From a virus (lineage: Duplodnaviria > Caudoviricetes), in IMG/VR virus record IMGVR_UViG_2706795367_000001, positions 32,001-96,000 of that record: a stretch of DNA of 64,000 nt; one strand, given 5' to 3'. The notes under the pieces were generated by a model. The model was not told the origin of the DNA and did no database searches. It saw nothing but the letters and a program-made list of their open reading frames with translations. Of this stretch, positions 1 to 64,000 are shown one piece after another. Numbering within the stretch: position 1 is the first letter of the stretch; each line of letters begins with the position of its first letter. The position numbers were made by a program, and so were the translations under genes.

Positions 1-1
1 T

Positions 2-904
2 GTGGATGCGAAACCACTTCCGGCTGTGGTGAAGGTGGCGGGTGGTCAGCCTGCCCTGGTGGTGGATGTGGCGAACAAGGTCATCACCCCGACGAAAGCG
101 TCGTTGTCGATTTCTGGTGGCCGCCCTGGTGGGGAAGCGCTCTTCCCTGCGGGTGCCGCACTTTCGGTCACCGGTGGTACACCAACCGTTGAGGTGAAGG
201 CCGCGTTCGAACCGTTCACCGAAGAAAACGTCAACCGCACTAACACCCCGGTGCCATCAGGTGCGACAGGTGCGTGGGTGACGCTCGGCGGTGCTGGCGG
301 CGGTGGCGGTTCTGGCCGCCGCTCGAATTCGGGGTACCGCTACGGCGGAGGCGGCGGTGGCGGCGGTGCCTACGTCGATCGGGTGTTCGTTCCAGTCGAG
401 CTGATGGGTGACACATACACCGTGACACGTGGCCTCGGGGGGAACGGCGGCTCGAAGTCGTATTCGGGCGACGGCAGCAGCGGATCGAACGGTGGGGATT
501 CCTCGTTCATCTCCGGTGACGTGAGTTTGATCGCCGGTGGAGGTAAGGCTGGCGCACGGGGCACCAACAGCAGCGGCAGCGGCGACGGCGGTTCCGGCGG
601 CACGGCTTCAGTTTCCGGTGCGTCGGCCTCCACATACAACGGCGGCAACGGCGGCAATGGCGGCAGCAGCCCCACCAATGGGCAGAGCCGCTCAAACGGT
701 GCAGGCGCGGGCGGTGGCGGGGCCGGCGGCATGCTCTCCAACGACAACACCTTTAACTCGGCGAGTGCTGGCTCTAGTAGCGGCCCAGCCGGGAACGGCG
801 GCAACGGATCTCGTGGCGGTAGCGGCACGGGAACGAATGCCGGCAGTGGCGGTGATGGCTACAACAAGATCGAGTGGTCGAATCTTCCTGATGGGGGTGC
901 ATGA
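2..904 (+). CDS. Glycine-rich minor tail protein (5' truncated by window)
   Basis: Long Gly/Ser-rich GGGGGG repeats typical of mycobacteriophage minor tail proteins; lies upstream of the lysis genes. Confidence 0.8.
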   Translation: MDAKPLPAVVKVAGGQPALVVDVANKVITPTKASLSISGGRPGGEALFPAGAALSVTGGTPTVEVKAAFEPFTEENVNRTNTPVPSGATGAWVTLGGAGGGGGSGRRSNSGYRYGGGGGGGGAYVDRVFVPVELMGDTYTVTRGLGGNGGSKSYSGDGSSGSNGGDSSFISGDVSLIAGGGKAGARGTNSSGSGDGGSGGTASVSGASASTYNGGNGGNGGSSPTNGQSRSNGAGAGGGGAGGMLSNDNTFNSASAGSSSGPAGNGGNGSRGGSGTGTNAGSGGDGYNKIEWSNLPDGGA

Positions 905-1851
905 TGCCCGGTTGGATCGTGGAAACCATCACCACCCCCACACCCGCTGCGGTGGGGGTGACTGGTGGAACCCCCACCGTTATCGCCACCCAGAACGCTG
1001 TCATCACACCAGAACCCGCGGAGCTGGTCATCACTGGTGGGCGGCCGTTGTCCGGGCCGGTCGCTGTACCTTCGGGCGCGGCACTCACGATCACCGGCGG
1101 CACGCCTGTGGTGTCCCAAGCGCGCCTCCTCACTCCCGGTGCGCTCAACCTCACCATCACCGGTGGTCAACCGTCCGTGGTGAAAAACACCATCATCACA
1201 CCCACCAAAGCATCACTGACGGTCACCGGTGGCACACCCACCGTCACCAACCAATCACCCGTCGCATACAACTCGATCGGCACCGGCTCAACAGGGTTCG
1301 GCTCCGCAGCCAACTTCAACTTCACCGCACCCACCGGCGCCGATGTGTTCGTCATCATCAACTGGGACCGCAGCGCACCCCCCACAGGAGCCCCCACCTA
1401 CGGCGGCGCCGCCATGACACTGGTCACCACAATCAACCACAACAACCTTGCCGGGTATGGCGGCGTATCCATCTACCGCATCGCCGCAGCAGGAAACGGC
1501 ACCGCCAAAGTAGTCACATCCCCCTCCACCGGCGGATCGTGGCAAGTCACCAACGCCATCGCATTCACCGGGGTATCCGCAGTGGGAACAGTAACCACCG
1601 CCACAGGTCTCAGCGCATCACCCTCACAGTCAGTGACCCTGCCCAGTGGTGTCGGGCTGCACGTGTTCTCCGCCGGTAACGGCGGCGGATCGATGGCCGG
1701 ATTCAGCTCCTACTCCGGAGCCACCAACAGGTACAACACATTCAACGCCGGTAGCGCACTGGCCATTAACACCGTCGCCGCGTCGGGAACCGTTTCGGCA
1801 ACGATCGGAATCAGCTCCGGATGGGCCGGCGTTTTCGTCCCACTGTCCTAA
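901..1851 (+). CDS. Minor tail protein
   Basis: Repeated (L/V)xITGGxPxV motifs, Thr/Gly-rich; tail region. Confidence 0.75.
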   Translation: MMPGWIVETITTPTPAAVGVTGGTPTVIATQNAVITPEPAELVITGGRPLSGPVAVPSGAALTITGGTPVVSQARLLTPGALNLTITGGQPSVVKNTIITPTKASLTVTGGTPTVTNQSPVAYNSIGTGSTGFGSAANFNFTAPTGADVFVIINWDRSAPPTGAPTYGGAAMTLVTTINHNNLAGYGGVSIYRIAAAGNGTAKVVTSPSTGGSWQVTNAIAFTGVSAVGTVTTATGLSASPSQSVTLPSGVGLHVFSAGNGGGSMAGFSSYSGATNRYNTFNAGSALAINTVAASGTVSATIGISSGWAGVFVPLS

Positions 1852-1918
1852 CTCAAACCAACCCCCCCCAAAGCCCACCAGAAATCCTGGTGGGCTTTGT
1901 CATTGAAAGGAAACCCTC

Positions 1919-2350
1919 ATGGCCGCAGGCACCTGGACACTCCCCGCAGCAGCCCGCAAGATGCTGCTCGACGGCACGTTCGACCTCGACTCCGACACCT
2001 TCAAAGTCGCACTTGTCACCAGCTCATCCAACATCGGGTCCTCCAGCACCACGTGGTCTGGTGTGACCGGTGAAGTGGCGAACGGCAACGGTTACACCAC
2101 TGGTGGCGTGTCGGTCACCCTGACCCTGACGGGAACCACGTCTGTGGCGGTGTCGTTCGCCACCAACCCGGTGTGGACCGCATCCGGGTCCGGCATCACC
2201 GCCCGCACCGCGGTTTTGTACGAAACATCCGGAAACGTCCTCGCGTACGTGCTGCTCGACAGCACCCCCGCCGATGTGAGCGTGTCCTCCGGGAATACCC
2301 TGACGATCGATTCGGACGGGACACCTTCGCCGATTTTCACCCTGGCGTAG
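1919..2350 (+). CDS. Virion structural/minor tail protein
   Basis: DLDSDTFKVAL...EVANGNGYTTGG motif of a common phage tail-associated family; GAAAGGAAA RBS. Confidence 0.7.
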   Translation: MAAGTWTLPAAARKMLLDGTFDLDSDTFKVALVTSSSNIGSSSTTWSGVTGEVANGNGYTTGGVSVTLTLTGTTSVAVSFATNPVWTASGSGITARTAVLYETSGNVLAYVLLDSTPADVSVSSGNTLTIDSDGTPSPIFTLA

Positions 2351-2359
2351 TAACCACGA

Positions 2360-2557
2360 TTATCGGTGGGGGTCGCCTGCGGCGCGTAGCTGGTAGACGC
2401 GTTGCTTGGAGATCTTGAGGGCGCGGCCGATGTCCTGCCACGAGACGTCGTGGACAGTCATCGCCTCGTAGATGAGGGAGGCCAGTTCGGCGTCGAGTTC
2501 AGCGGTGGTCGCTGCGCGTTTTTGCCGGTTGGCGATCATGCGGTCGATGATTGTCAC
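2360..2557 (-). CDS. Small HTH DNA-binding protein
   Basis: SWQDIGRALKISKQRVYQL helix-turn-helix; GTG start with AGGAG-containing upstream region. Confidence 0.7.
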   Translation of the reverse strand: MTIIDRMIANRQKRAATTAELDAELASLIYEAMTVHDVSWQDIGRALKISKQRVYQLRAAGDPHR

Positions 2558-2703
2558 GTTAGGAGTGTATCTCAAAGAAACACTTGTGCACGTGGTCAAA
2601 CGTGATTAGACTCGCGTCTATCAACTTGAGACACCGCCCGGCGGGGCGAAGGCCTGAGAAACCAACCCCGCCGGACGGTCCACCCCCAACAGGAGGCCCA
2701 CCA

Positions 2704-3000
2704 ATGCTACGCAACACCATCGCAACCATCACAGCCGCCCTCACCCTCGCACTCCTCACCCCCGCAGTCGCAGACGCCGCACCCAAGCACTGCGACAACC
2801 ACGGCACCGGACACGGCAAAATCTACAAGCACGCCTGCGCCACCGGACCCGGCGGAGCAAGCGCCGACTGGACCTACGCCAAAAACCCCGACGGCACCGT
2901 GAAAACAGTCGTAAAAGACGGCAAAGAGCACAAGGTCTACAAGTGCACCCGCCACTGCGGCGGCGGACGCCACAACACCGAAACCACAGACCCCTGGTGA
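2704..3000 (+). CDS. Secreted hypothetical protein
   Basis: Signal peptide MLRNTIATITAALTLALLTPAVADA; AGGAGG RBS. Confidence 0.75.
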   Translation: MLRNTIATITAALTLALLTPAVADAAPKHCDNHGTGHGKIYKHACATGPGGASADWTYAKNPDGTVKTVVKDGKEHKVYKCTRHCGGGRHNTETTDPW

Positions 3001-3011
3001 TCGTCAGAAAG

Positions 3012-3044
3012 AACGGGCTACCATTTTCGTGGTAGCCCGTTTGT
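3012..3044. terminator. Intrinsic terminator-like hairpin
   Basis: AACGGGCTACCA-loop-TGGTAGCCCGTT 12-bp stem. Confidence 0.65.
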
Positions 3045-3059
3045 CATGAAAAGCGGAAG

Positions 3060-3221
3060 ATGAATCGCTACACCATCCTCGGTATCGAAAAACCTTTCCC
3101 TTGGGTCGGCCTCGGCCTGCTCGGCGGCGGCCTGGTGCTGACCGGTCTGCTCTCGTGGGTGTTTGCCACCGGGAGCGTGGCGCTCGTCGAGAAGATCATC
3201 GACGACCTACCCGACTTCTGA
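3060..3221 (+). CDS. Small membrane protein (53 aa)
   Basis: Read by hand: MNRYTILGIEKPFPWVGLGLLGGGLVLTGLLSWVF...; one TM segment. Confidence 0.6.
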   Translation: MNRYTILGIEKPFPWVGLGLLGGGLVLTGLLSWVFATGSVALVEKIIDDLPDF

Positions 3222-3315
3222 CGGGCCGGCCCCTGTTCTACCTCTAAACAACACCCCCAGAAAACCCCGCCACCACCAAGGTGCGCGGGGCTTTTCCATG
3301 CCCGAAAGGGGGCGC

Positions 3316-3816
3316 ATGCCTCTTTATCGCACGCTCGGCCCGCTTACATACATCGACGACGGTCGAGTAAGGCACATCACCCGGGCGGGCGTCATCATCG
3401 ATATCAGTCGAGAAACGGCCGATGGGTTACCCGGACTTGTCGCATACGTCGACAGTGAGGTTACCAGCTTCCCTCGCATCGAAATGCTTAGCTACGAGGA
3501 TTGCAGCGACTTCCCGGCGCACGGCAGCGATGGATACATTTACGCAGACCGAAGCGGTAATGCAATCTACCAATGGGTGGATGAGGGATATGTCGCCATC
3601 ACCGGAACCGCATCGTGGAGCACCTTATCGGGAAAGCCTTCAGAGTTTCCGCCATCCGATCATTCCCACGATAGCGCCAGCGCTGTACATGCCGTGATCG
3701 TCTCCACCGGTTCAGAGGCCCGCCCCTCCACCGATGGCACCGTCCTGTGGCTCGGCGGCTCTAGCGAGCCCACGAACTACGACGACACCAAAGACATCTG
3801 GTTCGGGACGGACTAA
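3316..3816 (+). CDS. Putative minor tail/structural protein
   Basis: GAAAGGGG RBS; WSTLSGKPSEFPPSDHSH is a tail-fibre-type motif. Confidence 0.6.
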   Translation: MPLYRTLGPLTYIDDGRVRHITRAGVIIDISRETADGLPGLVAYVDSEVTSFPRIEMLSYEDCSDFPAHGSDGYIYADRSGNAIYQWVDEGYVAITGTASWSTLSGKPSEFPPSDHSHDSASAVHAVIVSTGSEARPSTDGTVLWLGGSSEPTNYDDTKDIWFGTD

Positions 3817-4485
3817 GTGCGAGTACTCGGACAAGAAATCACCAAGGTCCGGGTCGCGGGGGTTGACGCCATCCGCGTCCGGGTCCGTGGCCAGGACGAG
3901 TGGACGGCCGAGTCACCCGCTCCGGTCCCCGACCCAATCAGCTACTTCGACTGGCACGAGGGCAGCGGTGAGACGACGGCGTCGATCGTGTCGTCGCACG
4001 CATTGACCGCCGCCAACCCCCCAACGGCGTGGAACGGACAGTCGGCCAATGGAACGTTCAGCGGGGACATCGGCGACACCCCCACTTCCACGTGGACCCT
4101 TGCCGTGGAATTCACCCTCAACACAGGGTCGAGCTGGCGCAATCTGCTACACACCTCCGACGCCGGTTCTGCCGACGAGATTTGGTTGCAGTTGAATGGC
4201 TCGACACTGAACATCTGGACCTCGGTCGGCTCCTCCACGGGGTTCGACCCGGCACTTCCCACGGTCGCGTCGGACGTCAGAACAATGCTCACCGTCACCT
4301 CCGACGGAACCACGCAGCGGGTGTACCTGGACGGCGAACCAGTTTCCTCGCGCACCCAGACAACCATCCTCGAGCCGACCTCCGCCGTTATTCGGGACAG
4401 CTCCGAAGACCTCAATGGCTATGTGCACACCGTCCGCTTCTGGGACGTCGCATTGAGTGACGCCGAGGTCGTGGCGCTCATCTAA
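3817..4485 (+). CDS. LamG/concanavalin-A-like domain minor tail protein
   Basis: LTVTSDGTTQRVYLDG...LNGYVHTVRFWDVALSDAEV LamG signature. Confidence 0.75.
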   Translation: MRVLGQEITKVRVAGVDAIRVRVRGQDEWTAESPAPVPDPISYFDWHEGSGETTASIVSSHALTAANPPTAWNGQSANGTFSGDIGDTPTSTWTLAVEFTLNTGSSWRNLLHTSDAGSADEIWLQLNGSTLNIWTSVGSSTGFDPALPTVASDVRTMLTVTSDGTTQRVYLDGEPVSSRTQTTILEPTSAVIRDSSEDLNGYVHTVRFWDVALSDAEVVALI

Positions 4486-4515
4486 AGCGCCACCCTATTC
4501 CCCCAAAGGGGCATT

Positions 4516-4842
4516 ATGAAGAAGTTTCTCATCTCCCTCGTCGTCGGGGTTCTTGCCGAGGCGGTCAAGAATCCCGAGGTCCGGGAATTCGTTTCCGACC
4601 TCGTCATGAAGTTGGCGGACAAGCTCAAGGACGATCTGGTTCCGGCCTTAATCGGCCTGTTCCCGACTTTTGGCGGCGCCATCATCGAGACCGTCCTCGA
4701 CAAGCTGCCGGGCGTCCACAACCTGGATGTCGAGATTCTCAATTCCGACGTCGCCAAGAAAATCATCGAATCTGACCCGGACCTTCCTTTCGTGTCGGGA
4801 TTCATTGACCTCACCGAAATTCTCAGGGGATTCATCAAATAA
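4516..4842 (+). CDS. Hypothetical protein (possibly membrane-associated)
   Basis: ORF with RBS and hydrophobic N-terminus. Confidence 0.65.
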   Translation: MKKFLISLVVGVLAEAVKNPEVREFVSDLVMKLADKLKDDLVPALIGLFPTFGGAIIETVLDKLPGVHNLDVEILNSDVAKKIIESDPDLPFVSGFIDLTEILRGFIK

Positions 4843-4945
4843 TGGCAGTCGCCCTACCCATGATACGATAGTGGCGCGGCGGGACGTGTTGGACCACGCC
4901 CCGCCGCTAACCCACTCACTTGATTGCGGCAAGGAGGGGCTAGCA

Positions 4946-5434
4946 GTGGATGCTACCTCAACCAACCCTGATGCATTTCGGATCTTCAGGGGCAAGCGGC
5001 TTGTGCCCGCGTCCGACGGTTGCCTAATCTATCCTGTCAAGCCGGGGGCCCGCGGATACGCCCTGGTAAATACTGGCGGCAGGGGCGACAATAAGGCGTA
5101 TCTCGCCCACCGCATTGCGTACGAGCTTGCGTACGGGCCCATCCCCGAGGGGATGACCGTAGACCACCTGTGTCACACGCGACTGTGCGTCAACCCGGAC
5201 CACCTTCGGGTCATCACCCCTGCACAGAATCAGCAGAATCGCAAAGGGGCAAATGCCAACTCCCAAACGGGATATCGCGGAGTGTCGAGGAGGGGCAATA
5301 AGTTCTACGCACGGGTTTGGGCCGCCGGGGCCGAGCACTGGCGCGGAGGCTTCGACACGGCGGAGGAAGCCGCTGAAGCAGCATCAGAAATGCGTCGCGC
5401 ATTGATGCCATTCAGCGAAAAGGACAAACACTAG
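4946..5434 (+). CDS. HNH endonuclease with C-terminal AP2-like domain
   Basis: AHRIAYEL, VDHLCHTRLCVNPDHL, N..N, GYRGVSR; AAGGAGG RBS before GTG. Confidence 0.85.
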   Translation: MDATSTNPDAFRIFRGKRLVPASDGCLIYPVKPGARGYALVNTGGRGDNKAYLAHRIAYELAYGPIPEGMTVDHLCHTRLCVNPDHLRVITPAQNQQNRKGANANSQTGYRGVSRRGNKFYARVWAAGAEHWRGGFDTAEEAAEAASEMRRALMPFSEKDKH

Positions 5435-5508
5435 GCTTAACGGCCCCACCTAAAACGGCTCGTCGACATCGGCGGGCCGTTTTTGTATGCACAAAATGGG
5501 GGAATTCA

Positions 5509-6897
5509 ATGGCAAACCGAGTCGTTTACGGCAACTCGTTCTCCTCAAACGGGTGGCCGATGGTCGACCAAGGTTCATGCACCTGGGTAAAAATCCCCGG
5601 AACGTCGGTGACCCTACAGATCCAGAATGGCCAGCCGCTGGCGATCCTGCGCGCATTCGCCGCAGATTTCCACGCTTACGTTGAGCCGCTGCGCGATGCG
5701 GACTCGGCCTGCTGGACGCCGACCAACTCCGTGTCGACCTCGAACCACCTGTCGGGCACTGCGATGGACCTGAACTGGAATTCGCACCCGTTCCAGGTGC
5801 CAGACGCGGGCTTCGACGCCGCCAAGAAGGCGCGCGTTAAAGAGCTCCTCGACTTCTACGAGGGCACGGTGTTCTGGGGCAACGACTGGACGTCGCCTAA
5901 AGATGCCATGCACTTCCAGCTCGCCAGCCTGCGCAATGGCGGGAATATCAACACCTACGGAAATCCGTTTGTTGATGACTTCATCGCCAGGAAGATCCGG
6001 CCGGACGGTTTCTCAACTTTCCGCCGAGGCGCTGCGCCCGCGCAACCGGCGGCAGCCTCCGTCCTGGCGGCGGCGACCGGCCTGACCGAGTCCCGCGCAA
6101 CCGAAGTGCTACCCGCGGTGCGTGACGGCCTCATTCAATCCGGCTGCACGACAGTGAAGCGCATCGCAATGTGGCTGGCACAGGTCGGCCACGAGTCGGC
6201 GAGCTTCTTCTATACCGAGGAGATCGCCAAGAATGGCCGGTACGCACCGTACATCGGTCGGACATGGATTCAGATCACCTGGGATTACAACTATCGGGCG
6301 TTCTCGCAGTGGTGCCACGCCCGCGGGCTGGTGCCGACGGCGGACTACTTCGTCGTGAACTATCGCGAGCTCGCCGATCTACGCTGGGCAGGCCTCGGTG
6401 CCGCCTGGTACTGGACCGAGCAGCGCCCCCTGAACGCGCTCGTGGACGCCGGCGACAACGCCACGTGGAAGGCCGGAAACGTCACCTACCGCGGCTTCGA
6501 GGCCGTAACTGCGGCCATCAATGGCGGCACCCATGGCCTCGCCGACCGCAAGGCGCGGCACGCCCGCGCCATCGCGCTGGGGGACCAGCTTCTTTCACTC
6601 ATCTCCGAAGGAGGGGACGACTTGACTCCTGAACAGGACAAGATGCTGCGTGAGGTCCACGCATGCCTCTTCAATCCCATCCCGTCGCAGTCCAAATACA
6701 AGGCCGATGGGGAGGGTGCCCGCTGGCGCCTGCATGAACTCATCAAGAACGACGACGCGCTTCTTCACGAAACCGTGGTGGAGCGTCAGGCCATGATGGG
6801 CAACCCGGAAGCCCTCGCCCTCGTTAAACGCGAGGCCGACAAGGGGGACAAATGGGCCCAAGTGGTATTTCGGTACTGCACTGAAGAAGACGCCTGA
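5509..6897 (+). CDS. lysA: Lysin A (M15-type peptidase + GH19 glycoside hydrolase)
   Basis: SNHLSGTAMD..DAMHFQ peptidase motifs; HES, YIGRTWIQIT, INGG GH19 motifs. Confidence 0.92.
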   Translation: MANRVVYGNSFSSNGWPMVDQGSCTWVKIPGTSVTLQIQNGQPLAILRAFAADFHAYVEPLRDADSACWTPTNSVSTSNHLSGTAMDLNWNSHPFQVPDAGFDAAKKARVKELLDFYEGTVFWGNDWTSPKDAMHFQLASLRNGGNINTYGNPFVDDFIARKIRPDGFSTFRRGAAPAQPAAASVLAAATGLTESRATEVLPAVRDGLIQSGCTTVKRIAMWLAQVGHESASFFYTEEIAKNGRYAPYIGRTWIQITWDYNYRAFSQWCHARGLVPTADYFVVNYRELADLRWAGLGAAWYWTEQRPLNALVDAGDNATWKAGNVTYRGFEAVTAAINGGTHGLADRKARHARAIALGDQLLSLISEGGDDLTPEQDKMLREVHACLFNPIPSQSKYKADGEGARWRLHELIKNDDALLHETVVERQAMMGNPEALALVKREADKGDKWAQVVFRYCTEEDA

Positions 6898-7901
6898 TGC
6901 CGCTCCGTCTCGGCGACCGTAACGAAAGCGTTCGCCAATGGCGGATCAAGATGAACGCCTGGTTCGGGCCGCTCTACACCCGCCTGCATGGACCGCTACC
7001 CATGGATACCGACGAGTTCGGACCGCGGGCTAAGTCCTGGCAGGAGGAGTACGAGCGGCGCACCAACCAGCCCGTGGACGGCGAGGTTAGCGACAATGAC
7101 CTGCGGGCGCTGAACGTCCCCGTTCCGACGAAGGTTGTCATCTTCACGGTGGCGGGCACCGGCGCCCGCTGGGATCAGACCTACCCGTACGACCTGGGCC
7201 GCTGGCAGGACCAGAACCGGGTCATCCTGCAGCCGATCGGCTACCCGGCCGCGACATTCCCCATGGGTCCGTCGGTGGACAAGGGTGAAGCCGAACTGGT
7301 CAACCAGATGCGGCGCCACCTCGACGCGAACCCGTCGCTCAATTTCATCCTCGTCGGCTATTCGCAGGGCGCCATTGTGACGTCCCGCGTGCTGCGCAGG
7401 ATGATGAGCGGCGACCTGGCGCACTACTACAACCGCTGCATTGCCGGCGTGACTTTCGGCAATCCGATGCGCGAGCGTGGGCACTTTGTCGGCGTCAACG
7501 ACCCGGGCGGCCAGGGCCTAGATCCGAAGCCGCTCGTCGACACCCCATCTTGGTGGTACGACTATGCGGCGAGAGGCGACATATACAGTAGCGGCCCAGG
7601 CAATAACGACCGCCAAGCCGCAGAGCATATGACGTCCATCTACTTGGCCGTCATGGGTAAGTTCATCCTTGGGAACGACGCGCTCGTCTCGCAGGTTATC
7701 GAGCTGTTCACGAATCCGTTCGCCGAGGTCCCGGCCGTTGTCAAGGCGATCGCATCTGGCATCGGCTTCGTCACTAGCAATCCGCCCACTGCCGCCCACA
7801 TAGAATATCACATTCGCGAGTGTGTCCCCGGCGTTACCTACTTCGATCATGCAATGGGCTATGTCCGCCAAGTTATCTCGGCGAACAAGCGCATCGCCTA
7901 A
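6897..7901 (+). CDS. lysB: Lysin B (cutinase-like mycolylarabinogalactan esterase)
   Basis: GYSQG nucleophile elbow, FGNP, follows lysA. Confidence 0.92.
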   Translation: MPLRLGDRNESVRQWRIKMNAWFGPLYTRLHGPLPMDTDEFGPRAKSWQEEYERRTNQPVDGEVSDNDLRALNVPVPTKVVIFTVAGTGARWDQTYPYDLGRWQDQNRVILQPIGYPAATFPMGPSVDKGEAELVNQMRRHLDANPSLNFILVGYSQGAIVTSRVLRRMMSGDLAHYYNRCIAGVTFGNPMRERGHFVGVNDPGGQGLDPKPLVDTPSWWYDYAARGDIYSSGPGNNDRQAAEHMTSIYLAVMGKFILGNDALVSQVIELFTNPFAEVPAVVKAIASGIGFVTSNPPTAAHIEYHIRECVPGVTYFDHAMGYVRQVISANKRIA

Positions 7902-7913
7902 AAGGGGGATCAA

Positions 7914-8234
7914 TTGAATCTCGGAAAATACTGGAAAGCCGCGATGGCCTTCCTGTCCCTGGTGGTCACCAACCTGGCCTACCGGGTGACTAGTGGCGAA
8001 GAGCCGCTGCCCGCCTTCGACGATTACAAGGGCTGGATACTGTTCGCGGCCACCACCGCGGCGGGCACCTTCCTTACGTGGGCCAAGGGCAACAAGGGCT
8101 TCGTGGAGGCCGACAAGGTAGAGGCTCCAACTATCAACTCGGAGTTGATAGTTGACGAGTCTGGGGCTGACACCGAGCCGATCCCGGTCGCTGAACAGGC
8201 TGAGAAGCCCAAGCGTCGGAGACCTGTGATCTAG
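7914..8234 (+). CDS. Holin
   Basis: Two TM helices, charged C-terminus, directly after the lysins. Confidence 0.75.
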   Translation: MNLGKYWKAAMAFLSLVVTNLAYRVTSGEEPLPAFDDYKGWILFAATTAAGTFLTWAKGNKGFVEADKVEAPTINSELIVDESGADTEPIPVAEQAEKPKRRRPVI

Positions 8235-8620
8235 TGGACGCCCCGGCATACGAGCCCACCGGGTGGTTCGGAATGCTGCCGTGGCTGTTGTACGCCGTGC
8301 CCTTCCTCGTTCCCACGCTATTCATCGCATGGGGGCAGTGGAAGGCGCGGCGCCACAACGCTAAGCAGGCCGCCACCACCGACGAGCTCAAGCAAACCAT
8401 CGGAGCTATCCGCAACAACGTCCAGAACGGTCACAAGACCCTGATGCGCGACGACCTCGACGAACTCGTGGCCGGCATCAAAGAGTTGCGGGCCGGGCAA
8501 GAGACGCAAGGCGAAATGCTCAACCGCATGGATAGACGCCTCGACCGTATCGCCGAGGACCTGTCCACAGAACGCCAGGAACGTATCGCTGGCGATAGGA
8601 GATCAGAAAACTGCAAGTAA
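8234..8620 (+). CDS. Lysis-cassette membrane protein (DUF2746-like)
   Basis: N-terminal TM, NGHKTLMRDDLD motif, coiled coil, ERQERIAGD. Confidence 0.7.
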   Translation: MDAPAYEPTGWFGMLPWLLYAVPFLVPTLFIAWGQWKARRHNAKQAATTDELKQTIGAIRNNVQNGHKTLMRDDLDELVAGIKELRAGQETQGEMLNRMDRRLDRIAEDLSTERQERIAGDRRSENCK

Positions 8621-8622
8621 CG

Positions 8623-8862
8623 GTGTATTCCCCGCCGACCCCCTGTGTCATGTGCAGGACCACCAAGGCCCGCCTGGACAAGTTCGGAATACCTTACGAG
8701 TCCGTGGTGACCGACGAGGAAACCGCCAATCGATTTCGGAATGAAGGCCGATCCTCATACCCCGTGGTTGTCGTTGAACGCGACGGCCAGGAACCGTGGG
8801 TGTGGTCGGGCTTCCGCGACACCGAGATCAAGAAGCTTGCCGACGAGCTGGCAAGTAAATAA
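8623..8862 (+). CDS. nrdH: NrdH-like glutaredoxin
   Basis: CVMC active site, YPVVVV, WSGFR. Confidence 0.85.
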   Translation: MYSPPTPCVMCRTTKARLDKFGIPYESVVTDEETANRFRNEGRSSYPVVVVERDGQEPWVWSGFRDTEIKKLADELASK

Positions 8863-8937
8863 ACAGCTCCCCATAGACGAGGCCCGCGCTCCCCAGGACG
8901 TTCCCCCCTGGGTTGAGCGCGGGCCTCTTTGCCTTTT

Positions 8938-8979
8938 GACGCCCCGCTAGCTTCGGCTAGCGGGGCGTCTTTTTGTTTT
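8938..8979. terminator. Terminator between convergent operons
   Basis: GACGCCCCGCTAGC-TTCG-GCTAGCGGGGCGTC followed by T-tract; a second hairpin at 8879-8927. Confidence 0.85.
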
Positions 8980-9193
8980 CGCCCAGGACCTCGGCCGCAT
9001 TCGCGCGAGCGAGATGGTTCTCCGTCTCGTTGCCGGTAAGGGTTTCTTCGGCCCATTCGTGGAGGGCTTCCCGCAGCTTGGCCTCCATCTCTTCCCTGTA
9101 GCGGACGTTCTCGGCGCGGTCGGGTTGCCCGATGCTGATGGCGGCAATGCGGCGGGCGTGCTCAACCTCCGCTTTCAGCTCTTCAATGTTCAT
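8957..9193 (-). CDS. Hypothetical protein
   Basis: ORF with GGAG RBS; last gene of the leftward operon. Confidence 0.6.
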   Translation of the reverse strand: MNIEELKAEVEHARRIAAISIGQPDRAENVRYREEMEAKLREALHEWAEETLTGNETENHLARANAAEVLGENKKTPR

Positions 9194-9251
9194 GAGTTAC
9201 TCCGGTTTAGTGTGTGGCTTCATAAAGAAGGAATGAAGGCCAGATCCCAAC

Positions 9252-9509
9252 TTATTTCCCTCCCGTGGCGCTCGGGCTGGGCCAGTTGACAAACTGCTCA
9301 AGGAGATCGTAATGACTGGCGGTCACCACTTCACCCTGCTTGCCGAGGTAGATGATCCCCGTCCAGCGCGCCTTCCGGTCCTCGCCGTAGTCAACCGTCA
9401 CGGGGAGGAAGTCCTCGCCGCTCTGGCGAAGATAGTCGTTCGCCTCTGCGCGGTCTTCCGTGGTAAACAGAACTTCGTCATAGCCCTTGCTGTAGACCGT
9501 GATGATCAC
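9252..9509 (-). CDS. Hypothetical protein
   Basis: GTGA overlap with the upstream small ORF 9506-9613. Confidence 0.55.
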   Translation of the reverse strand: MIITVYSKGYDEVLFTTEDRAEANDYLRQSGEDFLPVTVDYGEDRKARWTGIIYLGKQGEVVTASHYDLLEQFVNWPSPSATGGK

Positions 9510-9609
9510 GCCTGCGACTCCCCGTTTGCATTCAGCCAGCCGTAGCATCCGTTGCAGATTGCTACGGTGGTGTCGCCGCAGTGGCTACAGAAGGGCCCGT
9601 ACTCGTAGG

Positions 9610-10032
9610 TCATTCGACCACCTGGAGCACCCGGGCGGACAGCTGGCCGGTGGGGCTGCTGCAGTAGTCCCAATCGAGACCGTCCTGCCGCCACTTATCG
9701 CCCCGAATGTCGAACGAGGCAACCGTGCCGTCGTCGCAACCCACAACCTCGAACACGACCGTGAACGTGGCAGTCTCGGGGAGCGTGGGCCCGTTGTATC
9801 GGGGGTCGATCTTGAATCGGACGTTGCATCCGGCCGAACCGTAGCACTGCCGCTCGATCACATTTACCCCGATGTAGAAGTCTTCGGGGTCCGGGGGAAT
9901 GATCTCTTCCTCGACAACGGCCGCGGGAGTGGTGGTCACCGGGGAGCCCGCGGCGATCGGCTTACCGTCGACCGGGACGCACGCCACGCCGAAGAGCGCG
10001 GTCGTTGCGATTACTGTTGCGATGCGTAGCAT
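9610..10032 (-). CDS. Lipoprotein
   Basis: Signal peptide with lipobox-like GVAC; QCYGSAGCNV motif. Confidence 0.75.
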   Translation of the reverse strand: MLRIATVIATTALFGVACVPVDGKPIAAGSPVTTTPAAVVEEEIIPPDPEDFYIGVNVIERQCYGSAGCNVRFKIDPRYNGPTLPETATFTVVFEVVGCDDGTVASFDIRGDKWRQDGLDWDYCSSPTGQLSARVLQVVE

Positions 10033-10101
10033 GGTGCTTGCCTTTCATTGGGGCGTGGGCGGGTCATTCTTGACGGGGCGGCCCGCCCACTTAAAAGTTT
10101 C

Positions 10102-10272
10102 TTAGAGGTACATCCCAACCGGCGGCTGGGGTTCTTCCTCGTGGGGAAGGTGAGAGTCGAGATAATCAGCCGTCAAGCGGTTGGTGACCGCCGCGCCGGC
10201 GAGTAGGGCCCGCCGGGCAATCTCCCGGGTGATCGGAAAGCCGAGGCGATGAGTGACGACTTTGGCATCCAT
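10102..10272 (-). CDS. Hypothetical protein (56 aa)
   Basis: Hand-read ORF MDAKVVTHRLGF...VGMYL between lsr2 and the lipoprotein gene. Confidence 0.5.
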   Translation of the reverse strand: MDAKVVTHRLGFPITREIARRALLAGAAVTNRLTADYLDSHLPHEEEPQPPVGMYL

Positions 10273-10274
10273 GA

Positions 10275-10634
10275 TTACCCCGCGTGCGAGAACGTCGGGC
10301 CGTGCGCTTCTTCGAAGGCGTCGACAATGTCCTTGGGAATCCGGCCGCGGTCGGAAACCTTCTTGCCCTCTTTCCTGGCCCAGTCCCGAATGGCGCCGAG
10401 CTGGTCGGTCTTGCTGACCACCGGGGTCGCCTTTTTGGCGGGCGAGGCGTGGTGGGAACGCTTTGCCCCGCGGATCTTGCGAGCCGACTCGATGAATCCC
10501 GCGAGGGCTTTTTCAAGCTCCTCGTAGGTCGAGTCAACAAGATCGATTTCGTATTCCTCGCCGGCTAGGGCGAAGGCCCGCGTCTTAGCGCCTTCTTCAC
10601 CCGTGATGTCGTCGATCAATACAACTTTTCGCAT
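10275..10634 (-). CDS. lsr2: Lsr2-like nucleoid-associated DNA-bridging protein
   Basis: LIDDI...YEIDL dimerisation domain; IRDWAR...VSDRGRIP AT-hook domain. Confidence 0.93.
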   Translation of the reverse strand: MRKVVLIDDITGEEGAKTRAFALAGEEYEIDLVDSTYEELEKALAGFIESARKIRGAKRSHHASPAKKATPVVSKTDQLGAIRDWARKEGKKVSDRGRIPKDIVDAFEEAHGPTFSHAG

Positions 10635-10792
10635 TGCTGATACCCCTTTGCTCCTTGATTGGGCGAGTTTCATAAAAGAGTATCTCTATCTCCCCGGTTG
10701 TCAACCCCCGGGGAACAAGGGGAGGCCCAACTCCCAGAGTATTAGATAAGCCGCCTCGGCCTTGGTGATCTCCGTGCCCTCGAAAAAGAATC

Positions 10793-11089
10793 TCACTGCA
10801 GCCACCCGCCGGGGCGGTACACGTAGCCAAGGAACCGCGCTGGAATGGCGCTCGGATCGGCCGTCCACGCGGTGTACTCGGCCCAAGTCATCCCGAGAAA
10901 GGTGTGCAGCGGCGGAAGCTCATCGTCAGGACTGTCGTGCCACCTATCGATCAGATCGTCGAGGTACCGATTCCAGGCCGAGATGGTGACGGGCACGCCC
11001 TTACATGAGTGGATAGCCTCGAACACCCACTTGCCGCAGCGTTGGCATTCTTTCCGGCCGTCGCCGGGGTCGGTAGTCGGATGACTCAC
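10793..11089 (-). CDS. Hypothetical protein (paralog of 16018-16362)
   Basis: CxxCGKW..HSC and LHTFLGMTWAEY shared with the 16018 ORF. Confidence 0.65.
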   Translation of the reverse strand: MSHPTTDPGDGRKECQRCGKWVFEAIHSCKGVPVTISAWNRYLDDLIDRWHDSPDDELPPLHTFLGMTWAEYTAWTADPSAIPARFLGYVYRPGGWLQ

Positions 11090-11286
11090 TCCAGCGGCCT
11101 CACTTTCGTGCTCTTCACCGCCACCGTCTGATACGGGGATAGGCGGGAGGTAATGGACCCGTAATCCGCCTCCGGGTCCACTTTGATCGTGCAGAACACC
11201 CAGCCGCGCTCAACTTTCTCGACGTGGCCCCGGTGTTCTAGGCCTTCAAATTCGACGATGACGTCATCGCCAGGCTTGGGGGTCAT
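11086..11286 (-). CDS. Small SH3/KOW-like hypothetical protein
   Basis: KPGDDVIVEF..GHVEKV pattern. Confidence 0.6.
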   Translation of the reverse strand: MTPKPGDDVIVEFEGLEHRGHVEKVERGWVFCTIKVDPEADYGSITSRLSPYQTVAVKSTKVRPLE

Positions 11287-11452
11287 GCCTTCTCCAAAAG
11301 TCGGGTGAGGTCGGCGCGCACCGACCGGTAGACATCGTCCAGCGCGTTGATCGCGTTGGTGACGGTTGTGTGGGTGATGTCGGGTATCTCGACGGACACA
11401 TGCGGGCCATAACCTGCCCCGTAGAACTCGTGCTTGTTGAATACGTGCCTGT

Positions 11453-11830
11453 TCACAGTTCTTGCTCCCGCCAGTTAGGGTTGGCCGCCTCTATCGCGGC
11501 CGAGAAGTCTGCCAATTCGTCTCGCATCCAATCCGCGATCTCGCCGTCGCGGCTGTAGTGCTTGAAGCGCTTTCCCGGCCGGGTGGCGGCCATCCAGCAC
11601 GTCTTATCGGAGAACAGGTCCAGGTGGACCGAGCGGTCGCCGCCGCGCCAATAGAACGTCAGGTCCCCGTTGTCCGGCGCAATCGAGGCGTACACAGTAT
11701 CCGGGGTGAAAAGCTGCTCCACCACCTTGTAGCCCCACTGAGCCGTGTGCAGGCCGATGTGCCCGCCACTCCAGAGGTTGGCGATATCCAACTTGGCCCG
11801 CTCGGTAGCGGAGCGTGTATCAAGCTTCAT
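11453..11830 (-). CDS. Hypothetical protein
   Basis: ATGA-coupled ORF in the operon. Confidence 0.6.
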   Translation of the reverse strand: MKLDTRSATERAKLDIANLWSGGHIGLHTAQWGYKVVEQLFTPDTVYASIAPDNGDLTFYWRGGDRSVHLDLFSDKTCWMAATRPGKRFKHYSRDGEIADWMRDELADFSAAIEAANPNWREQEL

Positions 11831-12069
11831 GATTCCCCCGGCTCGAGGATCAGATGGGCCACCCCGGCGTCCGAGCGGTCGGGGATGTAGATGGACATCT
11901 CGGTCACGTAATAGACGGGCTCTTTTGAGCCCGGCCTGGCCGACACGTGCCACCCGCTATGGCCTTCGCGGCCGACGCAGAACACCTTCCCAACGCGATC
12001 ATTGGACTCGAATCCGCAGTGCTGGAGGTCGGCGACGCGCGGGCGCCCCTCCTTTAGGCGATGCTTCAT
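11827..12069 (-). CDS. Hypothetical protein
   Basis: 4-bp overlaps on both sides. Confidence 0.55.
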   Translation of the reverse strand: MKHRLKEGRPRVADLQHCGFESNDRVGKVFCVGREGHSGWHVSARPGSKEPVYYVTEMSIYIPDRSDAGVAHLILEPGES

Positions 12070-12353
12070 TCGACTACCCTCCAGCCGTCGATGTAGGGAG
12101 CCTTCAGCCGGGCGACATTGTCCTCGCCGTTGACCCCCACTGACCTCGGCAGCTTGACCACCGCGTAGCGCTCGGCATCTAGATCGGCCAGGATCACGTC
12201 AGCCGCGGCGCGGCGCACCTCATCACTCCACCCGGCGAGAAGTCCAAGGTTGCGCAGTGTGCGGGCAATACTTTCGGACGCCCCGACATCAATGAAGTCT
12301 GGGCGAGGATTGGAGCGCAGCATATCCTCGATCCATTCGCCTAACTCACTCAT
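12066..12353 (-). CDS. Hypothetical protein
   Basis: Coupled ORF; YAVVKLP module. Confidence 0.55.
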   Translation of the reverse strand: MSELGEWIEDMLRSNPRPDFIDVGASESIARTLRNLGLLAGWSDEVRRAAADVILADLDAERYAVVKLPRSVGVNGEDNVARLKAPYIDGWRVVE

Positions 12354-12546
12354 CACTCACCACGTATCCACGTTTGAAGAAGGCCGTCCGGACAATCTGC
12401 TCGGCAAGGTGAATCCCATGGGCCCGGCTGGAGTGGTTTCGAGAAACCTCGAAGGTGCCGGCGTCACATGTGGACTCGGCCTTGTCTATCTCGGCATTCC
12501 AGAGTTTGTCGAGTTCGGTCATGATCTCTTTGAGAATGTCGTTCAT
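12346..12546 (-). CDS. Hypothetical protein
   Basis: Coupled ORF. Confidence 0.55.
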   Translation of the reverse strand: MNDILKEIMTELDKLWNAEIDKAESTCDAGTFEVSRNHSSRAHGIHLAEQIVRTAFFKRGYVVSDE

Positions 12547-13001
12547 CCGAACCTCACATGTTCGCCAGCGTCAATCGCCCTACCCAGTCCTTCTATGAAG
12601 GTGCGTAGTCGCCCCCTCAGATAGTCATCATCATTCGCCAGCCGCTCGTACTCCGGCTCCAACTCTTCGAGCCTGGCCTTCAACCGGGGGAGATAGCCGC
12701 GTCGCAGCTCCCCGTCGCAATCCGAATGGATTAGCAGGTAGAGAACATCATCCTGCTTGGGGATTCCGTAGATGTCATCCGGCCGCCGCCAGACGGGGTC
12801 CTTCTTGCGCCATCGACCCTGGTAGTTGTCGAGCGTATAGAGATCCCAGTCAAAATCCAGAACCGGCCTGCCATGGCTCCAGTGGTCAGGGTCGCTAGGG
12901 ATGATGTAGGGGAGTCCGGCGGCGCGCCCAACAACCTCACGGAACCGGGTAAACCCGCTATAGGCCCCGTGCCAACAGTCGTGCGTAGTGTCTAGTCCCA
13001 T
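12543..13001 (-). CDS. Conserved phage hypothetical protein
   Basis: MGLDTTHDCWHGAYSGF...LIHSDCDGE family motif; GGAGG RBS. Confidence 0.7.
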   Translation of the reverse strand: MGLDTTHDCWHGAYSGFTRFREVVGRAAGLPYIIPSDPDHWSHGRPVLDFDWDLYTLDNYQGRWRKKDPVWRRPDDIYGIPKQDDVLYLLIHSDCDGELRRGYLPRLKARLEELEPEYERLANDDDYLRGRLRTFIEGLGRAIDAGEHVRFG

Positions 13002-13002
13002 C

Positions 13003-14258
13003 TCAATCCTCCCGGTACCAGGGCTTGATTTCGCCGACCCGCAGTCGCGGCCCGAACAAATGGCTAAATCCCCACAGAAACGTCGCCAGGCGGGAGCTGC
13101 GCTGGTCGATCCGGCGCCACAACGACATGGGCGCGAACGTCAGCGCGAAGCTGAACAATTCGATTGTCAGGATGACCCAAAACACGATCCACCACGGGGT
13201 GCTCATTCTCGCCACCTCCATTTGCCGTCCTCGCCCAGTTCCTGTATCGCGGTGTTCCACCAGCGCTCGGGCACCGGCCAGTCGACGGTGCACTCGGCGA
13301 GGCCGAATTTCTCGACAATCGCCTTAGCTCCAGCGTCTGCGTCACTGCCAAAGCACCCGCCGGGCATTGAGCGCAGAATGTCGGCTATCATCTTTTCGAT
13401 ATCGCTCATTCCGACCCCACCTTCTTCAACTCGCACGGGGAGTACACCCACTCGTCCTCGTCTTGGTCACCGAAATAAATGACCCAGTCCCCGTTGTGCT
13501 GCACGTACGACGCGGTGGCGATGCGGCCGAGATTCTCAGGGGGCCCGCCGACGAGGATCATCACCTTGTCACCCGGTTTGATGTTCATTTCAACTCCTTG
13601 ATCGCGCCCCGCCACTCACACGCGGCAAACCACTCCCGAAGACTGCCGACAAACTCTTCCGCCTCTTCTGGCCCGTCGAGATGAAACTCCGCGGCAACAG
13701 ATACGGTGCGTCCACTGAGAAGCGACCTGCCCTCGGGCCCCAATTCCCGGAGATGACACCAGATGAGGTACCACTCGCGGAAATAGTTGAAGATGTTCAT
13801 GAATTCTCTTTCCCGCAGGCATGGCCCCAGGCACGGTTGCACTCCTTGCAATGAACCTGAATCACCGCACGTACTCCCTCAGATACGACAGCGCCAACCG
13901 GACGCCCTCAGCTTTGCCCCGCAGCCGGTCGAAATCCGTTCCGTGCGGGAACTTGACGCGCTTCTCGTCGGCCATGAAGTTGAGTTTCACGATCGCGTCC
14001 TCCATGCGGTTGATGAGGTCAGAGACTTGATCAGAGTTCAGATCAGGCACCAGGCACCTCCCGCCAATCCCGGAACCTGAAAGTCCACAGCGACTCCCCG
14101 TACGACACCGGGCGGCCCGCATGAGAGATGGTTTTCGCGAGGACGTGTTCCTCGCCGATCGCGGTGATCTCGATGATCGTTTCGCCGCGTCCTTCGTCGC
14201 CGGCGAGTCGGGTTCCGACTGTCCAGCCGTTGCGGCGTGCGGTCTCTGCGTCGCTCAT
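13003..14258 (-). other. Six small translationally coupled hypothetical genes (13003-13206, 13203-13409, 13406-13588, 13585-13800, 13862-14050, 14043-14258)
   Basis: Consecutive ORFs with 4-8 bp start/stop overlaps and embedded RBS. Confidence 0.6.
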
Positions 14259-14608
14259 GCCTCGCTCCATCCCGACACCCAGCGGGATTCAATACCGGTC
14301 AATCTGCCTGAACCGGGATCATCGACACCGGGAGGGAAAACCACGTAGGAGCGCATCGCAATCTCAGCGTTCACACGTGTTCCGTGGATGGTCCCGCCAC
14401 CGGACTCGTGTCGTGCGATGTACTCAGGCCTGAGTCCTCCGAGTGCTTTGTCGATCTCCTCGGCCAAGTGCTCGGCACATGTGGGAGGTCCCCAGCGAAC
14501 CCCCTCCTGCCACCCGCAGGAGCACAGCCCATCCTCGCCGTCTCGGCTGTCGATGGGGCGATGCTTGCCGATCACGTCGGCGATCACGTTCTGGGCTTCG
14601 CTGCTCAT
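14255..14608 (-). CDS. Mosaic hypothetical protein (family A)
   Basis: Shares EIDxALGGLR with the 15737 ORF and SRWVSGWSEA with the 16748 ORF. Confidence 0.65.
   Translation of the reverse strand: MSSEAQNVIADVIGKHRPIDSRDGEDGLCSCGWQEGVRWGPPTCAEHLAEEIDKALGGLRPEYIARHESGGGTIHGTRVNAEIAMRSYVVFPPGVDDPGSGRLTGIESRWVSGWSEA
14259..14287. repeat. 29-bp direct repeat copy 1 (copy 2 at 16752-16780)
   Basis: GCCTCGCTCCATCCCGACACCCAGCGGGA identical in both copies. Confidence 0.9.
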
Positions 14609-14970
14609 GCTTCCTCCTCTGACAGAATTGCGAGAATCTCATTGACGCTGACGACCTGCGCACCATTCCAGTCGTCCTCCCAGGGGTCTCGCAGATGAGG
14701 GGCCGCGGTGCACAGGTCCCGCAATTTCCGTTCACGCTCACGAGTCCGCTCAACCTCGGCCACCAGCTCAGGGATGAGAGTCCGGGATGCCGCGATGAAC
14801 TCGCCGTCATGGTCGGGCAGTCCGTAGGTCATGGACTCGCCAGCGCCGTCGAAGAGGATCGACTCTGCGTAGTCGCCGTTCTGGTTCTGTCCGCCCCAGT
14901 GCTGGAACGTCCATGGCCCTTCGGTCACGCCTTCCAGTGCGCCCTTGGCGCGCTCAACAACATCACTCAC
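14605..14970 (-). CDS. Mosaic hypothetical protein (MSDVVERAK family)
   Basis: Identical 5' end to the 15376 ORF; EGVTEGPW..FIAA shared with the 50194 ORF. Confidence 0.65.
   Translation of the reverse strand: MSDVVERAKGALEGVTEGPWTFQHWGGQNQNGDYAESILFDGAGESMTYGLPDHDGEFIAASRTLIPELVAEVERTRERERKLRDLCTAAPHLRDPWEDDWNGAQVVSVNEILAILSEEEA
14943..14969. repeat. 27-bp direct repeat copy 1 (copy 2 at 15717-15743)
   Basis: CCTTGGCGCGCTCAACAACATCACTCA identical. Confidence 0.9.
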
Positions 14971-15379
14971 GGTCTTCCCCCTCGGCTACAGCAGCAGCAG
15001 CAGCAGCGAGTAGGGCAGCGCCGAAGTCGCGCAGCTGATCGTCGTCCCAGTCGTAGCAGTCGTCCCTGCCAATGTCTTCCAGACGCAGCTGAGTCCAACC
15101 GTCCTTGAACGTCACCACCGTGCCGTCGGCAAACGTGGTGTTCCCGTACTCGTCCACGTCCGGTTCGGGTAGTTGGATTACCGCCACACCCGGAAGAGAC
15201 GCAATGACATCAGCGACATGTGAGTCATGGTCTCCACCGTCCTGCTCGGTCCATTCGCAGCCCATGCAGGCATCGAGGTTCAACAGGAACTCCTGGCGGC
15301 GCGGATGGTTGATCCGCTTCGTCGTCGGCTTGTGCGCTTTGATGGCTTCTGTGAGTACTGCACGCAACTCCCCGCTCAC
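14963..15379 (-). CDS. Mosaic hypothetical protein (ELRAVLTEA family)
   Basis: Two exact DNA blocks shared with the 16840 ORF. Confidence 0.65.
   Translation of the reverse strand: MSGELRAVLTEAIKAHKPTTKRINHPRRQEFLLNLDACMGCEWTEQDGGDHDSHVADVIASLPGVAVIQLPEPDVDEYGNTTFADGTVVTFKDGWTQLRLEDIGRDDCYDWDDDQLRDFGAALLAAAAAAVAEGEDRE
15162..15194. repeat. 33-bp direct repeat copy 1 (copy 2 at 17045-17077)
   Basis: GGTTCGGGTAGTTGGATTACCGCCACACCCGGA identical. Confidence 0.9.
15344..15370. repeat. 27-bp direct repeat copy 1 (copy 2 at 17203-17229)
   Basis: GGCTTCTGTGAGTACTGCACGCAACTC identical. Confidence 0.9.
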
Positions 15380-15744
15380 GCCTCCTCCAAAGAGTCCGTA
15401 GGGATGTAGAGCACGCGGGCCGGAAGGTCGACCTCATCGCTTGGGCAGGGCACTTCGTAACCGCTGCGATACCAAGGCCCATACAGGGCGGCGAGGTGAT
15501 GATCGGCCCAGTTGACGTAGTTGTCCCCGATGTCTGACCCTCCGAGTGGCATGATCACTGCCCCAATTGGTAGCGCGTCGAGTTCTTCGACGGTCTCGAC
15601 CACCTTGGGGCGCAGACGCTCAACCTCGGCTACCAATTCGGCGAGCAGCCGGTAGGACCGGCCCGGTGCGACCGCGACCCGAGACCCCTTCGCCACTTCG
15701 TAGTCGACCAGCGCAGCCTTGGCGCGCTCAACAACATCACTCAT
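15376..15744 (-). CDS. Mosaic hypothetical protein (MSDVVERAK family)
   Basis: See repeat features. Confidence 0.65.
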   Translation of the reverse strand: MSDVVERAKAALVDYEVAKGSRVAVAPGRSYRLLAELVAEVERLRPKVVETVEELDALPIGAVIMPLGGSDIGDNYVNWADHHLAALYGPWYRSGYEVPCPSDEVDLPARVLYIPTDSLEEA

Positions 15745-16021
15745 CAGGTATCTCCATCCAGTGGGTAACGAATCGGGTTGCAGGCTCTGGCACGCCCAGC
15801 TCGAAGATGCTCTCGATTACGCGGGTTTCCCGCCTGAGTCCTCCGAGGGCTCTGTCGATCTCGGCGGCGACGTGGGCCTCGAAATCGTCGAGCGAACCGT
15901 CGCGGAAATCACATTCACCCACCCGCGTACCCTGGCAGCGGGAGTGTCCAGTTTCCAGGTTTAACGTCCGCCGGTGTCGGCGCTGAACCGCGATCATGAT
16001 CTTCTGCGCGTCCCCGCTCAT
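15737..16021 (-). CDS. Mosaic hypothetical protein (family A)
   Basis: See repeat features. Confidence 0.6.
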   Translation of the reverse strand: MSGDAQKIMIAVQRRHRRTLNLETGHSRCQGTRVGECDFRDGSLDDFEAHVAAEIDRALGGLRRETRVIESIFELGVPEPATRFVTHWMEIPDE

Positions 16022-16515
16022 GCTTCCTCCCCGGGGCTGTAGGCGTGACCGAGAAACCGCGCCGGGACGGCGGACGGATCAGTCGTCCACGCGGCGTACT
16101 CAGCCCATGTCATGCCAAGGAAGGTGTGCAGTGGCATGCCGTCATCGGGGCTGGTGTGCCAGCGTTCGATCAACTCGTCCAGGTACCGGTTCCAGGCCGG
16201 GATGGTGACCGGGATGCCTTTGCATGAATGGATGACCTCGAACACCCACTTGCCGCATCGTTCGCATTCAGCGCGGCCATCACCGCGATGGCACTGAACG
16301 GCGCGGTCTTCCGCAGCGCCCATTAACGCTTCGAATGCCACAAACCTCGGATTGCCAGTCACGCTTCCTCCCCCTGTAGCTGCGAGAACGTCTTCGTAGG
16401 TGTCCCACCACTGCGGGCAGTCGTTGCAGAACCACTCTCCGGGCCGAGAGTCGCTGCTCGTTCCGGGGCCGCTTTCTGGCCGCTTGATCACGACACGGTG
16501 CGCGCATCGATTCAC
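16018..16515 (-). CDS. Hypothetical protein, apparent fusion of two small genes (internal GTG start at 16362)
   Basis: Internal junction GCTACAGGGGGAGGAAGCGTGA. Confidence 0.55.
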   Translation of the reverse strand: MNRCAHRVVIKRPESGPGTSSDSRPGEWFCNDCPQWWDTYEDVLAATGGGSVTGNPRFVAFEALMGAAEDRAVQCHRGDGRAECERCGKWVFEVIHSCKGIPVTIPAWNRYLDELIERWHTSPDDGMPLHTFLGMTWAEYAAWTTDPSAVPARFLGHAYSPGEEA

Positions 16516-16748
16516 GGGTGTTCCTCCCCTGTAGCCACAACCGCAGCAGCAGCGGCAGCGGCCATCGCGGCGTCCAACGTTTCCTCATACCCCCACGCCA
16601 AAACCCGTCCGCACGTGTTGTCCTCCACAGACCAACGGAAGTCACCAGCCACATCGGGCGGGATGATCCACGCGTTGCGCCGGTCACCGAGGAGTTCTGC
16701 CCGCCACCTACCGGGGCCAACAAAACCGGTGAACCATTCCCACGTCAT
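16512..16748 (-). CDS. Hypothetical protein
   Basis: TGATG coupling to the upstream 30-aa ORF; MTWEWFTG start. Confidence 0.6.
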   Translation of the reverse strand: MTWEWFTGFVGPGRWRAELLGDRRNAWIIPPDVAGDFRWSVEDNTCGRVLAWGYEETLDAAMAAAAAAAVVATGEEHP

Positions 16749-16840
16749 CACGCCTCGCTCCATCCCGACACCCAGCGGGAACGGACTTCGTAGCAATCAT
16801 CCGGCCACTGATCGTCTTGGTAGTACGGCTGATGGCCCAT
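16748..16840 (-). pseudogene. 30-aa chimeric remnant (methylase-like N-terminus + shared C-terminus)
   Basis: MGHQPYYQDDQWPDDCYEVRSRWVSGWSEA read by hand. Confidence 0.5.
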
Positions 16841-17238
16841 CATTCCTCCGCCTCTTCTGCATAGCTGGCGGCTGCCAGGATCGAGGCCGCCAATCCGCGT
16901 GCTTCATCGACGCTCAGCGGCTCGTCGCACCAAGCGCCCGCCCGGATCTGGACCTCGCCCGGATGCCCGTCGAACACCACCGGCACATACAGGCCGACAC
17001 CGGGAAAGTCGGTGAACTCCTGCTCTTCGTCTTCATGCTCGTCGGGTTCGGGTAGTTGGATTACCGCCACACCCGGAGCCGTATCGAGAGCGTCAAGTTG
17101 GTGCGCGGCGAACTCGGCGGCGTCGGTGACGGCTGGGTTGGCCGGTTCCCAGTCACACCCCGAGCAGTTGAATCCGTAATTCTCCGGCTGGTGTCCGGCG
17201 AGGGCTTCTGTGAGTACTGCACGCAACTCGGGGTTCAC
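16840..17238 (-). CDS. Mosaic hypothetical protein (ELRAVLTEA family)
   Basis: See repeat features. Confidence 0.65.
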   Translation of the reverse strand: MNPELRAVLTEALAGHQPENYGFNCSGCDWEPANPAVTDAAEFAAHQLDALDTAPGVAVIQLPEPDEHEDEEQEFTDFPGVGLYVPVVFDGHPGEVQIRAGAWCDEPLSVDEARGLAASILAAASYAEEAEE

Positions 17239-17477
17239 TGTTCCCCCTCGGCAGCAACATCATCCAAATACGCGGGGCATCTACCTTCTTCCACGAGTGT
17301 CATGTTCGTGATGTCCGCAGAGAACAGGGCCGACGGCCAGTACTTGTCGTCGAGGCTTTCGAATTCCCGTCGAACTTCGTTGTAGTCACTGTCGATCTTC
17401 CAATCGATTTCGTGCGCTTCGATGCGGTCCCCTGGGGAGATGCCATCGCGGGTCCAGAAGATTCCGTAGACTTTCAT
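17235..17477 (-). CDS. Hypothetical protein
   Basis: Coupled ORF. Confidence 0.6.
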   Translation of the reverse strand: MKVYGIFWTRDGISPGDRIEAHEIDWKIDSDYNEVRREFESLDDKYWPSALFSADITNMTLVEEGRCPAYLDDVAAEGEQ

Positions 17478-17655
17478 GCCTCGTCGCCTTTCAGTTCTCG
17501 GTTCCGTTCAATGGCCTGCCACATTCACTTCTTCACTCCTTTGATCAGCTCCCGGATCTTGTCCTGCGACAGAGCCTCGCGGGCGATACCTACGATCAGC
17601 CCGCCGACGAGAGCGCCGGCGATACCGATACCTCCTGCGGCGATGCCCAGCAGTT

Positions 17656-17925
17656 TCATAGACCCAGCTCCTCGGTGGTGTAGATGAGCTTTGCGGTGTC
17701 GCAGGGCCAATCGACCTCGCAGTGTTCGCATACGCGGTCTCTGAGTCGGCAGTCCTCTCCGCTGCAGCAGGCGTTGATGCAGTTGCTCCACCGAGGGCGG
17801 TGCAGTTCGCGGATCGGCTCCAACGCCTCACGGGCAGCGACAATTGCTGTGGGCCACGGTGGGGTGTCCAAGTCGTACTGGGCCTTCCATGCCCGTTGTG
17901 CGGCTTCTACTGCTGGATCACTCAT
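17656..17925 (-). CDS. Hypothetical protein (paralog of 42280-42525)
   Basis: MSDPAVEAA..AAREALEPIR..WPC..LIYTTEEL. Confidence 0.65.
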   Translation of the reverse strand: MSDPAVEAAQRAWKAQYDLDTPPWPTAIVAAREALEPIRELHRPRWSNCINACCSGEDCRLRDRVCEHCEVDWPCDTAKLIYTTEELGL

Positions 17926-18178
17926 CGCCAGCCTCCAACACTTTGGTGATCATGCCCCGGAGACCGGTCAGCTCTTCGCGGGAGAATCTCCCGGCAACCC
18001 ATCCCTGAGTGCCGGAGTCGTTTGTCTTTTTCAGCTCAAACTCGCGGCCGTAATGCCTACGGTCGAAGTCGTGATCCCTCAACTTTAGGATCTGCCAATG
18101 ATCTTCACTGAAGCCGGGAAGGGTGGAGATGTAGAGGCCGAGGATTTCTTCGCCCCACTGGTTCTGGTGCTGGGTCAC
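17918..18178 (-). CDS. Hypothetical protein
   Basis: GTGA overlap; GAGGAAG RBS. Confidence 0.55.
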   Translation of the reverse strand: MTQHQNQWGEEILGLYISTLPGFSEDHWQILKLRDHDFDRRHYGREFELKKTNDSGTQGWVAGRFSREELTGLRGMITKVLEAGDE

Positions 18179-18492
18179 TTCTTCCTCGAAATCCGGTAGC
18201 CGAGAGAATCCGCCCACTGCTTGAGTAACGCCACCTGGCCCTCAATGGTGCGATGAGAGCTCACATACCAGCCGGTGTGGACTTTCGTGGAGAAGTTCCC
18301 GCCGACCGCGATCAGCTGAGTGGCATCGGCGTGCTCGGCGGCCTGCACATTCACGTTGTTCACGTAGATCCCGACGCCGAAGGTTCCGCCCTGGTTCATG
18401 TTGAGCTTGATTCCCTCAACGAAATCGTCGGGGTATTTCTCCAGCTGATCGAAACCGTCGTTGAGAATGGTTAGGTTGGTCATGTATCCCAT
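18175..18492 (-). CDS. Hypothetical protein
   Basis: GGAGG RBS; coupled to xis. Confidence 0.65.
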   Translation of the reverse strand: MGYMTNLTILNDGFDQLEKYPDDFVEGIKLNMNQGGTFGVGIYVNNVNVQAAEHADATQLIAVGGNFSTKVHTGWYVSSHRTIEGQVALLKQWADSLGYRISRKK

Positions 18493-18689
18493 CACGCCTC
18501 CCGAAACTGTTGCCTGAGCCATTCCCTGGCCTCTTCACGCTGGACCATCACTCGCCGGCCGATGCGGGCGTACCGCGGTCCGTAGCCCACCTGGCGCCAA
18601 TACCGCGCCGTGGCGAGCGACACCTGCGCCTCACGGGCGAAGTCTTCGAGCGTCATGAGGAACGGCTCGTTTGAAGTGTGCTGCTGCAT
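18492..18689 (-). CDS. xis: Excisionase (MerR/AlpA-type HTH)
   Basis: TARYWRQVGYGPRYARIGRRV motif; divergent from int; alternative start 18656. Confidence 0.8.
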   Translation of the reverse strand: MQQHTSNEPFLMTLEDFAREAQVSLATARYWRQVGYGPRYARIGRRVMVQREEAREWLRQQFREA

Positions 18690-18782
18690 GAACCTAACTG
18701 TACTTCACTACGGGGCGTTATGGAATGCAGTGCAGTGTTGAGATTCCTCAACAAAAACGGTTTCCCTGCATACGCTGTCCGT

Positions 18783-28031: not shown

Positions 28032-28516
28032 CTGACCGATACCCCGTTGAAGAGACGTGCGACTGCGCCTGGGGTTGCGAAAATCCCGACCATCCGAAGG
28101 GCGAGTCCAGATACTGCCCTCTGCCTGAAGATGACGGCACCATGCCGAATAATGTGGCCGAACTCGCCGGGCATGTCGTCGGACGCCGCATCGTCTCGGC
28201 ACAGAAGGAGAAAGTCCAGACCGGGCGCTGGTACGGCGAATCGGAATGCTTCGTCATCACGCTCGACGACGGCAGCCGGGTCGCCCTAGTCGATAGCGGC
28301 GACTGCTGCGCGTACACGACGCTGGAGAACTTCCTCCTCCACCCCGAGTTGGTGGATCACGTCATTACCGGCGTCGGCACCACGGGCGGATACGAGCGAT
28401 GGCACATCTACGCCGACCTTGGGGACGTGCTGGAGTTGGATGTCTCCTGGAGTCCGGGTAATCCGTTCTACTACGGTTACGGATTCGATTTCGTCGTCCT
28501 CCCGGTCGACGAATGA
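28028..28516 (+). CDS. Hypothetical protein
   Basis: DCCA motif; GTGA overlap. Confidence 0.65.
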   Translation: MTDRYPVEETCDCAWGCENPDHPKGESRYCPLPEDDGTMPNNVAELAGHVVGRRIVSAQKEKVQTGRWYGESECFVITLDDGSRVALVDSGDCCAYTTLENFLLHPELVDHVITGVGTTGGYERWHIYADLGDVLELDVSWSPGNPFYYGYGFDFVVLPVDE

Positions 28517-28683
28517 CCGACTACATCCTCTCGTACGACCGCAAAGATGTGCGCTACGAGGTCCACTACGGGGACAAAACCGAGGTGTTCACCTCCCCGT
28601 ACATCACTCAACTGTGGTCGTGGCTGGGTAACACCATGGAGCCGGGCGACACCCTTCACTGGCTCTCCGGAGGAGATGACTAA

Positions 28684-28923
28684 ATGCAAACCATCAAATA
28701 CTTCTTCAGCGCACTGCGCGAATACTGGAGCTGGTGGGTCGTGGTCGACTGGGCGCTCGCCGCGACCTGGTTCGTTCAGTACGGGTTCACGCTGGACTTC
28801 GATCACTTCCTGATCGGCCTCCTGATGCTCACAATGGGCATGGGTCAACTCGCCCTGAATGCGAGCGAGGGCTACTCCGAACTCCTTGAATCCCAGATCG
28901 AGGAGCTGGTGGCTGAGCAATGA
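28684..28923 (+). CDS. Membrane protein
   Basis: Two TM segments. Confidence 0.6.
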   Translation: MQTIKYFFSALREYWSWWVVVDWALAATWFVQYGFTLDFDHFLIGLLMLTMGMGQLALNASEGYSELLESQIEELVAEQ

Positions 28924-28962
28924 CCGGCCTCGACGCCCCGAACTTCCAGAAAGCGAAAGTGA

Positions 28963-29346
28963 ATGAAGAAACTCATTACCGCGGCGGTGGCCGCTGCCGC
29001 CATCATCGGCCTGTCCGCTTGCTCCTCTGATGCCGATGTCGCCTCGGAGAACCTTTCCAAGGCGGCCGACAACTTCCAGGTCCCTCGCCGGATCGTGTTC
29101 TTCAACGGCATCACCGACAAGTACCTGCTGGAGATCCAGGGCTTCTGCTCGATCAATGCCGATACGGGCTCAAAGAAACTTGACGTGACCTGCAAGGTCA
29201 ATGACGGCTACAAGAAGCATTTCCTGGGCCTGTCGGACAACGTGTCGTATTTCGTGGAGCAGATCAACGGCGCGAATGTCAGCACCGACTTCTACCAGGT
29301 AAATTTCAAGCCGGCTTCCATCCTGCCGGATGTAGAGTTACGGTGA
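28963..29346 (+). CDS. Conserved phage lipoprotein
   Basis: LSAC lipobox; RRIVFFNGITD, YKKHFLGLSDNV. Confidence 0.8.
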   Translation: MKKLITAAVAAAAIIGLSACSSDADVASENLSKAADNFQVPRRIVFFNGITDKYLLEIQGFCSINADTGSKKLDVTCKVNDGYKKHFLGLSDNVSYFVEQINGANVSTDFYQVNFKPASILPDVELR

Positions 29347-29545
29347 TCGACCGCCCTGTTCCTCGGATGGTCGTAGTAGACCGCGCCGAGGCCGCAGGCT
29401 AGGCACTGGGTTCTCCCGGTGGCCGCCGCGCTGTAGTACGCGCGTAAGAAAAAGTGATGGGCCTGATTCCGTAACTCACGGTCTAGGGTGGCAACCTTTC
29501 CCGACGGGGATTAATAGCCGCAAACTTCCTTCTTAAGCCGCAGGA

Positions 29546-30505
29546 TTGCGCAAACCCCAAGGATTCTTCATTACCGCGAAGATCACTTTCTCGGGAACGA
29601 TCCCATGTCAACAGTACGGCAACGTCGTCCCGACTTTCGAGATAACGGCCGATACGCACGAGGATGCGGTTGAACTCGGTCTGCAGAAATTGCAAGACAT
29701 CTGGAACCGCGTCGGAACAAAACCTCTGGATATCGACAGGGGCCAGCCCCAGCAGGTGCCGGCCAAACCCACGGGCGTCATCAAAAAGTGCCGAGTGTCC
29801 GGGGCTGAGGTCATTTTTGACCCGGTCGCCCACACTTATCACGACAAGCAGGGTCGCAAGTACCGCGGCGGCTCCAGCTTCGCTGCCGAGTACAAAAGCC
29901 CCTTCGAGGCGGACATTATCTCCGGGAAGATGGCGGCCAAGCACGGCGTTCCCCAGGAAGACATCCTGGCGATGTGGAAGCTCAACTCGGAAGCCTCCAC
30001 CACGTTCGGGACATCCCTCCACGCGGCGTTGGAACTCTATGGCCGATACCTGGAGCTGTCCAAGATCCTCAAGGACGGTACTGACGAGTCCTGCCTGACG
30101 AAGAACCCGGTGCTGCGGCCGATCGTCCAGAAGTTCTTCACCGAGGAGCGCATCGCGGAGAAGGCCTACTACGAGGAATTCGTGGCCGACCCCGACACAC
30201 TCTCTTGTGGATTGATCGACCGGCTGGTCGTCGACGACGATGGCCTGTGGGTAGAGGACTACAAAAGTAACGCGTCGGTAACGGATAAAAAAGAGACGTA
30301 CCTAGCTCCGTTTAAGGACCTTGTCGAGCCTAATGCGCTCGGCGGCTACGTTATACAGCTTAGCTACTACGCCGCGATCCTCAAGAAATACGGCCGCAAC
30401 GTCAAGGGCCTCCGCATCCATCACTGGGATGGCGAGGACTGGACTACTTATGAGCGGGAAATGATCGACATTTCCGGGGAACTTAAGTCCATCAAGGAGA
30501 ACTAA
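29546..30505 (+). CDS. PD-(D/E)XK (RecB/Cas4-like) exonuclease
   Basis: GTSLHAALE, GLIDRL, EDYKS, QLSYY. Confidence 0.85.
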   Translation: MRKPQGFFITAKITFSGTIPCQQYGNVVPTFEITADTHEDAVELGLQKLQDIWNRVGTKPLDIDRGQPQQVPAKPTGVIKKCRVSGAEVIFDPVAHTYHDKQGRKYRGGSSFAAEYKSPFEADIISGKMAAKHGVPQEDILAMWKLNSEASTTFGTSLHAALELYGRYLELSKILKDGTDESCLTKNPVLRPIVQKFFTEERIAEKAYYEEFVADPDTLSCGLIDRLVVDDDGLWVEDYKSNASVTDKKETYLAPFKDLVEPNALGGYVIQLSYYAAILKKYGRNVKGLRIHHWDGEDWTTYEREMIDISGELKSIKEN

Positions 30506-30825
30506 TGAGCGAACTCGGGCAGAAACTCATCAATGAGATTCGCATGGTCGCCGCGGGCAATCCCGACTACGTTTACAGGGACGATAATCCCAGCTGTGAA
30601 TATGTTCGCGGGGGTAGTCCATCTTGCCTCGTCGGTCATGGGTTGTGGCGACTCGGCCTGATCGATGCGGAGTTTGAAACCAATCGGCTCAATGTCGAAG
30701 TGTTCGACCACCTCTGGGCCGAACTCGGCCTGGAAATGGACGAGGAAGAGGTTGACTGGGTTCAGATGGTCCAGGAGCGGCAAGACGCCGGCCGCACCTG
30801 GGGTGAAGCGGTGGGCATCTCATGA
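30505..30825 (+). CDS. Hypothetical protein (paralog of 38821)
   Basis: WVQ.VQ.RQD.G.TWGEAV shared. Confidence 0.65.
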   Translation: MSELGQKLINEIRMVAAGNPDYVYRDDNPSCEYVRGGSPSCLVGHGLWRLGLIDAEFETNRLNVEVFDHLWAELGLEMDEEEVDWVQMVQERQDAGRTWGEAVGIS

Positions 30826-31097
30826 CGGCGCCCATCTTCTCCCCGGTCGAGTTCAGCCTCTCGGAATTCGAGTTCACCGTCCCTTGCGGGATCGAGGGCT
30901 GCGACCACGACGCCGATTGGATGAGCTGGGGAGACCACTCCGCTTTCGGCTGCCCAGGGTATGGCCCGGTGTGTGAATGGCACCGCCGCCTCACCTTGCG
31001 CTACGTCGAAGGCATCGAGGGACAGGTCGGGCCCTGCAGCCGCTGTAAGCAGCCCCGAGTAATCGGGCCGGATGAATTTAGGTTTATCGAACTGTGA
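30822..31097 (+). CDS. Cys-rich hypothetical protein
   Basis: Coupled ORF. Confidence 0.55.
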   Translation: MTAPIFSPVEFSLSEFEFTVPCGIEGCDHDADWMSWGDHSAFGCPGYGPVCEWHRRLTLRYVEGIEGQVGPCSRCKQPRVIGPDEFRFIEL

Positions 31098-31525
31098 GCC
31101 TTTCTCGACCCTCGACACCGCGTAGAGAACCCGAGAAGCCAGCCGAAAAGGTGGACCTCAGCCCGCCGACCGCCGCCGACGACCTCCTGCCCGTAACGGT
31201 GGAACGTCGCATTCAGGAGTTGGTCGGGGCACTCGATACGGCACTCGAAGGCTGGCGCACCCTCTTCGGGGAGTACAAGCGGGCCGAGCGCGAGTACGAC
31301 GCGGCCTACGCCATGGCGAAGATCAACGTCGATAAGGACGTGCCGTACAACGACCGCGGTCAACACGCCCAGCTCGCAGTGATGGAGCAGCGCGAGGCCA
31401 AGGATATTGCCGAAGAGGCCTTGAAATACGCCGAGCATCGGCTGGACGCCATCAAAAAGGCCCTGTCCGCCTGGCAGTCAATCGCAAACAGCGTACGAAC
31501 GGCGTATCAAAACTCTGGCCGATAG
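31094..31525 (+). CDS. Helical coiled-coil protein (possible recombination mediator)
   Basis: All-helical; near the exonuclease. Confidence 0.55.
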   Translation: MSLSRPSTPRREPEKPAEKVDLSPPTAADDLLPVTVERRIQELVGALDTALEGWRTLFGEYKRAEREYDAAYAMAKINVDKDVPYNDRGQHAQLAVMEQREAKDIAEEALKYAEHRLDAIKKALSAWQSIANSVRTAYQNSGR

Positions 31526-31533
31526 AGCTTCCT

Positions 31534-32151
31534 ATGAATGAGTGCAAATTGCCTGAGTGTGAGAAATCAGTTCTCGCCAGGGGGTATTGCGGCATGCATT
31601 ACGCGCGATTCAAAAGGACTGGCGACCCGCGCGGGCTCAAGCGGTTGCCGCCACTCGAACAATTTTGGTCGCAAGTCGACAAAAACGGGCATGGCGGGCG
31701 CTGGCTGTGGACCGCTGGATTACGCGGCGGGTACGGGGCGTGCTCCAGCAAGGTTGTGCCCAGCGGGTCCACGCTGGCTCACCGTGTCGCGTACGAGCTG
31801 AAGCACGGGCCGGTCGAAAAGGGGCTTCACCTTGATCATCTGTGTAGAGTTCCCGCTTGCGTCAATCCTGACCACCTGGAGCCCGTGACACCCGCCGAGA
31901 ACACCCGCCGCGGCTTGCGTGGAGAATTGCGCACCCATTGCGATAACGGTCACGAGCTATCCGGCCATAACGTCATGATGTCACGGGACGGAGTTAGGCG
32001 GCGCTGCCGCGCATGCCACTACTCGTTCACCAAGAAGCGTCGATACACCGAAGAGTATCGAGCGACCAAGCGGAAGCCCTGCCAAGGTTGCGGGGGGCCG
32101 AAGGAATCGGGTTGGCGGCGGAAATTCTGCGATGCCTGCCTCGCGAGCTGA
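31534..32151 (+). CDS. HNH endonuclease
   Basis: AHRVAYEL, LDHLCRVPACVNPDHLEPVT..EN. Confidence 0.88.
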   Translation: MNECKLPECEKSVLARGYCGMHYARFKRTGDPRGLKRLPPLEQFWSQVDKNGHGGRWLWTAGLRGGYGACSSKVVPSGSTLAHRVAYELKHGPVEKGLHLDHLCRVPACVNPDHLEPVTPAENTRRGLRGELRTHCDNGHELSGHNVMMSRDGVRRRCRACHYSFTKKRRYTEEYRATKRKPCQGCGGPKESGWRRKFCDACLAS

Positions 32152-32203
32152 ACCGGTCGGTTCAAACGGCCTACCTCAACGCAAGATAAACGAAAGGGTT
32201 GTC

Positions 32204-32857
32204 ATGACCCGACCTCGACTCCTTGACCTATTCAGTGGAGCAGGTGGAGCGGGCATGGGGTATTACCGCGCCGGATTCGACGTGGTCGGCGTGGATATCG
32301 CCCCCCAGCCCAACTACCCATTCGAATTCCATCAGGCCGATGCGCTGGAATACGCCACTGCTCACATGCACGAGTTCGACGTCATCCACTCCTCGCCCCC
32401 CTGTCAGTCTCAAACGGCCCTCACCAAGGGGACCAATAAGGCGATGGCGGGCAAGTACCCGAACTTCATTCCGCAAACCCGGGAGTTGTTGGCGAAGTTC
32501 GATGGCCCGACGGTCATCGAGAACGTCCAGGGCTCGGAGATTCGCCCGGATCTGATCCTCTGCGGGGAGATGTTCGGCCTCGGGGTGATCCGCCACCGAC
32601 ACTTCGAGCTCAATGTCAAGGTGCCCAAGATTCAGCACATCAAGCACCGTGGCCGAGTGGCCGGCTGCCGGCACGGGAAATGGTATGACGGCCCGTACTT
32701 CGCGGTATACGGCGAAGGCGGCGGCAAGGGCACCGTCGAGCAGTGGCAGCAGGCCATGGGCATCGACTGGACCAACGTACGCAAGGAGATCGCGGAGGCG
32801 ATCCCGCCCGCTTATAGCGAGTACATCGGTAAGCATCTCATTGAGCATGTCGCGTGA
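32204..32857 (+). CDS. DNA cytosine-C5 methyltransferase (short form)
   Basis: DLFSGAGG (I), SPPCQ (IV), IENV (VI), RHR (VIII), AIPP (X). Confidence 0.88.
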   Translation: MTRPRLLDLFSGAGGAGMGYYRAGFDVVGVDIAPQPNYPFEFHQADALEYATAHMHEFDVIHSSPPCQSQTALTKGTNKAMAGKYPNFIPQTRELLAKFDGPTVIENVQGSEIRPDLILCGEMFGLGVIRHRHFELNVKVPKIQHIKHRGRVAGCRHGKWYDGPYFAVYGEGGGKGTVEQWQQAMGIDWTNVRKEIAEAIPPAYSEYIGKHLIEHVA

Positions 32858-33177
32858 ATGAAAAGGAATGTCGGCGCATCGTCCAGGATCGCGCTGACGG
32901 CCTTTGTGAGCGCTGCGGCCGGGGCGGGGGCCTAACCCTCCATCACCGCAGAAATCGCTCCCAGATGCCCAAGAACCGCCACTGGGAGCCCGCAAATTCA
33001 GGTTCCCTATGCGGAGACGGAACTAGAGGCTGTCACGGCTGGGCAACAGTCAACCCGAAAGCCGCCGCGGAGGAGGGCTGGCACGTGAAGCCCTGGGAAG
33101 AGCCCGCTGAAATCCCCGTCCGCTACCGCGGCGAATGGGTTCTTTTAGGCCAGGACGGCTCGATAAACAAACCATAG
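32854..33177 (+). CDS. HNH endonuclease
   Basis: CERC, HHRRNRSQ, N...LCG..GCH. Confidence 0.8.
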   Translation: MNEKECRRIVQDRADGLCERCGRGGGLTLHHRRNRSQMPKNRHWEPANSGSLCGDGTRGCHGWATVNPKAAAEEGWHVKPWEEPAEIPVRYRGEWVLLGQDGSINKP

Positions 33178-33185
33178 GAGAAGCG

Positions 33186-34920
33186 ATGACCGCTCCGGTG
33201 ACCATCTCCGTAACCGAGATGGAAGAGATGTTCTCCTGGGAGATCCCTTGCGGAGGAAATCGCTTTCCCTTCGCCCGGGAGTGCCCGGAGCAGGCCGCGG
33301 CCACCCTGGTGAACTCCCACTCCATCGGGTGCGAGGGCGACAAGCCGGTTTTCTATAAGTGCGACTTCTGCTATTCGATCTGGCTGCGCGGCCACCGAGA
33401 CAAGAAGGTTACCGCGATCACCTGCCTCTGCGGACTTGTAATCCCCTTGGAAGACCTTTACGTGAGGATCTGATGCACAAGCAAACCACCCTCGCGCACT
33501 GGTCGGGTGAGATCGAAGTCGACGAGGGTATCGCCGGCCTCATTCAGAAACTCTGGGTTCGCGGGGTTCTGACCGAATTCTCCTGCCAAGGCCACGGGGA
33601 TAGCCCCGCCTACATCATGTTCACCGACCTGGCCGAGGCGATCGAATTCGCCACCGAATCGGTGGAGGCCACCGGAATGTACGAGTTCGACATCGCCGTC
33701 TTCCCACCGTCGAGAAACGACTACCCCCGCGGGCGGGTGACATTCCCCGCGGATTGCATCGAAGCATTGGAGAAGGTCTGGTGAGTGCGGAAACGGTCTC
33801 GGTCACCGAGTTGGAAGAAATGCTCTCCGACGAGATCCCATGTGGGGGCACCCGCTGGCCAACGGTCCGCGACTGCCCGAATCAGGCGACGGCAATGCTT
33901 GTCTCCAGACATGCGCTCGCCTGCCATGGGAACAGGAGCGCCATGAAGTGTTTCAGTTGCTACTCGATTTGGCTGCAGGCGGCGCTCAATGACGGCCGAC
34001 CCGTGCGATGCAGCTGTGGGTGGAGCACTCGCGCGACCGAGGTCTACACCCCCCTTTAAGGAGAAATTCCATGTACGGCAACTATGAGAACTTCGGCCTT
34101 ACCGAGGTCGTCGAGGCGTCCACCTATCGGGAGTACTACGACTGGCGTTGCCTCGGCGCTTGGTGGCATGAAGAAACCCAGTCCTATCGCGTCTCCACCG
34201 ACGGGGGTTGCTCCTGCTCCTCCCCGTGGGAGTATCACCGGGCGCTGGACGACTTCGGCCGCCCCCTGACCTTCGCTGAGGCCCGCAAGGCCATTCAGGA
34301 TGAGCACTTCGACGCGAATTGTTTCGACGAGAAGCTGCGCGCCATCGACAAGCTCACCGAATTCGAGCAGGCCCGATGAGACTTGAGGCGACCATTGACC
34401 TCGGGGGCGACTCCGACTGCGAAACCTGCGGATATTCGTACAACCACATCGCCTACACCTATGACACGGTGACGGGCCTCCACACGGCTAGTGCTCAGTA
34501 CGGCTGCACGGGGTCCGATGGCGTCAGCAATGCCGACGGGCGCGAGATGGTGAAATTCCTCGCCGCGCACCTCAACAACGAGGGTCGCGCCGAGGTCCAG
34601 GAGCTTATTGAATGGGTGAAGTCTCAATGAACCTTCAGTCCGGATCTCAAATCATCTACAAGCGTGGTGACGACGAATGGGAAGCGGTAGTCGACAGCGT
34701 TGAATACACCTCGTCAACCCCTGCCGTCTACGCGGAGTTGACGAGGCGGCAGAAGATCCTGCGCGCGCTCACCCCCAAGCGCTGGCGCAAGCCCATCCCG
34801 ATCGTCCGGGAGGCCCGGGGGCCGGAGATCCGAATCAACACCGTGGACATGTGGCACCAGCGGCGGCGCGATGAGCGACTAGCCGAATGGCTGGACGCGA
34901 CCTCGGCGCCCCACGAATAG
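33186..34920 (+). other. Six small coupled hypothetical genes (33186-33473, 33473-33784, 33781-34059, 34071-34379, 34376-34630, 34627-34920)
   Basis: Overlapping start/stop codons; 33186 and 33781 are paralogs (SVTE.EEM.S.EIPCGG). Confidence 0.6.
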
Positions 34921-34928
34921 GAACTGAT

Positions 34929-35882
34929 ATGGCCACGAAGCTGTGGGCAATGAGGGGCTTTAGCGGAAGCGGGAAGAGCCGCCGGGCCTGGGAAATCGCC
35001 AACCAGAACGACGCCGTCGTCGTCAACCGAGACATGCTCCGCATGCAACTCCTCGGCGAATGGTGGACGGGAGATAAAGAAGATGAGGATCGCGTTACGA
35101 CTGCCGAGGAGGCGCAAGTTGTCGCTTTCCTCAAGTCCGAGACCTCGGTCGTTATCGACAATACGCACATCAACCCTGCTTATCTCCGTAAGTGGGCGCG
35201 CCTTGCGACGCGTCTGGGTGTTGAGTTTGAGGTAGTCGACGTTCACGCCGACGTGGACGAGTGCAAGCGCCGCGCCTACCAGCGCTGGGAAAACGAGATG
35301 GGCACACCCCTCGCCCGGTATCTGGACCCCAAGGTGATTGAGCAGCAGGCCAAGCGCTTCCCCGTGGAGAAGTGGCCGGCGGTGACCGCGGAGCCGTTCA
35401 TTCCGGAACCTGTGGAATACGACGGCACCCTCCCCAGGGCCATCCTGGTGGACATCGACGGCACTGTTGCCAGGAACGTCAGTCGGTCGCACTACGACTA
35501 CACGAAAGTCCTCGAGGACGAGGTTCACGAGGAGATCGCCTGGTTGGTGAGGGTGCTGTTCTGGCTTCGGTACCCCACCCACAGCCAGGGGGAGCCCGAG
35601 ATCATCTTCATGTCGGGCCGCGACCACACCTGTTACGACGACACGGTTGCATGGCTGAATCAGCATGACATCCCGTTCGATCGTCTGATCATGCGCCCGG
35701 CCGACGCCAAGGATGAGCGCGGAAATAAGCTCCCCGATTACCTAGTTAAGTACCGGCTTTTCAATGAGCATATCCGGGACAAATTCGACGTTCTTTTCGT
35801 GCTGGATGACCGTCAGCAGGTTGTGGACATGTGGCGAAAACTCGGACTGAAATGCCTTCAGGTAGCCCCGGGGGATTTCTAA
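34929..35882 (+). CDS. pnk: Polynucleotide kinase/3'-phosphatase
   Basis: P-loop GFSGSGKS and NRD; HAD DIDGT, SGR, DDR motifs as in T4 PseT. Confidence 0.92.
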   Translation: MATKLWAMRGFSGSGKSRRAWEIANQNDAVVVNRDMLRMQLLGEWWTGDKEDEDRVTTAEEAQVVAFLKSETSVVIDNTHINPAYLRKWARLATRLGVEFEVVDVHADVDECKRRAYQRWENEMGTPLARYLDPKVIEQQAKRFPVEKWPAVTAEPFIPEPVEYDGTLPRAILVDIDGTVARNVSRSHYDYTKVLEDEVHEEIAWLVRVLFWLRYPTHSQGEPEIIFMSGRDHTCYDDTVAWLNQHDIPFDRLIMRPADAKDERGNKLPDYLVKYRLFNEHIRDKFDVLFVLDDRQQVVDMWRKLGLKCLQVAPGDF

Positions 35883-35985
35883 ATGGAATTTCTCAGAATG
35901 TGGTTAATGCTGGTGATCATTTTCTTATTATCGGCTATCGGCGCAAAGCTTGATCAGATCATCGAACTCCTTTCAAGGTAGGCCA

Positions 35986-36486
35986 TTGAGCGACGCTGCA
36001 AAAGGCAACCCCGGATACCGAAGCCAAGACAAAGGCCATAAGCGTAAGCCGTGCATCGATTGCGTAGCGGAGTCGGAGATTAACGGCACTCCGCTACCGA
36101 GGCGCAAGGCCCCCTACCCAGGGCCCCGCTGTCACACGCACTCGCGACTCAAGAAGAACCAGCGTAGGGACATGACTCGCGAGCAAAGGTGGGAAAGGGT
36201 CTATTCCATCTCTGCCGACCAGTACTGGGCGATTTATGAAGCTCAAAACGGATGCTGCGCCATTTGCCAGAAAAGCAAGGGCTTATCGAAAAAGTTGAGC
36301 GTTGATCACGACCACTCCTGCTGTAGCGGCCCAACTAGCTGCGGCAATTGCGTTAGATCACTTCTTTGTACGATGTGCAATCGATTCTTGGGACATATAG
36401 GGGACTCGGTGGAGGCCGCCCAAAGGATGGTCGACTATCTCGTCGACCCGCCCGGCCGAAGGGTCCTGGACAATTGGGAAGATTAA
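35986..36486 (+). CDS. Endonuclease VII-like
   Basis: QNGCCAIC, LSVDHDH, VRSLLCTMCN. Confidence 0.88.
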   Translation: MSDAAKGNPGYRSQDKGHKRKPCIDCVAESEINGTPLPRRKAPYPGPRCHTHSRLKKNQRRDMTREQRWERVYSISADQYWAIYEAQNGCCAICQKSKGLSKKLSVDHDHSCCSGPTSCGNCVRSLLCTMCNRFLGHIGDSVEAAQRMVDYLVDPPGRRVLDNWED

Positions 36487-37017
36487 GTGAGAACGTGCTC
36501 GATAGAAGGCTGCGATCGGCAGCGTAAATACTCCGAATGGTGCCAGACGCATTACCACCGCTGGTGGCGCACGGGATCATTGGAGATCTTGCCCAAGCCC
36601 GTGCGCGAGGATCTGACCTACTTCGGCGCCCACGGCAGGGTGAAGGCGTACTTCGGATCGGCCACCCAGTATTTGTGCGTCGAGTGCGGCGGGCCGGCGG
36701 CCGAATGGGCGTACGACGGCACCGATCCGTCGGAGAGGTCGTCCACGGTGAACTTCGAGGGCAAAGACTATCCGGTGAGTTACAGCGTGTGGCCCGAGTT
36801 CTACGTGCCCATGTGCTTCGGCTGCCATCGGCTGCGGGACGCGGGAGCGCGGGCGGCCAAGAGGACGCACTGTATCCACGGTCATGAGATGACGCCGGAG
36901 AACACCTACACGCGCCCTTCACGGCCGGGAACCCGGGAGTGCATCACTTGCCGAAAAGAAGAGTCGAGTCAGCGATATCTAAGAAAAAAGGCCGAACGAG
37001 CCAGGAGTAATTCATGA
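36487..37017 (+). CDS. HNH-like/Zn-finger protein
   Basis: CSIEGC..CQTHY, CVEC, CFGCH, HCIHGH..CITC. Confidence 0.65.
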   Translation: MRTCSIEGCDRQRKYSEWCQTHYHRWWRTGSLEILPKPVREDLTYFGAHGRVKAYFGSATQYLCVECGGPAAEWAYDGTDPSERSSTVNFEGKDYPVSYSVWPEFYVPMCFGCHRLRDAGARAAKRTHCIHGHEMTPENTYTRPSRPGTRECITCRKEESSQRYLRKKAERARSNS

Positions 37018-37244
37018 CCACAACCCCCTGCTTCGGGAAATCGGACATCTTCTGCGATGAAAACGAGAACGGCGGAAAGGGCGCCGCGGAGGCCAAGAAG
37101 ATCTGCTGGTCTCAATGCACTCGCCGAGAGAAGTGCCTCGAGGAGGCGTTAAGGTTCGAGGAACACGAGCCGGTGCGCCTCGGGGTGTGGGGCGGTCTCA
37201 GCGCCAATGAACGAAACAAGATCTACGGCCGAAAGTCTTCATGA
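37014..37244 (+). CDS. whiB: WhiB-family transcription factor
   Basis: Four Cys, AKKIC..C..C, GVWGGLSANER. Confidence 0.92.
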   Translation: MTTTPCFGKSDIFCDENENGGKGAAEAKKICWSQCTRREKCLEEALRFEEHEPVRLGVWGGLSANERNKIYGRKSS

Positions 37245-38041
37245 GTCAGTGCGCTGCATCTCCGAATTGTTCCAAGACTCCATCGAAGTTTAAGCGGGGC
37301 ATGTGCGGCGCCCACCATCGAGCTTATCTGCGGCGCGCCAGGGACGAGGGGGTGTGGCGGGGGCATGTGCCCGCTGGGCCAGTCCAGGAGCATCTAAAAG
37401 CCCTGGCCGATGCCGGGGTGAGCGCTCAACGCGTCTCGTGGGTTACGGGGTTAAGCCTGAACACTCTCCTTCAGATTCCCGAGCGGGAGACTCTTTGGTC
37501 GACGACCGCCGACAAGATTCTTGCCGTCCGGGTGGATGGGAATTTCCGCGAGGGCGGCAGGGGCATGATCCCCGTTCTTGGGTCTCGGCGGCGGCTGCAG
37601 TCCCTGCACTCCCGCGGCTTCACGGTCGCCCACTTGGCCGAGCGCCTCGGCATGAGTATTACCGCTACGACCAGAATTTTGCGCCCTGATGATCCGCGCT
37701 CGGTGGACAGGGTGGAGTCGGGGACGGCGCGCAAGATCGACGCCCTGTGGCGCGAGCTGCAACTTGCTGCCCCGCCACGGGGCGCGGCGTGCACCAAGGC
37801 TCGCAGGCGTGCGGCAAAGCTCGGCTGGCCGGACCCCCTGGCCTGGGAGGAGAACGAGATCGATGACCCGAGGGCCCGGCCCCGCATCGATCCCACCCTC
37901 CTCACCAAGGGGCGACTCGAGGAGTACAAGAGGCTCCGCGACGAGGGCCTCACCAAGAAGGAAATCGCCAAGCGGTTCGGCCTGAATGAATCCACTCTCT
38001 ACGACTGGATCAACCGCCAGAAGAAAAAGGGAAACCTATGA
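37241..38041 (+). CDS. HTH DNA-binding protein
   Basis: RRRLQSL..G and C-terminal LTKKEIAKRFGLNESTLYDW HTH. Confidence 0.75.
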   Translation: MSQCAASPNCSKTPSKFKRGMCGAHHRAYLRRARDEGVWRGHVPAGPVQEHLKALADAGVSAQRVSWVTGLSLNTLLQIPERETLWSTTADKILAVRVDGNFREGGRGMIPVLGSRRRLQSLHSRGFTVAHLAERLGMSITATTRILRPDDPRSVDRVESGTARKIDALWRELQLAAPPRGAACTKARRRAAKLGWPDPLAWEENEIDDPRARPRIDPTLLTKGRLEEYKRLRDEGLTKKEIAKRFGLNESTLYDWINRQKKKGNL

Positions 38042-38262
38042 GCATCTACTTCGAGATCCCCGAAGGGCAAATGATCGAAGGCGTATTCGAGGTGGGGTCC
38101 GGCGCCAACATCCGGGAATTAGCCCCCGGTAAGTATGCGATCCTCCCCGACCCCAACGCCCCCGCGGGGGGCTGGACCCCATTCAACGCCGACGGCGAGA
38201 TTGACTCCGAACGCCTCGCGGCCGAGGGCTGGGCGGTCCTCGGAACTATGCAGGAGGAGTAA

Positions 38263-38811
38263 TTGGACGACAGCGATCACCGCTGCCACTCCGGAGAATA
38301 CTGCGTAGCCCTCACCCCTGATGGGGCGGCGCTCACCACCCGCATGGACACCCTGTGCCACGGATGTATCACGCGACTGCAAGAGCAGTACGACGAACTC
38401 CGGGTCATCAGGAAAGTCTTAGAGATGTTCAAAGGCGGGCTGTGGGGGCAATCCGGCGAGGCTAAGGTCTCGTCCTCGTCGGAGCCCTCACCGCCGCTGA
38501 ATGTCCACGCATTGGACGTCATCAACGAGGTCGAAGAAGTCCTCGAGGATGTCGGTTCACTGCCCGTGGCGGATCTGGTGAGGCATGAGAACGGCGTCTC
38601 CCGATCGTTGCGCATCGGGAAAGTGTGGCGCCAGTCTGACGGCATCATCGGCATCTCCCGGGTGTGGAGCCGGCGCTTTGCCAACTGTCCGGAATGTGAG
38701 CAAAGAACCCTTGGGTGTTATGCGGGGAGTGAATCAATCGAATGCGCTTCTTGCAACATCCGGCTGACCCGGGACGAGTATTCCGTCCTCTGCCTTCAAT
38801 CCCTTAAGTAA
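38263..38811 (+). CDS. Zn-ribbon protein (possible transcription regulator)
   Basis: LCHGC, CPEC..CASC. Confidence 0.6.
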   Translation: MDDSDHRCHSGEYCVALTPDGAALTTRMDTLCHGCITRLQEQYDELRVIRKVLEMFKGGLWGQSGEAKVSSSSEPSPPLNVHALDVINEVEEVLEDVGSLPVADLVRHENGVSRSLRIGKVWRQSDGIIGISRVWSRRFANCPECEQRTLGCYAGSESIECASCNIRLTRDEYSVLCLQSLK

Positions 38812-38820
38812 GGAGGGCCC

Positions 38821-39174
38821 GTGACGGATGTGGCCCAAATTCCCTTCAAATACATCCAAGACCGGATCGTTGAACTCGCCAAAGAACAACCTTGGCGGAA
38901 GTCCATCGGTGCGTACTTCATCTCCGGTCAACCCGAGTGCATCATCGGGCATGTCCTGGCCGATATCGGCATCGGCGCCGACGGCACCCGCCTCGTCAAC
39001 CGAAAAGGTGTTCCCACGTTCTCGGTCGGCCACCTGGCGGACACCTTCGACTGGAACGAGCTCGGCGTCCAAACCCCTACCCGTAGGCAAATCGGCTGGG
39101 TGCAGGTCGTCCAGTCCCGCCAAGACTGCGGGGACACCTGGGGCGAAGCCGTGAAGAGGGCGGGAAAGCGATGA
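38821..39174 (+). CDS. Hypothetical protein (paralog of 30505)
   Basis: AAGGAGG RBS. Confidence 0.65.
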   Translation: MTDVAQIPFKYIQDRIVELAKEQPWRKSIGAYFISGQPECIIGHVLADIGIGADGTRLVNRKGVPTFSVGHLADTFDWNELGVQTPTRRQIGWVQVVQSRQDCGDTWGEAVKRAGKR

Positions 39175-39235
39175 AGAAACTGTATCGCCGGGTTACGGCA
39201 TATCTCTGGTACCTGTACTGGCGAATCACCGGCCG

Positions 39236-39395
39236 ATGAGTTACCCCCACCACGCAGAGGATTGGCGAGCTCGGCGCCATCTACGTAACCCTGACGCCGA
39301 ATCCGGTTGTCAAGACCGTCTCATTGGATGACGGCGCAATCAATGTCGACTACGACGCCGATGGAAACGCTGTCGGCGTAGAAATTCTACTCTGA
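39236..39395 (+). pseudogene. DUF2283-like small gene, start codon out of frame
   Basis: AIYVTL..INVDYDADGNAVGVEIL; ATG 39236 is shifted by one base at a C5 run. Confidence 0.5.
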
Positions 39396-39404
39396 GAAGG
39401 ATAA

Positions 39405-40085
39405 ATGAGCCTTAGCAAGCCCCGCACCAGCAATTCTCCTGTCCGCCGATGGGTTCGCGTCAAGGGTGGTACCGGCGAGCTTTCCTACTGGGATAAAGCC
39501 GCCGAAGCCGAGAAGACGATCGACCTGCCCTTCCACTTCGTGGTGCTCGATTCGCTGAGTGCCATCTCGGGTTATCACGAGAGCTCGAAGTCCGGGATCT
39601 TCAGCAATGAGGTTCGCGACACCCGCAAGGAGCCGTTCACCGTGCGCTCCAGGGACGGGGTGCTTGTCGAGGGCCTCTACGACGACATCAAAGATCGAGC
39701 CAAGGCGCTCGGCGGGAAGTTCGCCACGTCGCTCTACATCGCCTACAAGGACGGGGACGACCTGGCCATCGGCAACATCCTGTTGTCGGGTGCGGCGCTG
39801 TCGTCCTTCTTCGACTTCCGCAAGGGCAAGAACCTCGACAACGATCCCGGCGTCGCCATCCTGAAGTTCAGCGGCCCGCGTACCAAGGGGCGCACCGAAT
39901 ACTTCATCCCGGAGTTCGGCTCCTGGACCCCGAGCGACCTGAGCTCGGCGATTGCCCTCGACGAGACTCTCCAGGCGTACCTGGATGGCTCGGGTCAGCC
40001 GGAGGAGTCCGCGGCACCGTCGGGCGGCTATTCGCAGCCCGAAGAGCCGTCGAGCCCCTGGGACGATTCCGAGCCGCCTTTCTGA
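39405..40085 (+). CDS. Putative ssDNA-binding protein
   Basis: Acidic tail ending PWDDSEPPF; directly upstream of prim-pol. Confidence 0.55.
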   Translation: MSLSKPRTSNSPVRRWVRVKGGTGELSYWDKAAEAEKTIDLPFHFVVLDSLSAISGYHESSKSGIFSNEVRDTRKEPFTVRSRDGVLVEGLYDDIKDRAKALGGKFATSLYIAYKDGDDLAIGNILLSGAALSSFFDFRKGKNLDNDPGVAILKFSGPRTKGRTEYFIPEFGSWTPSDLSSAIALDETLQAYLDGSGQPEESAAPSGGYSQPEEPSSPWDDSEPPF

Positions 40086-40103
40086 CCCACTTAAGGAGTT
40101 CTC

Positions 40104-40823
40104 TTGCTCGCCTTTTCTCGCTGCGCTGATTGCGGCACCGGAATGAGGGTTTTGTACGTCGGCCAGGAGACACACCCCGGCTGCAAAAAGACCGAGGAAG
40201 AGGTCAAGCTCCAGGAGTTCGTGGAAGCCGTTCAGCGGGGAGACGAGGCCGCGGCCGACAAACTCGAGGCGACCATCAACAAGCCGAAACCGGCCAAACT
40301 TGGCCCCTCGGCGTTGTGGTACGCGAGCCAGGGTTGGCCCGTCTTCCCCCTGGCGGTGGGCGACAAGCTCCCCGCCATCCCCACCGCACACCCCAAGGGA
40401 GATCCGCTCCGGGGTGTGTGCAAGGGGGAGTGCGGGAAGTTTGGCCACGGCCTCTACGACGCCACCACCGATCCGGCGCAGATTCGCAAGTGGTGGGGCG
40501 AGGCGGAATACAACATCGGCATCCCCACCGGACACGCCTTCGACGTGATTGACATCGACGGGGCCAAGGGCTACCAGTCCTTGCTGGAGTTGGGCGATGA
40601 CGTTTTCCCGCCAATTCACGGGAAGGTTTCCACTGTCCGCGAGGACAGCGGGGAGCACTGGTACGTCCTCCCTACGGGTGACGGGAACCGCGCCGGCGTC
40701 CGCCCCGGTATCGACTACCGGGGGGCCGGAGGGTACGTGTGCGTTCCACCCTCTCGCGTGGGGGATAAGCAGTACGCCTGGATCATAAAGCCCTCGCCCG
40801 AGATCTTGAGGAAGACGAAATGA
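40104..40823 (+). CDS. Bifunctional DNA primase/polymerase (Prim-Pol)
   Basis: GWPVFPL, ATTDP.QI..WW, NIGIPTG, DVIDID, H.Y, GGYVCVPPS. Confidence 0.9.
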   Translation: MLAFSRCADCGTGMRVLYVGQETHPGCKKTEEEVKLQEFVEAVQRGDEAAADKLEATINKPKPAKLGPSALWYASQGWPVFPLAVGDKLPAIPTAHPKGDPLRGVCKGECGKFGHGLYDATTDPAQIRKWWGEAEYNIGIPTGHAFDVIDIDGAKGYQSLLELGDDVFPPIHGKVSTVREDSGEHWYVLPTGDGNRAGVRPGIDYRGAGGYVCVPPSRVGDKQYAWIIKPSPEILRKTK

Positions 40824-41358
40824 CCAACCGTTTCAGGCAATGGTGGCTGGGCCTCCCATTCCCGCTCTGGACCCTCAGCGCGTGTAAGCCCTTCTCGCCT
40901 TGGTGCTTTGTCGAGGAGGTGCTCTCGGCCGCGTTCCCGCTCACCTTCGGGTGGTGCGATCTGGATAACGGGCTGTGGCACGAGACCTTTATGGGCGAGT
41001 GGATTCACGACAAGCACAACGCCGCCATTGAGAAGCATTACGACAAGAGGGATCGTGCTCGACGTTAAAGAAATGACGCCGGACGAGTTGTTTGCGCATC
41101 TAGGTGTTCCGGATATGCCCGATGGGGATCGCGCCGATCTGCTCGCCCACATGTCCGCCTGGTCCAGGACGGTGCTGCCCGGCCCCAATCAATGGTGGAT
41201 TAAGGCGCTCCTTCTCGCCGCCGTTTGGAGGAAGGCGAACGGATGACCGTAGAGGATATCGAAGACTCCCTTGGCGTATTCGTCGGTAGCGAGATCCTCG
41301 ATTACGACGAAGAAAACGACGTCATCTACTACGTGATGTATTACCGCCCGATAGAGGA

Positions 41359-41664
41359 TTGAAGATGGAATCCGCAGAAGACATTCTCCGCGAACTCGCC
41401 CAACCCCTCGATCCCGACACCCGGATGCAGGCCTACTACTACGGCTTTGAGCCCACGGGGCTGGCGGTGATCGACCGCATTCTCTCAGCAGTGGCCGTCG
41501 CAGGGAAGCGATGCCATCGCACGGAGGACTGGAACGACCCGTGGAGTGACGAGATGACCGAAGAGGATCGAATTCAGATGGCGGCCGAGGAATCTGCCGA
41601 GCAGATCCGCAAACTCCTCGCCGTGGCGGAGTTGCTTCTCGTGGATCAAATGGAGCAGGAATGA
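41359..41664 (+). CDS. Hypothetical protein
   Basis: AYYYGFEPTG..IDRILSAVA.AGK..H.TEDW family motif. Confidence 0.65.
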   Translation: MKMESAEDILRELAQPLDPDTRMQAYYYGFEPTGLAVIDRILSAVAVAGKRCHRTEDWNDPWSDEMTEEDRIQMAAEESAEQIRKLLAVAELLLVDQMEQE

Positions 41665-41933
41665 CCGATCCCGCCATTCGCTACGCTCGGGAGCTCCTTG
41701 AAGATAACGGCTACGTCGTTCTGCGGGCCAAGTCGTACCGCCAAGCGCAGGAGCGCCAGCGGGTGGCCGAGGTTTACAGACGCTGCGAAGAGGAGGCCGC
41801 CGAACACGCCCGAGCCTGGGCCCGCGATTGCCTCGCGGAGCAGCGACGCTTGGCCGACCGCTGCACCTTCCTCTACGGCGCTGCGATAGCGGCTGGCGCC
41901 ACCCCAGAGGAATTGCGTGGGGGATTTCAATGA
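41661..41933 (+). CDS. Hypothetical protein
   Basis: Coupled ORF. Confidence 0.6.
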   Translation: MTDPAIRYARELLEDNGYVVLRAKSYRQAQERQRVAEVYRRCEEEAAEHARAWARDCLAEQRRLADRCTFLYGAAIAAGATPEELRGGFQ

Positions 41934-42283
41934 CCCACCGGGGTCTTGAGCGGGCCGAGGAGCGCCGCGTCCAGATCGCCAAGCTTATCCGACAGGGCCT
42001 GACCAACAAAGAGGTTGCTCAGATTGTCGGCGTCACCGACCGCACAGTCAACCGCGCCAGGGAGCGGAAGGGCCTGAAGAAACCCCAGCCTCCGCGGATC
42101 AGCGAGGAGACACTGTCGGCCGGCTATCAGATGCTCCTGGATGGGTGCTCGTACGCGGAGGTTGCCCGGACCTTGGGGCACTCGCGGGGTGCCTGGCGGA
42201 AGAAGTTTCCAGGTTTTTCATGGTCGCATGTCGAGTGCGGTCGCTTTCGCAAGCTGCAGGAAAGATACGAGGGACTGCTATGA
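41930..42283 (+). CDS. Double HTH DNA-binding protein
   Basis: GLTNKEVAQIVGVTDRTV and DGCSYAEVARTLG. Confidence 0.8.
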   Translation: MTHRGLERAEERRVQIAKLIRQGLTNKEVAQIVGVTDRTVNRARERKGLKKPQPPRISEETLSAGYQMLLDGCSYAEVARTLGHSRGAWRKKFPGFSWSHVECGRFRKLQERYEGLL

Positions 42284-43020
42284 GCGATCCAGTTGTTGAG
42301 GCAGTCCTCCGGGCCATTCCCCCGCTATGCGATGGGCATCAGCCGACGGCATTGATGGTGGCGGCGGCCCGGGAGGTCCTGAAGCCCATTCGGGCCAAGC
42401 ACCACCCGGTTGCCTACGTCAATCGTCAGCAATGCTGTGTCACGTGCTTTGACGGGGGCGGTAAGCCGCACCTGTGGCCGTGTCCGGTTGCCCCGCTCAT
42501 CTACTCATCCGAGGAGCTGCAATGACCGCCCTTCGCGAACCGCGCGACATCGCCAAACTCCCCGACGGGACAATCTTTCAAAGCGACCTCAATTGCCTGT
42601 GGGATCGCCGCCATGGGGGGCGGCGATGGGTTAAGCGTGGCGGCGGCGTCCAGGCCATTGACCCGGATCGTTTGACCGGCGTTTTTGAGTCCGTGCCCAT
42701 CGCCTACTTCAAGGACCCTCTGCCCGCAAAGGTTGTGTCATATGGCTGAGTTCGGCTGCGCTCGTTGCGACGCTCGATGGGGCGGGGTCCGCACCGCCCA
42801 TTGCGGCAGCTGCCATGAGACCTTCTCGGGACTGTCCGCCTTCGAAATCCATCGCGCAGGCTCCCACTCCAAGGGGCGCTACTGCCTAGACCCCTCTACG
42901 GTAACCAACGAGAATCCCGATTCCGCTGATTACGGCGAGAAGCTGTTTAAGAGGTCGGCGCGCGACTACCCCTGCTGGTCTTTGGCGGGGGATATGCCCG
43001 AATTCTGGAAAGAATCTTAA
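42280..43020 (+). other. Three small hypothetical genes (42280-42525, 42522-42749, 42742-43020)
   Basis: Coupled ORFs; the last has CxxC/HCxxCH.TF Zn motifs. Confidence 0.6.
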
Positions 43021-43047
43021 CCGCCGCTCGACTAGGAGGGTTTCAAA

Positions 43048-44460
43048 ATAGACGGATTCCTTTCCCGGATTGAGCCGAAGAAAGAACCCTCTCCGCGGCC
43101 GACCGGGCCAGTAACCCTACCCAATGATGCTTATACCAAGAGCGCTGTTGAAAGTGAGTTGAGAGACCTCGCCTTCGTGGGGGAGGGCGGGCGCAACTCC
43201 GCCCTCAACAATGCGGCGCTGAAACTCGGCCGCTTACCTATTGACAGGGACACCCTCCGAAATCTGCTGATCGACGCCTGCCATTCCAATGGGCTGGTCG
43301 ACCAGGACGGGCTCAACTCGGTCGAAGCGACGATCGACTCCGCCTTCGGCAAGGCTGATAGGGATGGGCCGCGGATGATCCCCGAGCGGCCCGATAAGCC
43401 CTCCCCGGTATCAAAACCCTCGGAGTCGGTGAAAGTCTCCGAGGATTCGCCCGAGCCCGCGGATAACCCGTTCGGTGACTTCCCGCCGATCGATGCGGCG
43501 GAGTGGATGTTCGACGAGGACGACGCCCCGGTACAACTCTGGGGCACCGACGACCAGATCCTCTGGGCAGAAGGTGAAGCCCTGATGATCTGCGGTGGCA
43601 TGGGGCTCGGCAAATCCACCCTCGCCGGCCAACTCCTGCGGGCACAACTGGGCCTGCGCGAGAAGGTCCTCGACCTTCCGGTGATGCCGGTTGACAGGCC
43701 GATCCTCTACCTGGCCATGGACCGACCTCGGCAGTTGAGGCGCGCGCTCAGGCGCCAATTCAGCGAAGAGGAGCGTGAGCAGATCGCCGGGCGCCTCCTC
43801 GTTCGCCCGGGGCCGCCGATCATGGACATGGCAATCGATCCCTCGCTGCTGGCCCGAATGGCAGAAGCTGCCGGTGCTGGTGTGGTGTACGTCGATTCAC
43901 TGAAGGACGCCGTGGTCGGACTCTCGGCCGATGAGGCTGCAGCAAACTACAACAGGGCACGCCAGAGGCTTTTGGCGATGGGCGTGGAAGTATGTGAGCT
44001 CCACCACACCCGCAAGCCCTCCCAGGAGGCGGCGGGCGGCATCTCCTCGGTCTACGGCTCCACCTGGATCACCAGCGGTGCCGGATCAGTCATCCTACTT
44101 ACGGGCGAGCCGGGCGATCTGGTGGTGCGATTCCGCCACGTCAAAACCCCAGCTAACGAGGTCGGGCCCTGGCATCTTCACCTCGATCCCGAGGCGGGCG
44201 AGTTCACCGTCCAGAGTTGCGACCTTCTCGTATCGGCGAGGAATGCCGGATTCGAGGGGCTGTCCGCAGAGGATGCGGCCAAGGACCTCTACGACACCCG
44301 CAGGCCGACGGCGAGTGAGAAGAAGAAGGCTGAGCGTCAACTCGGAAATCTGGAAGCCAAGGGGCTTTTGAGGCGCGTCGAGGGCCGCGGCGGGCCCGTC
44401 TGGTTCCCGGTCGAAACCCGGCTCGAGGAGCCTCCTAAGACAATGAACGGAATGTTCTGA
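43048..44460 (+). CDS. RepA/DnaB-like AAA helicase with N-terminal primase-C-like domain
   Basis: GGRNSALN; Walker A GGMGLGKS, YVDS, HHTRK, YGS; likely ATA start (first canonical start is TTG 43159). Confidence 0.85.
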   Translation: MDGFLSRIEPKKEPSPRPTGPVTLPNDAYTKSAVESELRDLAFVGEGGRNSALNNAALKLGRLPIDRDTLRNLLIDACHSNGLVDQDGLNSVEATIDSAFGKADRDGPRMIPERPDKPSPVSKPSESVKVSEDSPEPADNPFGDFPPIDAAEWMFDEDDAPVQLWGTDDQILWAEGEALMICGGMGLGKSTLAGQLLRAQLGLREKVLDLPVMPVDRPILYLAMDRPRQLRRALRRQFSEEEREQIAGRLLVRPGPPIMDMAIDPSLLARMAEAAGAGVVYVDSLKDAVVGLSADEAAANYNRARQRLLAMGVEVCELHHTRKPSQEAAGGISSVYGSTWITSGAGSVILLTGEPGDLVVRFRHVKTPANEVGPWHLHLDPEAGEFTVQSCDLLVSARNAGFEGLSAEDAAKDLYDTRRPTASEKKKAERQLGNLEAKGLLRRVEGRGGPVWFPVETRLEEPPKTMNGMF

Positions 44461-45047
44461 TGGAGTCATGCTGGCATTGCAATAGGGATGTGCATGAGGC
44501 CCCGCTAACCGAGCGAGTGGCGAAAATGTACGACAGACACTCTTTCGATCTGGAGTATTCGGCCGAGGAAGATGATTCCCCGATTATCTGTTTGGGGTCG
44601 GGCGCGATAGGTCCGGCGCGGCCAAGGACGTGGAGTAACTCCACATGGCAGACTGTCGGCTACACCATGGCGGACCTTGCCGTAATCCAAGAAGCCTCGT
44701 ACGTGTCCGGGGTGTATCTCTCGCAGTTCGTAGATGGTCTCAAAAAGTTCATCTACGAATTCAAGGTTCAGCCGGTCGCCCAGTGGCACATAACAGCATG
44801 GGACGAGGCTTGGAACTTTCTTGGCACCGTGTCCGAGGAGCCGAAAAAGTGCGAACTCCCCGACGACGTCCCGGAGATCGAGTTCGGCCCTAAAAACTGG
44901 GTGAAATCGGAGAGCTATCCAGTGTCGTACCCAATGGCGCTGCCAAAAACGGGCTGGCACGACATTCCTTTGCCAGAACTTCCCAAAACCGACTACAAGG
45001 AGCTCGGCGAGAAGCTGAGCAAGAAATTGACATGGAGTTTCAAATGA
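44460..45047 (+). CDS. Hypothetical protein
   Basis: Coupled ORF. Confidence 0.6.
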   Translation: MESCWHCNRDVHEAPLTERVAKMYDRHSFDLEYSAEEDDSPIICLGSGAIGPARPRTWSNSTWQTVGYTMADLAVIQEASYVSGVYLSQFVDGLKKFIYEFKVQPVAQWHITAWDEAWNFLGTVSEEPKKCELPDDVPEIEFGPKNWVKSESYPVSYPMALPKTGWHDIPLPELPKTDYKELGEKLSKKLTWSFK

Positions 45048-45367
45048 AAACCTCGGAACTGGTGGCCCAGGCGCGCGACGAGATCTACCAGGGCTGGACG
45101 CAGAACAGCTACCGCAATGATCAGGGCGTGTGCATCCTCGGCGCCCTCGACCGGGTGGCGCTGCACAACCTCCACCTCGATACGGAGGAGACGGTGAAGG
45201 CCCGCGCCAAGGCTGAGGCGGAAATCAAGAAGATGGCCGAGGAGCTTTTCCCGGACGTCTGGAGCGGTGATATCCCGGCGCTCAACGACCGCCCCGACAC
45301 CACCAAGGACGACGTCTTGAACCTTCTGGACAAGACGACGATCGGCCTGGAGGAGCGGGGGGAATGA
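45044..45367 (+). CDS. Hypothetical protein
   Basis: GWTQ..CILGAL..ND..TTKDDV family motif. Confidence 0.65.
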   Translation: MKTSELVAQARDEIYQGWTQNSYRNDQGVCILGALDRVALHNLHLDTEETVKARAKAEAEIKKMAEELFPDVWSGDIPALNDRPDTTKDDVLNLLDKTTIGLEERGE

Positions 45368-45627
45368 CCCCCCGCATCGGCAGCCGCCGCTGGATAGCGT
45401 GGAAACTCGTCCAGCTGGCGGCGCGCATCCACTACGCCGAGTATTACGAGCGAATCTATGTCACAGATCCCGCGGGGCAGGAGGTGGTTGAGGCCGTCGT
45501 AATAGGCGATCCATACGGGTGCGGGATTTTTAGCACATCCGGCGGGCTACTTCCGGGCGGGGCGCGTGCGTTGCCCGACGGCTCCACCATCCATTGGGAC
45601 GACGACTACCAACCGGACTGGCTATGA
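45364..45627 (+). CDS. Hypothetical protein (paralog of 57388)
   Basis: LA.RI...E..ERI..TD shared. Confidence 0.6.
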   Translation: MTPRIGSRRWIAWKLVQLAARIHYAEYYERIYVTDPAGQEVVEAVVIGDPYGCGIFSTSGGLLPGGARALPDGSTIHWDDDYQPDWL

Positions 45628-46112
45628 CCACCACCCAGCATAAGCACAACCTGAAACGCTGGATGATGCGGGCCCACGCCATCGAGGGAAAAGTCTTTTG
45701 CGGCGAGTGCGGAATAGAACTCACCCAGGAGACGGTGACAATAGGCCACTGGCCTGTCCCCGCCTACCTCGGTGGAACATGGACCCGCAACAACGTCCGG
45801 CCGGAATGCTTCGAATGCAACAGCGCGGAGGGCAGCGCTATGTCGCAGCTGCCCGCCAAGCTTGTATGGGAAATCATCTACGAGCGGGCCACCGGCTTCG
45901 TCTACCTCGAAAAGATGAAGCGCCTGCGACTACAGCCCATCAGGGTGTCCCCCAATTTCGGGAAAGTCCATCGCAGGGCGGTGCGCGCCGGCAAGAAGTG
46001 GGTCCACCACCCGCGCAATACCCCCAACCGCCCGCGGATGTGGCGGATATCCAACTTTGGAGAAAACCGTGAGCAAACAGCAGAAACTCAAGGTGACCCT
46101 GTATTCCAGTGA
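45624..46112 (+). CDS. HNH endonuclease
   Basis: CGEC..TIGH..GG...NVRPECFECN. Confidence 0.75.
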   Translation: MTTTQHKHNLKRWMMRAHAIEGKVFCGECGIELTQETVTIGHWPVPAYLGGTWTRNNVRPECFECNSAEGSAMSQLPAKLVWEIIYERATGFVYLEKMKRLRLQPIRVSPNFGKVHRRAVRAGKKWVHHPRNTPNRPRMWRISNFGENREQTAETQGDPVFQ

Positions 46113-46446
46113 TAATGGAATTCGGAGCGCCATACGCCAGGCCTTCAGTGGCGCGGGCTACGACCTGCTCGAGATCACAGATGCCTCCAAGGCCCCCCGA
46201 GTGGATCTCAACGAGCAGCAGCAGCCGGGGACGATCGGCCGCCTCACCCTGCCCGAACGCGTAGACGCTGTGGTCACGAAGACTGGGTTAAATGCGCGGG
46301 TCGAAGGCTTAGCGGCATCGTTGGCCCTTCGTCAGGGCCGAAACGATGTCTACTGCTACGTGATCCCGGAGGCGTTGGACGCGTTGAGGACCAAACTCGA
46401 CCGGCTTGGAGAACTCGTGCTCGTGGGCGGCGACCAAGCAAAATGA
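46069..46446 (+). CDS. Hypothetical protein
   Basis: GGAG RBS before GTG. Confidence 0.55.
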   Translation: MSKQQKLKVTLYSSDNGIRSAIRQAFSGAGYDLLEITDASKAPRVDLNEQQQPGTIGRLTLPERVDAVVTKTGLNARVEGLAASLALRQGRNDVYCYVIPEALDALRTKLDRLGELVLVGGDQAK

Positions 46447-46875
46447 CGCTCTATGTCGACTTCCGGGTGAACAGCAGGCCCATTGCCAACCTCGCCATCT
46501 CCCGAGTCAAGGGTTGCGCCGCGCCCGACTCCCTGAACACCTACACATGGCACTACACCGAGCCCGGCACCGACGAGGTTGACCGCGGCGATATCCAACA
46601 CCGATATGGGGATGGCGCCCCGGCCCTGGTGGAAAAAATCTGCGCCCAGTTGCGGGCGCGGGGGATTGGAGTCCAGTGATTACCCTTCTCTGGATATATC
46701 TATCCTTCGGAATCATCTCAGGCGTCTTCATAGGGAGCGCCTATTTTCTTGAGCACCCCAATAAAGAGGGCGCGCTCGAGTCTTTAGCCATTGCCCTGGT
46801 CGCCACCGCCACTTGGCCATGGGTCGCCTGGATCGCCATCGGCGATCTTCTCAAACTTCGATAACGGAGAAAGCC

Positions 46876-48198
46876 TTGAAATTCGATCCGCCCGCCAACA
46901 GCAACTACGCCTGCATGGTTGTGAAGATCCCCGCGACCATTACCCTGCCGGGGTTGGACAATTTGGTTGGGGTTCCAGTTTTGGGCCACCAGGCGCTCAC
47001 CCAGAAGGATAAACAGGCCGGCGAGCTGGCCTTGGCGTTCACTGCCGAGATTCAACTCTCCGAGGAGTACGCCGCGTACAACAATCTGTTCCGCGACCCC
47101 TCCCTGAACCGCGACCAGGCCGAGAAGGGTTATCTTGAGGCCAATCGCCGGATCAGAGCGCTTAAGCTCCGCGGCCATCGCAGCGACGCCCTTTTGATGC
47201 CGCTGGAGTCCATCGCCTACACGGGCGTGGACATTTCCCAGCTGCAAGAGGGTGACGTTTTCGACGTCGTCAACGGACATGAGATCTGCCGCAAGTACGT
47301 CCTCCCGGTGAAGCGGCAGCCGCAGGCCAAGTCCAAGGTGGAGAAGGCCTTCAAGCGTGTAGACACCAAACTCTTCCCCGAGCACATCAGCACCGATCAG
47401 TTCCATCGCAACAAGCATCTGCTGCGCCCCGGCCGGGAGATTGTGATCACGCAGAAATTGCACGGCTCGAGCTCGAGGGTGGGGCGAGTGCCCTGCCTGC
47501 GCCAGAAGGGCCGTGTTGAGCGATTCCTGAACCGCTGGTTCCCGACGCCGGACTACGCCTTTGATGCCGTCTACGGCTCTCGAAAGGTGATCAAAGATCC
47601 AGGCGACGCCAACAAACAGCATTTCTACGACTTTGACCTCTGGTCGTGGTACGGCGAGAAGATTGCCGACCTTGTGCCTGAAGGCTACTTGGTGTACGGG
47701 GAGATCATCGGCTACCTGCCGGGCACTGAAACCCCGATCCAGAAGAACTACACCTACAACCTCCCTGTCGGGGAATGCGAGCTCTACGTCTACCGGGTGG
47801 CCACCATCAACACCCAGGGAACCCTTGCGGATCTTCCTTGGGACGCGGTGAAGGAATTCTGCCTCGCCCGTGGGTTGAAGTGGACCCCGGAGATGGGTCG
47901 CGTCTCCTTCGGGCCCGGGCAACCGTGGACCGCCGAGGACCTTGAGCAGTATGTCAACGACATGATGGATATGCGCTACGCCGACCACTACGACGAGCAC
48001 ATTGGCGAGTCCGAGGAGTTGGCCGCGATCTTTGATCGACCCGTCCCATTGTCCGATAAGAAGACGGTGGACGAGGGCGTGGTGCTGCGCCAAGAGGGCA
48101 TCGTCCCCGTTTTGCTAAAGGCTAAGGCTCCGGCGTTCCTTCTTCATGAAACGAAGCTCCTTGACGCCGAAGAGCAAGACATCGAATCCGCCGCATAG
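46876..48198 (+). CDS. rnl: RNA ligase (Rnl2/DRB0094-like)
   Basis: Motif I QKLHG, YGEIIG, EGVVLR, LKAK; N-terminal RIRALKLRG..S. Confidence 0.88.
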   Translation: MKFDPPANSNYACMVVKIPATITLPGLDNLVGVPVLGHQALTQKDKQAGELALAFTAEIQLSEEYAAYNNLFRDPSLNRDQAEKGYLEANRRIRALKLRGHRSDALLMPLESIAYTGVDISQLQEGDVFDVVNGHEICRKYVLPVKRQPQAKSKVEKAFKRVDTKLFPEHISTDQFHRNKHLLRPGREIVITQKLHGSSSRVGRVPCLRQKGRVERFLNRWFPTPDYAFDAVYGSRKVIKDPGDANKQHFYDFDLWSWYGEKIADLVPEGYLVYGEIIGYLPGTETPIQKNYTYNLPVGECELYVYRVATINTQGTLADLPWDAVKEFCLARGLKWTPEMGRVSFGPGQPWTAEDLEQYVNDMMDMRYADHYDEHIGESEELAAIFDRPVPLSDKKTVDEGVVLRQEGIVPVLLKAKAPAFLLHETKLLDAEEQDIESAA

Positions 48199-48207
48199 GA
48201 GTTTTGA

Positions 48208-48918
48208 TTGAACGACTGGGACGAGGCCCGCAAAAAGAGCCTGGAACTCCAAAAGCTGGAACTCGACGTTGAGAACGCCAAGCTGGATCTCCGCCGGCTC
48301 GCCGCGGAGGCGGAGGAGAAAGAGCACCAGGCGGCGCTGGCCGCCATCCGACTGCGAGAGGCCGAGGCGGCAGAGACTGAGCGGGACTGCTCGGACGCCG
48401 CCAACTACACCTACCGGTTCGCCGACGAGGTGGATGACGACTCGATCTTCGCTTTGATGGACACGGTGAATTCGTGGCACCGCGCCGATGCGGAGTCGAA
48501 ATGGAACCTCATCATCGACTCACCGGGTGGGTATTGCAATTCGGGCTTTCACGCCATCGACCAGCTGATCGAGTATTCCGCGTGGGGCGGCGGCTCCCAC
48601 TACATCACCATGACAGTGAGGGGCATGGCCGCCTCCATGGGTGGAATCATTCTCCAGGCCGCGGATGAGAGGGTTATGGGAAGAAACGCCCAGATCCTTA
48701 TCCATCCCATCTCGTCGGGGCTATACGGCGGCAGGGGCGAACTCCATGACTACATGGGTCGCATTGAGATGCTCACCGCGCAGGCCGAGAAACTCTTCAA
48801 GCACCGCGCAGGGAAGAAGCTTCCCAGGAAGAAACTTAAAAACGCGCTTATGCATAAGAACTGGTGGATCGGTGCTGAAGAGGCGCTGGAGTACGCCCTC
48901 GTAGACAGGATTGGATAA
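48208..48918 (+). CDS. clpP: ClpP-like protease
   Basis: IDSPGG, GMAASMG, ILIH, EALEYALVD; N-terminal coiled coil. Confidence 0.88.
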   Translation: MNDWDEARKKSLELQKLELDVENAKLDLRRLAAEAEEKEHQAALAAIRLREAEAAETERDCSDAANYTYRFADEVDDDSIFALMDTVNSWHRADAESKWNLIIDSPGGYCNSGFHAIDQLIEYSAWGGGSHYITMTVRGMAASMGGIILQAADERVMGRNAQILIHPISSGLYGGRGELHDYMGRIEMLTAQAEKLFKHRAGKKLPRKKLKNALMHKNWWIGAEEALEYALVDRIG

Positions 48919-49454
48919 TGAGTCGTCAAATAGTCGTGGTGGACACGGAGGCCGGGGGGCTCGGTCCCAACGCTCCGGTGTTGGAGATCGCAGCGGTCAA
49001 TGTCGAGACCGGGGAGGAATTTCGTGTCGTCCCGTTCCTCACGGCGGCGCAACTCTCCTCCTGCGAACCCGAGGCGCTCGCCATCAATCGATTCTATGAG
49101 CGCCGGGTGTTCGCGGACATGCTAGAGAACGCCGGGGGGAATAAGAACGCTTTCGGCTGGCTGCGCAGCATGCTTGACGGAAATGTGTTCGCAGGCTCAA
49201 ACCCGGCATTTGACGCGCCGCTAATCGCCAAACTGTTGAACGGCGAGCCGTGGCATCATCGCAAACTTGCGCTGGAATCGTATGCGGCAGGCGTGCTGGG
49301 CCTGCCCCTCGACGAGCTCCCGGGCCTGAATACTGTGTGCGAACTCCTCGGGGTAGTGAACGAAGAGGCGCATTCCGCACTGGGGGATGCGCGTGCCACG
49401 GCCGCGTGCTTCCGGATTCTGCAGGCCCTGGCCAAGCAGAATCGGGCGCGATGA
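48918..49454 (+). CDS. DnaQ-like 3'-5' exonuclease
   Basis: VDTE, N.AFD, HSALGDA (DEDDh). Confidence 0.88.
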   Translation: MSRQIVVVDTEAGGLGPNAPVLEIAAVNVETGEEFRVVPFLTAAQLSSCEPEALAINRFYERRVFADMLENAGGNKNAFGWLRSMLDGNVFAGSNPAFDAPLIAKLLNGEPWHHRKLALESYAAGVLGLPLDELPGLNTVCELLGVVNEEAHSALGDARATAACFRILQALAKQNRAR

Positions 49455-50601
49455 CCGACTACCGCACGGGGCTCTCCATCGCCCCGGTGAATGATGACCT
49501 TGGCAGCATCTATGACGCCATCTTCTACGGCGGCCGAGAGGTCGGGGCAATTACGGATTGGCGGTACGAGCCTGAGCCTAATTGGTACATGCCAGACGCG
49601 CGGCGGAGCCCGAGGGCGGTAATCGCGCTGACGATTCAGTTGACACCCCGGGCCGCCGCCCCCAAGCCCAAGCGCCGGACATACACAGAAGCCTATGGAT
49701 TGAGGAGGCCGCGGTGACTTACGAGCCCACTTACCGCTACTACGCCCTCGAATGTGACGCGTGCAAGAAAATCGTGGGCATGAACACCGATGGTCAACTT
49801 CCCTCGCGGGGGTTGACCATCTGCGTGGACTGCTGGACGAACCCCGGCGACCTTCCGGAGTATTTGCGCTCCACCCTTCGATACGACCAGGCGGGGAAGC
49901 TGTGACGCAGGCCCTGAAGACCCGCGGCGCTATCAACCGCATCCAGCCTCGGGCCACCAAAGAACAGGTCGAGGGCACCCCCCTTTATGCGGAGGCGAAT
50001 CTCTACGAAGTGGGCGCCGTCATTTTGGACGCGAACGGGGTGGCCTGGCAGCGGGATATCGAAAACCTCACCACCGAGTATCTCAACCTCGACCGTGGCA
50101 AGACCTACTGGTGGAAGGTAGGCTCTGACGACGACTCGCTGACATCCATGGACATTCCCCTGCCCGCCGTCCTCTTGAGCCCCGGAGTGAACAGTGACTG
50201 ACGAACTCATCTCCCGAGCGGAGCAGTCCCTAGAGGGTGTAACAGAGGGTCCGTGGGAGGTCGCCGAGGAGATCGACGGATGGCGCGCGGGCCGACCGAC
50301 CGTGATTCGGGCGCGCAACCCCAATCCAGGCTGGGAATACCTTCGCGTGGTAACCGTCGGCCAGACGCGCCCCCACTTCGGAACAATGAGGGGCACCAAA
50401 GGGCAGGACGAGGCGAACGTGGCATTCATCGCCGCAGCGCGCTCCCTCGTTCCCGAACTCCTAGAAGCCCTCAAAGAGGCTCGAAATGAGGTCCAGTACC
50501 TCCGAGGCTATATAGCGGGCCAGGATGGCGGCGGGCCCGACGACGAGTCCCTGTGGAGTATGTGGCCGGTCCGGAAAGACGTCGAACGACCACATTCATA
50601 A
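49451..50601 (+). other. Four small hypothetical genes (49451-49717, 49714-49905, 49902-50201, 50194-50601)
   Basis: Coupled ORFs; 50194 is related to the 14605 ORF. Confidence 0.6.
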
Positions 50602-51141
50602 ATGTCGTCGAACGACAACAAAGGGGTTGGGTTGGGCGAGGTCAGATACGGAAAAGATGAAGAACTAGAAGCCCTCGCCAACGAATGGTTATCCAAAGGG
50701 GTGGGGGAGAACGAGCGCTCCGACCAGCGGGCCAAGGAGAAGCTTCTCTACGAGTTCGGCGCCCTCACTGAAGACGACCTCGAACTCTACGACCCCTCCA
50801 ACGACTGGGACACCCAGGACTCGGCCTTCTCGCTGATGGTCAGCCCGCGCGACCTCGAAGCCCTAGAACCGTCCATCTGCACCGACGACAACAGCCGGGC
50901 CCGCAATCAGCGGATGCGGGAGCGCCGGGCCCTTATGCGCCACGTCAACGACACGGATGCCTGGGGGCCGGCGGCCGAGGACCCCATTCCGTCGCTCGGC
51001 GAGAATGAAGAGGCCGAGCGCAAGGTTTGCACCAAGTGCAAGAGGCTCAAGAGGGTGGAGTTTTTCTATGCCCAGCCGCGCAATAAGGATGGATATTCAT
51101 CCTGGTGCAAGTCATGCCAGAAAAGTATAAATAAGCGGTAA
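50602..51141 (+). CDS. Hypothetical protein with C-terminal Zn finger
   Basis: KVCTKC..FY..DG.SSWCKSC. Confidence 0.65.
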   Translation: MSSNDNKGVGLGEVRYGKDEELEALANEWLSKGVGENERSDQRAKEKLLYEFGALTEDDLELYDPSNDWDTQDSAFSLMVSPRDLEALEPSICTDDNSRARNQRMRERRALMRHVNDTDAWGPAAEDPIPSLGENEEAERKVCTKCKRLKRVEFFYAQPRNKDGYSSWCKSCQKSINKR

Positions 51142-51204
51142 ACGCGCACATCTCGAGCATAGGCCTTGAACTGGGATTTTCTCATCCATCCTGGGGATAT
51201 GCCG

Positions 51205-51425
51205 ATCTAGCCGCCCTGGCGAGTGTGAGGAAGACTTTTCATACTCCTAACGGGGCGGCCGGAGAACCCCGCGTGCTGCGCCTATCGCGCCGTAAAGCCA
51301 AACAACCGGCAAGTCTAGAAACTCGATCGCTGCTCCCTACGGGTTAGAGCGGCGATCCGGCCGGCCCACTGGCCCCGTAGCGCGCGCGGGGGAGAGCAAC
51401 CGTGGGCCGGCCCCCTTCTTTCTTA
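51205..51425 (+). ncRNA. Candidate structured ncRNA
   Basis: Three long stems 51210-51259, 51325-51357, 51359-51412 followed by a U-rich tail. Confidence 0.45.
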
Positions 51426-51594
51426 GGTGGTCGCCAATGAGGGTTGATTTAGCCTGCGCCGAATGCGGTGCCGAATGCCCACCGTGGCTGGGCGCCGCTC
51501 ATAAATGCCCGCCGCAGGGATGGAACCTGGCGCAATATCAGGTCAACTATCTCCGCAATGGGCGGGACACCGGTCCACGCGTTTGGCCGGTGTC

Positions 51595-51840
51595 ATGAAC
51601 GCGCGGGAAAAGTGGATCTCCATCGTGGCGGACATCCTCGAATACGAACTCACCTGTGAAACCGATCAGTTGCTCAGCTGCGAGGCGGACAGGTGGATCG
51701 AGGCCCACCCGGTATTGGCGCGCACGGCCATCCTCACCGTCGGTATAGCGCTCACGCTGCACGTGGCGAACGCTATCCCGCCCAAGTGGGATGTCATCTC
51801 CAAGGGTTTTTTCCTTTGGGGTCAGCTCCGCAATTCTTAA
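51595..51840 (+). CDS. Small membrane protein
   Basis: LLS.EADRW..HP..LHVAN.IP..WD mycobacteriophage family motif. Confidence 0.65.
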   Translation: MNAREKWISIVADILEYELTCETDQLLSCEADRWIEAHPVLARTAILTVGIALTLHVANAIPPKWDVISKGFFLWGQLRNS

Positions 51841-51866
51841 TCACCGCCAAACTCCAGGGGAACAGA

Positions 51867-52709
51867 GTGGCACCTCTCAAGCATGTCGTCATGTTCTCGG
51901 GTGGCGTCGGTTCGTGGGCAACCGCTAAGCGTGTTGCCGAACTGTATGGCACCGACAATCTCACCCTCCTTTTCGCCGACGTGGGCGGCAAGCACACCTC
52001 CCCCCATGCGGGGGAGGACGAAGACTGCTACCGCTTCATCGAGGACGCCCACAGGAACGTGGGTGGCGAGCTGGTAATCCTCAATGAGGGCCGGGACATC
52101 TGGGAGGTGTTCCGGGATAACCGTTTCCTCGGCAACTCGAGGCTCGCGAATTGCAGCAAATTCCTGAAGCAGCAGCCCTGCCGGGAGTGGCTCGACGCCA
52201 ACTGCGACCCGGAGAACACCGCGGTCTACGTCGGTATCGACTGGTCGGAGACGCACCGCATTCCCGCCATCGAGAAAGCCTACCTGCCGTACGCGGCGTT
52301 CTGTCCCATGACGGAGCCCCCGTACCTCGGCAAAGAGGAAATGCTCGAATGGTGCCGCGAGGAGGGGCTGGAGCCCCCCCGGATGTACGCGGCCGGATTC
52401 CCGCACGCGAATTGCGGCGGGGGGTGCGTAAGGGCGGGCCATGGTCAGTTCAAATTGCTCTTTGAACAAAACCCTGAGCGCTTCGCCTACTGGGAGCAGA
52501 AGGAGCAGGAGCTCCGCGACTACCTGGAGAAGGATGTCGCAATTCTGCGCGATCGCAGCGGGGGTAAAAGCACCCCGCTGCCGCTGAGCGTGTTCCGCAG
52601 GCGCCTGGAGGGCGAACCGGAACTCGTGGACGCTGACGATATCGGCGGATGTGGGTGTTTCGTGGATGAGCCCGCGAACTTCCCGACGCAGATGGAACTT
52701 GACCTTTAA
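51867..52709 (+). CDS. PAPS-reductase-like adenine nucleotide alpha-hydrolase
   Basis: PP-loop MFSGGVGS; HANCGGGCV; C-terminal GCGC. Confidence 0.8.
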   Translation: MAPLKHVVMFSGGVGSWATAKRVAELYGTDNLTLLFADVGGKHTSPHAGEDEDCYRFIEDAHRNVGGELVILNEGRDIWEVFRDNRFLGNSRLANCSKFLKQQPCREWLDANCDPENTAVYVGIDWSETHRIPAIEKAYLPYAAFCPMTEPPYLGKEEMLEWCREEGLEPPRMYAAGFPHANCGGGCVRAGHGQFKLLFEQNPERFAYWEQKEQELRDYLEKDVAILRDRSGGKSTPLPLSVFRRRLEGEPELVDADDIGGCGCFVDEPANFPTQMELDL

Positions 52710-52732
52710 TCGCCAAACAAAGGGGAACTTGA

Positions 52733-53113
52733 ATGGCGACCGTAAAACATAACTGCACTTATGTCAGTGGCCCAATGAGCGGGTTAGAAGATTTTAACCA
52801 CCCCGCCTTCAACGCCAAGGCCGCAGAACTCCGCGCCGCCGGCGAGGAAGTGATCAACCCCGCCGAATTCGATGCCGAGATCGGCCCTGACCAATCCTGG
52901 GATACCTACCTCCGCAGGGACCTCATCCTATTGGCCCAGCACTGCAACAAGATCGTCCTGCTGCCGGGGTGGCAGTCGTCGATCGGCGCGCGCCTGGAAC
53001 TCCACGTCGCCGAGCAACTCGGTATGACCGTGGTGTATCCCACGGGCGAAACCGTGCATCATCGCCCCGCGGGCGCCGTGAAGCTTGCTCAGCATCGCGA
53101 GGTGTTCGCATGA
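52733..53113 (+). CDS. DUF4406 / nucleoside deoxyribosyltransferase-like
   Basis: YVSGPMSG..N..AF, NPAE, LPGW.SS.GARLE. Confidence 0.85.
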   Translation: MATVKHNCTYVSGPMSGLEDFNHPAFNAKAAELRAAGEEVINPAEFDAEIGPDQSWDTYLRRDLILLAQHCNKIVLLPGWQSSIGARLELHVAEQLGMTVVYPTGETVHHRPAGAVKLAQHREVFA

Positions 53114-53207
53114 GGGAGTGGGGGCCTTTCGCCATCGTGATCGCTGCGGCCATTCTCCTCTGGGATTGGTACCTGGAACTCCGTGAGGCGGAGTTGGAGG
53201 ACGCCCA

Positions 53208-53588
53208 GTGAACCTCCTCGACGGCACGACCGAATTCATGCGCCTGGGTCGACAGAACGTCGACGGCGGGCAGTTCAACGACCACGCCATTCGCGAACTT
53301 CGCCACTCTCTCCTGAAAGAGGAGTATGGGGAGTGGGAATGGGCCGATCTCCATGGCGATCTCGTAGAGGTCGTTGACGGCCTATTGGACATTATCGTGG
53401 TCGCCTGGGGCTCCCTTTTGTCGTTTGTCGGCGAGGAGAAGGCCAAGGCTGCCGCGGCGGAGGTTGTGCGCTCCAATCTAGACAAGGTGAAGGGCGAGGG
53501 TCTGCCGATTTTCAACGAAGCAGGGAAGATCCAGAAGCCCCCCGGCTGGCGCGGCCCCGACATCGCTGGCGTACTGGGGGGCAAATGA
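53208..53588 (+). CDS. MazG-like nucleotide pyrophosphohydrolase
   Basis: EEYGE..DGLLD..SNLDK..GKIQKP. Confidence 0.85.
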   Translation: MNLLDGTTEFMRLGRQNVDGGQFNDHAIRELRHSLLKEEYGEWEWADLHGDLVEVVDGLLDIIVVAWGSLLSFVGEEKAKAAAAEVVRSNLDKVKGEGLPIFNEAGKIQKPPGWRGPDIAGVLGGK

Positions 53589-53974
53589 CAGCTAAAGAAG
53601 AAGTCCGTACAGTATCGTCGACCGGCGCTCGCAAGGGTACAAAAATGTGTCGGCCGGACCTTATCCCCGCCAGGGCCCATATGGAGCTGGCGACCCATTA
53701 TGCTCATGGGGCCGCTAAGTACACCGAGTACGACGACAAGGGGAATGTGACCCACGAGGGCGGCAATAACTGGCGCCTGGGTTACGAGTGGTCCAAGTCC
53801 ATCGCCGCCCTGGAGCGGCACCTGCTCGCGTTCAAGTCCGGCGAGGACTACGACGCCGAATTCGGCAGCAAGCACATTATTGCCGCGGCGTGGCATTGCA
53901 TGACGCTCGCGACATTCATGGATGAGCATCCTGAGTTCGATGACCGCTGGTCGACCATAAGTAAACGAACCTAA
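53585..53974 (+). CDS. dATP/dGTP diphosphohydrolase domain protein (DUF5664-like)
   Basis: R.DLIP, GAAKY, NWRLG, RHL..F..GED.D.E.G..H. Confidence 0.85.
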   Translation: MTAKEEVRTVSSTGARKGTKMCRPDLIPARAHMELATHYAHGAAKYTEYDDKGNVTHEGGNNWRLGYEWSKSIAALERHLLAFKSGEDYDAEFGSKHIIAAAWHCMTLATFMDEHPEFDDRWSTISKRT

Positions 53975-53987
53975 AGGGGGAGCGACC

Positions 53988-54230
53988 GTGTCGCTTACCG
54001 ACAGGCTTGCCGCTCGTCGGCAGTACGCAACACTTTCCAACAATGGCTGTGCCACCTGCAAATGGCTAGACAGGCAAACCGAGGATGTCCGGATGGCTGT
54101 AGCCGACTGGATTGACGAAGGTTTGTCTTTGACGCCTCTGCATGAGGAGCTTGCGGCCGACGGACTTCCGGTGGGGCTTTCCGCCTTCACTGGCCATGTC
54201 CGTAAGTGTCACAAGGTGGGCCCTAAGTGA
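53988..54230 (+). CDS. Hypothetical protein
   Basis: CATCKW..H...C; precedes the phosphoesterase. Confidence 0.6.
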   Translation: MSLTDRLAARRQYATLSNNGCATCKWLDRQTEDVRMAVADWIDEGLSLTPLHEELAADGLPVGLSAFTGHVRKCHKVGPK

Positions 54231-55447
54231 GCGACGACAAACCAAGCCTCGGTGAGCGGCTGGCCGCCCGCGCGATGGAATCGGAAGAAACTGAGTACAC
54301 CGCGAAAACCGAGTTCGACGGGGTTTCTGGCTATATCCAGACCGGCCCCGTCGACACCAAGGTTACTCCGGAAGAGTATTCCGACATCCTGGTCCGCTTC
54401 GGCTACGACCCGAAGAAGATCCGCATCGTCGGCTACCCGCGGGTCTCCCGGTGGCAGCAGCGCGCCCGCAAAAAGGCGTGGAGCGACGAGAAGGCCCAGT
54501 ACATCCAGACGCACGAGTTTGAGACCGTGTGGCTGGAGGCGTACCGCTTCAGCATCGCCCCCACTCTCCCCGGATTGGATCTCCCGGCCCTGTACGCCGC
54601 AGTGGAGCGCGACCACGAGGTCCGCACCTCCGATCGGGTAGACGGCCAGGCCACTGTCGTGGTGGCGTGGGGCGACGTCCAGACCGGCAAGGTGGATCAC
54701 CTCGGCGGCATGGAAGAGCTCCTTCACCGCCTTCAGGACAAGCGTGACGCCCTGCGCGAGTACCTGGCGCGCACCCCGCACGATCACATCGTGGTTGCCG
54801 ATGTTGGCGACATTATCGAGGGCTTCGACAACGTTGACTCTCAGATTCGCACCAACGGGCTTTCCCTGATGGATCAGGTGGAGGTGGCGGCGACGGAGTT
54901 CTGGAAGACCATCAAGTTGTGCGCCGAATACGCGCCGGTCGATGTTCTGTCCATCCCGTCCAATCACTGCGCCTGGCGCCGCGGCAGCAAGCAGATCGCG
55001 GGCCTGCCCAACGACGACTGGGGTATCCACATCTCCAAGCGCCTGGAGGGGCTGAGTAATGAGCTCGGCCTGGGCGTGAAGTTCCACCGCCCCGAGTCCG
55101 AGTATCTGGAGATGCTGGAGTTCGACATCCGCGGCACCCGCCTCGGATTGGCTCATGGTCACCAAGCTCGGAATCCGAAGTCCGTCTGCGACTGGTGGGC
55201 GAAGATGTCCCACGCCGGAGAACTGTCTTGCGACGTTCTCCTCACCGGACACTTCCATTTCCCGACGTTCCGCCCCTCCGGCCGGAATCCTCGCACGGGC
55301 CGGACCAAGTGGCATGTGCAGTGCTCCACGCTCGACAACGGCTCGGCCTGGGTCCGGAACGCCTTCGGTGAAGACGGTGACCCTGCCTTGACGGTGTTCA
55401 CCATCGACGAGGGCGGATTCAACGTGAGCGGATTTGCGCTGCTGTGA
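54227..55447 (+). CDS. Metallophosphoesterase (Mre11/SbcD-like)
   Basis: GDVQ.GK, GDIIE, SNH, HGH, GHFH. Confidence 0.85.
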   Translation: MSDDKPSLGERLAARAMESEETEYTAKTEFDGVSGYIQTGPVDTKVTPEEYSDILVRFGYDPKKIRIVGYPRVSRWQQRARKKAWSDEKAQYIQTHEFETVWLEAYRFSIAPTLPGLDLPALYAAVERDHEVRTSDRVDGQATVVVAWGDVQTGKVDHLGGMEELLHRLQDKRDALREYLARTPHDHIVVADVGDIIEGFDNVDSQIRTNGLSLMDQVEVAATEFWKTIKLCAEYAPVDVLSIPSNHCAWRRGSKQIAGLPNDDWGIHISKRLEGLSNELGLGVKFHRPESEYLEMLEFDIRGTRLGLAHGHQARNPKSVCDWWAKMSHAGELSCDVLLTGHFHFPTFRPSGRNPRTGRTKWHVQCSTLDNGSAWVRNAFGEDGDPALTVFTIDEGGFNVSGFALL

Positions 55448-55533
55448 CGTCTGCCAGGCATTCCCGAGGCACGTGGGACTGCGTTCGCCGCGCTAAGGAG
55501 GCCGGTATTCCAGTGAAGGTATTCGAATCGTGA
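55444..55533 (+). pseudogene. C-terminal fragment of a SLOG/DUF2493-like gene
   Basis: MTSARHSRGTWDCVRRAKEAGIPVKVFES. Confidence 0.45.
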
Positions 55534-58500
55534 CCAACGAGGAATTGATCGAGAAGTTTGTCGAGAAACTCGCCGCGGAGCAGCCTGGATTCAAATACCT
55601 GGAACCACTGCCCGCCCCGCCCACGGAGGGCGAAATCCTCTGGGGACGCATAGAAGACCTGGAGCGCAAACACGAAGAACTCCTCGAGCGCTTCGAGTCT
55701 CACCGCCACGTTATCGGCGACGGGATGGTCAACGGCCGGTACGAGAAATTCGCTACCGGTGAGCCAATCAATGAAAGCTAGGTAGGAATGCACGATCCCG
55801 AATGCAACTGCGGCGGAATCCCGGAGGATGCCGTAGTTCTGCGCGAACTGAGGATTGTCGAATTCCTCAACCCGGAGGACGGGGAGATCTACAAGATCGA
55901 CCTGTCCCACGATGGCTCGGATAATGAGCTCCCCCTCGGGGGGATGCTCGAATTGGCGGAGTGGGCGAAAAGCATGGCGATATCGCCGCTTATCGCCGAT
56001 CTGGTCTACCAGTTTATGAACATCGAAGAAGAATAACTACCACCTTCAGGGGAACGAAGTGCGGTACTCAGAAAACAGGCCCATTTTGCTCAAGGGCATC
56101 CACGAGCAAGACCACGACAACCCCGCAACACCCAGGTGGATTTCTCCGCTGGCGTCGGGATTTCTGATCGCCAAGGAGCTGGGGGTAACGCCCCCGACTC
56201 CGAAGCAGAATCGCCGCGGCCGCAGAGCCGCTGGTGTGCGCCGGATTCGCCGGCGCCTACCCGGCTTGGCCATTCCGAAGTCCCGACAGCCCTGGAGGGT
56301 GAAATGATCTATGCGGCGACCACCGAGGATGGCTACACGAGCGTTCTTGTGATGGGGGATGAGCCCGCTTACACGCGGGACGACTGGGAGACCTATCACG
56401 TGTCCTATGGACTCGGGCTTTGTAACGGCAAGCTTGATCCGGAGTTTGTTATTCCGCTCCAGGTGACCGTAAGGGCCGGACTCAGGGGCGAGGCGAACAC
56501 GAAACGCCGGAGGACGGCTCCGGGCAACGACGCGGTCACCGCACTGCGCTTGATGATGGGTCTAATCAATGAGCAATGACAAAGTCCGTCACCGCGGCAA
56601 GCCCGCCGAGCCCTTCGCGGAGGTCGGTGCCCACGGGCGCATCACCCGCACCAAAGAAGACGGCCGACTGCGCATCACCCCCAAGGGTCATGGACTCCCA
56701 GCAATGGCGTACGTCTCCTGGAAAGACGGCGAGTTCTTCACCTGGGAGCGTCTCTCGGATTTGACCTTCACGAAGGGCCGCAAATGAGAAAGTGCTCTAC
56801 TTGCGACCAGCCGTTCGAGAACGGCGAGCCAACCGTCCTGGTGAGCGGTGAGGCCATGCACCCGTGGTGCGACCTCACGCCCGGCCGCGGCGGGACATGC
56901 GATACGGACAACTGCCATTGGCGGTGGACTTATCACGCTGGGGCGTGCGTCGTATGACCTGCGGGGAGCGGTGGCGCGACCCCTCGGAAGAGGACGACTG
57001 CGGCTGCATGAAAACGCAGGGGCACGGCGGGTGCCATCAATGTTGCTGCGGGTCGCGACATTGACCGCCTTCTCCAACTCCACCGAATTTGAGATCTGGT
57101 CCATCAACTGGTGTGGCCGGTGCGTGCGCGATGAGCATGCCGACTCCGGGTTCGGTTGCCCGATCCTTGACACGGTTTATCTAGAAAACAGAGTCCCGCC
57201 AGAGTGGAGCGAGGGTACCGATGACCTCAGAGACCGATACCACTGCTCAGAGTTCGAACCTTCGTAAGTGGCAGCAGCCGCTTTCGCCTGAAGCCATTGA
57301 AGATTTAGCGGTCCAGTTCGCAATCCTGCGCGATTGTTTCCGGCCGACTAAGCCCCGGATTCGTTCCCGCAAAGAGTTCTGGGAGCGGTGATGCGCCGGG
57401 GGCTGGCCCTGGCGCTGCACTGGCTGGCGCTGAGGATCTACCGGGACGAGCACACAGAGCGCATCGAAATAACCGACGAGTACGACATTGTCCGCTGCCG
57501 CGTAGAGGTGGCGGGGGATGAATCCGGCCACGGGGTTGATTCGGAGTATGACCTTCTACCCCCGGGCTGGACGATGCGCCAATTCAAGGATGGGGAGCGG
57601 TATCGGTGAATGAACTCACTCCGGAAATGGTCGCCCAGTACGATCAGCAGCTCGCGGCGTGCAACGAGTGTCTTGATAAGTTCGTCGAGACGTTTCAGAC
57701 CTTGTCGTGGTGCGTGGGGTCGGACCTGGTGACGATGGAGTTCGCCAACGATTTTGTTCGGCGGGTCGAGCTTGCCGAGAACGGCGAGGACACCGAAGAC
57801 GACTTCGGGGTGACTACCGAGTTCCTGGCGAACATGTTGACGGTGGCTATCAAGAGATTGGCGCGGGTATGATCCGGCTTCCCAATGGCGACATGATAGG
57901 CCCGCGCGACAGCGTAATCCGGGAATTGCTCACCGGTGAAGAGGTGCCTGTCGAGGACTGGGTTGTGGACCAGTCTGAGTTTGTGGACACCAACGCGTGG
58001 CGCTACTGCAAGTTCTATGATCTTCCCCCGGAGTTTTGGGCCGACATGCTTCACGATTACGTTTGGGAGCCCGAATGATATCCATCGCCCTGGTGGATGG
58101 GCGCCCAGTCACCCCCTGTAAAATGGGATGGCTGGTGGATGACACGGTAACCAAGGCTGCCCAGGTGGGGTTAACCTGGACCCCGGAAGACGTGCATCAG
58201 CACCTTCTGATCACGATGTTCGATTACCCTATACCGCCCGAGTTTCAGTCTCGCTATGACCAGATGAACGCAGATTTGAAGCGGGTGGGCGATACGGTTT
58301 GTCATTGTGGCGCTCCGGGCGAGCGATACGCCGGAAAGAGATACGCGATGTGCCCGCCGTGCGCCTATAGCGTGCATGAAACCTGCCTTTGCAGCGAGAG
58401 CGAGTGAACACGATGCAGTGCGACCTTTGCGACCTCGAGGAGAACCACGAGGACATGCATATTATCTACGCCCCGGCCGAGGAGTTTGACTGGCTCATGA

Positions 58501-58927
58501 AGATACTTGACGACGAAGAAGTATGAGCATAATCGAAGACCTCATGCTGCTCGAGGATCTTCGCGGGGCCATTGAGACCCCGCTCGACATGTCGGTATTT
58601 ACCGGGGGGAACATAGTGAAGTATTACCCGCGCCGCAAAGACGGTGTGTGCGCCATCCGCTTTGACGGGTCGCACGAATCGGCACAGAAGATTGCTCGCG
58701 CTATAGGCAAGACCGTCCAGCACGAGATTCCCGCCGACGTCCTGCCGGGCGACACCGGCGGCACGTTGACAATTCCCGGCGAGAGTTGCTCCGTTCGCCC
58801 GGGAGATGTGGTCGTCGTCTTCGACATGGCCCACATCGAATACCGTGACGGCACGGTGCTCTCGCGCAAGTTTAGCGTGATGAGCGCTGAGCGGTTCGAT
58901 AAGGAATACAGCCTTAACGGTCTCTGA
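55530..58927 (+). other. Run of small hypothetical genes (55530-55781, 55788-56036, 56304-56579, 56569-56787, 57061-57267, 57388-57609, 57606-57872, 57869-58078, 58075-58407, 58523-58927)
   Basis: Co-oriented ORFs with overlaps or RBS; no recognisable domains. Confidence 0.55.
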
Positions 58928-59049
58928 TTTTGTTGGGCACTCAAGGGCGCTAAAGACGCCGGTGGAGGGGCAACCCTGCGAAGCCGAGGGCCCCCCAGGA
59001 TTCGCCGCCCTGGAGATCAACTAGCGGCGGGCCAATGGTGTGATACCGC

Positions 59050-59367
59050 ATGGGCGTGATGCCCGAGAAAGAAGGCGAGATGCCGAAAGAATATATTGGA
59101 CAAGAGCCCCAGGAGTACGGTTCCATCGAGGTTGCATGGGGCAAGGACTCTGGATATGTGCAGGTGTCCGTAGCGGGCCCCGCGGGATGGCGCGAGCCCA
59201 CCCTGTGGCCGATCATTGCCCCCATGGTAGGGGGACGGCGCGAGAGCCCATACGACCCCGATAAGGGCCTCGATTGGCACGTGGAGCTGCGCTACCGCCA
59301 CGAGATCAACCACCTGATCCGAGTTCTGCGTAGGGCGCGTGACCAGGCTTTCGGTAAAGACGAATAG
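59050..59367 (+). CDS. Hypothetical protein
   Basis: INHLIRVLRRARDQAFGKDE conserved C-terminus. Confidence 0.65.
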   Translation: MGVMPEKEGEMPKEYIGQEPQEYGSIEVAWGKDSGYVQVSVAGPAGWREPTLWPIIAPMVGGRRESPYDPDKGLDWHVELRYRHEINHLIRVLRRARDQAFGKDE

Positions 59368-59434
59368 GATAGACTGGCCATGCCCGTGGTGGCGTCAACT
59401 GAGAGATCGGGATGAGAAACCCGGATACGGGCCA

Positions 59435-59500
59435 GCGCACGTAGCGATAGGGCAGGGGCTGTCGAGAGACGGCCCGGGGGTTCGATTCCTCACGCGCGCA
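59435..59500 (+). ncRNA. tRNA-like RNA with GAGA-capped stem replacing the anticodon loop
   Basis: GCGCACG/CGCGCGC-A; T-loop TTCGATT; GGGCTGTC-GAGA-GACGGCCC. Confidence 0.6.
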
Positions 59501-59610
59501 CGCAATGCAGGGGGATGCGCCGCGAGGCCCACTCCCAGCATCCCTATAGCTGAATATGGTAGAGTAGTTTTTACGACCAGGACCCGGTACCTCTGCCAGG
59601 CATTTCTCGG

Positions 59611-59747
59611 TCGAGGGTGTAGCTCAATAGAATAGAGCACCGTCGCATCCCCGCGTTGAGGACCGCTAAGCGGTGTGGGGACGGGACCGCGGAAGATGCC
59701 GGTAGGTGACCTCGCCAGTATGGGGCGGGCAAATCCGGCCACCCGAA
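59611..59747 (+). ncRNA. tRNA scaffold with insertions in anticodon arm and T-loop
   Basis: GGGTG-TA-GCTC..GAGC D-arm; GCCGG...CAAAT-CCGGC; CACCC. Confidence 0.55.
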
Positions 59748-59832
59748 TTTGCCCCGCATTTGCGGATGTAGGGGAAGGAACCCAGCCCAAGCTTCGGAGG
59801 TCGCTCCCGAGAAGCCTCTGGGCCGGGCTTGT

Positions 59833-59904
59833 GCGCTTGTGGTCGAATTGGAAAGACTCCTGGCTTCCACCCAGGTTATGCAGGTTCGAGTCCTGTCGAG
59901 CGCT
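59833..59904 (+). tRNA. tRNA-Gly(TCC)
   Basis: Full cloverleaf: GCGCTTG/CGAGCGC, CCTGG-CTTCCAC-CCAGG, GCAGG-TTCGAGT-CCTGT, discriminator T. Confidence 0.92.
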
Positions 59905-60272
59905 CGGAGGCTTAAGCTAACAAGCCGCCAGAAACTAAATTAGCCGATAGTTGGCAGACCTAGACGTTAAATCACCTCTGCTCGGCGTCCGCTTCCGTCG
60001 TTAACCCGAAGCCGAACTTGGTCGGAGCTTTGTGGCAGCGGGGCGATATAGCGCGCCCCAGGCCCTCCGACCGATTAAACGTCCCGCCAGATGGATGCGA
60101 GGATCGGGTCGCGCCCGGTCATTCTGGCCCCACCCCCGCCCGCCCGTTCCGGACTAAGACGCAAATACGGGTCAAGTCAGAGGGGCTGACTTCGAAGCGG
60201 CGGGACTCCAAGGGTTTCAATTTTAAGGAGGTCTTTCCATGCGTTAGGTAACTAACAATGGAAGGAGCGGTA

Positions 60273-60572
60273 ATGAGCCGCACATACAGAGATCAGAAGA
60301 AGTATCTCTACAAGCACCATCACGAGGTCTGCACCCGCAGCCATTTCTACCTGGATGATGGCTCCATGCGGTGGTGCTGGCGCGCGCACGACTGCGAATG
60401 CGCCGACTGGTGGGACTGGAGCATGAAACACTGCCCGGTCCCGAGTTGGTGGAACCGCGATATTCGTAGGGCGGAGCGCGCCTTCACCCGCAACAAGATG
60501 CAACGCGCCCGCGCCGGTCACATCGACTGGTCGGCCGTGGATGAAAAGCGCGGAGATGACTATTATTGGTGA
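60273..60572 (+). CDS. Hypothetical protein
   Basis: MSRTYR..PSWWNR..R.ER motif; AAGGAG RBS. Confidence 0.65.
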   Translation: MSRTYRDQKKYLYKHHHEVCTRSHFYLDDGSMRWCWRAHDCECADWWDWSMKHCPVPSWWNRDIRRAERAFTRNKMQRARAGHIDWSAVDEKRGDDYYW

Positions 60573-61004
60573 CTTCTACTTCATGCCCTGCGCCGCTTGC
60601 GGTGGCCGGATGCTGAGGTCCAACATGGCCGCCATCTACCCCGCCGAAGGGATGATTCACAGCCAATGCGCCAAGAGGTTCGCGGAATTGGGCTTCGGCG
60701 AGTATCTGGAGGTGAATGATGGCTGACTACTTCACCCGCGGGGGCCGGGGGCCTTTCGCCTCCTATTCGGAGGCCGCGGAGGCTGGCGCGCCCCTTCTGG
60801 ACCTCTCCACCATCAGCGAAGACGGCTCCGAGGTGATCCGCCTACTCGCCGATGATCCGGTGCTGTTCGCCATCTTCGAGCTTGGCCGGCGGCTAGGTGA
60901 AGAGGGTCTCTAGAACGGTACGCAAATCCCGAGGTGCTGCCACCTCTCCCGTTAAGTCGGTCGGATTGCGTCGGCTGGCCCCCGCCGACTGAAGTGGGGC
61001 GGTG

Positions 61005-61076
61005 TGGCCCGTAGCTCAATTGGCAGAGCAGCCGGCGGTAATTCGGCGCGTCTCGGTTCGAGTCCGGGCGGGCTAC
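61005..61076 (+). tRNA. Atypical tRNA, anticodon GTA (Tyr-like)
   Basis: TGGCCCG/CGGGCTA, GCTC/GAGC, GCCGG-CGGTAAT-TCGGC, CTCGG-TTCGAGT-CCGGG; G at position 33, short variable loop. Confidence 0.7.
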
Positions 61077-61099
61077 CTACTTTTCCCGTGAGGTGTTCG

Positions 61100-61540
61100 A
61101 TGATCCGGCCGGAAATCAGCGTAGAAAAAAGCCTGTGGTGCATCGCCCTGCCGGGGGTGCCTATCGCGGCCGAGGCGTGGTTCTGCGATACCTGCGTGAC
61201 CGATTTTATCGACGCTGCCCGCGAGTACGCGTGGGATTGGACGGATCACCTGCACCGGGCGCCGAACCACGAGCAGAACGCCGACCTGGTGTGCTTCATT
61301 CAAGCCTCCACCGACCGGCAACTCCGGAATTGGGTTTTCTCGGGTCTACGGTGCGTCTGTGGGGATGTTTACGAGGATCACGAGCCCAAAGACCTCTCGG
61401 TCCCGTTGGTGAACGATAATCCGCTCTACCCGATCCCGAACGGCTCGGTTTCGACTATCGCCACCACCAAGCCTTTCTCCACCTACGATATCGCCGCCTG
61501 CCACTGCGGCTGCACGATTTTTGATTTGTTGACCGACTAG
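61100..61540 (+). CDS. Antitoxin-like (HicB/RelB-type C-terminal) domain protein
   Basis: LPGVPIAA..DAAREYA.DW...APNH..N..LV..I....D.QLR.W resembles actinobacterial antitoxins. Confidence 0.55.
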   Translation: MIRPEISVEKSLWCIALPGVPIAAEAWFCDTCVTDFIDAAREYAWDWTDHLHRAPNHEQNADLVCFIQASTDRQLRNWVFSGLRCVCGDVYEDHEPKDLSVPLVNDNPLYPIPNGSVSTIATTKPFSTYDIAACHCGCTIFDLLTD

Positions 61541-61546
61541 GGGAAC

Positions 61547-61957
61547 ATGTCTGTCTACGATGAGGCTGTAGAGCTTCTGAGAAGCAATATCGGGTCGCTA
61601 CCCGATGAAGACTTCGGCCACCTCAACCTTTTTCCATTCACGTACGAATCCGACGAGACCAACGGCATCAAACTCAAGGTTTGCATAGCCATCGTGAAGC
61701 TTCTCCAGGATCACGGCTTTCTCGCCGCAGACGACGCGAAACCGCTCGACACGAGCCGTTCGGTGCGGGTGGCCTGCCAATCCTGCGATACCGCATTGTT
61801 CAGTGTGGTGGCGGGGGAGTCGGGCGCGCTGGTGCCGGCGTCGTACTTGATTCAGCAGGTGGGCCGCTTGGACCCGAATTGCCCGCACAGGCCGATGACG
61901 CTGGATGATCAGCGCCGGCTGATTCAAGAGGCACTCGAGGAAGCGGGGAAGCAGTGA
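61547..61957 (+). CDS. Hypothetical protein
   Basis: RBS; CQSC motif. Confidence 0.6.
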   Translation: MSVYDEAVELLRSNIGSLPDEDFGHLNLFPFTYESDETNGIKLKVCIAIVKLLQDHGFLAADDAKPLDTSRSVRVACQSCDTALFSVVAGESGALVPASYLIQQVGRLDPNCPHRPMTLDDQRRLIQEALEEAGKQ

Positions 61958-62175
61958 ACGAAGAAGAAAAGCTCCAGATGATGGGCTCATTGATGAGCCG
62001 GATGACCGCGGCGTCGGCCGAGGAAGCCCGCTTCACCGATGAGCAGATTGCATCCTTGATCAACATCTTTATTCCACGTTTCGTGATGGAAGCCCCTGGC
62101 ATGAAGCCGGCGGGCCTCACCTGCCGCATCGATCAGGATGAGCGGGGCTGGACGATCCGGATCGACAAGCCGTGA
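61954..62175 (+). CDS. Hypothetical protein
   Basis: GTGA overlap. Confidence 0.55.
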   Translation: MNEEEKLQMMGSLMSRMTAASAEEARFTDEQIASLINIFIPRFVMEAPGMKPAGLTCRIDQDERGWTIRIDKP

Positions 62176-62415
62176 ACACGATAGCGATGATCTGGCACGA
62201 TCTGGTGCTTCGGCACGGCGATGCGTGGGTCGAGTTGAATTTCAGCAAGGCCTCCCGCAGATTCGGCACCGTCATCGAGTGCCCATGCGGTAAGCGGTGG
62301 CTTTCTCGTATGCCTTGGTTCCGGCGCTAGAGTTCTACCCGCTCGGCGGGGTCGTAGCCGAGTAGATCTCGGCAGTACAAAATCGGGGAATTCATGAGCT
62401 ATATTCTCCGCGTTA

Positions 62416-62928
62416 TCAGGGCTCCACGCTCGGGAAACGCCAGATGTGATGACGTCCGATCTCGGACAGAGTTGTGTATTCGTTGACTCTGATGAGTAGG
62501 TCTTCGTCGGATTCCTGGCGCTCCCTGTATGCCCAACCCCCGCGTTTGCTGACGCCGGGTATAGGCGGGATGTTCGGATCAAACTCGACAACCCAATTGT
62601 TCTCACGAAGCATCCGGTAAAACGACCGGAGACGTTTCAGCTTGTATTCTTTCATGCCTTTGCCGCGTGTGGCGATGCATTCGCCATGATCCCTCAGTCG
62701 TTTATGTGGCGCGCACTGAGAAAGAGGCTCAGGCACCTTGAACGGGTATTCGCGGCGGATAACCTGCCGGTCGGTCAATTTACCTCCGTACGTGTGGACG
62801 TGCCATGAAACAGCCTGTGGTGTCACACCGTACATCCGGGCGATATCCGCCTCGGTCTCCCCCGTAGCTTTCAGGGCCTCAATCACTTCTAGTGAGAGGC
62901 GGGGGAGCTGTTCTCTGGTGGTTCTCAT
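62416..62928 (-). CDS. Cluster A1-type immunity repressor (Bxb1 gp69-like), 170 aa
   Basis: MRTTREQLPRLSLEVIEALKATGETEADIARMYGVTPQAVSWH...VVEFDPNIPP..GGW.Y.ER..SDEDLLIRVNEYT. Confidence 0.88.
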   Translation of the reverse strand: MRTTREQLPRLSLEVIEALKATGETEADIARMYGVTPQAVSWHVHTYGGKLTDRQVIRREYPFKVPEPLSQCAPHKRLRDHGECIATRGKGMKEYKLKRLRSFYRMLRENNWVVEFDPNIPPIPGVSKRGGWAYRERQESDEDLLIRVNEYTTLSEIGRHHIWRFPSVEP

Positions 62929-63098
62929 CAATCCACCTCGTCGCTCCAGCACCCGAAGCAGTACAGCTCGTCGGGCGCTTCCGACCAGACCTCTTGGGGC
63001 GCGTAGGCGATGGGGTAGCCGCACCGCTGGCATTTGACCTCGTAGTCGTCTTCGGTGAGGGTGGGCTTCTTGATGAGATCGCTCTGCCACTTGTCCAT
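62928..63098 (-). CDS. Hypothetical protein (56 aa)
   Basis: Hand-read MDKWQSDL...CQRC...CFGCWSDEVD. Confidence 0.6.
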   Translation of the reverse strand: MDKWQSDLIKKPTLTEDDYEVKCQRCGYPIAYAPQEVWSEAPDELYCFGCWSDEVD

Positions 63099-63269
63099 TT
63101 AGTCCCTCACTTTCGCCAGGATTGCCAGCGCGTCCGCCAGGCCGCTGGCCCGCCCCCCGCTGACTAGGCAGTCCTCTTTGTCGCCGCGGGCCGTGGCCGC
63201 TTCGCAGGATCGAAGCCACTTTACGCGCTCGGCGTTGATCAGGTCTATTGCATCGCTCCATGCGCTCAT
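63099..63269 (-). CDS. Hypothetical protein (56 aa), duplicate copy 1
   Basis: MSAWSDAIDLINAERVKWLRSC...LAKVRD. Confidence 0.65.
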   Translation of the reverse strand: MSAWSDAIDLINAERVKWLRSCEAATARGDKEDCLVSGGRASGLADALAILAKVRD

Positions 63270-63303
63270 CAGATCTCTCTCAATGCCTGGTCCCGCAGGA
63301 CCT

Positions 63304-63525
63304 TCAATTGCCCGGCGAGATAGAGCAGGGTGTCCGCCGCGTGCCCCAGCATTTCCGGGGTGCGGGTGAACATGTCCAGCTTCTTGTTTCTCCCGAGATA
63401 CTTTCCTTCGAGGCTTTCCATCTCCGCCAGGAAGCCTCCGTGGTGATGCCCCGCCATTTGTTGTCGGTGGCGGCGCCCACGTAAATGACGCGGTTACATT
63501 CTGAGCAGCGGGGCGGGTATTCCAT
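63304..63525 (-). CDS. Hypothetical protein
   Basis: MEYPPRCSEC; GAGG RBS; overlaps an alternative ORF 63269-63457. Confidence 0.4.
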   Translation of the reverse strand: MEYPPRCSECNRVIYVGAATDNKWRGITTEASWRRWKASKESISGETRSWTCSPAPRKCWGTRRTPCSISPGN

Positions 63526-63556
63526 TAATCCACCTCGTCGCTCCAGCACGCGTCCA

Positions 63557-63709
63557 TCAGTCACACACCTCGCATCCATAGCCGGTGGGATAAGAACTGG
63601 ACTCGCCCATATGGCTCAAGTCTCGGGTGCCGGTTGCCTGTTTCAGTGCGACCTCGATAGAACCGCAAGCGGTGCACATGCCGTAGGTGGCGTCCGTGTT
63701 GAATGTCAT
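63557..63709 (-). CDS. Hypothetical protein (50 aa)
   Basis: MTFNTDATYGMCTACG...GCEVCD. Confidence 0.55.
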   Translation of the reverse strand: MTFNTDATYGMCTACGSIEVALKQATGTRDLSHMGESSSYPTGYGCEVCD

Positions 63710-63879
63710 CAGGCCTCCATCTTCGCCAGGATTGCCAGCGCGTCGGCCAACCCGCCGGCCCGAGCCCCGCCGGCTAGGCAGGCCTTCTCGTCGCCGCGGG
63801 CTGCGGCCGCGTCACAGAATCGAAGCCACTTTACGCGCTCGGCGTTGATCAGGTCTATTGCATCGCTCCATGCGCTCAC
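63709..63879 (-). CDS. Hypothetical protein (56 aa), duplicate copy 2
   Basis: MSAWSDAIDLINAERVKWLRFC...LAKMEA; TAGGAG RBS. Confidence 0.65.
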   Translation of the reverse strand: MSAWSDAIDLINAERVKWLRFCDAAAARGDEKACLAGGARAGGLADALAILAKMEA

Positions 63880-64000
63880 CTAAAGTTCTCCTATCGCCGG
63901 AGTGTTTCGGGGTCGAGTCGGATGGGCCTCTCGCACGACGGAATGTGGACACGCCGGTCCCTACCGCCCGTCTCGTAGACTCCGTTCAACTCGTCATCCG

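Follow-up and report, generated by a model that had tools for sequence, protein, structure and literature searches.

The non-coding stretch at 59368-60224, which directly follows the stop codon at 59365-59367, is, judging from the alignments, built of cassettes of 40-210 nt that are cleanly gained and lost, and we tentatively favor the reading that it is an island whose small RNA cassettes are transcribed together and matured at tRNA and tRNA-like units. The window (the whole stretch of 64,000 nt that we analyzed) belongs to a Cluster J mycobacteriophage (Omegavirus) to which the phage Hannaconda is 97.7% identical, and the stretch goes without discussion in the genome paper on Cluster J. An earlier note had listed ten folded modules here, of which just three to four have support beyond chance. 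The parts with support of their own are tRNA-Gly(UCC), an anticodon-less tRNA mimic at 59435-59500, a cloverleaf at 59615-59744 and a hairpin at 60020-60072. The features of the island are as follows.

59368-59434, + strand: left edge of the island, a weak irregular fold that was module 1 of the earlier note (z -1.66)
59435-59500, + strand: anticodon-less tRNA mimic, with a T-loop consensus and an acceptor that matches a mini-tRNA (z -3.41)
59505-59541, + strand: bulged hairpin with a GCC-GCGA-GGC tip (MFE hairpin, z -1.38)
59557-59565, + strand: extended -10-like box TGG-TAGAGT, inside a proposed 'D-arm relic'
59615-59744, + strand: 130-nt cloverleaf-shaped element, the MFE structure in isolation in five homologs
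59727-59774, + strand: competing structures (inverted repeat I3, 12 nt, 92%)
59781-59828, + strand: branched hairpin in the tRNA-Gly leader (MFE structure, z -1.41)
59833-59905, + strand: tRNA-Gly(UCC), called by ARAGORN and scoring 61.4 bits with the Rfam tRNA model
59906-60017, + strand: tRNA-Gly trailer, its first 70 nt (59906-59975) relatively AT-rich and conserved like the tRNA
60020-60072, + strand: stable hairpin (z -3.64; none of 200 shuffles as good)
60073-60125, + strand: 52-nt cassette, a clean indel relative to Pound and Baka
60126-60217, + strand: C-rich tract, hairpin and right end of the island (about 90% identity to Pound and Baka, with a 17-nt indel)

The island lies inside a run of + strand genes (a rightward block), and both tRNAs are also on the + strand. 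It had been called ORF-free, which is literally incorrect, as ORFs of 54-131 aa occur in this GC-rich DNA, and which holds in the sense that none of them looks coding. The GC periodicity by codon position is lost at about 59320-60160, indels among the relatives disrupt every reading frame of the island, and the internal ORFs gave no match in PHROGs or Pfam; the flanking genes all match PHROGs. Annotations in relatives (gp190 and gp191 of Omega, gp187 of LittleE and gp175 of Hannaconda) would instead imply that small protein genes are hidden here, and ORFs of 64-131 aa do occur on both strands, some of them annotated in database records. However, the strand and frame of these annotations differ between phages, and 1- and 2-nt indels fall inside the annotated ORFs. 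Given also the flat codon-position GC and the lack of PHROG or Pfam matches, we consider hidden protein genes very improbable.

A base-by-base check found all of the listed stems and motifs in place: the GAGA-capped helix (59456-59475), GCC-GCGA-GGC (59519-59528), the D-arm-like TAGCTGAATATGGTAGAGTA, GGGTG/CACCC (59615-19/59740-44), GGCTT/AAGCC (59909-13/59922-26), GCTAA/TTAGC (59916-20/59940-44), GGTCGGAG/CTCCGACC (60020-27/60065-72) and GTCCCGCC/GGCGGGAC (60081-88/60199-206), the last followed by TCCA. It was also correct that standard tools (ARAGORN, Rfam) call only tRNA-Gly here. The further idea that folded modules are packed here more densely than chance would give was not confirmed. The whole region has a z of -1.11 on each strand, and 70-nt windows in the island have a mean z of -0.22 (6% below -2), as compared with -0.45 to -0.53 (10-13% below -2) in the flanking coding DNA. 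When the modules were folded singly, two of the ten beat their shuffles, namely 59435-59500 (z -3.41) and 60018-60075 (z -3.64), and most had z above -1.7. Covariation is thin because conservation is confined to 4-38 closely related phages with very few events. Searches for distant homologs by exact-pattern scans, in IMG/VR and in metagenome and genome contigs gave known isolates or nothing, and a protein-anchored search with the downstream gene recovered known isolates plus one unrelated phage, which lacks the island. Three long-range pairings (59511-22 with 59641-52, 59826-38 with 59914-26, and 59812-23 with 59902-13) were rejected, occurring at chance-level frequency; the latter two, which join the tRNA leader and trailer (I4 and I6), are not kept in Baka. 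The sole repeat reported by Tandem Repeats Finder (TRF) was one of 11 nt x 2 at 59742-59763, and the idea of a dispersed repeat or MITE was discarded, as a second copy of any cassette is absent from the genome.

These values also bear on whether the region could be one large ornate RNA of the GOLLD/ROOL kind with an embedded tRNA. Such RNAs are phage-borne, several hundred nucleotides long and found beside or around tRNAs, and the island, with its length of about 850 nt, its phage origin and its embedded tRNA, is generally GOLLD-like. However, neither 58500-62000 nor 59360-59835 gave a GOLLD or ROOL match at E <= 10, and the z of -1.1 for the whole region gives no signal of a global fold. Furthermore, because the relatives delete or swap blocks of 50-450 nt, a single global fold could not be preserved, and these modular indels are incompatible with one architecture. 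We therefore regard a single large RNA as having hardly any probability.

The mimic has an acceptor stem (59435-41/59493-99) with six of seven base pairs and an A5.C68 mismatch, followed by U8 and A9, then an 11-nt stub where the D arm would be. A perfect 8-bp helix (59456-63/59468-75) with a GAGA cap replaces the anticodon arm. The T arm GGGGG-UUCGAUU-CCUCA has four of five stem pairs, including one G-U wobble, and the 7-nt loop UUCGAUU; the discriminator is A at 59500, and CCA is not encoded. Thus, the acceptor stem, the discriminator and the T stem and loop (UUCRANY) of a tRNA are present, and the 5-bp anticodon stem, its 7-nt loop and the D arm with G18 and G19 are not. Having no anticodon loop, the mimic would be incapable of decoding. 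The acceptor/T-arm top half is the portion of a tRNA that is recognized by RNase P and the CCA-adding enzyme. Against the Rfam tRNA clan (RF00005/CL00001) the mimic scored below gathering, the best match being tRNA-Sec with 19.8 bits, as compared with a gathering value of 47, and an E of 0.22 in a search of 476 nt, in an alignment that places the 8-bp helix on the variable arm. The T-loop 11-mer GGTTCRANYCC occurs four times in the whole 110-kb genome, and all four changes in the mimic among relatives are compatible with its structure. A crude acceptor/T-arm detector found the mimic only at threshold, with about three chance hits per genome, and the ARAGORN -ps80 call of the mimic has no evidential value because this setting made 156 calls across the 110 kb. 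Allowing introns or relaxing the thresholds in ARAGORN returned only noise, and the search for a tmRNA, with its tRNA-like domain and tag frame (ARAGORN -m, relaxed threshold), returned nothing.

The mimic has exactly the same acceptor strand, GCGCACG, and A73 as the mini-tRNA at 25819-25881. By sequence criteria this mini-tRNA is clearly functional; about 39 Cluster J phages have it in conserved form, its middle hairpin is preserved via a U-A to C-G swap, and it is flanked by its own terminator in both variants. We also considered the mini-tRNA as attP and rejected this, since its counterpart in Omega lies at about 62.6 kb and not at 54.67 kb (PMC3706429). An exact host match to the mini-tRNA is absent.

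The cloverleaf at 59615-59744 consists of a 5-bp closing stem GGGUG/CACCC, UA, a D arm GCUC/GAGC, A, and a long branched 'anticodon' arm, with a 5-nt AAGAU and a stem GCCGG/CCGGC that bears an inserted hairpin. Its junction spacing (U8 N9, D arm, N26, variable loop) fits that of a tRNA by eye; the acceptor has only 5 bp, a 7-nt T loop and G18 G19 are missing, and no tRNA model matched it at E <= 10. It is the MFE structure in isolation in all five homologs, and in two of them, Omega and Pound, the inserted hairpin differs in sequence and still folds. The seven substitution events in the cloverleaf are all compatible with the structure, two pairs covarying. Its z is just -1.24, and in context it loses to a long hairpin, GGGCAAAUCCGG-CCAC-CCGAAUUUGCCC (59727-59754), that overlaps its 3' side. 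In Hannaconda, Omega and Pound this hairpin reaches about 15-20 bp and prevails in the MFE structure once the context is included, its own 3' strand is overlapped by a second hairpin at 59752-59774, and a deletion in LittleE starts at about 59750.

By all sequence criteria, tRNA-Gly(UCC) is functional. It does not encode CCA, is invariant in about 38 Cluster J phages, and carries G1:C72, C2:G71, G3:C70, U73, C35 and C36, which make up the bacterial Gly identity set. The branched hairpin of its leader shows two substitutions in Omega and Pound, both in loops, and unrelated sequence stands in its place in Baka-type phages. In the trailer, 69 of the 70 positions at 59906-59975 are identical to Pound, Baka and Redno2, with 36/41 in the next 42 nt, so that this segment is held constant across phage types that diverge by about 10% immediately past it. 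The stems of the pseudoknot-like element that had been proposed at 59909-59945 are present; the segment 59906-60017 has no stable fold (z about 0).

The hairpin at 60020-60072 has an outer stem of 8-10 bp, GGUCGGAG/CUCCGACC, and an inner GGGGC/GCCCC hairpin, in which a C-G pair became U-A in Pound, Baka and Redno2 (a compensatory swap). There is one disruptive change, in Redno2, and the hairpin is missing in Omega and LittleE. The 52-nt cassette that follows occurs only in the window phage and Hannaconda and includes the hairpin GAUCGGG-UCGCG-CCCGGUC. It also includes the 5' strand of the 8-bp stem (60081/60199) that was thought to close a domain, and this strand is thus within an insert absent from Pound and Baka. 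Such a stem is at chance level for the length and GC content, and 60078-60215 has a z of +0.3. The right end of the island runs from the C-rich tract CCCCACCCCCGCCCGCCCG through the hairpin GUCAG-AGGGG-CUGAC to GGCGGGAC.

The start of the next gene is covered by a hairpin of high stability (z -4.65) that includes a 2-codon mini-ORF, which would suit a cis-acting control region, that is, an attenuator, terminators or a Rho-loading site that sets read-through from the tRNA unit into the downstream genes. Its elements would be the mutually exclusive folds at 59697-59774 (the 3' side of the cloverleaf, the long hairpin and the hairpin after it), the hairpin at 60020-60072 and the C-rich tract at 60126-60150. 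The three overlapping alternative hairpins, the variation in relatives that lengthens the long hairpin, and the visibly C-rich and G-poor tract all agree with such control. However, no hairpin is followed by a U-tract, and a consensus scan of the island found no canonical promoter or terminator. The putative control elements are deleted in Omega and LittleE, and because the leader hairpin and mini-ORF accompany the downstream gene in a phage without the island (L024), this gene is independent of the island. We consider a control region improbable.

Clean gains and losses of 50-450 nt were observed among Hannaconda, Omega, LittleE, Pound and Baka. Among about 38 Cluster J phages, just four to five have the cassettes at 59374-59777. 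From LittleE, tRNA-Gly and 450 nt are missing, and from Omega 208 nt, both being viable isolates. As far as the alignments tell, the units are independent, with different subsets in related phages. At the left edge, which has a small conserved hairpin CGGG-AUGAGAAA-CCCG, the 5' half of the module 59382-59434 is replaced by a different sequence in Omega. LittleE carries, precisely at this edge, an inserted abiF RNA cassette about 50 nt long, with the abiF motif at 2462-2497 of L004, just ahead of the homologous start. The abiF RNA (Rfam RF03085) scored above gathering (at least 37 bits) in Pound (54.9 bits), LittleE (49.9) and Baka (39.7); for the window phage, neither the window nor the complete genome gave a hit to it at E <= 10. 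None of six genomes has an Abi_2/AbiF protein gene, so the abiF RNA of LittleE, Pound and Baka is an orphan, which suggests that the island may be a slot where trans-acting small RNAs are lodged. At another locus of the genome, a DUF3800-IV-like RNA precedes tRNA-Tyr, and a DUF3800 gene is absent.

Farther into the left part, the hairpin at 59505-59541 is invariant in its four phages save one unpaired base, and thus offers no covariation. The D-arm-like motif that had been taken for a relic is present, and it reads equally well as the extended -10 box TGG-TAGAGT, a motif that by itself occurs at chance level. This box marks the left boundary of the cassette that Pound also has, and the same junction reads TGGTACAAT in Pound and TGGTACACT in Baka, directly 3' of the abiF hairpin.

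Such a mosaic could also be evolutionary debris, in which remnants of a former tRNA-gene cluster and recombination scars surround one functional tRNA-Gly. The tRNA-like pieces would then be pseudogenes in decay, and the hairpins would arise incidentally from a GC content of 62%. This would agree with the lack of excess structure, with only two of ten modules beating shuffles, and with modules that are dispensable in most Cluster J phages. Baka-type phages carry an unrelated T-arm-like remnant, GGGTTCGATTCCC (positions 2354-2370 of L005), upstream of the same tRNA-Gly, as expected under tRNA-gene turnover, and in Omega part of the stretch is fused to a foreign ORF start. On the other hand, the anticodon arm of the mimic is not degraded but replaced by a perfect 8-bp GNRA-capped helix, and the acceptor of the clearly functional mini-tRNA is retained. 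The substitutions in the mimic and the cloverleaf are all structure-compatible, with compensatory swaps, mycobacteriophage genomes are otherwise tightly packed, and the same string of cassettes in sister phages holds a functional-looking abiF RNA. We consider debris less likely than the favored reading, though it is the main alternative. If the island were mere debris, there would be a smaller practical result, in that several of the annotated 'hypothetical proteins' probably do not correspond to genes in Omega, LittleE, Hannaconda and Baka.

Under the reading that we favor, a co-transcribed island of RNA cassettes, the transcription, processing, stability and any trans function of the cassettes are predictions. 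The island would be transcribed with its neighbors, the polymerase reading through from the gene that ends at 59367 and perhaps starting as well at the -10-like box at 59557-59565. Host tRNA-maturation enzymes would process the precursor at the two tRNA-shaped units (RNase P at the 5' ends, 3' trimming and CCA addition), releasing a functional tRNA-Gly(UCC) and a stable, non-decoding mimic of 59435-59500. The unit at 59615-59774, as cloverleaf or hairpin, and the hairpin at 60020-60072 would be separate small RNAs or stabilizing or terminating ends. Of the listed sequencing runs that contain the stretch, none is recorded as RNA. Reads of four sequencing runs gave DNA-type contigs of Baka-like and LittleE-like phages; one adapter-flanked fragment of 134 nt (60117-60250) came from a library labelled RNA-Seq but is probably DNA, with no bearing on expression. 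The idea of a polycistronic ncRNA operon with tRNA-like punctuation is partly supported, in that the non-coding character, the + strand run, the real tRNA, a convincing acceptor/T-arm mimic of the type recognized by RNase P, and the abiF small RNA in the same string of sister phages are consistent with it. Its limits are that only three to four of ten modules have support beyond chance and that a stronger hairpin competes with the cloverleaf.

A more specific proposal, which we consider rather doubtful, is that the island is an RNA anti-defense arsenal. The mimic and its paralogue at 25819-25881, perhaps with the 130-nt RNA, would serve as swappable decoys for host proteins that may attack or bind the tRNA acceptor/T-arm, or for other RNA-binding abortive-infection toxins. 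They may be interchangeable with the orphan abiF RNA, which takes the same slot, and with the DUF3800-IV-like RNA near tRNA-Tyr. If this is true, then phages would exchange decoy cassettes to suit the defenses they meet.

Several known systems resemble parts of the island. YrlA and bacterial Y RNAs have a tRNA-like module bound by Rsr/Ro60, and the cloverleaf at 59615-59744 is similarly a tRNA-shaped domain with altered arms; a TROVE/Ro60 gene (PF05731) is absent from the 110-kb genome, and Rfam gave no match of Y-RNA type. Phages are known to use RNA mimics of antitoxins, although the tactic has seldom been documented, and an example of an orphan antitoxin-type RNA in a phage is pseudo-ToxI of PhiTE. 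LittleE, Pound and Baka likewise have abiF RNA in the same string of cassettes and lack an AbiF gene, whereas the window phage's own cassettes match no known antitoxin RNA family, and the tandem direct repeats of about 30-40 nt that form type III antitoxin (ToxI) arrays are absent from the island. An abiF-type RNA, RCd22, neutralizes the AbiF toxin (bioRxiv 10.1101/2025.04.15.648962), and phage tRNA genes are now regarded as a counter to tRNA-targeting defenses (PMC10264068, PMC11555353). To judge by the passage of PMC10690425 that cites it, a system described in 2016 resembles the mimic in its 'top half', where the acceptor and the T arm are coaxial and the T loop fits the consensus, but the mimic has no anticodon loop, has only a D-arm stub and is under every tRNA model threshold.

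This slot in the well-studied Cluster J appears, from the genomes compared, to exchange small RNA cassettes, including a tRNA, non-decoding mimics and, in relatives, abiF. If the cassettes are made as RNAs, then Cluster J, with its host M. smegmatis and genetic tools, would be a tractable system for finding their binding partners. In addition, the tRNA region of T4 encodes two small RNAs (C and D) of unknown role in the same transcripts as the tRNAs (PMC3014915). The T4 RNAs were shown experimentally, whereas the island is known from sequence alone; there is no sequence relation, the host differs, and so does the cassette-wise variability. Nevertheless, the T4 RNAs are stable non-tRNA products of a phage tRNA region, and the arrangement of the island, with units that are adjacent to the tRNA on the same strand and have tRNA-like ends, would be consistent with such products.

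The complete virus record from which the window comes is 110,764 bp long. In sequence comparison, the region studied here aligns with mycobacteriophages of Cluster J (genus Omegavirus). Hannaconda shows 97.7% identity across 93% of the query; Omega, LittleE and Pound match the region piecewise, and about 30 Baka-type phages have only the tRNA-Gly side in common with the window. All neighbouring genes lie on the plus strand, as do tRNA-Gly and tRNA-Tyr. The stretch 59368-60224, which we call the island, is bordered as follows.

Upstream gene: ends at 59367, plus strand, PHROG 10659
Downstream gene: starts at 60258 or 60273, plus strand, PHROG 6811

The island had been described in an earlier note as free of ORFs. 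Seven ORFs of 54-131 aa do exist in it, none with a match in PHROGs or Pfam, but the DNA is non-coding by periodicity, indels and family searches. The codon-position GC difference is 0.2-0.46 in the flanking genes and mostly 0.2 or less from about 59320 to 60160, and indels of 1 and 2 nt between relatives fall inside every candidate ORF. The relatives' annotations over the stretch also conflict in strand and frame.

Hypothetical proteins annotated over the stretch in relatives
Omega gp190 and gp191: L002:2492-2947
LittleE gp187: L004:2558-2767
Hannaconda gp175: L001:2619-2888, opposite strand
Baka gp186-189: L005:1677-2420

Given the lack of coding signals and the discordant strand and frame, these are probably not genes, and an explanation by hidden protein genes is disfavoured. 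Omega gp190 opens with codons from the start of a Baka gene, which are fused onto the non-coding stretch.

Every stem and motif listed in the earlier note is present at its stated position, and for this stretch standard tools (ARAGORN, and Rfam at gathering thresholds) indeed return a single call, tRNA-Gly (59833-59905); both call tRNA-Tyr further right. The dense array of folds that it described is not borne out by z, the folding energy relative to shuffled sequence, whether for the whole stretch, in windows or per module. The 856-nt stretch scores -1.11 on both strands. The 70-nt windows of the island have a mean z of -0.22, with 6% below -2, against -0.45 to -0.53 and 10-13% in flanking coding DNA. 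When modules were folded alone and compared with dinucleotide shuffles, just two won, 59435-59500 (z -3.41) and 60018-60075 (z -3.64), the remainder ranging from -1.66 to +1.07. The main rival to the interpretation proposed below sees the non-tRNA parts as debris left by the turnover of tRNA genes; in our judgement it is somewhat unlikely.

Pairwise and multiple alignments of the window phage with its relatives, from which the boundaries were taken, divide the region into blocks with sharp edges. No second copy of any block was found in the whole genome.

Distribution of blocks in the window phage and its relatives
59374-59556: window phage, Hannaconda and LittleE; 5'-truncated in Omega; not in Pound
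59557-59777: window phage, Hannaconda, Omega and Pound; LittleE only as far as about 59750
After 59773: 74-nt hairpin-rich insert, Omega and Pound only
59776-59832: everywhere but Baka-type phages and LittleE
tRNA-Gly and trailer: everywhere but LittleE
60014-60072: everywhere but Omega and LittleE
60073-60125: window phage and Hannaconda only
60126-60217: missing in Omega; LittleE retains only the last 17 nt or so
Ahead of the next gene's leader: insert of about 78 nt, Pound and Baka

A single GOLLD-like RNA is disfavoured. The box TGG-TAGAGT (59557-59565) falls on a cassette boundary common to Pound (TGGTACAAT) and Baka (TGGTACACT); it is a chance-level motif and was not called by a consensus promoter scan. 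The GC-rich 74-nt insert, which is absent from the window phage (Pound L003:2684-2768; the same in Omega), forms a long hairpin and a short one (z -2.65). In the Baka type, the interval between the TGGTACACT box and tRNA-Gly is taken up by about 270 nt of unrelated, structured sequence (L005:2160-2428), of which 177 nt fold at z -2.34; its terminal hairpin, 53 nt upstream of the tRNA, carries the consensus T loop GGGTTCGATTCCC.

The element at 59435-59500 is tRNA-like in its top half, yet by score it lies outside the tRNA family. Its best Rfam match is tRNA-Sec (19.8 bits), with the helix aligned to the variable arm and the D and anticodon arms deleted.

Parts of the tRNA mimic, all within 59435-59500
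Acceptor stem: 7 positions, one A.C mismatch
Positions 8 and 9: U8 A9
D-arm position: occupied by an 11-nt stub
Anticodon and variable arm position: 8-bp helix with a GAGA tetraloop
T arm: consensus loop UUCGAUU
Discriminator: A

Four phages carry this element, and their four changes all fit the fold: one base in the D-arm stub, U.G to C-G in the helix, GG inserted at the junction, and A/U at the discriminator. The 11-mer GGTTCRANYCC occurs four times genome-wide, in both tRNAs, in the mimic and at window 25855. A crude acceptor and T-arm detector found 7 genome sites where shuffles gave 2.9 ± 1.5; because the mimic passes only at threshold, this counts for little by itself. Paralogy with a mini-tRNA at 25819-25881 is the stronger argument. 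That compact, four-way element has a 7-bp acceptor (GCGCACG/CGUGCGC), two short arms, a consensus T arm and an encoded ACCA, and its acceptor strand GCGCACG and A73 are identical to those of the mimic. It is called by neither ARAGORN nor Rfam, and is flanked (25803-25935) by a hairpin on its 5' side and a canonical intrinsic terminator on its 3' side. About 39 Cluster J phages keep it, as two variants in which the middle hairpin is preserved via a U-A to C-G swap and the terminator is retained, with a different sequence in Baka-type phages. We also considered the mini-tRNA as attP and rejected this: the equivalent Omega position is at about 62.6 kb, and the Omega attP is at 54.67 kb (PMC3706429).

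The 'expanded tRNA' of the earlier note (59611-59747) survives in part, as a 130-nt cloverleaf at 59615-59744. In isolation, the minimum-energy fold is one four-way junction with tRNA-like spacing in 5 of 5 homologs; the 'T loop' carries an inserted hairpin, which differs in sequence in Omega and Pound and still pairs, and all 7 substitution events are compatible, with two pairs covarying. However, its z is only -1.24, no tRNA model sees it, and once the flanks are added, its T stem and acceptor lose to a long hairpin (59727-59754). This hairpin spans 12 bp in the window phage; in Hannaconda, Omega and Pound it is longer, at about 15-20 bp. Because the relatives' changes lengthen the hairpin, they do not single out either fold as the selected one, and the two may alternate. 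Overlapping alternative hairpins, together with a C-rich tract, would speak for a cis-regulatory region, which we nonetheless consider very improbable.

On the right, the hairpin at 60020-60072 is stable; its inner stem changes from C-G to U-A in Pound and Baka types, and one disruptive change occurs, in Redno2. The first 70 nt of the tRNA-Gly trailer have no stable fold and are identical at 69 of 70 positions among types that diverge by 10-12% directly past them. The small pseudoknot-like element noted earlier lies inside this invariant block, so covariation is uninformative on it. A proposed 'domain' closed by GTCCCGCC/GGCGGGAC finds no support, its 5' strand lying within a 52-nt insert that Pound and Baka are without. 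We place the island's right boundary at about 60220, because an unrelated phage contig (L024) has the downstream gene and its leader hairpin without the island. This conserved, very stable hairpin (60233-60265, in 60225-60275; GUAA tetraloop; z -4.65 to -5.4) thus accompanies the gene even there. It is preceded by a strong Shine-Dalgarno, encloses a 2-codon mini-ORF, ATG CGT TAG (60239-60247), and sequesters ATG 60258 and the GGAAGGAG Shine-Dalgarno of ATG 60273. Hairpin and mini-ORF could possibly act as a translational-coupling switch.

Three relatives carry the abiF RNA motif (Rfam RF03085, gathering score 37 bits) at the left border of the homologous stretch; each copy is nearly identical to the family consensus.

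Pound: L003:2433-2469, 54.9 bits
LittleE: L004:2462-2497, 49.9 bits
Baka: L005:2123-2158, 39.7 bits

The LittleE copy is cleanly inserted, its roughly 50 nt separating the upstream stop codon from the island's starting sequence. The RNA was not found in the window phage, Hannaconda or Omega, and a gene for an Abi_2/AbiF protein was absent from all six Cluster J genomes tested. The AbiF HEPN toxin has this motif as its RNA antitoxin (bioRxiv 10.1101/2025.04.15.648962), so an orphan phage copy could plausibly be a decoy that mimics the antitoxin. We consider a decoy (anti-defence) reading of the RNA cassettes unlikely. Directly upstream of tRNA-Tyr (60902-60983) lies a DUF3800-IV-like RNA (42.9 bits, E 5e-5, under the gathering score of 60.7), with an inner junction close to consensus; Omega and LittleE have the same element, and the window phage genome has no DUF3800 protein gene. 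Baka-type phages, in turn, have their own consensus T-arm-like hairpin in the unrelated stretch upstream of tRNA-Gly. Sequence comparison thus indicates that this Cluster J region is a site where small RNA elements are placed beside tRNAs and exchanged.

We tentatively propose, at slightly less than an even chance, that the island is a series of independent RNA cassettes made in one transcript, with maturation at both the tRNA and its mimic. RNase P, 3'-trimming and CCA-adding enzymes act on acceptor/T-arm minihelices, which is why we suggest maturation at the mimic. The cassettes would be transcribed together as one precursor, and RNase P, 3' trimming and CCA addition at tRNA-Gly and the mimic would set free tRNA-Gly itself, the mimic as a stable RNA that does not decode, and a small number of hairpin RNAs or protected ends; we infer this transcription and processing, and any function of the cassettes. 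The nearest precedent is the T4 tRNA region, from which two small RNAs of unknown role are made as well (PMC3014915). Phage tRNA regions are already known to hold tRNA-like elements and small RNAs. Two features are new here: a tRNA-like design that lacks an anticodon, is capped by a GNRA loop and has its acceptor in common with a conserved mini-tRNA, and an exchange of cassettes that in sister phages involves an orphan abiF RNA.
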